In this document: positions 1 to 64,000 of the stretch, one piece after another
How positions within the stretch are numbered: position 1 is the stretch's first letter
Layout of the letters: each line of letters starts with the position of its first letter
Source of the DNA: Lytechinus pictus
Lineage: Eukaryota
Direction: 5' to 3'
Length of the DNA stretch: 64,000 bases
Assembly: GCF_037042905.1 (NCBI RefSeq)
Contig: NC_087250.1
Coordinates: forward strand, 21,020,001 to 21,084,000
Position numbers and translations under genes: made by a program
The notes under the pieces: generated by a model
Told to the model about the DNA's origin: nothing
Database searches by the model: none
What the model saw: only the letters and a program-made list of their open reading frames with translations

Positions 1-500
1 CAGCAAGTAGGAAAAAAACAAGAACGACAAAAGAACCAAAAAAAAATCTGCATCTGGTATTAAGTTTAGTTTCACGTTGTATGCTCTGGAAAAACACACT
101 TGATAAAATAGTACAAGCCGTGTTAATGTCAGCACATAATCAGGAATGTGTAGTCCTTGGCTCCAGAGATCGAGTAATGGTCAGAACATATCACATCAGC
201 ATGATGGACACCCATGACTGACTACAATGAGCATGCTTGCACGATGTTGCCTCTTTGTCAGAAATAATATAACAGTCACACATTAGAATTAATAGCAATT
301 TGAGTCCACCTTATCATATCATCCTCATCCCTTACCTCATTATCTTATTCGTAAGTTAATCCAAATAAGATGTTAGGCATCTTTCTTAGGAGCTGGGAGC
401 ACTGATCAATCGATGTGTCTGTTAACATAGTGCACATAATTATATACCCCAATACATTACAATACTTTCTATTGAATAAAATATTAATAATATTTTAATC

Positions 501-557
501 TACATTTAATCCGTTTGCTTTGTACATAATATGTACAAAGCAAACGGATTAAATGTA
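501..557. repeat. Perfect 57-bp palindrome (28-bp arms, 1-nt spacer)
   Basis: tacatttaatccgtttgctttgtacata-a-tatgtacaaagcaaacggattaaatgta; the arms are exact reverse complements. Confidence 0.95.
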
Positions 558-1997
558 TCTTTACATATCAAAGACTGGTAAATTGAAAATTTAAAAAAAA
601 TTGAACTTGAATTGAATTCCTAAATCCAGAAAATCAAGAAACTCGGAAAGAGCTGGTTGCACTTATAACATCATGAAGATGATACGACTTTTAAGGGCAT
701 TAGGGTTTGTCAGGGTCGTTTCAAAGTATTCCTGCAATACCATACCACACTGAATGTATTCGACGTCTATCTCTGTTTATCTATTTTGTTCCTAAATAAG
801 CATATTTGACCCCTTTGTATATAAAATATCTTCTTAGATAGAGACTCAAAATAAAGAACCCACGAAAAATAAGACTTCTAAACTTCTAACCGCTATTAGA
901 CGTGTATTTTGGCCTTCTATAAAGTTTGTTGACCTTTTGACCTTTCCCTGACCTTGTCTTGACCCTTTATATCTTCTGGATAAGGACTTCTGACGATGGA
1001 CTTATCAAAATCGAAAAACAAAAAAGTACACACATGCATAAAAATACGGAAAAAATGAGCTTTCCCAACACTTTCAGTGTAATTGCCATTTAACGAAAGT
1101 TCGTTGACCTTTGAAATTTCCGGTCATAACTTTTTAACGGGAGGTCAAGAGTATATAGTTGTGTACACTTATTTGTTCAGTATAACAAGACAGACAATTT
1201 GATGTGTCATTTGACAGAATTGGGGCAATTTAAAAAAAATTGACCCCTATTGACCTTATTTTGACCCCTAACATGGTCAAGATGACCATTAGAAATTTGT
1301 CACCAAGTTGGAAGTTGTTCCTTGTGATGTCACCCATCACATAAAAGTGAAAAATCAGACTTAGCCAATTTGTCGAAGTAAATTACATATGCTGCCTGAC
1401 TACAAGATAAGTGGGCGTTTTAGTTCTTTGCATTAAACAAGAGAAAAGTTGAACAAAATTGAAAAACCCGCTAAAATCCATACAAAAATGAATCACCCCT
1501 TCTGAAAAAATGTATTTGTTTCTACCGAGACTAGTTGCATATACATGTATACTATAAAATGTTAGGGGGTGATTACATGAGTGTGTGTACGATGCGCGTC
1601 AATAAATCTGTTACATTTTTGGAAAAGCTGTCGAAATGTCGTTTGTTATGATGAGGAAGATGTGTAATACAGAACGTGTTATAGTCTACTTTATCAGATG
1701 ACACTAAAAAGAGCCAATTTTGTTCAGGTATTCCAGATCATCGACCCTTTATTGCCAAAGATGTAAAAAAAAACGGCTACCGCTAAAAGGGAAAATCACA
1801 GAGTAGAAGCAATTGCCTGAATTGGTGCTCCAATTTGTTGCTTGTTCATGTCGTTGCATGCATGGCAAATTGATATTACTGTACGGATCATGTATTATAG
1901 GCATTGATTTTATGTCAAGTCATTGACAAGGTAGAGCAAGAGGATTACCTTTTTATACAAGGATGACATGATAATACATTTTGCTTAAAACATACTC

Positions 1998-2209
1998 CAA
2001 GGGCGTAGGCTGGTTTGAGCATGCTGGGGGATGTACTGCATATCCTGGAGTTGTGGAGCTAAAGTGATATGGGGAGTGCACATCTTGGGGAGTTTGGAAA
2101 ATCAGCTGTTGAAACCATTGAAAGGGATAAAAAATTCGCTTTGCTTCCCAGAGTCGGAAGTCCTCTGCCTTAGCGGGAGGGTGCACGTGCACCCCAGCCT
2201 ACGCCCTTG
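1998..2209. mobile_element. Small MITE, hAT-like ends
   Basis: 16-bp TIR caagggcgtaggctgg / ccagcctacgcccttg; no clear TSD. Confidence 0.65.
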
Positions 2210-3239
2210 CACACAATAAGAACAAGTTAGACATCTTAAATCTAGTCAGTCATAAACATTTCTGAATCAATTATTTCTCATCTGAATAGTTGTCGATGGG
2301 GGCGCTGCTCCCTCCCAGCCCCTCCCCGATTTTGCTCAGGCACTTGTAACATTAAAAAAGTATTATTAATACAATTTGTAATTACCATCAGGGCTTACCA
2401 CACAGTCAAGCAAAAACTTAAAGTGACAACACCTGCAAAGGGTAACTTATTTCATCTTTTGACTGACAGATATTTTGTCATAAACTCTATTCATTTTTTT
2501 GTTAAAACGCTGCAGAAATCAATGAAATGAAACAAAAGGAATTTCTACTAAAAATTGATATTTAGTTGCTGTCCTACATGTATGTCTTTTCTCAGTGTCA
2601 CAACTGACGAGACCTGTCATTAAATCTATATTCATTGCCAGTATTTCCGTTTCATGCCCAGTGAGATCTTGACGGTAAATTAATATCTTTAGCAAAGCGA
2701 GGAACATATATCATAAACAATATAATACTTTATAATATTTCGCAAACAATCTTTGAATGAATGAATGAACTATCAAGAATGAATTCATCAAGAATGAAAA
2801 ATACAATGTACTTTCTTATCTCTGCATTTGTTATACGGAAACCACAAGTATCATGTCATCATTAAAGAGAAGGAAATGTTTAATGAATGGCATATTGAAA
2901 AAAAAACTAATATGTGAGCTCATAGAAATCATCTGTATTTCAATGCAACTTTTTTTTAGGAGAGCGAATGGCTTTTATGTGAATGAAAATAATGTACGCT
3001 TTACTTTATTCACGCTATTTTTTATGGAAAATTACTAATAAAGTGTCACGCCATTTGAGAATGAGGAATTTGATGAAAGAGAAACAAGGGAAAGTGGATG
3101 AGAGGAACTGAGTTTAGGGTGGAAACCTTTCTTTTTTTCTTGAATTAGCAATACAAAGAACATGGAGAAGAAAAGTGAACAACTCTCATGGACTTGAAAT
3201 TCTCACTTTTTTGCTTTCTTTTCTCACAAAATGAGAGAT

Positions 3240-5460
3240 TCGAATGAATAAAAAAATGAGAATAATCATCATTTTTTACGCAAGGTACTAGATATTGGAT
3301 TGATAGGATTAAAGATATCTCAAAATGAACGTTAAGTACAAGTTCTTTTTTCTGGATTTTTTCAGTTAGGCCATATATAGTTCTTTTGCATCGACTTTTT
3401 CAAACAAAAGAGGAAAAAATTATAAATAATTGTTTGATTGAAATGTAGATGCAGAAGAAAGGCGAAGAGGAAGATGGAAAACTGAATTTTATTTGTAATT
3501 AATTAAAGTCCATTGTTTTTGTTTAGTTTTATAGGACCTAAAAAAGTCAAGGAATGTCGAGAAAAATTTATAGAAGGTACAATTTTTTCCCTTTTTCTTG
3601 CTTGATATGATCTTCTTAACTTTTGCCGTGCCAATTATATGGAAACTAAGAATGAAAGGGTGAAAATCACAATTCTCTTTCATATGTCTTGCTCTAATAC
3701 AGCATTTGTCTGATATATACATACTGTATATGTATCTGTAATCGAAGTGAAATTTCGAATGTCAGAAAGAAGGAAGGGATGTTGACCACTTTTTTTTCTT
3801 GTTTACAGCATTACCATAAATAAGAGTCAATGCATAAAATATGAAAATGAAATGCATATAACGTGCTTTCTCATTTCTTGCATGGATGAGGGAGAGAAAA
3901 GTAAAGATAAACCTAAATAACAAGTTTTATAAATTATGCCACGACTGGAGTCATAGTAATGCAGGATTTACCTTCCTCTCGTCTTTAAACTTTGATCACT
4001 AAGTTTTCCGAAGTATTCAGTCTTTTAAAACAGAAAAAAATATTGCAAGAGTCTCGAAGAATAGGGAAAATGCATCTGTTTATGCAACAGAAACAAGAAG
4101 AGCAAAATAATATGATACAAAGCCCACATTGCTCTCTCTCTCTCTCTTTCCTGCTAGTTGAATATTCTACATGTAACAATGCAACAAGAATAAAATATGT
4201 AGGAGAAATAATGTATTTATTCATATTTCTCAAATATGAAGGGCTCGTCAGTATTCGACATTTGAGGCTTAACTTATTCATAAAGAATATATTGACGAAT
4301 CCGCCATATTTTCTGATGGCGTTCAAGTTTCATGGTGTTTTTTTTTTCTAATGAAGAAACATGGAATGAGAATCATCATCTTTACGAAAGGTACAAGATA
4401 CTGGATTGATAAGATTGAAGATGTATCAAAATGAACGTAAAGTACAAGTTCCTTTTTCCTTTTTTGTTTCTTTCACTGAGACCATACAATTCTTAAGCAT
4501 CTATTTTTTCAAACTGAAGAGGAAAACAATATAAATAATTGTACAATTGAAAGGTCGATGCAAAAGAAAGGCGAAGAAGGGTAAAGGAAAACCGAATTTT
4601 ATTTTTATTTAATTAAAGTCATTTTTTTTCTTTTCAGTTTTATGGAATATAAAAAAGCCAAGGAATGTCGTGCAAAATTATGTACATTCATCTGATTTCT
4701 TGCTTAGTTTGATCGTTTTGACTTTTCTGCCAATTGTATTGAGAATAGGGATGTAAAAAGCACAACCCTCCTATATATGTCTGCTCTAATGATACCATTT
4801 TCAGATTTTTTTTTGTTTTCTGATCGAAGTGATAACTTTGAATGTCGGAAAAGGGGAAGGGGAGTTGATTTTTTTTCAATTCTTTTTTACATCATTAACA
4901 AAAATAAGAGTGAAATCATAAAATATGTAAATGAAATGCATATAAGGTGCTCATTTCTCATTTGGATGAGAGAGGAAAAAGGGTGTTTTTTAGCGTAAAA
5001 TGTCATCCAGCTTATACAGGTTTTATAAGTTAGGAATGTTCATGCCATGTCGGTACGTGATACTAATGGAGGATTTTCTCTCCTCTCTTCTTTTAAACTT
5101 TGACTGCTAAGTTTTCCAAAGTGCTCAGTTTTTTTAAAACAGAAAAATTGTTGCATGAGACACGATGAATGGAAAAAAAACAACATTTCATCTGTTTATG
5201 AAACCAAAATAAGGAGAAGAGCGAAATGATATACAATTAAAGCCCTCTTTTTCCTCTCTCTTTCCTGCTCGATGAATATTCTACATGTAACAATAAAACA
5301 AGAACAATAAGTAGGAAAAATTATGGATTTGTTTATATTTCTTAAATAGAGGTTTCGTCTGCATTCGATATTTGATTCGTAACCTATTTTTAAAGAATAT
5401 ATTAATGATTCCATTATATTTTCTGATGGAGTTCGAGTTTTAAGGGTTTTTTTGGTTCTC
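3240..5460. repeat. Diverged tandem duplication, about 1.1-kb period
   Basis: Shared anchors: aaggtac.agata.tggattgata (~3281 / ~4388), aagaaaggcgaaga (~3454 / ~4564), atattttctgatgg (~4306 / ~5416). Confidence 0.85.
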
Positions 5461-5709
5461 TAAAAATCTCCAATCAATGTAGCTGATTTATTTTGAAAGC
5501 TAAGAAAAAAGAAAGAAACTTTGTCACTCTTAGGTAGGATCATTTTATTATGATAATTTCTTTTTGCTACTGATTATAAATGTGAACACGAATTATGTGG
5601 TTTTTCTAGCAGAGTCTCCGTTCGGGGAGGTCATGTTTTGATTTAATACGCACTCTTACAACATGAACAATCTGTCATAATTGGCTTTATGTCTGTATAT
5701 ACATGTATG

Positions 5710-7167
5710 CACTGGCGTAAATCCCGGGGGGGATGGGGGGGATATATCCCCCCCACTTTTCGAGGAGGGGGGAATGGCCTGTACAAACATCCCCCCCACT
5801 TTTTACGAAAGAAATGAAAAAAAATCACAAAAGATAATTGTTTTATTGGTAAAAATTCTTCCAAAAATACCGCTTAACAAATAAAATAATAATATTGAAT
5901 CATAAAATGCAAATAAATAGCCAGTTCACCATTTCCAAACGAAATACTTGTGTCTTTATTATAACACTGAAGAGAAACCCCCGTTTCTTCCAATTCATCA
6001 ATGTTGGGGTCTTTGGGAAGGGATTAAGATGGAATGTCAAAAATTTGTTGAATGTTATCTTTAATAAAACCATTAAACCATCATGGGGTAAAAAAGATAA
6101 TAATATTGGAGGGGTATTTGCCATATGGACATACAGTGGCGTAACTACGGGGGACATGGGGGGCACATCCCCCCCCCCCCCCCATCGGCTGACCAAAACA
6201 AAAACGGGGAAAGGGGGAAAAGGAGAAAAGAGGGAGAAAGGAAGAGAAGCGTATAGTGGGAAAGAAGAAAATATTATTCATTATAATGTTATATTATAAT
6301 TATGTTATGTTACATTACATAAGAAACATTTTTATCATAACTTCATGAAACATAATTTGCCCAGGGCCTACGTATTCATTGTTCCTGGTGCTTGCATTGT
6401 CTGTTAACGAGATATATAATCCTGTTGTACTGAAACATCCCGTTTTCAAGTCAATATAAACCAAATATATTTCCTAGCACTTGAGTCATTGTTTTATGTA
6501 GTGACATATGGTTCTTTTTCATGACTCAAAAAGTGATTGCCCCATGTTAAGGTCTTCGTATATATGAAACATTCCTGTCCGTGATTACGTTCGCATTAGT
6601 GGATTGGTGAGATATGAATGCTCTTCATGAATTCCTAAAATCAGTCCTTAAAATGTCCCTTCTTCTGATCTGAATATCAAAAATTTTCAGCTCGCGCTTC
6701 GCGCTCGCATCATTTGGTTAATGAAATACGTATGGTCCTAGTTAATTCCTACAAAGAAACCTTAGAATGCCCCACTTCAGGTCTGAATTATCTAAGTTTT
6801 CAGCTCGCGCTTCGCGCTCGCATTGTTAAGCGAGACAGGTACCTATCATGATTGCACAAATTTGATTATAATGTCCCTTTTTAGGTGTGAATATAAAAAA
6901 AATTCAGCTCGCGCTTCGCGCTCGCATTATTTGATCAGTGAGATACATATCCGTTTAATGACATTGTCCTTAAAATGTCTCTATTAGGTCACTCACTCAG
7001 TCATTCAAAAATTTTGCTGGTGCCCCCCCCCCCCAATGCCGTGACCCACGGTCGCCACTGTGGACATATCAATGACAATTCCTTGCATATCTAAAAACAT
7101 GATTGCAAAAAAATTCCAAAATATTTCAGTCATCCCCCCCACCCATCAACACGGATTTACGCCAGTG
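5710..7167. mobile_element. hAT-type MITE (outer)
   Basis: TIR cactggcgtaaatcc / ggatttacgccagtg; 8-bp TSD CATGTATG at 5702-5709 and 7168-7175. Confidence 0.9.
6134..7060. mobile_element. hAT-type MITE nested in the previous MITE
   Basis: Ends cagtggcg / cgccactg; 8-bp TSD TGGACATA at 6126-6133 and 7061-7068; three internal ttcagctcgcgcttcgcgctcgcat motifs. Confidence 0.9.
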
Positions 7168-7172
7168 CATGT

Positions 7173-8698
7173 ATGTATCTATATGAAGTGTTACTTGTAG
7201 AACGTTATAATTTATATCAAGCAATTCCCCTTTTGGGGAATGCACAGGCATCTTTGGCGACTTGTTTTGCAATGTTAATAGTCTACATTGTCTTGTTTTT
7301 TCAAGGTACTTTATTAACAAACACAATTATGATAGGAGTGTTAAGAGGTCATGTTTTATCTGCCTTATTTCAAATCCTAATGATATACGACAAGTGCTTA
7401 TCACTTTTTTTCAATGACAATACTTCACAGATTGGGAGTAGGCCTCTGAAAGGTATTCATGCACAAAGAATAGATTTTGAGAGTTCAGTAATTTGTATAC
7501 CCATATTGGAAGTCAGTAGGCCTATAGTTTCTTTTCATATGCAGCCTCTGGTTTTAATGCAAATACAGCATGTTCTTCTCAGTATGTACGTCAGTTTAGT
7601 CGGTATTCATGTTATTCGAACGGTTGTTGTGTCTATACATTTACATTCTCATGATAACGCATATTACGGAAAAGATACGATAATTCGACCGGGTGATTTT
7701 ATAGTGTATTCTAGTAGAACGATTCTTTTTCTTATGCTAATTTTTAGCAACCGAAAGGAAATTTGCAGGAATCTAATTATGTATAGACACTTGATAAAAA
7801 GTGTTAGCTTGAATCCACCTCTTCTGGAATTTGATACATTCTTTACCGGTTTCGATTATCACGATGATAAGGTATATTATCTTTCACGAATTTTTTGGCT
7901 TTCAGTAAACTGTAAAGTCTGTAAACAATTCTTGCACACAAAATTCTTTGGACATGATATAAATACAGTTTGTTTTTTGTTTACATGTTTGAATGAATGG
8001 GATTTTTTACATTGGCTTCAAAGCTCTAATACGCAAAAGATACTCGAGGTCTTTAAATAGCATTCTTACACAGTCATTCGACTGTCGAGTTTTTCAATTA
8101 TTCAAATACCGCATTGTGATAATGGTATGCATTGTATGATATGTCAATTAAAGATGTTTCTCAATATCGAAGCCATGGTTCTTTCACAAGCGTTACATAA
8201 TCAAATAGGAGTTGATTATGCAGTTAGGGTTTGGATAATTCGGCGAATAGGCTTGTTATGCATGCTATCTCAAGTTTTTTACCGCCATCTCTTAAGATAT
8301 TTTAATACACCTTTGATTTATATTCAAATACTCCTTTTTCCAGTAGAAAGAATTTTTGAATTCCTTGTTACACAAATCACACAAAAAATTGCAAATGTTT
8401 TAATTGGGACTATAAGTCGGTCATTCATTGCGCATGCTTCCGGGTTTATGTTTTTTACAAGGTCCATTTTCATGTTAAATCCTTCTTTAATTGCGATACT
8501 CTTGCCTTGACCATGATGACCTTGTTGAAACGTATTCTCTTTGAATTATTCATGTTCACGAGATATTCTTTGCCATGGCTTTCCATTCGGGTAAACTTTC
8601 CTATTTTCATTACCCCGTATTTGTTATTCCTACGTACAAAACTTCGCTTTTGTAAATCCGGCTTTATGAGGTTGACAAATCAGGATGTCATATTTTAA
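7173..8698 (+). pseudogene. Hydrophobic reading frame upstream of LINE ORF2, function unknown
   Basis: 7173-8060 (295 aa) and 8127-8510 are in the same frame, separated by a single TAG; a similar hydrophobic frame continues at 8507-8698. Confidence 0.5.
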
Positions 8699-8718
8699 TG
8701 ATTATTAAATAAACAAAG

Positions 8719-11700
8719 TTGAAATTTCTGTCGCTAAATGTAAGAGGTATTAGATCCAATTTTAAAAGGAATAAAGTTTTTCATTGGCTGGAAGATATTA
8801 ATGCAGATGTGATATTCATGCAGGAGACATATAGCTCTGATGATATAACTAATCTTTGGTCGTCTCAATGGAAAGGGGACATTGTATTTTCCCACGGGTC
8901 CCGTCATAGTTGTGGAGTAACTATACTTTTTAAATATGACTTGAACTATACAATTTTATACAAGCAAATTTCGAGTAAAGGAAGGTTTATCCTTTTATGG
9001 GTTAATATAGATAATAATGAATGTATTTTATTGAACATATATTTACCCACGGCAGATAAACACGCAGATCAAAAACAATTCTTCAAGAAAATAAATGATA
9101 ATTTGCTATTAATAAACAACATAAAAACTATACCGCTGGTGATTAGGGGAGATTTTAATACCATGTTAGATGTAGATTTGGATAGAATGGGTGGAAACCC
9201 TCACCTCCATAATGATATAGTGATACTATTAATGAGATACAAAATAATTTTGATTTAGTTGATATTTGGAGATTAAGGAATCCGTTATTGAGGAGATACA
9301 CTTAGCGGCAATGCCATCCGTTAATACAAAGTAGACTTGATCTTTGGTTTATTTCTGATAATCTACAAGATTTCATACAAAAAACTGATATTATACCCGG
9401 TATGAGTTCAGATCATTCTGCAATTATACTTATTATCAAATTATCACAAAAGAAACGACCTTTGTCAATCAACTGGAAATTTAATAATAGTCTATTAGAT
9501 GATGGACAGTTTCATGTAGAAATGTCTGCAAATATAGACAATTGGATAATCGAATCAGTTCAATTTGAAGACATACGTATGAGATGGGAATTTCCAAAAT
9601 ATAACATCCGTTTATTCTCTAGGAAATATAGTATAAATAGAGCTAAAATTTTAAGAGAGCAAAAAAAGGAGTTAGATGGGAAATTAAAACATCTTCAGAA
9701 TTTGGTAGATAAAGATGGTGAAAAATATGTTGACGAATATGAAAGGGCTAAGCTAGATTATGAAGCGCACATGGACCGTATAACTCATGGCATAATAATC
9801 CGGTCCCGCGCCATCTGGGTAGAATATGGAGAGAAAAACTGCAAATTCTTTTTAAACTTGGAAAAGGCCAACAAGGCAAGATCAACAATAAACAGACTAA
9901 AAGTAGGGGATGAAATTTTAACCGATACTTTGAAAGTGAATACTCGTATTAAGAATTTCTATGCAAACTTATATAAAACAGAACACCCCAAATCGTTTAG
10001 TAACTGTAAGTTTTTGGAGTCAAATTGTATACCCAAGTTATCGCCGAACCAGCGTGACTTATGCGAGAAAGAATTAACTCTTTCGGAATGCACTTCTTCT
10101 CTATTTGCCATGGCCAAGAACAAATCACCCGGTAACGACGGAATAACCGTCGAATTTTATTGTCATTTTCGAAGCAAACTTGGACCGTTGGTCGTAGATA
10201 CTCTTAATTATAGTTTTGAACGAGGAATGATGTCTACGCCACAGAGGAAGGTATAATTACACTAATAGCAAAAAAAAAAGGATAAAATGTTTATAGAAAA
10301 TTATAGGCCTATAACTCTCTTAAATGTTGATATCAAGATCGGCTCCAAAGCCTTAGCACAGAGACTGAAAAATATTTTACCATCTATCATTCACCCTGAT
10401 CAAGTAGCTTTTGTTAAAGATAGATACATAGGTGAAGCCGTGAGAACAGTACTTGAGACAATGGTCTATTATAATACTAGCCTTAAGCGTTTGGGCCGTA
10501 TTTTATTAAGCCTCGATTTTAAAAAAGCATTCGACCCATTGAACCACCAATTTTTGTCAGAAGTTTTGAAATATTTTAACTTTGGGAATAATTTTTGCAA
10601 TTTTGTCAATGTTCTTTACAAAAGTATTGAAAGCTGTGTGATGAACAATAACGTTTCCACTGTATATTTTGCGGTAGGAAAAGGAATACGACAGGGGGAT
10701 CTTCTATCTCCATATCTTTTTATGTTAGCTATAGAAACGCTAGCCATAAACATAAGAAAAAATGAAAACATTCAAGGCATAAAATTAAAAATTACTCATG
10801 AAATTAGGTTGTCTATGTACGCCGATATATGACATAACGGTGTATTTATCAAACTTTGAGTCGTATCATCACCTCACGGAAGCTCTAAATGATTTTCAAT
10901 TATGTTCCTCACGCTCACTGAATTATGATAAGACAAAAGCAATGTTTATAGGACAATTCAGTTTGCTAACCCATCTGTACCAATAGATATAAAAAAAATT
11001 ACGTTTTGACAATTCTTGGAATCAACATCTCTTATTCTTTTGAGGATAGAAGGGCGCAATTACAAAGAATTTTATCCAACATTAAATCTCAACTAAATAT
11101 ATGGAAGGCCAGGAATTTATCATTATACGGGAAAATCCAAATTGTGAAAACTTTTGCTACATATCAGCTGTTATATGCAGCCAGCATATTATCTATACCT
11201 TATCCATTTATTCATAAGGTGAACACATAACTGTATGAATTTATTTGGGGTGGTCCTGATAGAGTAAAACGTGAAGTGTTGGTTAAAGAATACGATGACG
11301 TGGGGTTAACGATGACTTGCATCAAATCGATTATTCAAGCTCAGAAAATTAAATGGGTTTCGAAATTTTTCTCCTCAACTTTGAAGGGCTGGAAAGATAT
11401 ATGTATAGAATTGTTGTCACCTGTCGGTGGAGAATACATTTTAATTGTAATTTTGATATGAAATATTTGAATATTGAAATGTCAAATTGGTTGATGGACA
11501 TTTTACAAACATGGTGTTTATTGGAAAGGAAAATAGATATTACAAATGAGTTTATATGGAACAATCAATATATCACATTTAAAGGAAAATCTATTTATAA
11601 ACCAAACAAAGAAAAGGGATTCACTAAAATTACTGATATGTTAAATGAATTTGGACGCCCACTACGCTGGAGGGAAGTGAAAGAAAATGGGTTAAAGTTT

Positions 11701-12470
11701 ACTGAGTATTTTGAATTGTTAGATTGCTATAAAATAATGCCAGTGAAATGGAAAGTTTTCTTTTTACAACAAAACTACCATCATCTTGTAAAAGAAACTG
11801 GGGATTTCCCTTCTCCGCTTTTATGTGAATCTACATTTAGACAAATTCAGAATATATCGACAAAGCAATTTTATCGCACTTTTTTAATATCAATAACTCC
11901 GAAACCTCCAAGTTGTTTACTCGCTTTAATCAACTTTACAACATCGACAAGCTGCAGACTTCCAAATCGTTCACTCTTCCATTACGAATCACTATTGACA
12001 CCTGACTTCGAATCACACACTATAACAATTTAAATAACTTAATACCGACAAATGAATGGCTCACAAAAATAGGATAGAAAACCAATGCATTATGCTCTTT
12101 CTGCAATGCGACACCCGAGATATTGGATCATTTGTTTTTTGCATGCCCTAAAATAGCATCCAATTGGAATGCGTTGCGTATGAGAGTGACTGATTTTAAT
12201 CCTAATTATTTCCTTTCACGAGATACTATTTTATTTGGATTACTACAACCATTGAGTCAATCCACCTTAGCATTTAATTTTATAATTTTACTTGGTAAAC
12301 AATTCATTTCGCGATGTAAATATCAAGAGACTCTCCCTAGTTTGAAACAATTTAATTATCATCTTATAAAGTTACTGAGGAAATTATTGCAAAAAAGAAA
12401 AACAAACTCAATAAACACAATGTAAAATGGCAAAACATAAACAAATATTTTTCCATTGCAGAAATTGTAA
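8719..12470 (+). pseudogene. LINE ORF2 (AP endonuclease, reverse transcriptase, C-terminal Cys/His motif), with frameshifts and stops
   Basis: SLNVRG, MQETY, GDFN, SDHSAI (APE); KSPGNDG, YRPITLLNVD, LDFKKAFD, GIRQGDLLSPYLF, YAD (RT); DHLFFAC. Confidence 0.95.
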
Positions 12471-12610
12471 CCACTGTAGATTAGTATTTGTGTTAATCAT
12501 CTTTTTGTGAGTTTGTTTTATCTTCTGTTCATCTTGTAGTGGTGTTTTTAATGTCATACTTTCAGTCATGTTAATCATGTTAATACATGAAAATGTCATA
12601 TTTTTTTATT

Positions 12611-12722
12611 GGGTAGCGCTATACCCCGGCGATGCCGCCGGGACGACAGTTGACCGAAGGGTATTACTGTACCCCTTTTCTTCTTCGGTTAATGGATCGT
12701 CCTGTCGGCAGGACTAGGGTAC
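12611..12722 (+). other. GC-rich stem-loop in the LINE 3' UTR
   Basis: tgccgccgggacga pairs with tcgtcctgtcggca; ttgaccgaag pairs with cttcggttaa; inner gggta/taccc hairpin. Confidence 0.7.
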
Positions 12723-27586: not shown

Positions 27587-29120
27587 CTTTAAACTTTAGT
27601 CTTTAGTTAGGACTAACCCTTTAAAGAAAAAAAAATCCGCTTTTAGCGGCTGATCGGCGAAAATGTGGATGAAAATGTTTTTTCCACCCGGCCCCCCAAC
27701 CCTAGTGGCGAAAGCTTGGTCCACTCCTTAAATATGTCTCAAGTTCACGATCACAAAATGTCCCTTTTCTGAAATATATCAAAAATATTCAATTAGCGCA
27801 TTGCGCTCTCACTATGAAATATCTCCCCCCCCCCCGAGATATGCTTCAATGTTTACAATTTTCCAGGTCAATAACAGCTCGCGCTTTGTGCTCGCATTAT
27901 AAATTCAGTTTAATGCGTACCGGGTTTCATGAATTTGTAACTATATTATTACTGGTATATATATTATTGTCTTTTAAAAATAACATTATTTGTTTAGACG
28001 TAGTGAGAGAGATACATATATTCATTTATTAAAACATATTTATATTGTCGCTATTGCATAGAATAGAACAAAAATACAACCGAAGTCTAGTTTTATAGTA
28101 ACTCACCAGTAGCGTAATGAGCCAACAACAACAATTGGAGGGGGCCAGACAAGGATTACATTTATTTTCCTTTCCTTTATTTATTTTTTTCATTGGTAGG
28201 GAGAATGGGGGGGGGGGGGGATCCGAGACCCCTAGCACGCCCCTCCCCCATCTGTACGCCAGTGATGATCATACTTTCGTTTGGAACAAATTGAAAGAAA
28301 AAAGATGCAAGGGTAGATAAGGCCCAAGATGTAAATAAAAATTATTGATAAAAATATCAATAATTATAATGCTGCTAAATATACAATAAATCAAGCGGTC
28401 ATCAATGAAAATAAACAGCGTGACAGAACAAAACGAGAAAGAGAGAGAGCCCGTGCGAATGTATGGCGTATAAGTTGCTGGAAAGCAGAAGATATATTGT
28501 GTCCAGCATCCCCCCCCCCCAATTTCTCTCCCCGCTCAAGACCGGAGTGAAACCAATGATAATAATATATAAACAAAAATCCAGATTCACAATTTCAATG
28601 GGGAGTGTGTCATTCCCCTTCTCCGTTACAATTTGTCAAGTGGCAGCGGCAGGGAGAACGATTTGTTTTGTTTTTTTAAGCAGAAAGCTGTGATGATAGG
28701 GGGAGAATGAAATAAATAAAATATTAACGAATAACAAGAAAAAAAAAACCAACATAACAATTTGTATCAGGATGAATATCTTATCATTTCAAACATAGAC
28801 CAACTTGGAGAAATAAGATGTTCATGCAATTATCACGGAGCAATTGTCGTATAATCGGAGCAGAAGTCGGCGGAGCAATTATCGGCGGAGCAATTTTCGG
28901 CGGAGCAGATGTCGACGGAGCAAATGTCGGCGGAGCAAATATCGGTGGAGCAAATATCGGCGGAGCAGATGTCGGCGGAGCAGATATCGGCGGAGCAAGT
29001 GTCGACGGAGCAACTGTCGGCGGAGCAACTGTCCGGAGCAATTGTCGGCGGAGCAGTTGTCGTATTTTGCGTAGCAATTGTCGGCGGAGCAGATGTCGGC
29101 GGAGCAATTGTCGGGTCACC

Positions 29121-29260
29121 CATTTAGCACCTGGGTCGAGGGTGGCAAAGTGTGGATTAACGCCTTGCCAAAGGACGCCAGACCGCGATGGGATTCGAAC
29201 ACACGTGACGACCCTCTCTTTACAAGGCGAGAGTCTGAACCACTACACCACGGCTCCTCC
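29121..29260 (-). mobile_element. tRNA-SINE, head half of the split copy
   Basis: catttagcacctggg..ggcaaagtgtggattaac matches 27445-27490; minus-strand head gtggtgtagtgg..gttcgaatcc. Confidence 0.8.
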
Positions 29261-30839
29261 ATTTTCCATGCAGGTCAGTCTGTTTCCCATCAGAATCACT
29301 ATATACATGCCACAATTAAGTTATCGACCTATTTACTTAAATTCCCTGACGTTATTGACATGGTTGATTGACCTCTAGCCCCTACATATATTTTACATGG
29401 CCATTATTTATCCTTATTTCAGAGTGAAATTATTAAACATCCAAGTTTTCATTACACATATTTACCTTTCTTTCTATTATTCACATATAAAATGTGAATA
29501 TAATGGATTAATTTCTTTTTGGGGGAATCATGCATGGATATATAAATATTTACTATATTTTGACCTTTGACTTTGGATATCAAAGGTGAAGGATTATTCT
29601 TTATGATTATTTTGTGCCTTTTTATCTTCTTGCAAAAATTGTTTTTTGACACCAAAATCACCAACATGCAGTGTTTTATCTAGGAGATACCATTAAACGA
29701 TATATATAGCCTATGTAAAAAAGTCAATGACCTTTGACCTTGAACTTTATTGATTATTATGCATTCTGGGTACTTAATCTAATTTCATTTGATCTTCCTG
29801 TATACCTCTGCATTTTGACACCAAGATCACCAAACTGCGTCTTTTCATCTCAGAGATACCGTATATGGTATATAATGCGAAAAAGGTAATTGACCTTTGA
29901 AAGGCTTTAACCTTGAATTTCATTGGTGAATGATCATTGTACGTACTTGATTTTATTTTATTTGATCTTCTTGTAAGAATATGTACATTTTGACAACAAG
30001 ATCACCAACCTGTGCCTTTTCATCTCAGATATACCATTATACGTATATGTTATATAATGTGAAAAGGGTCATTGACCTTTGAAAGGTTTTGACCTTGAAT
30101 TTCATGGGTGAATGAGCATTGTAGGTACTTGCTTTTATTTTATTTGATCTTCTTGTAAGAATCTGTGCATTTTGACACCATGATCACCAACCTGTAATAT
30201 TTTATCTGGGAGATACCATGATACAGAATATTTAAAAAGGTCATTGACCTTTAACCTTGAAAAAAACTTTCCCCAACCCGTATTCCTCCTAACTTTTTTG
30301 GTAAATGTTGACACCAATATCTTCTCAAATCAGTCAAAAAAACATTTCCAATAATTTTATTCCAGATGGTTACTAATTACGGGATACTCAAAATACAGGG
30401 CTCAAACACAACGGTTTGACAGAGCAAATTACCGCTTCTTTCCTATAACATCTCTTCCTCAGACGTGGTGTCAAACTAACTTGTTTCTTTTTGATAAATT
30501 TATATATTTGGCATTTGATTTGCACTTTTTAGATTTATTAGGAAGAAAAATTGTACATGTAGGCTACTGTACACCTTGGGGTTCTCACTTGCATAAAAAT
30601 GACAAAAAAAATCGCAAACGCCCTGATCAAGTAAACGCTCAAGCTGCTCTGACGGAGCTTGAAAAAAAAAACGCACGAGCGAAATGTTCCCTTTATGCAT
30701 AAAATTTTTAGCAATGACTTAATCGTGAAGCAAATGCTAGCAGGCAGTTAGTCATTGCTTGAGCTTACTAGCAAAAGCATTTGCTTGCTAATTTTTATAC
30801 ATACAGAATCAAGCAAAGCCTAGCAAAAGCAATTGCTAC

Positions 30840-31093
30840 TGTGACGAGATAATAATACATGTTTAAGTCTGGAGTACAGACTAGAAAAAAGGATATCGCT
30901 ATGTGAACAACGGACTTGTGAATCTGAATCGTCATGTGTACATTTTGTATATAAACTGTTTTAAACGATTTGACATGGCGTGGCTTGTTGCTTATTCATG
31001 AGTGCATGTCTGAATGGAGATTCAGGAGGTTTACGTTGGAGTTTGTCCAGGACAGGTAACAATAAGAGCTTGTCAGGACCAGCAAACGTAACA
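30840..31093 (+). repeat. 5' LTR, 254 bp
   Basis: tgtgacg...cgtaaca; identical by eye to 37364-37617. Confidence 0.97.
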
Positions 31094-31094
31094 G

Positions 31095-31112
31095 TGGGGG
31101 CTTGTCCGTGAG
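31095..31112 (+). promoter_or_regulatory. Primer binding site, tRNA-Pro type
   Basis: TGGGGGCTTGTCCGTGAG versus the known tRNA-Pro PBS TGGGGGCTCGTCCGGGAT. Confidence 0.85.
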
Positions 31113-31762
31113 TCAATCCTCCGCCTAACAGTGGGGGCTTGGTGAGAGTCGACCCAGAACTCTCGGCGTAAGTTGTATCGAAGTACCGTATAACGTATAA
31201 TGCTAGCGCCGGCAAAGTCGCATGAACGTATTATCGATGCGTGCAATCGTATTCAACGTGAGGATTGTCATTAGACATTTGCATGGGTGTGTGGATATCT
31301 CTGTCAGTGTGTTGTGTATGACGCTGTGTGGTGGCGCACAAGGTTGAGTATGGCGTGCCGTTTGTTCCATGAGGCACTTCCATGTATTTCAGTGTGTCTC
31401 GCTGTGCGATGTGTTTTGCTCACGTAGAGTTGAATGAAATTTGGGTTGATGATATTTCAACTGGTTAACCATTTTTTAAGGGTTGCTGTGTCGGTTGATG
31501 GAAACTGACAGTGTCGACTGGAGTCAAGTTGACAGTGTGGTTGGAAAAATTTTCAACTGGAGTGACCGAGTCAGGTTACCGTTTCTGTAGGTTGAGGTCA
31601 TATCTACAGGGTCAGCCAGGTCAGGTTGACATTTTCTTATGTGGTTGATATAATTTTCAACTGTGATAACCATATTGGTTATTGTCTTGGCTAAGAATTA
31701 AAGGTTTTCTTTAGCTGTTTCTAGTCTTTTCAGCGTTAAAGATTAGGGGTCTTTTGTTGACC

Positions 31763-33478
31763 ATGGCGGAATTTTCTTTGGACGATTTCGTTGATTCTCC
31801 CAGTGTTGAGAAGTTGCTGGTTCTGAAGAAGGTTCATCTCTTGGAGATTGCTCATCATTACCAGGTTGCTGAGGTAAGGAATACTTGGCGTAAATTAGAA
31901 ATTCTGAAAGCTGTAATTCAGTGGTTAGTGGAAGAGGAAGATGTTCTGCCACTTGAAGCTTTATCTAAGGTTCCGATTGAGTCTGTGAATGTGGACTTGA
32001 CAGAGAAATTGCGTTTGAAAGAGTTGGAACTAGAGATAGCGAAAGTTGAGCTTGAACGAGAACACGTAGTTTTGAGAAGGGAGCATGAGAATGCTAGAGA
32101 AAGAGAAGAAATTAGGCAAGTAAAGTCTGATTTTTATGTTGCGAAACATGTTCGAATGGTTCCCGTTTTTCAGGAGGGGGAGGAGATAGAGAAATATTTC
32201 CTTCACTTTGAAAAGGTAGCTGTTAGTTTGAGTTGGCCGCAAGAAAAATGGTCACACTTGTTACAATCTCAGTTGAAGGGTAAAGCTCGAGATGCTTATT
32301 CAGCTTTGTCAGTTGATGATGCGGGTCGTTATGACGTTGTTAAAGCAGCAGTGTTGCGTGCTTATGAGCTTGTACCGGAGGCGTACCGTCAACAATTTCG
32401 GAAAACACGCAAAGATGAGACCGAAACTCATCTTGAGTTTGCTAGGCGCAAACAACAGTTGTTTGATAGATGGAGTTCGTCACTCCATGCAGATAGCTTT
32501 GATAAGCTTAGAGAAATAATTCTTCTCGAAGAGTTTAAGCGTAGTGTGCATTTCGATGTTAGGTTGCATCTTGAAGAGCAGCAAATAGGAACGCTTAATG
32601 AAGCAGCGAAGCTTGCAGATGATTATGCGTTAACGCACAAAATCACAAACAAAAAATCAGATGAGACAAACAAATCTGGAAAGTGGAAAAACAAAAACAA
32701 AAATGGTGCTTCAGCACACAACAAGAAAGAAGTAAAACCACAATCTAAAGATGACGAGCAAGAAAAGAAATGCTATGCATGTCACAAGGTTGGTAATTTT
32801 AAAGCAAAGTGTCCTACACTTAAAGGAAAAACAAGTGAAACAAGTAATGCACATCCAAATGCATTTGTGAATAATTTGCTAAGTTCAGAGAGTAGGATTG
32901 AGCCAGTTAACTTAGAGAAAGTGAAAAAGCAATATGAACCGTTTGTTTCTGTAGGATATGTTTCCCTAGCTGGTCGTGTCGAAGCAAGGAAAGTGAAAGT
33001 GTTGCGTGATACTGGTGCTTCTCAGTCTTTGATCTTGGAGAGTGTGTTGCCTTTTGGTGAGAAATCTTGTGTTGGAGCTAGTGTTTTGCTCCAAGGAATA
33101 GGAGATGGCTTTGTAAAAGCACCCCTTCATGTGGTAGACTTGAAATCAGACCTTGTTTCTGGTAGTGTGGAAATGGCTGTGAGACAATCACTTCCGGTGG
33201 CAGATGTTTCCATCATTTTAGGGAATGATCTTGCTGGTGATAAAGTTGTGCCATGTCCAGTTGTGAGTGCTATTCCGTGTGAGAGTAGTAAAACAGAGCA
33301 GTTGGTTGCAGAATTTCCTACTGTGTTTCCGTCTTGTGCTGTAACTCGTTCGATGGCAAAGAAAGTAGAGTCTGAATCGAAGTCTAGTGAGCTAGATGAG
33401 GTTAACTTGGGAGATTCTTTCTTTTGTCGTTTGGTTGATGATGAATGTGAATCAAATGTGAATGAGGGTGCAGGATAA
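31763..33478 (+). CDS. gag: Gag (capsid/SCAN-like region, degenerate zinc knuckle) plus aspartic protease
   Basis: ccATGg start; CYACHKVGNFKAKC knuckle; LRDTGA protease motif; ILGND. Confidence 0.9.
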   Translation: MAEFSLDDFVDSPSVEKLLVLKKVHLLEIAHHYQVAEVRNTWRKLEILKAVIQWLVEEEDVLPLEALSKVPIESVNVDLTEKLRLKELELEIAKVELEREHVVLRREHENAREREEIRQVKSDFYVAKHVRMVPVFQEGEEIEKYFLHFEKVAVSLSWPQEKWSHLLQSQLKGKARDAYSALSVDDAGRYDVVKAAVLRAYELVPEAYRQQFRKTRKDETETHLEFARRKQQLFDRWSSSLHADSFDKLREIILLEEFKRSVHFDVRLHLEEQQIGTLNEAAKLADDYALTHKITNKKSDETNKSGKWKNKNKNGASAHNKKEVKPQSKDDEQEKKCYACHKVGNFKAKCPTLKGKTSETSNAHPNAFVNNLLSSESRIEPVNLEKVKKQYEPFVSVGYVSLAGRVEARKVKVLRDTGASQSLILESVLPFGEKSCVGASVLLQGIGDGFVKAPLHVVDLKSDLVSGSVEMAVRQSLPVADVSIILGNDLAGDKVVPCPVVSAIPCESSKTEQLVAEFPTVFPSCAVTRSMAKKVESESKSSELDEVNLGDSFFCRLVDDECESNVNEGAG

Positions 33479-33514
33479 ACTCAAAGTACAGAAGAGAAAA
33501 GTAAATGTGAACCA

Positions 33515-36292
33515 ATGCCGATAAGTAAGAGTAAGTTGTTAGAGGAGCAACAAAAAGATCCTCAGTTAGTATCCATGTTTGAGAGAGCGATCTCTGAAGA
33601 GGAGGCATTGACCGTGCCTGTTTGTTATTATACGAAGTCAGGTGTTTTGATGAGAAAGTGGAGGCCGATAGATGTTCCTGCTGATGAAGTTTGGAAAGAG
33701 GTCCACCAGATTGTAGTTCCTTCTACTTATAGGCCGGAAATACTTAGTCTTGCTCATGAAGCACCACTTGCAGGTCACTTGGGAGTCTATAAGACTCGGG
33801 AGAAAATCCTTTCTCATTTCTTTTGGCCGGGTTTACAAAAGGATGTTGCAAACTATTGCAGAAATTGTCATGTATGTCAGGTAGTAGGTAAACCGAATCA
33901 GAAAATACCAGTCGCGCCATTAAAACCAGTGCCAGCGTTCGATGAACCGTTTGCAAGAATTATCATAGATTGCGTAGGTCCGCTTCCGAGGACAAAAGCG
34001 GGTAATGAATTCCTGTTTACCATTATGTGCGCAAGTACCAGGTATGTCGAAGCGATTCCACTTAGACGTATCACCGCAAACAATGTGAGCAAGGCGCTGA
34101 TCAAGTTTTTCACGACTGTAGGATTACCGCGTACCGTTCAGTCTGATCAAGGATCAAACTTTATGTCGAAAGTCTTTAAGCAAGTGCTAGGGCAGTTAGG
34201 GATTGAACATGTAGTTTCTAGTGCATACCATCCTGAATCGCAAGGAGCACTTGAGAGATGTCATCAGACACTTAAGAACATGCTCAAATCATATTGTTTG
34301 GAGACAGAGAAACAATGGGATGAGGGAATTCCATTGTTGCTATTTGCTTTGAGAGAATCTGTTCAAGAATCTCTTGGTTTCAGCGCATTTCAGCTCGTGT
34401 ATGGACATGAAGTCCGTGGACCCCTCAGGTTGTTGAGTGAAAGGTTGTTGTCAGATGAGGAAGATGTAAATATGTTGGACTACGTATCGTCTTTCCGTGA
34501 GAGATTGCATCGTGCTTGTGAAGTTGCTAGGAAGAATTTGTCTGATTCTCAGGAGAAAATGAAGTCTTGGTATGACAAGAAGTCCAAGGAAAGGAATTTC
34601 AAGGCAGGTGATGAAGTTTTGGTTTTGTTACCAGTAGTTGGTAATGCTTTGCAGGCTAGATTTTCTGGACCGTATACCATTATGAAGAAAGTTGGTGATG
34701 TTGACTATGTCGTCAAAACTCCAGATAGAAGAAAGAAAAAGCGTGTATGTCATGTGAATATGATAAAAGCTTATGTTCAAAGAGATGATGAAAAGAGAGC
34801 ACAACCAGTGTTGAGTGCTGTAGAATCTGAGCTGAATGATGAAAGTGAAGAGATGTGTAAAATTGAGAGAGATGAACCATGTGTGAAATTGAAAAATTCA
34901 GAAGATCTAACACACATCAATGACAAACTAACCCACTTGTCTGAGAAGGAGAGGAGGGATGTGAAAGAGCTGTTGAATGAGTATCCGCAGATATTTGCAG
35001 ATATCCCATCTCGTACTGATGTTGTTGAACATGATGTTGATGTGGGAGATACCGCCCCAATCAAGCAGGCACCTTATCGTGTTAACCCAGTAAAGATGAA
35101 GAATCTTGAAAAAGAAATAGAGTACATGCTGCAGAATGGCATCATCGAGCCAAGTAGCAGCGCATGGTCGTCACCATGCATCTTAGTTCCGAAACCGGAT
35201 AAGTCGTATCGTTTCTGTACCGACTACAGAAAAGTCAATTCGAGTACAAAGACCGATTCTTTCCCGATACCGCGCGTAGATGATTGTATTGACCGTATAG
35301 GCAAGGCGAAGTATGTAAGCAAATTCGATCTGCTTAAAGGCTATTGGCAGATTCCGTTGACTAAGAGAGCGCAAGAAATCTCTGCATTTGCTACACCTCA
35401 AGGCCTATTCCATTACACTGTGATGCCATTCGGTATGAAAAATGCGCCGGCTACATTCCAAAGACTTGTGAATAGTCTTGTCTCTGGTCTTGAAGGCTGT
35501 GAAGCTTACATAGATGACTTGATTGTGTATAGTGAAGATTGGAAAGTTCATGTACAAAGAATCAGAGATTTGTTCAGGAGATTGTCTGATGCCAAATTGA
35601 CAGTCAACTTGGCAAAGAGTGAGTTTGGAGGTGCTACTGTTAGTTTCTTGGGTCACGTTGTTGGTTCAGGTCATGTTCGACCACTCTCAGCGAAGGTAGA
35701 AGCTATTCTGGCGTTCCCGACTCCAACCAACCGGAAGGAACTGATGAGGTTTCTTGGCATGGCAGGCTACTACAGACGATTCTGCCATAACTTCTCTGAT
35801 GTCGTCGCCCCGCTGACCAATCTACTACGGAAGGAGGTGAAGTTCATCTGGTCCAGTGACTGTCAGAGTGCTTTTGACAAAGTGAAAGCACTCCTATCTA
35901 CCAATCCTGTACTGGTGGCTCCAGATTTTAGTCAGCCATTCTCTCTGATGGTTGACGCTAGTGATGTGGGTGCCGGAGCTGTTCTTACGCAGAAAGATGA
36001 ACAGGGAACAGACAGGCCCAAGTTTTCGAGCAGTCAGAGAAATTATTCCACTGTGGAGAAGGAAACTTTGGCGTTAATCTTTGCACTGCAACACTTTGAA
36101 GTGTATGTGAGTGGATCTCAACATGCATTGGACATATGGACAGATCATAATCCTTTGACGTTTCTAAGTAAGATGAAAAACAAAAATCAAAGACTTACAA
36201 GGTGGAGTCTACTGCTCCAAGAGTACAACTTGAACATTAGACATCTACCGGGAAAAGACAACATTATTGCAGACACATTGTCGCGAGTGTAA
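33515..36292 (+). CDS. pol: Pol: integrase, then reverse transcriptase and RNase H
   Basis: HHCC (AHE..GHLG..CHVC); DDE (IDCVGP, SDQG, LERCH); GPY; RT FDLLKGYW, MPFG, YIDD; RH VDAS, EKE, TDH, ADTLSR. Confidence 0.95.
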   Translation: MPISKSKLLEEQQKDPQLVSMFERAISEEEALTVPVCYYTKSGVLMRKWRPIDVPADEVWKEVHQIVVPSTYRPEILSLAHEAPLAGHLGVYKTREKILSHFFWPGLQKDVANYCRNCHVCQVVGKPNQKIPVAPLKPVPAFDEPFARIIIDCVGPLPRTKAGNEFLFTIMCASTRYVEAIPLRRITANNVSKALIKFFTTVGLPRTVQSDQGSNFMSKVFKQVLGQLGIEHVVSSAYHPESQGALERCHQTLKNMLKSYCLETEKQWDEGIPLLLFALRESVQESLGFSAFQLVYGHEVRGPLRLLSERLLSDEEDVNMLDYVSSFRERLHRACEVARKNLSDSQEKMKSWYDKKSKERNFKAGDEVLVLLPVVGNALQARFSGPYTIMKKVGDVDYVVKTPDRRKKKRVCHVNMIKAYVQRDDEKRAQPVLSAVESELNDESEEMCKIERDEPCVKLKNSEDLTHINDKLTHLSEKERRDVKELLNEYPQIFADIPSRTDVVEHDVDVGDTAPIKQAPYRVNPVKMKNLEKEIEYMLQNGIIEPSSSAWSSPCILVPKPDKSYRFCTDYRKVNSSTKTDSFPIPRVDDCIDRIGKAKYVSKFDLLKGYWQIPLTKRAQEISAFATPQGLFHYTVMPFGMKNAPATFQRLVNSLVSGLEGCEAYIDDLIVYSEDWKVHVQRIRDLFRRLSDAKLTVNLAKSEFGGATVSFLGHVVGSGHVRPLSAKVEAILAFPTPTNRKELMRFLGMAGYYRRFCHNFSDVVAPLTNLLRKEVKFIWSSDCQSAFDKVKALLSTNPVLVAPDFSQPFSLMVDASDVGAGAVLTQKDEQGTDRPKFSSSQRNYSTVEKETLALIFALQHFEVYVSGSQHALDIWTDHNPLTFLSKMKNKNQRLTRWSLLLQEYNLNIRHLPGKDNIIADTLSRV

Positions 36293-37352
36293 ACTGAATC
36301 CTTAACTTTGAACAATTTGATAACTTCGAATTCGTGTGAACTTTGAAGTCTGGACAATGGAAGTTTAACGTCGTGTGTATCAATGCGAAATTCGGACAAT
36401 GAAAGTTTGATATCATCAATGTGATAAACAGTGAACGTTTGACATCGTGTTATGTCATCGTGACGTTTGAGCAGTGAACGTTTGACAGCGTGTTAATTCA
36501 TCGTGACATTTGAACTGTGAACGTTCGATATTGTGTATAATCAAGGTGAAATTTGGAAACTGCACTTTCTGTGAACTGTGGAACTTGAAACTTATTTCAT
36601 CATGTGAATTTATACCTAAATGCTTACTTGTCATCTCAATTTAATGGATACTCCGGAATGGACTCTATACCATGTTTGATTTGAAAGTGAACTGAACTTG
36701 TGTTTTTTCTGGATTTCTGGATGCCAACTGTGCTCATGTTTACACTATATCTTGGATCAAGTAATCTGAACCTACTGTGAATCTTCATAAACATTCAATG
36801 AACCCTAACTGAAGCGATGATGTTGAACTTCGTTGAACTGAAACTATAATTGGAAGAAGATATTGGAAATCAGAAGTTTGAACTTACATCTTGAATGATT
36901 TCTCATATTATTGACTTTTGGACTCAGTGAAGCAATGCTTTTTATATTGCTTTTCTCATCACACTTGGAAGTAATATCATGTATTTTTTATGTTGATTAT
37001 TCATGTGAAATTTCTTATGACTATGTTTATTACGAACATACATGTATTTCAGAACATGCGTGTACCTTTTGATGAATAAGTTTTACTACATGCATGCGCT
37101 ATCAATACATGTCTGTTTTACTCATTTCATTATACTATGTTTTATATTATGCTTTTCTTTTGCCAAAGTATGCGAAATTGCTGCACAAAAAGCGTGAAAT
37201 TGAAAAAGGGCATTTCGATGTGTTTTAATAGATTAACTGTGTTTGGTTAAGCGCTATATTCATTGTGATAATGTTCGTTTATATTAACAAGCAAAATTTG
37301 AGTTGCGAACATACTTATTGCAATTTCTTTGAAAAATTATAAGCATGTTTTT

Positions 37353-37363
37353 AAGGAAGGGAG
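37353..37363 (+). promoter_or_regulatory. Polypurine tract
   Basis: aaggaagggag directly before the 3' LTR. Confidence 0.9.
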
Positions 37364-37617
37364 TGTGACGAGATAATAATACATGTTTAAGTCTGGAGTA
37401 CAGACTAGAAAAAAGGATATCGCTATGTGAACAACGGACTTGTGAATCTGAATCGTCATGTGTACATTTTGTATATAAACTGTTTTAAACGATTTGACAT
37501 GGCGTGGCTTGTTGCTTATTCATGAGTGCATGTCTGAATGGAGATTCAGGAGGTTTACGTTGGAGTTTGTCCAGGACAGGTAACAATAAGAGCTTGTCAG
37601 GACCAGCAAACGTAACA
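37364..37617 (+). repeat. 3' LTR, 254 bp
   Basis: Direct repeat of 30840-31093. Confidence 0.97.
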
Positions 37618-37729
37618 CTACTTTATATGCATCTGACCCATTGTCCCCTTGTGTAAATAGTCTTTTATGAACAAAATAATAGTATTGATTGATTGCAGTT
37701 ACATTGTTGCATTCTCTGTTTCTCGCAGT

Positions 37730-38442
37730 GGGTTCACGTGGTAACCACCTAAACTGGGTATGATTTGTTTTTAGACAAGCTAAACGGAATTATTAAAGGG
37801 AACTCAATTTTAAGAACGGGGGGGGGGGGGGGGGACTAAAGATAGGCTCATATAAACGATCAAAATTACAATTTCATTTTGTTTTCATTGTCAGACGAAA
37901 GCTTACAAATCATATTCTTTTTTTCTTATCTCATTTATGCTGTATATATATATAGAGTGTAGGTAATGTTTTATATAAATGACTTCAGCACTTTGATCTG
38001 ATCAATCAAGTGTATATATTTTTTTTATTTAACCTCAGCTGACTGCATACTTATGTGAACCAAATCGATAGTTTAGTAAAACAATATTTCGAAATGTAAT
38101 TAACTTTATATTGTCTATACGATCCTATTTGAGGAAAGGCTGAATATTCTAATGAAATTAATTTCAGACGTAATTATGATAGAATATTTAAACAGAATGG
38201 GGGGCATAAGTTATATGATAGCAACTACAATTTTGCACACGAAGTGCAAATCTGACGACCCAGCCGTGGTGGCGAAAACTTTCCACTAACACGATGTACA
38301 GCACAATTAGAATGAGTGATCTCGATATTTAAATGTGCATTATACTTTCCCATTACTTGTCAAGCTTATTAAAGCTTTCGTTGATCTTATTTTGTTTCTG
38401 TTTTTTAAGAGCTAACTTGCTATAGGGGTTTCATTCACCTTA
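37730..38442. repeat. Segmental duplication block D, copy 1
   Basis: Matches 42700-43566 (tggtaaccacct, agacgaaagcttacaaatcat, tagcaactacaattttgcacacgaagtgca). Confidence 0.85.
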
Positions 38443-39515
38443 AAAACCCACGTTTCCTCTAAGGCCACGACAGCGCCAGGACAATGCGCGGAATGCAGCA
38501 TTTGCAACCCACGTCCCTACCGCAACCTGTCCGGCTGTCCGGACATTCCAAGGGGTGTCTGCGCGCTGTCCTTAACCCTTCATAAGGTTCGGGACATCAA
38601 CATTTGTCCGCATCCGAATTTAGTCGAGAGTAAAATCTGGACACGGAAATTGAATTCCTGACACATTCGGGACCTTGTCCTGACGATGTCCCGATGATGT
38701 CCCACCCTTTTTAAACCCTTCCTCGTCTTCCGCAAACCCTCCGAAACCCATCCCCAATCAGGACAGCTTCAGGAAGCAGAGAAGCCAAGGGTTCAGGAAC
38801 TTTCAGAAACGTGCAGACTGGAATAAGAAGGCAAGCGGAGTGATTCGGGAACACGCGGACAGGAATGAGAAGTCAAGCAGAACGTATCAGCAATGTGTGG
38901 ATCCAATGCTAATATGTATGGAACGGGTACACAAGCAACAAAAGCCATTTGTGGTCAGTGCGCGAGAGTGGGGCAACGGGACATAATACAAGACAACAGC
39001 ATCGCAAAACGTAGCGAAGAACAGGGTCAAGGTGCTTCATTAATATATCACTAAACAAACCAGAAACTGAATATTTCAAGCAGTGTTTTAAACAAATATC
39101 TCGCGTGCGCAAAGCGCGAGCTGATTTTTTCCTCTTGGGGGATAAGGGGGCTACAGACTTTAATGATGAACATTTCAAGGACCATCTAACTGGACAGAAC
39201 ATGCCAACGCGAAGCGCGTACTGGAATTTTATACTGATCCGAAAAGTGGACATTTTAAATATTAATGCGCGCAGATTTTTTTGTTTACCGAAAAAAAGAT
39301 GTTTCAAGCAACGTTTTAATAATGAAGTAGATTATTTCAATTCAGGAGATCGCACCTCAAGTAGGTTGCGTGAAACTCCGAGTTGCAATTAAATTTGATG
39401 AACCTCCAGTCAACCTTGTGAACTTATATTTATTTATTATTCAAAGCTCTCATGTGAAGGACATCGAGCACTCTATACAAGGATAGCATTTTCGAAGAAT
39501 ATATGTATATATATA

Positions 39516-40474
39516 TAGTGTGTATCAAAAACAAATTTACACTTTGAAAAAGCCCTGGGAATTAAGAAATACACATAATGTGGGTAATTTTTTCACATAT
39601 AATCTTGGGTTTGGGTCTCATCTATGCAATGAAAGTAAAAGTTTTGACAGAATGTTACACTTGAGTGAGCACTGTCCTTTTTTGTAAAGCTCGCAGAAAT
39701 CTGTTTGCGCAGAAATGCTCGTTTTCACGCTGTGTCAAGGGGAAAGAGCGAAATGAAACTTACCGTACGAAACGTTTCTCATACACTTCCCTTGCACTTT
39801 TAGTCGATTGAAACAATGTAACAATTTTGCCACCAAAATTTAAACTTCAACACTTAGTAAGCACAACCTATTACCCTTTTTGGGCCAGCTGGATCTGAGG
39901 ACATAACTGAATCCGAACAAAACGTTATATCAGACATCTCTAGCACTTTTTCAATAAGTTGTTATCATTTAAAGTGGGTTTACATTTCATTTTTCATTTA
40001 ATACTTGTTTCTCCACACTTTTTCCAAGCTTGACAATGATTAACAAAATGAAAATCAAGCCTAAGCTTGTAAATCGAATTTCAGTATAAAGCAAATATCG
40101 TCACGATGGCTTCGGTGTGTGGAGGAGTGGGTTGGGGCGCAATGCACTCTTCGAAGTGTTTTGGGCAAGGAAACAAGTTAAAAAGGTAAAATATATCTTC
40201 AAATCAATTTTATTAGCTAAATTCCATGTGTTCTTCATGATTAAGGTCTACTTTTATTCGCATAACTATTTCAAAGTTCTACGCAAATAATTTTTCACTT
40301 ACTTTTCAAAAGTAAGTGGTGCTCACTCAAGCGGAAATATTTTTCGACAGTTATATCGTCATTTACTTAAATGGATCTGTACCAATGTTAAAATGTAGAC
40401 AAATCTTCAGGATAATTGAAATGTATGATTTTACAGGATTTTTCTAAGTGTAATTTTTTTTTTTATACGCACTG
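39516..40474. mobile_element. Tc1/mariner-type non-autonomous element
   Basis: Imperfect TIR tagtgtgtatcaaaaacaaatttacactt / aagtgtaatttt..tatacgcactg, flanked by TA repeats. Confidence 0.7.
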
Positions 40475-40778
40475 TATATATATATTCGCCATTGTCATCT
40501 TGCAGTCATGGCAACACGTCTTTAGATGCGTCTTTTACAGTGCGCTTCCTCCATCTTCAGCGCATTGATTTCTTTGAAAGGTGAGGTTCACAATCCGTAT
40601 GCCCATGAACAGACGTGTTTTTCACGACTGTTTCAGAAACGGATTTAGAAACTTTTTTTTTTGTCACATCATGGGCACTGACGAAGAGTGTGACTTTACC
40701 TTTCATTTTTGAGAGCAGTGTTCTGTTTAAAATCTACGAATTCATTTAAACAGCATTTATTAAACCATTTATTTATAT

Positions 40779-40799
<21 letters not shown>

Positions 40800-40816
<17 letters not shown>

Positions 40817-42404
40817 GATGCGCAGATTAGGCCCTAATGTTTTATACATCGTTTCGGCTTCGTAATCATTAATGGGGGAGGAACAAACCTGGACGATTAT
40901 TTTTCATTTGTTAACAGTGCATGTCAAGGCTAGGCGTTTCATCATAATAATTTCGTTATTTGCCTAACAATACTATTTACGAATTTGGTTGCATTGTACC
41001 TTGAGGGCTTTGTAAATGAAATCAAAGGATGGATATTTTTCCTTCAATATTTCAGAAGCAAAATGAAACTGCACCTATCTGACTTCTCTTTTTTTATAAA
41101 ATTCCTTTCTGTCTGGCTGGTTCTTTTGATCCAAAGCTTTACAGGTTTATCGATGAAAAGGAGAAAGAGTAAACATGAGAGAAGTGGAGAGACAAGGATA
41201 GATTTGGGGGCTGGAAAAACACCTGGAGTACCGAGGGGAAAGCTTAGACGTTAATGTTGACACGGACGATTATGGTTACATATTTTGTCCTTATTTGTAT
41301 GTCTTCTGTAGTATCATATTTAAGTATTTAAATGACAATAAGCATGCATACCCAGGTTCGGCACTGATTTTGTAACTAATGGAAATCAATAAAAATCGTG
41401 TTTTGCCAGTAAACCTATTTGAGTTCAATCGAGGGTGTGGTTCGGATTCTATAAAAGTAGAGACCCTAGAACTTTACTGCTGCATCCAATATGATATTAA
41501 ATATAAACACCTGAATTATAATAGCCTGGGAAGCGGGAGGGCTGTTGGGTATTTTGTACACCACAAGCAGCACCCCTGAAAATGGTTGGTATGCTAAAAT
41601 GTAGAGATTTGACACTAATCTTCTTCATTCCTGGACAGAAAAATCTTTATTATCTAATTACATTATTTTTATTTTTCAAATCGCCCAGATATTTAACTAT
41701 ATTTTATTCATCACCTAATCATTATCAAAAAAATGCATACAATAGTTAAAATAGCATCATCATCATTATCGTAATTTCCACCATTATCCTTAGAGTAATC
41801 ATTATTATCATCATCCTAATCTTCATGATCATTATTGTCGTCTTAATCTTCGTCTTCGTCGTCGAATCGACCAATACCACCGTCATCTTTTCATCGCTAC
41901 GATATTTTCTCAGTCAATACGCAGATGCTTTCTACAACGCACCAATTCGTTTGAAAATGCAAATCGAATCACTCCGACAGTATTGAGAAAAAAATACGCT
42001 CTATATAAGCTTATTTTCAAATGTTTACTTTCTAGAGACCAAATTATTTTTTTAGCTAATACAGAAAATTTCCCTTTCGACACATTGCTGGTTTTATCTT
42101 TTCAGAAGAAGCCATGTAATGCAGTTCACTGTTGAAGAGTTTGGGTTGATTTCTTTGGCAGTTTGTCTGGTTTGAAAGAATGCTTTCATTGTGAAGGCTA
42201 GATCTATTCAGGGTAGACATTTTCATCTTTCTAAATATCATTTGAAAACTACGCTGCGCCCTTTTCAATCGTGCTTGCATTATTTTCTCAAAGCATACCG
42301 TTCCGGTTGGTTAACATGAGTAACGTATATAGAAACACATGATACTACTACTACTACTATTACTACTGCTGCTGCTGCTCCTGCTAGTATTTCTACTACT
42401 ACTG

Positions 42405-42440
<36 letters not shown>

Positions 42441-43566
42441 TAACTACTATTACTATAACTACTAATATTGCTACTACTAATAATGATAATTATAATAATG
42501 ATAATTATTAATAACAATAATAATACTAAAAATATTAACTTTAAAATCAACATTATAAGCAAACAAAATTATAACAACATCAACGATTTTCATAATAATG
42601 ATGTCGATGATGATAATGATGATGATAACAAGAACAATAATACTAATAAAAATACCATGGAATGGGGAGTTGATTTGTTTATATTTTATTTTTATCGTAA
42701 TGGGCTCACATGGTAACCACCTGAACTCGATAAGGTTTGTTTTCAGACAAGCTAAACGGGATTATTAAAGGGGAATGAATATAAGGGAGAAAAAAAAACT
42801 GTAGATAGGCTCATATAAACGATGAAAATTACAATTTCAATTTTTTACATTGCCAGACGAAAGCTTACAAATCATTATATTCTATTTCTTTGCACGTTTA
42901 TGCTGTTATATATCTAAGTTTATAATGTTTTATATAAATGACTATATATGATCTTCAGCACATTGATTTTTTCCTTTATAATAGTCATGGTTTGTCTTCA
43001 ATCAAATGTATAATTTTTATTTAGCCCAGCTAAATGCATACTTATATGAAAACCAAATGAGACAGTTAAGTAAATAATATTTCGATATTTGATTATCTTT
43101 GCACTTTCTTCACAATCCATCTTGACGAAAGTCTGAATATTCTAATGAAATTGATTAAAGTCATAATTATTATAGTATATTTAAACATAAAGGGGGTATA
43201 AGTTTTATGACTGCTGACGGCATCGCCGTACGCGGTTAATTGGTAGATTTTTCCCAATAAAGTCCACTCAGACCAGCGTTTATTAAGTCTGAAGTTGTCA
43301 AACCGGTCGTTAAGCACGAGTCACATCGCTCTTACCAGAGTAGCAACTACAATTTTGCACACGAAGTGCACGTCTAACGTTCCCGTCGTGGTGGCGAAAA
43401 CTCCCTACTCAGACGATGTACAATTATAATTAGTGATCTCGATATTCAAATGTGCATATAACCTTCTCATTGTCAAGCTTACTAAAACTTTTTTTTTAAT
43501 TTATTTTTTCCTCTATTTTTAAAGAGCTAACATGCTCTAACAGTCTAATGGTTTCATTCACCTTTA
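40800..43566. repeat. Segmental duplication, most compact copy (blocks A-B-C-D)
   Basis: Block A (40800-41660) matches 44810-46370; B and C match the 16.4-19.1 kb region; D matches 37.7-38.4 kb. Confidence 0.85.
41063..41144 (+). pseudogene. Possible signal-peptide first coding exon
   Basis: Acceptor tttttccttcaatatttcag; aaaATG; MKLHLSDFSFFIKFLSVWLVLLIQSFT then a phase-1 AG|GT (weak donor); paralog at 45751-45833. Confidence 0.3.
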
Positions 43567-43700
43567 GCGCACTAGGTTTTTTTTTACTCATGTGGATTGC
43601 GGATGAATTGTTATTATTCTATTATCTTATTTAGATTATAAGCAACACGATTCACAACATACCACTCAATTAAGAATTATAGTAGTTATTATTCCATCGC

Positions 43701-43757
43701 TATATATATATTTGTGTGTGTGAGGGTGTGTGCGTGTGTGTGTATGTATATATATAT

Positions 43758-43840
<83 letters not shown>
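43701..43840. repeat. (TA)n/(TG)n/(CA)n microsatellite
   Basis: Read directly from the sequence. Confidence 0.95.
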
Positions 43841-43842
<2 letters not shown>

Positions 43843-43986
43843 GTTATACATGTACAACAGTTTTGGCAACTCTTTTTATTTTAGATATTGTAAAGAAGTG
43901 AATGAAGATAACAATGGTAGGCGTAGCTTAAATCAAGGTTACCCAGAGCTATCTACCCTTTGGAAAAATTGGCGATGCCGAAAAAA

Positions 43987-44058
43987 TGTCTCTGCCGGGA
44001 ATCGAACCCGGGCCCCCAGCTTTGAACGCCGGTGCCTTAACCACTAGACCACAGAGAT
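43987..44058 (-). tRNA. tRNA-like unit, anticodon TCA (copy 1)
   Basis: 72-nt cloverleaf, perfect T stem, 1:72 mismatch, oligo-T downstream. Confidence 0.55.
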
Positions 44059-44224
44059 ATGGTATACGTGTACCAAAGCAATAGCTTTGATCCAGCTGAG
44101 GCATGGCGGCTTGTCATTGTTCAAAACCCACCTTCACCCGACAAAGGAAATTATAATTGGTATAGTGTCGAAAATCTGTCTATCTGACGGTCAATCGGAT
44201 CGGGGTCGCCCTAGCCACTAACCC

Positions 44225-44296
44225 GTCTCTGTGGTCTAGTGGTTAAGGCACCGGCGTTCAAAGCTGGGGGCCCGGGTTCGATTCCCAGCAGAGACA
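44225..44296 (+). tRNA. tRNA-like unit, anticodon TCA (copy 2)
   Basis: Acceptor gtctctg/cagagac; A box tggtctagtgg; anticodon arm ccggc-gtTCAaa-gctgg; B box ggttcgattcc; T5 follows. Confidence 0.55.
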
Positions 44297-44637
44297 ATTT
44301 TTCGGCATCACCAATTTTTCTGAAGGGTAAATAGCTCTGGGGAACCTTGATTTAAGCTACGCCTACCATTGTTCTCTTCATTCATTTCTTTACAATATTT
44401 AGAATAAAAAGAGTTGCCAAAGCTGTTGTAGATGTATAACTTCACACATTTGTATACTTTCTCCCATACGTGTACTGTATCAAAGCAATAGCAATAGCTT
44501 TGATCCAGCTGAGGCATGGCGGCTTGTCATTGTTCAAAACCCACCTTCACCCGACAAAGGAAATTATAATTGGTATAGTGTCGAAAATCTGTCTATCTGA
44601 CGGTCAATCGGATCGGGGTCGCCCTAACCACTAACAC

Positions 44638-44709
44638 GTCTCTGTGGTCTAGTGGTTAAGGCACCGGCGTTCAAAGCTGGGGGCTCGGGTTCGATTCCAG
44701 GCAGAGATA
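44638..44709 (+). tRNA. tRNA-like unit, anticodon TCA (copy 3)
   Basis: As copy 2 with different T-stem substitutions; T7 follows. Confidence 0.5.
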
Positions 44710-44914
44710 TTTTTTCGGCATCACCAATTTTTCCAAAGGGTAGATAGCTCTGGGGAACCTTGATTTAAGCTACGCCTACCATTGTTCTCTTCATTCATTT
44801 CTTTACAATATATATATATATATTGCGCAGAGTAGGCCTAGATGTTTTACACATCGTTTCGGCCTCGTAATCATTAAAGGGGGAACAAACATGCACGATA
44901 CGAGGCTGTGATAC

Positions 44915-45559
44915 TGGGCAGATGCATAAAAGTAGCAATTGCTGGCAAGCAATTGCTTCAAGCGCAAGTAAACGATCATGTCTCAGCAAATTACCGCTTG
45001 GTGTCAAACTACCTTGTTTCTTTTTGATAATTTTATATATTTAACATTTGATTTGCACTTATTATTTAAATGTTATGAATAATTATGTAAGATTTATTAT
45101 GTTTATTGTCATGTTCCAAATGTAGACTGCATTATTCATTTTTACAATGTGTTGTCTATCATTTTGCACGGCATGTAAACAAGAAGAATGTCCAATTATG
45201 GACAATAAATAAATACTTATACTTATTAAATATGTATTTGTAGGCTACGGTATACCTTGGTGTTTTCTCTTAGGTGCATAAACATGATTAAAAAACACCC
45301 TGATCAAGCAAAAGCTGAAGCTATTCTGACCGTGCTTGAAAAAAAAACCAAGCAAGTACTTAAACACGCAAGCGAAATGTTCGCTTTATGCGTACGATTT
45401 TTAGCAATAGATTAATCGTCAAGGAAATGCTAGCAGTCAGCGATTTCTTGAACTTACTGGCAAAAGCATATGCTCGCTCATGTTTATGCATACGAAATCA
45501 ATCAAAAGCAAGGCAAAAGCCTCGAAAAAGCAATTGCTACTTTTTATGCATGTGACCCA
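44915..45559. mobile_element. MITE, about 640 bp
   Basis: TIR tgggcagatgcataaaagtagcaattgct / agcaattgctactttttatgcatgtgaccca; absent from the paralogous block at ~40890; relatives at 19168-21070 and 30420-30839. Confidence 0.85.
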
Positions 45560-48500
45560 ATGCATCGTAATGTTTTTTTTCATCTTTTTCTTTTGCCTTC
45601 AGTGCATGTCACGGTTAGGCGTTTCATCATATCGTAATTTCGTTATTGGCCTAACAATGTTTTTTTACGAATTTGGTTGCGTTGTAGCGTGAGGGCTTTT
45701 TGAAGGAAATCAAAGGAAAGCTATTTGTCCTTCAATTTATCAGAAGCAAAATGAAACTGCACCCTTCTTACTTCTCGTTTTTAATAGCATTCCTTTCTGT
45801 CTGGCTGGTTCTTTTGATCAAAAGCTTTACCAGGTTTACCGATGAAAAGGAGAAAGAGTACAGAATGAGAGAAGTAGAGAAATAGATACAGATTAGGGGG
45901 CGGGGAAAACACATGGAATACTGAGGGGAAAGCTTAGACACGAACGATTAGGGTTACATATTTTGTCCTTATTTGTATGTCGTCTGTATTATTATATTTA
46001 GATATTTGAATGACAATAAGCATGCATTCCCAGGTTCGTCACTGGTTTTGTAACTTAAGTAAATCAATAAAAATCGTGTTTTGCCAGGTAAACGTTTTGT
46101 AACTTAAGTAAATCAATAAAAATCGTGTTTTGCCAGGTAAACCTATCGAGGTTCTTGTTCGGATTCTATAAAAGTAAAGACCCTGGAACTTTACTGCTGC
46201 ATCCAATATAATATTAAATACAAACACCTGGATGATCATAGCCTGGGAAGCGGGATTGCTTTTGGATATTTTGTACACCGTAAGCAGCACCCCTGGACAT
46301 TTGGTTGGTATGTTAAATGTAGAGGTTTGACAAAAATCTTCTTCATTTTTAGAGAGAAAAATGTTTATCTACTTATCATTATTGTTGTTGTAATTTTTAA
46401 AGACTAAATTTAGTTCTGTGTTGGAATAAATCTTTCTTTTTTCTTGTCATCTTTTTTCTTCTGAACAAAATCCCCTGGCATCATGGTCATTTGAAGTGAA
46501 ACCCTTTTTCTTGGTCTTTTTAACAAACCAGCACCCCCTATTTCTAAACCTTTCCCAGGGCAGTGTGATCAATCATTTAGTGATTGAAATATGATTGAAA
46601 TATTACAAAAGAGAACAATTACATTTAGCTGGTAGACCAAGCGGCGATTCGATCCAGGAACGTTTTGCTGAGCCGTACGCATAAATAATCATTCAATACA
46701 AATGCAAAGAAAAGGGACGACCCTCGATGACTCTGATGCTGTGCTCATTTATTATATATATCTTTATTTTTCCACGGCATTTGCCGGCATGCATGCAACC
46801 TCTAATTTCGGGGAAGGTAAATAGTTAAGAATTATAACTACAATGATTCCTTTGTTTAGCTAGTATCTGTAAAGACAGTCACAATGATTTCTTTACTCGG
46901 GAAAGATTGAAAAAATTAATGAATAAAAGTAAGTAATACTCCCTCCGAAAGTATATCAAAGGTGTGTATAAATTGATAGGAAGACAAAGCTTAGAGCATA
47001 GCCAACTTTATCAAGCTTTCCGTCCTTTAATTAACTTATTATCCATGATAATTTTTAAAGTCTTCTGGTATCACGGGGGTCCTTCCCCATATTTCAAAAG
47101 TAAACAATTATCCTACATCTATGATATTTTTTCTTACAGTACCCTATGAAATGTTTCCTTCCACTCATAAAAAAGATTGGTCGAAGTAAAAAAAAAATTG
47201 GTAAATATTTGTCCGATAAATAAAAGCGGTCTATTACAACCAAATTCTAATAGATTTAAACAAGAATAAAGTTGTCAATTTTTGCAATTTCTTTTTGATC
47301 GGATACATACTCGATAAAACATAATTAATTTGGGCCAATTCTTCTAAAATTGTGATCAATAATTTCATTCTTGAAAGTCTATTGTAACCAAAAGCTGAAT
47401 AAAACATTGAAAACGAAAAATAAACATCCTCCAGATTTTCCCGGTGTAAAATTATACTGGGCCGGTCGTTAGTGTCATATACTCTCTTTTTAACATCAAA
47501 TTTGCATTTGATTTCAAGGAGCGTATATAAAGTCATAGTAAGGTACAATAAAGGCAATCTCAAACTGTTTAAAATTATAGTTCAATAATTTTTTTTCTTA
47601 ATAACCTTCCACAGGTCTGGGTTCCTTTATTGAAAATCTGTGGGGTACATGTATGCAGTAACACAATATAATGCCATAAAACATGTCATAAGATGTCATA
47701 AAACAAATACAATACTCCAATACATTTTCAACACTCCTTAGCAAGTAATTTATACACACAGACTTAAGGCACCAAAATGAAACGAAAATAGTAAGATTGC
47801 GACGTATTTGCTAAGTTTCATACCGCCCGATTTTTGCTTGTATTTTTCTTCTATTTAAAACATGATGATACTCTGTAATTTCAAACTTATCTCTTCATGT
47901 TTATTATTGCTTTTGTTTTTCTTTCGCCAAATATATTTGGTCAAAATCTTAATGATATTTCTTTTGTGGTATATTCTTTTATTTGGATCGAAATCACAAA
48001 GAGAGTTGTTAATAGTTTTAAATAGAATTGCGACCCAGAAAGAGAGTTTTTTAACTTTGAGAGAAAAATCAGACATGTCGATACATGATAGTGATGAATT
48101 ATAATATATTTGGATTTATGTTTTTTTTATCATTCATAATGTTCTATTTTTTGGCATGCAGGAAGTTGGTCTACATGTCAGAAAGCGTATTATAATATAT
48201 TCTAAACTCATTTGATAGGATATGAAATCGGTCTAGTTCGGCCTACAATACACTTCGTCTATTATTGTATTTATTAGATTAAGTGGGTATTTTCTAACAT
48301 AATAATTAGAAAATAAACCCGCTGTAAAAAAGGTTATAACAATGAAATATAATTGGACCAAGTTATCGGTATCAAGCGACAAGATGAGACAACCCAGATG
48401 GTAGAAAAGGGCATCCTAGATCCATAAAAGGTAGGGTCCATTTAACCCAATGTTTAGTGAAAATTATAACAAAGTTTTCGAACTCTCGGGTAAAATGGAC

Positions 48501-48797
48501 CCCTTAAATTTCGTGAATTTAGGATGCTTTTTGCTCAAACGCATTTGGGTATTTGCGACTGCCCGACCCAAAGCGATAATCTGTTGTGATGGCACAAACC
48601 GTGTGGACAAGGGACTTGTACAAACAATAGTGATTGATCCGGTCAATCTCATCTCTATCGATTTTTTATTCTTGTGATATTTTAAAATAGGAAATTTGTT
48701 CTTAGTAAATACAAATGAGCTCAACGATTTTTCAAGGCAAGAAATCACATAACACCTGTGTCTGGGGCCACCTGTCTTTATTTAAAACCTTCCTACA

Positions 48798-49424
48798 GTG
48801 GCCACTAAAACCAGGCATTTTTTCGTCGGTATGTCTATACAAGAACCTGTCTATAAGGGCAAAGAATCTTCACGTGAAAATACTGATTATATTGTACTAA
48901 ATGTCGTGAAGGAGAAGTTGGGAGTCAATATCGGTATCGGCGACATCGACCGAAGTCACAGAGTTGGGCCTATCCGTAACATCCAACATAGGAATGAGAG
49001 TGTCCATGGTTCGTCGTCTGCTGCTAGTGCTGTTACTGACACCTCAACGACATCTTTGAGTTCTTCAACTTCTTCGTCGACGTCATATGCCAGCAAGTTA
49101 ACACTGTCACCATCTACCTCGAACAGGGATCGTCTTCATCATAGAGCAAGAATAGTCAAGCTCACCTCGTATCGTGCTCGCCAAACCATTCTCCTTTCTC
49201 GACGGAAGCTGAAAGGTACTGGAGTTTCCATCTCAGAAGATCTAACGGCTGAAAATTATGGGATACTCAAAACAGCACGACAGTCGACAAAGGTCACAGC
49301 TTCATGGTCGAGTGATGGTCGAATCTTTGTGGCGTTACCAGCTTCAAATGGCAAAACTGTCAAGAAACTCGTTAGATCACTAGAGGAAGCGAAGCAACTC
49401 TCATTATCTACTAGATCAAAATAG
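48798..49424 (+). pseudogene. LINE ORF1 C-terminal part (RRM-like)
   Basis: ENTD.IV..VVKEKL, IDRSHRVG, IVKLTSYR, RRKLKG..ISEDLT, WSSDGRIFV; 5' part missing. Confidence 0.85.
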
Positions 49425-49561
49425 AGATTTGATATGACAGATGAAATGCAATTAACTCTGGAAGTTGTTGAATTGAACAGAATATTCCGTATACTTTGAT
49501 TTTTTTCTTTGTTATATATATATATATTTTTGTTTTAATATTTTTCCTTCAGTAATGCCAA

Positions 49562-50062
49562 ATGTCTTCTAACTGTAGCTGTGTATTATGTAGCAGGCAA
49601 TGTAACTTAACTTGTAATGATTGTTTCTTATGTAGGCCTTTAAGATATGAACAAGATTCTGAAACTAGTTTTGATGAAAATTATGGGTACTTTGACAATT
49701 TGATAAATAATAAATATCATACCCCTACGGAATTTGGAAATGCCTTGAAATTACATGGTGAGAAAAATCTGATTTTGGCAAATTTCAATTGCCGTAGTTT
49801 AAAGTGTAATTTTGAGACATTCACTAATTGTCTTGATGAAATTGGTCAGAAATTGTCATTTATTGGTACTTGTGAAACATGGCTCAATAATGAGGAAGAA
49901 CATGAATGTATGATTCCAGGTTATACATTTGTAGGCAAACACATAAATAACAAAAGAGGAGGAGGCGTAGGCATGTATATAAATGATTATATAAAATATA
50001 CTAAACGCCCAGACTTGGTCACATTTATTGAAAATATCGAAAGCCTCTTCATTGAAATTCAA
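49562..50062 (+). pseudogene. LINE ORF2 N-terminal AP endonuclease, truncated (CR1/L2 group)
   Basis: FNCRSL, IGTCETWL, RGGGVGMYI, ESLFIEI, then an abrupt junction. Confidence 0.88.
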
Positions 50063-50189
50063 AATTTCTTGGTGGAAGCTGAATGGTGAGGTGAAGCTCT
50101 GTCCTGAAGGAAAATATGCCCTTGAAAGAGGGAATGTAGCTGGAGGTCAGAATATCTTGATACTGAATGCTGCCCATGTACTCTGCAGA

Positions 50190-50745
50190 GATAGCGCGGT
50201 CTAGCGCGCGCTAGATCGCGCTATCTCTGCCGGTGTGAACCCGAGCTACGATAGCACGCCGGGAGTCATCGTTCCTTTCGTCGTCTCTTCTGGGAGTTCG
50301 CTTCTATCCATTGTTGTATATCTAAAGTTACAGGTACATCCATAATCCTGCTGCGATCCTGCTGTGATCACGTCCACAAACACAGTTAAAATACAAGAGT
50401 CTACAATCTAGATTAATCAAATTAGAAATACATGCACAATGTATACAACGCCATGAAATAAACGTAGGCCGGCTAGCATAATAGGCACAGCGATATCGAG
50501 CTCTCAACTAACTAGTACGGGTTCGTAATAGCGCGCGAAATCTTTGACCGCTGTGACCTCATGACGTCACGCGTCATGGCAACAGGACCTCTCAAAAAAG
50601 GGGGTGCTACGATCGCGATAGACCGCGCTATCTCACTGCGGTGTGAATCCGGCGAATGCCAATGAATGGGCGGACCGTGGATCGCGCTACGATAGCGCGA
50701 TCCACGGTCCGCCCACGGTCCCCCCTTGCGGTGTGAACAGCCTCT
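50190..50745. mobile_element. GC-rich palindromic MITE-like remnant
   Basis: Repeated gatagcgcg/cgcgctatc palindromes and three cggtgtgaa motifs; only one clear terminus. Confidence 0.55.
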
Positions 50746-50747
50746 TA

Positions 50748-51254
50748 AGTTGCACCACCAGATCTGATGTAGCCCCAATATCTGCAGAGAAGATGGGACC
50801 ATTTACAGCATTAGGTTTTTAACAGATTCTGACCTCCAGCTACATTCTTACCTACCTACAAGGGCAGATTTTCCAGCAGGATGGAGCTCTTTGTCACACG
50901 TCAGCTTCCACCAAGAAATTTATTCATCACAAGAAGATCAAATCTCTTGGAAATAGGACAGCACAGTCTCCAGACATGACTTTTATTGAGCATGTATGAA
51001 GCAGAATGAATGAGAGCACATGGAAACGAAGCCAAATAATGTGGGGGGAGTTGTGGAACACTCGTGAGGCCATCTTTTATGCCATTCTGATGCCTACATC
51101 AACAAACTGGTACGACCCCCTCCCAAGACCAAGGCCAAAATAAGGCACAGCAGATACTAAAGTGTTAATTCCTGGTGTTGCAGTTAGTATGATGTTGATG
51201 TGATGTCAGAAGCAATGTTTGTTGATTCAGTCTGAATGATTTGTAAATTGCGAC
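50748..51254 (+). pseudogene. Tc1-like transposase C-terminal remnant, DD35E spacing
   Basis: From ~50865: QIFQQDGALCHTSASTKKFIHHKKIKSLGNRTAQSPDMTFIEHV*; 35 residues lie between D and E. Confidence 0.8.
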
Positions 51255-52105
51255 ATTTATTCCCTAATTCGACTCTCAATCGTGAATAAATTATTTTCAG
51301 TCACGCCTCACTATCCTTAAGCACAACCAGTGCAACAACATCAACACCTGAAATAGAAAACATTTATATACTTTACAAAAAACATACCTGTTTCGAGGGG
51401 AGCACCAAGCTTCGACGGCAAGACAGCACGAACGGTACTTACTGACGAATGTACTGAGGCCTCCCTCTGAGTTCAGATCTCGAAGAACTCATCAATGTAC
51501 TTTACATGCTGTAAGGCCTATTCATCCATCAGAATTCTCTTTGCTCTATCTTCTTGCATCCAGTCAATCGTCCACATATCCATCCCGAATAAGACGTCCG
51601 TACTGTGCTGTGTCGAACTCGGTCAGTGAATTCCGAATCGTTTAGGAATTCAGACACTCCTCACGCAAGCATTGTTATGCTAATCGGATACTTCTGCTAA
51701 GAAAAGAAAATGTATTTATTCCCTAATTCGACTCTCAATCGTGAATAAATTATTTTCAGTCACGCCTCACTATCCTTAAGCACAACCAGTGCAACAACAT
51801 CAACACCTGAAATAGAAAACATTTATATACTTTACAAAAAACATACCTGTTTCGAGGGGAGCACCAAGCTTCGACGGCAAGACAAGCTAAACTTATAGCT
51901 CCCCCTCTCAGTCAATCAAAGAACGGGTAAACAAGAAAATGAGTTACACGACGCAATCATTTCAATTTAACCAACTTTAAATGTATAATGATAATAATAC
52001 ATGTCTCATTCAACAATCTCATCGAACGCCTACAATCCATCTTTAACAAAGTTATACGTATAATCATACTAGGCTGAGGCTAATTTACCCGGTATAAAAA
52101 TAATT

Positions 52106-53140
52106 CTAAAGCCCCAAATTCATAGAAATTGAAAGACAATCCTTCATATTGTCTTTAATATATCCATCCTTAGCAGTCTCCGACCTCCACCTACCTTGTT
52201 TCTTAAACAACCTGTCTGGAACACCAAAGTTCGCTGCTGCTGTGGCTCCGCCACTTCGGAGGCTATGCATGCCAAAACTCTTTGGATTCAACCCTACTTT
52301 CGCCAACGCCTCTCTCAATAATTCTAAACATCTAGTATAAGACAACTGTCCACGTCTTAACTTGTAACTATTACTGGATTTACAGTAATTTAGAGGCCTA
52401 AAAAGAAATACTTCATCAGAATTTGTAAATTTTGTGATTTATTTCAATTTGAATAATAAAAACAGAATTATAAAAAAAAGAAATACTTCATCAGAGGCAT
52501 CGTTAAGCCCCGCTGCAATCAAATATTTCCTCAAAGCTAATACGGGGCAGGTGGGGAATTTGTAGCACCTATAAGAACCCATGCTCCTTGCCTGTAAATA
52601 TCGGTTTTACTTTTCATGATGAAAGTATTCACATGAGACAAATACAAGTCTAAATCACATTTACGAATATGTATCATTTCATCAAATCGTAGAATGCCTG
52701 CGTAGGAAATCAAAACCATAGTACATAATCGAATATCTAATAGACTCGTTGAAGATCCATACTTCTCAACAACTGCTTTCAAAATGTCTGGGGTTATAAC
52801 TTCTTTCTTAACGATCGGTTTGTTTCGTAATTTCTTTAAACATTGTAAAACAATATGTATGAACTTGCGATCACAGGGATTAACATTCATCCTTGGCTTG
52901 CAGTCAAAATGCCACTTAATGGCGTAAAAAGCCGATTCTATCCTCGAATAAGGAGCTTCTCTTTGATACAAATGAATAAGATAGCGACTAATATCTTCTG
53001 GTTCTGCTGTGTCAGAATTTACTTTATTTTGCTTACACTAATCTCTCCAGGTATTCAACGCTCTGTTGTATTTACTCATAGTGTTATCAGCTCTCGAAGC
53101 TGTCAAGACCTTGTTCAAAGTTATATCATATCCTTCATGG
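52106..53140 (-). pseudogene. Tyrosine recombinase (phage-integrase family), disrupted
   Basis: GILRFDEM, KSKTDIYRQG, HSLRSGGATAAA, QGRWRS, KDGY. Confidence 0.92.
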
Positions 53141-53959
53141 AGAGAATTTCTGGATTTAAGAAAATTTAAACAAAACTTATAAGCTGGTATATATTTATCT
53201 CAACACAATATATTCAAATTGTGATAAATTCTCAAGTTCAGTCATTCTTATCAAATTCTCAAAATTTAATCACTTCTAATACGTTTTACAGCCATGACAG
53301 CAAAATTAAACATTAACTATGCAGCTATCCTCAAACCAGGTGGTTTTATATTTTCACTAAAATTTCAGTATGAAATTCATTAGATCACAATTCCATATCA
53401 TAATTCGTTTCAATCGTCTTGAAGGCTTAGCAAAACAATAGCTTTGGGATTCATTTCCTTTGCGAAAATGTTTATTTTTGCCTTAAAACACTTGCAAAAA
53501 ACTTTCTGAAACATTTCATTCACAAGAATTCTGTAATTTTGAGACTTTGAATGTTTTCAATCATCACCAATTTCTTCATTCTGAGCTCCGCCGCCAGTAA
53601 ATTATAACTAATTTGAGAATGAAATCTCATATCAATTCCTTATCAACCTTTACGATGGTTATCCTTTTACATAATCATAACATTCTCCAATTTCCATCAC
53701 CACTTCTTTGCTCTGCAGCATAAGTGGATCCTAGCTATGCAGCTATCTGCCATGCGGCCGTGTAAAAATTACATGTTGCATTCCAACAGTATAATTTTGA
53801 ATTAACCTCCATCAAATGGATTTATTACATACCAGCATTCATGTCAGCCATCTCTCACAAACCGTTTTTTTTTTTATTTTTTATTTTTTTTATTATTATT
53901 TCTGCCTTGAACGAAAATTCCTTGAGGATTATCAATTTTGAAGTATTCAGAGAATAAGG

Positions 53960-55720
53960 AACGAAAATCACTTTGTTCAGAGAAAAGAATCGGCCAGAAG
54001 GGTGCAGACGGCCAGAAGGGAACAACCAAAGTCCCCCTAGCAGAACAAAACCTTCAGATGCTTAAGTACTTGCCCTATACATGCTATACATTCGATAGGT
54101 GGAACCAACCAATTATTCTCGCCCGACCAATCACATGAGAAGGGATCAACATGATCTATTAGGGGACACCAATATTTAGAATTGAACTTCTTAATTTTGA
54201 AATTAAAATCGTCCGCAAGTCTGTCCACAGTGTGAGGGCCCCAGATTTTGTCCAAAAATCCGACAAATTCATCTGACACACCCCAATCATCAAAATCTAT
54301 CATGCGACTTAATGCATCTGCAAAACGGTTCTCCTCTCTGGGAGCCCAATGAACGTGAAGACTAATGTTGTTTCTTTTACACAACTCAAAGATGTGTAAA
54401 CTCATCTCATGCAATTCTGCAATCATACTTCCTTTATTTACAATCGATCCTACTCCTTTATTATCACAGAGGACCTTGACAGTTTTATGTCTCATGTGAG
54501 ATACAACTGTTTGCAGTGTCATACTTACTGACTTGAGTTCTCTCCAAGTGGAGCTTTTAACCATTTCAAACTCAAACCAATCTCATCCCATTTCATGCCT
54601 GCGCACTCAGAAACCCAGGCCCCGCAGCCTGATGGACTTGCATCAGAATAGATGAAAGTCTGTGGAACTGAATAAGCAGAAATAATGTTTACGTTAAGAA
54701 TATGCAAATTCTTCTCCAGAAGAAGAACACGAATATTAATTCATCACTATTGATCACATTATGTCCTATCCCAATGTACCCTCCGGATGATTTCGTGATG
54801 CATAAATCTGGTTTTAATTTGAGTAACTGTGCCAAACACTGGATACAATGTATCTTTCCAACTATAACTACGATCCTTCGTTCTGAAACCTCAGGCAATT
54901 CTGCTTGAAATGAATCTGAACATAACTCAAGATCCTTCATCCTTCTTTCAGTAATCTTTATATAAGCTACTCTGCTTTCCCGTGGTATTCCTAACCAATC
55001 CAAACACTGGACAGGAGTCCATTGAGATATTTCTCAACATTTGGTATCAAACCTGCTTCAAGTAAGTCATTTTTCACCGTCTTGACCATAGTATCATACG
55101 AATCAAAGGAAGCAGCACTACCCAATCATCTATATACAAAAAAAAAATGAAAATACCATTTCTATACGCCAATGATTAACGATAGGCTTAAATCGTGTAA
55201 TGAAAACAAAGGTAGCTGTTGCCAACCCAATGACAACACCTAAAAGGAGAAAAACCTTGTACCACTACCAAAATCCCAACTAAAGCCTACAATTTTTCAT
55301 GCACTTGAAAAATGTAATAATGATGATAACCTTGCTTAAGTTCAAAGGAAAGCATAAAATCTCCCTGTTTTAAATAAGACATGACTACATTCCAGTCTTC
55401 AAGTATAATAGTGTTCTTCCACAAGTGTTAGTTGACATAACGTTAACCAAGAATCAGTCTCTTTTTATATCTGAACTCTGAATTGAATCTGAAAGGGGGT
55501 AACATCATGGGGTGCAGTGGTGGATTCAACAACCAAACCCTTTTTAATAATAATTCGTTAATGGCTTCAGAAACGAAATCGGGATCGATGTCAATGCTGA
55601 CTTATCATCTTATTGTAAGGTAATTTGTAACCATGTTCATTGACATCTACAACAAATTGAGATGCATCAGTTGATTTCCAAATTGTAAGGAAGCATTCAA
55701 TCTACCTTTAACCAAAGGTT
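53960..55720 (-). pseudogene. RT, RNase H and DIRS-type adenine methyltransferase-like domain, frameshifted
   Basis: YSDAS, SSTWRELK, CDN, HWAPREENRFADALSR (RH); GPHTVDR..FNSKYWCP..DWSGENNWLVPP and LVVPFWPSAPFWP (MT). Confidence 0.85.
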
Positions 55721-56159
55721 CTGAATTTCATTGATCATACTCATAATTTCTCAAATAAAATTCTTCCTCCTACCCTGCACATCTTGTCGAATCAACACTA
55801 ACGTTACTCGATGTTTCCCAACCGAAACAAATTCAACAATGCTCTGTTTCTGTATTTCTTAATTTAGAAGGGCCCGCTGACGGACCAGGAGTAGTCAATA
55901 TATTCCAGATTGTTTGATCTGTGTCATATCTATGTCTAGGTTCATTAGTAAGAGGTAGAATTCAACCAAAATAACACATCTTTTCTTAACATATAATTAT
56001 GGACTAGGTAGAATCAAGAATAGATTCCTTTGCTACGCCCTTCTGATCATTCTACTCTTCAGTTCTCAAATACCACACTTCGTCAAATACAGAACAAAAC
56101 TGACATTTACCTTGCTCAGTTTGACCATGATCAATGGATCATTTAACTCTGTTGAGCAT

Positions 56160-57113
56160 TGTTATCTCTGAAGGATGAATCTTGCTGGGATCTTGCTTCC
56201 TGATACCTGGGCAACTTCTCCAGTGCCCATGTCTACCACAGGCAAAACGTTCGTCGGTGGTCTGAGGCAACTTGCATACCCGCGCCAACTATTTTGTACA
56301 TATAAGTTGGCGACACTGCCAAGCGAATATCGATTTCTTGACCCAAAGGGTATACGAAATAAGTTGTCGGAAGTAGTAGAAGAACCTTGAAAATTTCCAA
56401 CATTCTTGCCCAATATAACCTTTGTTTGTTGAACGAAATAACTTACGCTTTCTATTTACACAAGCCTGAGCTTGCCTCATTCTTTTCTCCCTCATCAGTA
56501 TTCATCCAATGCGGACCAACCTAAAATATAAAAATGATCTCTATATATTTATTTGATTAATCTCCCATAATTAAGTCATAAAGTAATTCCGCTGAAAAAC
56601 GAACAGCTTCCATTAACAACATAAGGCCATATCTATTATGTACAACCGTTCATAAATTTCAAAAGCAATAGCCTAGTTTGGAATTTTCATTCATCTTTAT
56701 CTCACTAACCTGCTTCAGATTCATCTGCTTTTCTGATATGTTTCTTCCTTTTAATTATATCTGCAATACCTTACTTCAGCAAAGCAAGGGCTGCGCCCGC
56801 TGCTTACCTTACTCTAATAAGGCAAATTTCTTATCCAACTCCTCCTGGCGTCTAGAATTATATTCATATTGAACCTTATTACCTTTCGAAAGACATCTCC
56901 GACGCCCTTTTTTAGTTGTAGAAGCTCCGCTGACCCGGGCAATGTATCGAGAATCAACATAATCAAACAGCCAGCCCAATCTTTAAACGAGCCAATGCTT
57001 CCTTTGTAGCATTGCTTACAAGAAGGCGAAGAGACTCCAGATTATTGAGTAAAATTTTCTGAAACTGCCTTTAATTTGTGGCATAACCCGAGGTTAATTT
57101 CTTGATTCGCCAT
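56160..57113 (-). pseudogene. Gag-like ORF of the DIRS element, decayed
   Basis: ATG at 57113; position between A1 and RT; knuckle remnant RFACGRHGHWRSCP at ~56206-56250. Confidence 0.6.
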
Positions 57114-57360
57114 TATTTTATATTTAACATCGAATCCAAACGTAGATCTATTACGATAAGGCCTATAGAGTTTAACACGTGGAAGAAGCGTTGAAATAAG
57201 ACGTCCGTACTGTGCTGTGTCGAACTCGGTCAGTGAATTCCGAATCGTTTAGGAATTCAGACACTCCTCACGCAAGCATTGTTATGCTAATCGGATACTT
57301 CTGCTAAGAAAAGAAAATGTATGACTTTTGTCCAGCTGAAAAAAAGGCCTACTTGACATT

Positions 57361-57870
57361 ATTCAATTCAATTCAAATAAAACATTTATTTTCTTCTATT
57401 TCATCACATAGTTTTCTTGTAACATACATACATAAATCAATTTGTTATGAAAAATATAAATATATACATGTTGGGTTTAAGGAAGAAGGCGTATACCCTA
57501 AAAGCTGAGGCTTGTGGCGGGATACGCCTATAGACATAAATACAATACAATCAACAATACAAAGGAAAGGGCAGAGAAAAGAAGAAAAGGAAAGGGAACA
57601 AGAGAGGGAGACGTGAGCGGGGAGGCGGGCATGAAAATAGAATGCTCAACAAAATATCAGTGGGGGGCAAAATATAAATGCCGCAACCACAATTGTCCAT
57701 GGTTCATGTTATCATGTTTAAAGTCAAAAGGAAACGTAAGATGAGAAATATTTATATATAAAACGACAGAAGCAATTTTTTTCATTTTATACTTAAAGCT
57801 GGTTGTCGATAGAGATTTTTTTATGTAATCCGGAATTTCAATTTATGTCACTGTTCTCATTAGCGTAGAT
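57361..57870 (-). mobile_element. 3' end of a CR1/L2-group LINE
   Basis: (TTGAA)n tail; hairpin aggcgtataccc..gggatacgcct; similar layout to 25300-26372. Confidence 0.55.
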
Positions 57871-59279
57871 TAAATTTAATTTCTCTGCTGCCAAATAATA
57901 TTTTTAAACATTAGAATTAATCTGAAAGATATCAAAGATCAGATGATTTTTGGTAAAGTTAGAAAGTGATTACTTCATCAGAAGTACCTGCGACAAGACT
58001 TATGTACATTACAGTAATACGCTAATGGTTTTCTGCGGTTGTAATAGTTCAACTACTTGAGGTATTAATACCTTATTATGAAATACCTTACTTCGTTTTG
58101 TATATCTTTGCATTTGTTGGTCATTTGCCATTATCAGGGGAAGCGGAATTTCAATAAACTTGAACTAAATCTTTTAAAATACACGAACTACCCTTTCTGC
58201 ATGGTCATTCATTAGGGATATAACTGTTTGGGGATACAATTGCATAAGGCCTATGTGTGTTACCATATATCCATATATCTCTCTAACTATGCCATCAAAA
58301 TTAGAAATAACTGCTATCGAATATTTATTTCGGCACCTTCGAAGTTGACGCTGATTAAAGGTAAAACCTGGGTCTGTTAAAAAAGCACGAACTTTGAGAG
58401 ATTGTGTAGATGAATCATCTTTAGCCTGCAACCATCATAGCACTGTCATCGAAATGTATCTATACCATATTTCATGTCGTAGATGGCGCCCTTAGGTTTT
58501 GTGACGGAGATAACACAGAATTACGGGACATAAAATATCCGACAAAATTGTTGTTTTCTTGCAAAATTTTCAACATGTACTCATATTTACATATATTCAT
58601 TCAAGAAAAGAACTATCATCGGTATTTCTCAGGCACAGAGCCTAATATAATATTCATCCATTCGGAATTTATGAAATTATGATTCAATTTTGATGATATC
58701 GTCGGGACATGCGGTTGTATTAGGGGGTTCGGCACATTCAGACAAAACAACAACAAAAAATCACCGAACAGATTAATTTCTCCAAACTCCGTTAATATAC
58801 ATTGTTAAAGACATTCATGTCAGCATAAATAGAGAAAAGTTAAAGTTAAAATCACATAAATATTTCTTTGATTATCATGATTATTATAATTATCGGGACA
58901 CAAAAGGAGACACTTAAGTTTGCGAAGTATCACCATCATAATGAGTGACCTGTGCTTTTGTGCTCCTGGAAAATCTTGGTAAAAACCTAGCTTAGCCTTG
59001 ACATAACCCTCTTACTACGGTTATTGAGTCTTCAATTGAGAAGATTAACAAAAACTGACATTTGAACAAAATCAACAGGAGCAGTACTCAACCACGTAGC
59101 CAGGATTTCATTTAGGAGGGGGCGGTAAATGCACGCGAAGCATGCCAACAATTAAAGAGCGCGCGAAGCGCGCTCCCTAGGAGATGGGTGCAGGGAGGGG
59201 GAGTTTCCCCCTCCCTTGCGAAGCGCGAAGTTTTCGGTGTTTCATAAATTAAAATGAAAATGAGCCGTCTCTCCTGTCT

Positions 59280-61075
59280 CTAGTATTATATATTTGTTAG
59301 AAGTATGGATAGACATGATAGAGACGAAGGATTTTCGATTTAAATCTGATACATTTAAAGGAAATGTTTTTAAAAATAAATTTGTACGAATTCAAGGGAA
59401 ATTCATATTTAACCAAAAGGTATGTGAAAATAATATTTACAGAGTGAAAAAAATTATGGATTATGATAGAAACTTAAGGTCATTTTCGTACTTCCAAAGA
59501 CAGGGTTTAAACATAAATGATTTTCATTTGATAGAGTCAATTTATAAAACTATTCCAGTCAGCTGGAAACGAAATATGAAAATAGATAGCAAAGAGGCTT
59601 CTCTTAGGGAAGGAATATCATTTATATCTGAAAAAGAATTTTGTCAATAGATCTAGAGGAGTTAGTATCCAAAAGGGGGGGGGGGGGGTTGGGAGGTAGA
59701 ACATCACTTTTTGTCTCACCTGCATAGCAGAGTGAGACTATAGGCGCCGCTTTTCCGACGGCGACGGCGGCGGCGGCGGCGGCGTCAACACCAAATCTTA
59801 ACCTTAGGTTAAGTTTTTGAAATGACAGCATAACTTAGAAAGTATATGGACCTAGTTCATGAAACTTGGCCATAAAGTTAATCAAGTATTACTGAACATC
59901 CTGCCTGAGTTTCATGTCACATGACCAAGGTCAAAGGTCATTTAGGGTCAATGAACTTAGACCATGTTGGGGGAATCAACATCAAAATCTTAACCTAAGG
60001 TTAAGTTTTTGAAATGTCATCATAACTTAGAAAATATATGGACCTAGTTCATGAAACTTATACATAAGGTTAATCAAGTATCACTGAACATCCTGCATGA
60101 GTTTCACGTCACATGACCAAGGTCAAAGGTCATTTAGGGTCAATGAACTTTGGCCGAATTGGGGTATTTGTTGAATTACAGCCATAAATTTGAAAGTGTG
60201 TTGGTCTAGTTCATAAAACTTGGACATAATAGTAATCAAGTATCACTGAACATCCTGTGCGAGTTTCAGGTCACATGATCAAGGTCAAAGGTCATGTAAG
60301 GTCAAAGAACTTTGGCCACGTTGGGGGTATTTGTTGAATTGCCATCATAACTTTGAAAGTTTATGGATCTGAATCATGAAACTTGGACATAATAGTAATC
60401 AAGTATTACTGAACATCCTGTGCAAGTTTCAGGTCACATGATCAAGGTCAAAGGTCATTTAGGGTCAATGAACTTTGGCCAAATTGGGGTATTTGTTGAA
60501 TTACAGCCATAAATTTGAAAGTGTGTTGGTCTAGTTCATAAAACTTGGACATAATAGTAATCAAGTATCACTGAACATCCTGTGCGAGTTTCAGGTCACA
60601 TGATCAAGGTCAAAGGTCATGTAAGGTCAAAGAACTTTGGCCACGTTGGGGGTATTTGTTGAATTGCCATCATATCTCTATGAGTGTATTGGTCTAGTTC
60701 ATAAAACGTGGAAATAAGAGTAACCAAGTATCACTGAACATCTTGTGCGAGTTATAGTAGTTTTCAAAATCAGCACTGCTGCTATATTGAATCGCGTGAT
60801 GCAGGTGAGACGGCCAGAGGCATTCCACTTGTTATCTTTTTTTTTCTCTCTTATCATTTCATACATCTTGTTAATATTTCATTTTGTAATTGCTGAAACG
60901 CATTAGTATTAATTTCAAGTATCTTTGAAGTTTGATGTATAATTTGTATGATTATACTTGTTATGGTTTTATTGTATAATTTATAATCATGTTTCAAATA
61001 ATATGTACAACTTGCTTATGGAATGTGAATGTGTATTTTGATTTGAGAGAATTCAATAAAACATCCTTAAAAAAT
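59280..61075 (+). mobile_element. L1/Tx1-type LINE 3' fragment, interrupted by the HINE
   Basis: ORF2-like 59294-59650 (NKFVRIQGKFIF..IPVSWK); 3' UTR nearly identical to 61670-61948. Confidence 0.7.
59708..60833 (+). mobile_element. HINE / DINE-1-like non-autonomous Helentron with internal satellite
   Basis: Starts in a T run; subTIR gtctcacctgcat (59713) / atgcaggtgagac (60799); partial IR gtgagac at 59732; (GGC)n; ~162-bp tandem units; no TSD. Confidence 0.85.
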
Positions 61076-61169
61076 ATTTTTAAAAATCGAAAAGAAGTTT
61101 TGTATTTTTGCAGATTTCAGTCGTTTTATTTTTCATTAGTTTGAAATCTTTTTTAATCGATTACAATAT

Positions 61170-61948
61170 TGATTAGAGGAAGAAACATATCGCCATCTAT
61201 TTTTGGAATGTGAATATGCTTGTTTGGTTTGGGATAATTGTAAGAAGATGTTTGGTTTTATTTCGACGGGCAATTTAAGCTGGGAGGAAATTCTTGTAGG
61301 TGTAGAATTAAATGACGAAGGAAAGGAACGTTTAGTCAATCATTTTCTAATCTTTGTTAAATTTTTAATCTTCAAAGGGAAGGAAAAGGGTGCACTTATA
61401 ACCATGGATGAAATTAAAAGGAAATTTAAAGAAGAAGAATGGGAAGAAAGAAGGCTGGCGCTAGGTAGAGGTAAGATGTCTCTACATTTAAGGAAATGGG
61501 AAAATCTGAATTAAAAGAATATATAGGGAGAGTGAGGCAAAGGTATATATACAACGAGAGACAAAACCACACAAAAAAATACAAAAATAAATAAATACGG
61601 AGAATTGTAGTCCCTTCCATGTAGAGTACAGGCATAAAAAGGGGAGGGTGCTCCTAACCTAGGGACCGGGGGGGGGGGGGTTGGGAGGTAGAACAACACT
61701 TTTTATCTTTTTTTTTTCTCTCTTATCATTCATACATCTTGTTAATATTTCATTTTGTAATTGCTGAAACGCATTAGTATTAATTTCTAGTATCTTTGAA
61801 GTTTGATGTATAGTTTGTATAATTATATTTGTTATGGATTTATTGTATAATTTATAATCATGTTTCAAATAGTTTGTACAACTTGCTTATGGAATGTGAA
61901 TGTTTATTTTGATTTGAGAGAATACAATAAAACATCCTAAAAAAAAAT
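61170..61948 (+). mobile_element. Second 5'-truncated copy of the same LINE family
   Basis: EETYRHLFLEC..VW..NHFLIFVKFLIF..KW ORF2 end; AATAAA and poly(A) at 61926-61948. Confidence 0.8.
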
Positions 61949-61995
61949 CGTTTATAAAACAAAAATTGTTTATTAAAGAGGGAATTCACCCTTAA

Positions 61996-62454
61996 AGCGA
62001 CCTTTCATTGACAAACCATGGGGAAATCAAGACCAATCTCAGAACGGAGAAGGGTTTAAAGTCTTTCACTCGGGTGTATATGCCTAGGGGTGTTACGTAA
62101 TAGACGCCGGCATGCCTGGGAGGTCTAATACAGGAGAGCAATAGTTAGACTAACCAAGCAGAAGAAAAATGTGTTTTCACTTTGAAACATGTAACTTCAC
62201 AAAGGTTATTTATTTTGGTTTAGCAATCAAGAGACCTGCTAAGAGTCTAGGAATTGGGATTGTTGGAAACTAGAACTGCGATAGCCCGAATTAAATAACG
62301 ATCACGAGTTCGGTCGAATTCGTGTTGTCCGAACTTTTATCGCATTAGTCCGACGGGCTCTCATGACGGACGGAATATATTATGCAAGTCAATTGGCCTT
62401 TTGCAAATTTCGTATTGATTCAATTTCCCCATGATTTGACAATATAAGGTCGCT
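61996..62454. mobile_element. Kolobok-like MITE
   Basis: TTAA on both sides; TIR agcgacctttcattgacaaaccatggggaaat / atttccccatgatttgacaatataaggtcgct. Confidence 0.8.
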
Positions 62455-63609
62455 TTAACAGAAATGATAATACACAAATTGTAGGTTTGCCGAAAATCAA
62501 TTAAAGATTAAGAAAGTGAATATAATTTCAATTTTTGGATATGTGATTTCATAACTGAGCAGCTGTTTCATACTTTGATTAATATAAAGTGCCTAAATTA
62601 AAATGTTTTACTTTGTTTGAGATGACTTATTTTTGTATTCTTTTTAGGAGTGGATGTGAAATAATTGGACTATTGATGTACTCGTGATACAGTAAAACCT
62701 ACATGTAAATTTTCTGAGAAAGTGGCCTTTCGCCGATTATTTTACCATACGATATGAGGGACAACTGCTCGCATTACGTCACAAGTCAAATAACCAAAAT
62801 GCTATTTTTACAATGAACACTTTTTAAGGGTGAACAAAATTTTAATAAATGGCTTGTAATTCTTTGGCCGGGTAGTCTATTAAAGGCGCTTGATCACAAA
62901 AGTCATGTGTTGGGTCCTTGGTCACGGCACTTATGACCGTGAGCAAGGACATTAATTAACAATTTATTCTTCATTCAAACACATGAAAATGATAGAGCAT
63001 TATTTATAGTAATGTGTGCACTTGTTTAAAAAACAATGAATTTTATTCAGTAGAATAGGAATGGTTTTGTAGTGTTCTCCTGAATTTCACAGTCATTTGC
63101 ATAATTAATTACTTCAAATTTATTCAAAACTACTCTTCAGCCTTGTAGTTTACAGCCGGCCCTAGGCACTTTATGCGAATTTTTGCGACTGGAACACAAA
63201 GGTTAAGATTAATTGCTGATTGAAATGGCCTATCAAGATCATCGTTGCATGCGTTTTTTATTCAGGAGACTATCGAGGAACCAATCAGAATTGTTCTTCC
63301 ATATTAGCGATTAGTTGATAACCTGTGTGTTACAGGCCCCAATAGTCGAGATCGGAAGGAGGGGGTGAATTTGATCTGGTCTTGCCCATTCCAAATATGA
63401 CCAAAACAGAGTGATATTCATTCTCAGACACGTTAACCAAACGTTTCAGTGCCCAAAAAATTAGACTTACAATCGATTATAACTTATAAAGTAAAAGAAA
63501 AAAAGCGAAAATGGAACTTGTTTATTTATAATGTGAATGTGTCCTATGAAGTTATTAATCACTAATTAATAAGCTATCTTGGCCGATTCTTAAAAATGCA
63601 GTTTTCACA

Positions 63610-63790
63610 ACTGGGCGTTGTGGCGTGCGCCTGTAATCCAAGCTATGTGGGGAAGTTACAAATTGATGCAGAGGTTCGAGGTACGAGCCCTGGTCACGTC
63701 TTTCGGATGGTGACGTAAAAGGTCGGTCCCAGACGTAAATAAACATATCTGATTGATACACGTCTGACAAAACTCAAATACACACACACA
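63610..63790 (+). mobile_element. Candidate SINE with 7SL-like head, Deu/Nin-like core and (CA)n tail
   Basis: ctgggcgttgtggcgtgcgcctgtaatccaagcta resembles the 7SL/Alu 5' end; gtctttcggatggtgacgtaaaa core; CA-repeat tail. Confidence 0.65.
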
Positions 63791-64000
63791 AACGAATTAA
63801 TGGTAAAAACGGTTTAAATCGATTACAATATTGATATTATATAATAAAAAAAAATAATATAATTTATTTATACAAAAATAAACGGAGCCGTGGCCGAGTG
63901 GACTAAGGCGCCTAACATCACTTTTAAATGCACTGTCAATGATTATAAAGTCATTCATCTTTTTTTTTTTTTTTTTTATTATGTTTAAAGGCTTTTCAGT

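What the first reader, a model, noticed from the sequence alone, without database searches (positions are those of the whole stretch)
43836..44810. Three tRNA-shaped genes with a UCA (UGA-reading) anticodon in a mobile-looking repeat
Seen: each 72-nt unit folds as a cloverleaf with the loop gtTCAaa, A and B boxes and an immediate oligo-T terminator. The mismatches differ between copies, so the consensus is fully paired. There is no long variable arm, so this is not tRNA-Sec; G32 is atypical. Inference: a repeat that carries a Pol III unit shaped like an opal suppressor tRNA, used as a promoter or processing signal, or possibly for readthrough. A SINE head would normally lack the terminator and the intact acceptor stem.
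Basis: partly seen in the sequence, partly recalled or inferred. Interest (0 to 1): 0.7.

Follow-up and report, generated by a model that had tools for sequence, protein, structure and literature searches.

The report
tRNA-bearing palindromic Penelope-type repeat
The three stop-codon-reading "tRNA genes" are real tRNA-shaped sequences, but they are passengers of one insertion of a very abundant 413-base jumping repeat, whose unit turns out to be a worn mirror-image of itself that is predicted to hide the tRNA fold and leave only the anticodon hairpin exposed; nothing here shows that they read stop codons.

Summary
Observation confirmed: three 72-nt cloverleaves with a TCA anticodon, G32, a 4-nt variable loop and T5-6. 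They belong to one insertion of a 413-bp non-coding repeat: an inverted, 5'-truncated copy with a ~50-bp tail, head-to-head with 1.8 tandem units, in (TA)n, the layout described for Penelope-like/Naiad insertions. Public contigs show the family is very abundant; TCA and G32 look fixed, but so does the trailer, and inserted copies decay without compensation. New here: the ~160 nt before each tRNA is a decayed antisense copy of tRNA plus trailer lacking the anticodon arm, so long RNA is predicted to form a rod with only the anticodon hairpin exposed. That argues against RNase P/Z cutting of concatemers. Acceptor and anticodon arms look like tRNA-Arg, with Arg identity lost. Best reading: a non-autonomous Penelope-type element with an internal Pol III module and an inherited UCA (0.58); working opal suppressor 0.06. 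No mature RNA, CCA or partner enzyme was shown. This scan apparently noted the same family before at other loci of this genome (at least seven notes; identity judged from their descriptions).

The parts
43743..43806 (.). (TA)n microsatellite, left side of the probable target site
   Evidence: TRF 43743-43807, 32.5 copies
43807..43840 (.). (TG)17; its right end (43835-43840) is the element's own terminal CACACA read on the minus strand, probably expanded by slippage
   Evidence: TRF; copy A matches unit B's tail to 44448 = 43835; 20 contigs of run X1 also leave the unit at 44448 into CA-rich sequence (table 7)
43835..44057 (-). Copy A: inverted, 5'-truncated copy running from tRNA position +2 through the trailer and a ~50-bp tail
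   Evidence: Inverted repeat I2, 223 nt, 94%
43987..44058 (-). tRNA-like gene A, anticodon TCA at 44025-44023, T6 at 43986-43981
44058..44063 (.). 6-nt inversion junction, partly a snap-back copy of the start of unit B
   Evidence: imperfect palindrome read (inference)
44064..44224 (+). Leader arm of unit B: decayed antisense copy of tRNA plus trailer, lacking tRNA positions 1-8 and 26-44 (the anticodon arm)
   Evidence: 104 of 140 aligned positions identical, score above all 1000 shuffles in 3 of 3 settings; alignment
44225..44296 (+). tRNA-like gene B; G32 at 44256, anticodon TCA at 44258-44260, T5 at 44298-44302
44297..44397 (+). Trailer of unit B, ending at the position where copy C meets the (TA)n target
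44398..44465 (+). Tail and spacer between palindromic arms; start of the one complete 413-bp unit (44398-44810); no PBS or polypurine tract in either orientation
   Evidence: spacing 413 (D8); go-back joints
44466..44637 (+). Leader arm of unit C (antisense arm; the polymorphic part of the family)
44638..44709 (+). tRNA-like gene C; anticodon TCA at 44671-44673, T6 at 44710-44715; three private changes at 44685, 44699, 44708
   Evidence: the other letter has 98.9-99.7% of depth in run X1
44710..44810 (+). Trailer of unit C, 3' end of the insertion
44808..44823 (.). (AT)8, right side of the probable target site; a target-site duplication cannot be read inside the microsatellite

Best explanation
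A non-autonomous, Penelope-like (probably Naiad/Neptune-type) retroelement of 413 bp that lands in (TA)n. SHOWN: the insertion layout, the high abundance, the tandem joints, the internal palindrome, the fixed UCA loop. INFERRED: (1) the unit arose when a tRNA-headed ancestor (tRNA plus ~100-nt trailer, acceptor and anticodon arms of tRNA-Arg type) was inserted head-to-head, and that palindrome became the unit; the antisense arm then decayed and lost its anticodon arm. (2) The sense tRNA module is kept by selection on the element's source copies, most likely as its internal Pol III promoter; most transcripts would stop at T5-6 as a short tRNA-like RNA, and occasional read-through of tandem copies gives multi-unit RNA that starts near tRNA +1 and folds as a rod. 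(3) An autonomous Penelope-like enzyme copies such RNA into a TA tract; here one ~990-nt template primed twice (twin priming) explains A, B and C. (4) UCA is a one-letter derivative of an Arg UCU/UCG anticodon that was present in the founder and multiplied with it; the RNA is probably uncharged or poorly charged and does not decode to a meaningful extent.
For: Layout matches the published description of PLE/Naiad insertions feature by feature: partial tandem, adjacent inverted 5'-truncated copy, tail on one end only, (TA)n target (PMC8557442 sections 6 and 15; locus). Run X1: 4417 contigs laid, summed depth 0.96e5-1.08e6 across the unit against 0-31 at 44839-44922; 10 of 12 rows shown in table 5c go back from 44776-44818 to 44406-44412; 7 of 15 joints shown change strand. 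Copy A ends at unit position 44448 and B starts at 44466, a 17-nt gap, as twin priming predicts (definition in PMC2837659). Each copy has 3-5 private changes per 174 nt, none compensatory, same rate in tRNA and trailer. Palindrome and rod. Arg likeness: L145 tRNA-Arg(CCG) 53 of 72 identical and all six differing stem pairs still pair; acceptor shared with tRNA-Arg(TCT) in L133, L134 and the human Arg-TCT-4-1 printed in PMC12217144; 18 of 24 letters of the anticodon arm region shared with the Arg-CCT-2 printed in PMC13338051 (counted by eye). Arg determinants A20 and U/G36 are lost, Ser/Sec determinants (long arm, G73) absent (PMC9976931). Precedent: all predicted tRNA-Sup-CTA genes of two rust genera come from Helenus elements (PMC10886601).
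Against: No autonomous partner was found: 0 of 16 window ORFs scanned hit a GIY-YIG family, and no genome is held. No target-site duplication can be read. A T5-6 terminator directly behind the tRNA works against unit-length Pol III transcripts; read-through is assumed. A promoter needs only A and B boxes, yet 21 of 21 pairs are kept while the antisense arm differs at 9 of 44 aligned tRNA positions; under even decay of both arms this happens in 3-6% of simulations at 10% change per arm (1-10% over the rates tried), a hint of RNA-level selection that the promoter model does not explain. None of the 14 breakpoints of the 7 inversion joints shown lies within 5 nt of tRNA +1, so the +1 start of this locus is not shown to recur; 25 joints were not shown. 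Dual priming by two RNAs gives the same layout. D loop, variable loop and T loop are Glu/Gly-like (Gly-TCC 54 of 72), so the parent is not settled. Transcription is not shown.
Confidence: 0.58

Rival explanations
1. Ribozyme-free retrozyme: the tRNA module is a processing signal. Long (Pol II or read-through) transcripts are cut to unit length by host tRNA enzymes, either RNase P/Z at the tRNA ends or an anticodon nuclease at the hairpin that the rod exposes, and are ligated to circles that a Penelope-like RT copies into concatemers.
For: Unit size and tandem, permuted copies resemble non-LTR retrozymes (PMC7229834 abstract and passages, which also report RtcB ligation); no hammerhead core CUGANGA on either strand and no ribozyme family among 17 Rfam matches at E up to 10. 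The rod is strong (z -5.6 to -7.3, 0 of 100 or 200 shuffles), more stable on the tRNA-sense strand (-108.3 vs -92.2) and keeps the anticodon stem at P 0.99-1.0. 15 common leader variants disturb the rod less than type-matched changes (mean ddG 0.65 vs 1.99, P 0.012).
Against: For RNase P/Z: acceptor, D and T stems have P 0.0 in long RNA. The 15 variants are not independent (two sites counted twice, subfamily structure) and 4 of the 9 at paired leader sites break the pair. No strand bias in wobble-compatible differences (9 vs 6, p 0.61). Arm-to-arm gene conversion in DNA would give a similar pattern; the DNA also folds (z -3.5). Loss of a hairpin from the antisense arm can be a plain RT or polymerase skip. 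No circle or unit-length RNA was seen.
Confidence: 0.16
2. A satellite-like repeat with an inert tRNA relic, spread by DNA-level events (unequal crossover, rolling circle, foldback repair); neither boxes nor fold are under selection, the family is simply young.
For: Copies are only about 2.3% from the majority sequence and decay neutrally; trailer is as uniform as the tRNA (0 of 101 polymorphic sites); no expression shown.
Against: Short insertion with truncated, inverted head and recurring 3' ends in microsatellites (table 7) fits retrotransposition better; the sense arm stayed a perfect cloverleaf while its mirror arm lost about a quarter of its letters.
Confidence: 0.14
3. A working opal suppressor: Pol III makes a short pre-tRNA that is matured, charged (tryptophan is the best fit) and reads UGA, for the host or for a partner retroelement.
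For: Intact boxes, 21 pairs, immediate terminator, acceptor stem forms with up to 10 nt of leader (P 0.94-1.0). G1-C72, A73, C35 and A36 match eukaryotic/archaeal Trp determinants except C34 (PMC9976931). TCA unchanged in all listed differences of runs X15 (12 of 12 shown) and X20 (7 of 7 shown) and no variant shown in X1 or X11. Naiad elements of clams and spiders carry in-frame UGA.
Against: G32 in 0 of 107 comparison tRNAs; C34 is a major Trp determinant in yeast and plants; fixation extends to the trailer; copies accumulate pair-breaking changes freely; a host would be expected to purge or silence thousands of active suppressor genes (my inference). Naiad UGAs are read as selenocysteine via SECIS, for which this RNA lacks the features. 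The one in-frame stop between two retroelement ORFs checked in this window is TAA. No CCA end among 15 loose ends shown of 409 (weak, contigs).
Confidence: 0.06
4. A Helenus/TRIMp3-type miniature LTR element (B and C as LTRs) or a selenocysteine tRNA variant.
For: Two direct repeats each with a tRNA-like part, ends reading TGTA...TACA; ARAGORN labels them SeC from the anticodon.
Against: No PBS or polypurine tract in either orientation, no 4-bp TSD, inverted third copy with tail; the TGTA/TACA ends are the edges of the palindrome. Rfam's best model is RF00005, and the long arm and G73 are missing.
Confidence: 0.03

Closest known systems
Penelope-like elements, Naiad/Chlamys clades and their non-autonomous families (PMC8557442; abstract, sections 6, 7, 15 and passages read)
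   Same: Partial tandem, adjacent inverted 5'-truncated copy, one-sided tail, (TA)n target, no hammerhead, very high copy number.
   Different: No ORF, no partner identified; carries an intact tRNA gene and is itself a decayed palindrome. 'tRNA' occurs once in that paper, for the selenocysteine tRNA. Tail here is ~50 bp against 30-40 bp there.
Animal non-LTR retrozymes (PMC7229834, abstract and passages; preprint 10.64898/2026.07.22.740005, part 1 of 5 and passages)
   Same: Short non-coding tandem units of similar size, proposed non-autonomous derivatives of PLEs.
   Different: Defined by a type I hammerhead in each unit, which is absent here; the preprint has 0 occurrences of 'tRNA'.
Helenus / TRIMp3 and Cassandra (PMC10886601, parts 1-4 of 6 read)
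   Same: Small-RNA gene inside a short non-autonomous retroelement as probable Pol III promoter; source of spurious suppressor-tRNA predictions; tandem arrays in some families.
   Different: Those have LTRs, PBS, PPT and 4-5-bp TSDs and mostly conserve only the boxes; this one has PLE-type ends and a fully paired cloverleaf with terminator.
tRNA-derived SINEs (SINE2)
   Same: tRNA-derived internal promoter; the inferred ancestor was tRNA-headed.
   Different: tRNA is internal, followed at once by T5-6, and there is no LINE-type tail or readable TSD.
Cytosolic tRNA-Arg (TCT/CCT/CCG types; L133, L134, L145 and two printed mammalian tRNAs)
   Same: Acceptor stem, end of D stem, anticodon-stem pattern, C35.
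   Different: U20, G32, A36; D, variable and T loops of Glu/Gly type.

Membership tests
Non-autonomous Penelope-like element | Partial tandem (pLTR) arrangement | tested here: met
   335-bp truncated copy followed by a full 413-bp unit; go-back joints in run X1
Non-autonomous Penelope-like element | Inverted 5'-truncated copy adjacent at the 5' end | tested here: met
   Copy A; 7 of 15 joints shown in X1 change strand
Non-autonomous Penelope-like element | Tail of 30-40 bp on one end only | tested here: met
   A runs about 50 bp past the point where C ends; slightly longer than published
Non-autonomous Penelope-like element | Microsatellite target, (TA)n for Naiads | tested here: met
   2 contigs of X11 also end in TA at 44823
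Non-autonomous Penelope-like element | Target-site duplication | tested here: inconclusive
   Unreadable inside (TA)n, as also reported for Naiads
Non-autonomous Penelope-like element | 3' end shared with an autonomous RT + GIY-YIG family | not testable with these tools
   No genome held; none in 16 window ORFs scanned; a 1,702-nt contig continuing from the trailer could not be retrieved
Non-LTR retrozyme | Type I hammerhead in every unit | tested here: not met
   No CUGANGA on either strand; no ribozyme among 17 Rfam matches at E up to 10
Non-LTR retrozyme | Unit-length circular RNA | not testable with these tools
   Only contigs were served
Helenus / TRIMp3 | PBS and polypurine tract between two LTRs | tested here: not met
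   Inter-repeat segment read in both orientations
Helenus / TRIMp3 | 4-bp TSD (animals) | tested here: inconclusive
   Microsatellite on both sides
tRNA-Sec | Long variable arm, extended acceptor stem, G73 | tested here: not met
   4-nt variable region, 7-bp acceptor, A73; requirements from PMC9976931
Functional opal suppressor tRNA | Intact cloverleaf, boxes, terminator, UCA | tested here: met
Functional opal suppressor tRNA | Full identity set for one synthetase and a normal anticodon loop | tested here: not met
   Arg A20 and U/G36 lost, Trp lacks C34, Ser lacks the arm; G32 in 0 of 107
Functional opal suppressor tRNA | Purifying selection on gene copies / stem covariation | tested here: not met
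   4 private changes in B and C, none compensatory; same rate as trailer. Older subfamilies could not be read.
Functional opal suppressor tRNA | Mature CCA-ended, charged RNA and UGA read-through | not testable with these tools
   RNA run X20 gave 3 low-depth contigs that cross the tRNA ends
tRNA-derived SINE (SINE2) | tRNA head at the 5' end, no internal terminator, LINE-type tail | tested here: not met
   tRNA internal, T5-6 directly behind it

The most novel reading that the evidence does not exclude
A ribozyme-free, viroid-like retroelement that runs on host tRNA machinery: its tRNA gene is the promoter, its long RNA folds into a rod that shuts off the cloverleaf and displays only the UCA anticodon hairpin, and that loop is the site where a host anticodon nuclease and tRNA ligase cut and circularise the unit in place of a hammerhead, with Penelope-like RT copying the circles into the genome. 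The odd G32/UCA loop would then be selected as a non-decoding recognition loop.
Probability: 0.13. Interest if true: 0.78.

Novelty: new variant of a known kind. Interest (0 to 1): 0.47.

Why it matters
At the least it explains a large crop of false 'suppressor' or 'SeC' tRNA calls in this genome and extends the idea of small-RNA-gene-driven mobile elements from LINE- and LTR-dependent ones to Penelope-dependent ones. It bears on an open question stated in PMC8557442: how hammerhead-less Penelope-like elements make and process their RNA. The palindromic unit also records the head-to-head insertion that built it. If the exposed anticodon hairpin is a cut site, it would be a new route to circular retroelement RNA; if the short RNA is charged, an animal would carry a mobile multi-copy opal suppressor. 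Both are cheap to test.

Tried and rejected
Genome-wide copy survey: not possible, no genome held; replaced by one laying of public contigs, whose depth is not a copy number. Exact tRNA pattern in metagenome contigs and viral contigs: 0 matches. Earlier-findings look-ups by sequence, by words and near the locus: nothing. Hammerhead, HDV-like or SECIS motifs: none. tRNA-Sec, Helenus/TRIM, plain SINE: rejected above. Recurrent truncation at tRNA +1: not supported by the 7 joints shown; 2 of them fall at 44710-44712, right behind the tRNA, which may be an alignment effect of copy C's private changes; one breakpoint in each arm in 5 of 7, p 0.21. Strand bias of wobble pairs: none. A second B-box-like word in the leader (44119, 44532) and one made by the anticodon loop itself (44256, 44669) were noted (12 such words in the rest of the window); suggestive only. 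A UGA-interrupted retroelement in the window: the stop checked is TAA. RNA run X20 (3 contigs, depth 2.9-4.4, share 0.12) is no evidence of expression or habitat. Literature: ten searches returned no description of this family or of a tRNA-bearing Penelope-type element; the library lacks most subscription papers and Repbase, and I read no supplements (those of PMC8557442 and PMC10886601 hold consensus sequences that could bear on novelty). Tandem tRNA-derived repeats of amphibians (newt PolIII/TAN, Xenopus satellite 1) are recalled, not found.

Full report
1. Observation. The three units are there. ARAGORN tRNA genes in the window, all TCA, and Rfam RF00005 gives 54.8, 54.7 and 47.6 bits, the only gathering-level hits in 64 kb. 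Each is 72 nt with 7/4/5/5-bp stems, loop GTTCAAA, a 4-nt variable region and A73; each breaks one different pair and the majority of three keeps 21 of 21. T6, T5 and T6 follow. The 'SeC' label rests on the anticodon only; the long arm and G73 that serylation needs (PMC9976931, passages) are missing. G32 was seen in 0 of 107 placeable comparison tRNAs (biased set).

2. Setting. The window looks like repeat-rich animal DNA: L1-like, Gypsy and DIRS-like ORFs, no GIY-YIG hit in the 16 ORFs scanned of 51 listed. That the host is a sea urchin comes only from earlier AI notes; I did not test it. No genome is held.

3. Anatomy. The repeat unit is 413 bp. Units B and C are a partial tandem, 44064-44810. 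Copy A (43835-44057, minus strand) is joined head-to-head to B through 6 junction letters, begins at tRNA +2, and runs about 50 bp beyond the point where C ends. Both outer ends meet TA tracts. This is the layout described for Penelope-like and Naiad insertions: partial tandem, adjacent inverted 5'-truncated copy, one-sided tail, (TA)n preference, TSD often unreadable (PMC8557442 sections 6 and 15). In unit coordinates A ends at 44448 and B begins at 44466. An inversion with a short internal deletion is the mark of twin priming (PMC2837659, passages), so A, B and C can come from one ~990-nt, 2.4-unit template whose 5' end lay at the tRNA start (inference; dual priming is not excluded). The copies carry 4, 5 and 3 private changes in 174 nt (plus the junction base in A), consistent with one insertion and later decay.

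4. The family. Twenty of 24 listed public runs hold the stretch or part of it, under four organism labels and one marine metagenome. I laid 4 of them on 44398-45000. Run X1 gave 4417 contigs, summed depth 0.96e5-1.08e6 over the unit and 0-31 at 44839-44922; this shows great abundance but is not a copy number. Tandem joints recur (10 of 12 rows shown in table 5c, 45 not shown), as do inversions (7 of 15 joints shown, 25 not shown) and the two 3' ends (20 contigs leaving at 44448 into CA-rich sequence; 2 in X11 ending in TA). The variant table showed 40 of 61 rows. In X1, 27 of 32 differences at 3% or more are shown; setting aside five sites private to copy C (97% or more of depth), 19 of 240 leader/tail positions are polymorphic at about 6% or more, against 0 of 72 in the tRNA (p 0.009) and 0 of 101 in the trailer (p 0.001). 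That the 5 unseen rows are below about 6% is my inference from the table; if all five lay in the tRNA the contrast would vanish (p 1.0). By my count of change types all G changes of X1 are shown, so G32 has no variant at 3%; an unseen minor variant in TCA cannot be excluded. In X15 (12 of 12 differences shown) and X20 (7 of 7) none touches the loop. In X11 (another organism label; 20 of 36 shown) the trailer differs at 44741 (79% vs 4%) while the main contigs keep the same tRNA. So the anticodon is fixed, but no more than the trailer, and inserted copies decay evenly (4 of 216 vs 8 of 306, p 0.77).

5. The leader in front of each tRNA is an antisense copy of tRNA plus trailer: 104 of 140 aligned positions identical in B, global score above all 1000 shuffles in 3 of 3 settings for B and, narrowly, for C; local alignment is weaker (1 and 26 of 2000 shuffles reach it). 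The antisense arm lacks tRNA positions 1-8 and 26-44, that is the anticodon arm (3 of 3 settings in B; the gap is placed at 36-54 in C). Folding gives a rod of 90 leader-to-arm pairs, z -5.6 to -7.3, 0 of 100 or 200 shuffles as stable, in both B and C, with the anticodon stem extruded at P 0.99-1.0 and acceptor, D and T stems at P 0.0; forcing the cloverleaf costs 27 kcal/mol. The acceptor stem survives up to 10 nt of leader and is lost at 15. These are predictions. The simplest history is that a tRNA-headed ancestor was inserted head-to-head, the same event type seen at this locus, and the product became the unit. Evidence that the rod is selected is modest: common leader variants are milder than matched random ones (P 0.012, 15 non-independent variants), but wobble differences show no strand bias. 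The sense arm stayed perfect while the mirror arm changed 9 of 44 aligned tRNA letters; even decay would allow that in 1-10% of simulations.

6. Parent tRNA. A search fixing 17 letters of the anticodon arm gave 11 loci, 7 with a called tRNA of mixed isotypes; one, L145 tRNA-Arg(CCG), is 53 of 72 identical, 11 of 14 in the acceptor, with all six differing stem pairs still paired. A search on the acceptor start gave 3 loci, 2 of them tRNA-Arg(TCT) with the same acceptor stem, and the human Arg-TCT-4-1 printed in PMC12217144 shares acceptor and T arm. I put Arg at about 0.55, Glu/Gly or a chimera at 0.45; host tRNAs were not available. From Arg, UCA is one change at position 36. A20 and U/G36, the Arg determinants, are gone; G1-C72, A73, C35, A36 fit Trp except for C34 (PMC9976931, passages).

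7. Mechanism. Best reading (0.58): a non-autonomous Penelope-type element whose tRNA module is its Pol III promoter, with read-through concatemers as templates and UCA as a founder trait. Weak points are the terminator, the missing partner and the over-perfect cloverleaf. Rivals: tRNA-enzyme processing of a rod or circle (0.16), inert satellite (0.14), working suppressor (0.06), TRIM or Sec (0.03). RNA data are not informative: X20 gave 3 contigs of depth 2.9-4.4 that cross the tRNA ends, and no CCA loose end is among the 15 shown of 409.

8. Known systems and novelty. It works like a non-autonomous PLE and meets four layout features, but membership waits on a partner. It is not a retrozyme (no hammerhead), not Helenus (no PBS/PPT; PMC10886601 parts 1-4 of 6), not tRNA-Sec, not a plain SINE. 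Helenus is the precedent for element-borne 'suppressor' calls. Ten paper searches found no description of such a family; Repbase and supplements were not seen. Papers seen only as search listings are not relied on; PMC11231383 passages added nothing on G32. Earlier notes of this scan describe what seems the same 404-407-bp family at other loci; my sequence look-ups did not return them, so identity is judged from wording. They gave me the Penelope, retrozyme and Helenus leads, which I then tested on this locus. Verdict: real, a new variant of a known kind, interest 0.47.

Noticed in passing
window 30840-37617: Gypsy-type element with two identical 254-bp terminal repeats, a SCAN domain in the first ORF and integrase placed before RT; the two long ORFs are in one frame, split by a single TAA stop.
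   Followed up: partly
run X11, contig 15 (matches window 44710-44802): A 1,702-nt contig of depth 130 continues about 1.6 kb beyond the trailer; a candidate autonomous or longer partner element. Sequence not retrievable.
   Followed up: no
L135:301-374: A viral contig carries a tRNA with CTA anticodon, called tRNA-Pyl by ARAGORN, next to tRNA-Ala and tRNA-Asn.
   Followed up: no
window 44119, 44256, 44532, 44669: B-box-like words GTTCRANNC in the leader and in the anticodon loop itself, on the same strand as the true B box; G32 creates the second one.
   Followed up: partly
window 44478-44511: Short perfect hairpin (8-bp arms) near the start of the leader, with a 6-bp duplication in copy C.
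   Followed up: no
window 21946-22466, 24057-24622, 28826-29114, 29642-30241: Inverted pairs of 15-bp and 182-bp tandem arrays 4.5 and 7.7 kb apart, possibly nested foldback or MITE-type elements.
   Followed up: no
window 8713-12425 and 52106-55033: Broken L1-like LINE (APE endonuclease, RT) and DIRS-like remnant (tyrosine recombinase, RNase H-like).
   Followed up: no
L001-L132 subset (73-nt matches, e.g. L002, L013, L119): Two groups of decayed tRNA-like heads with variable stems in metagenome contigs, probably SINEs of the host animals.
   Followed up: no
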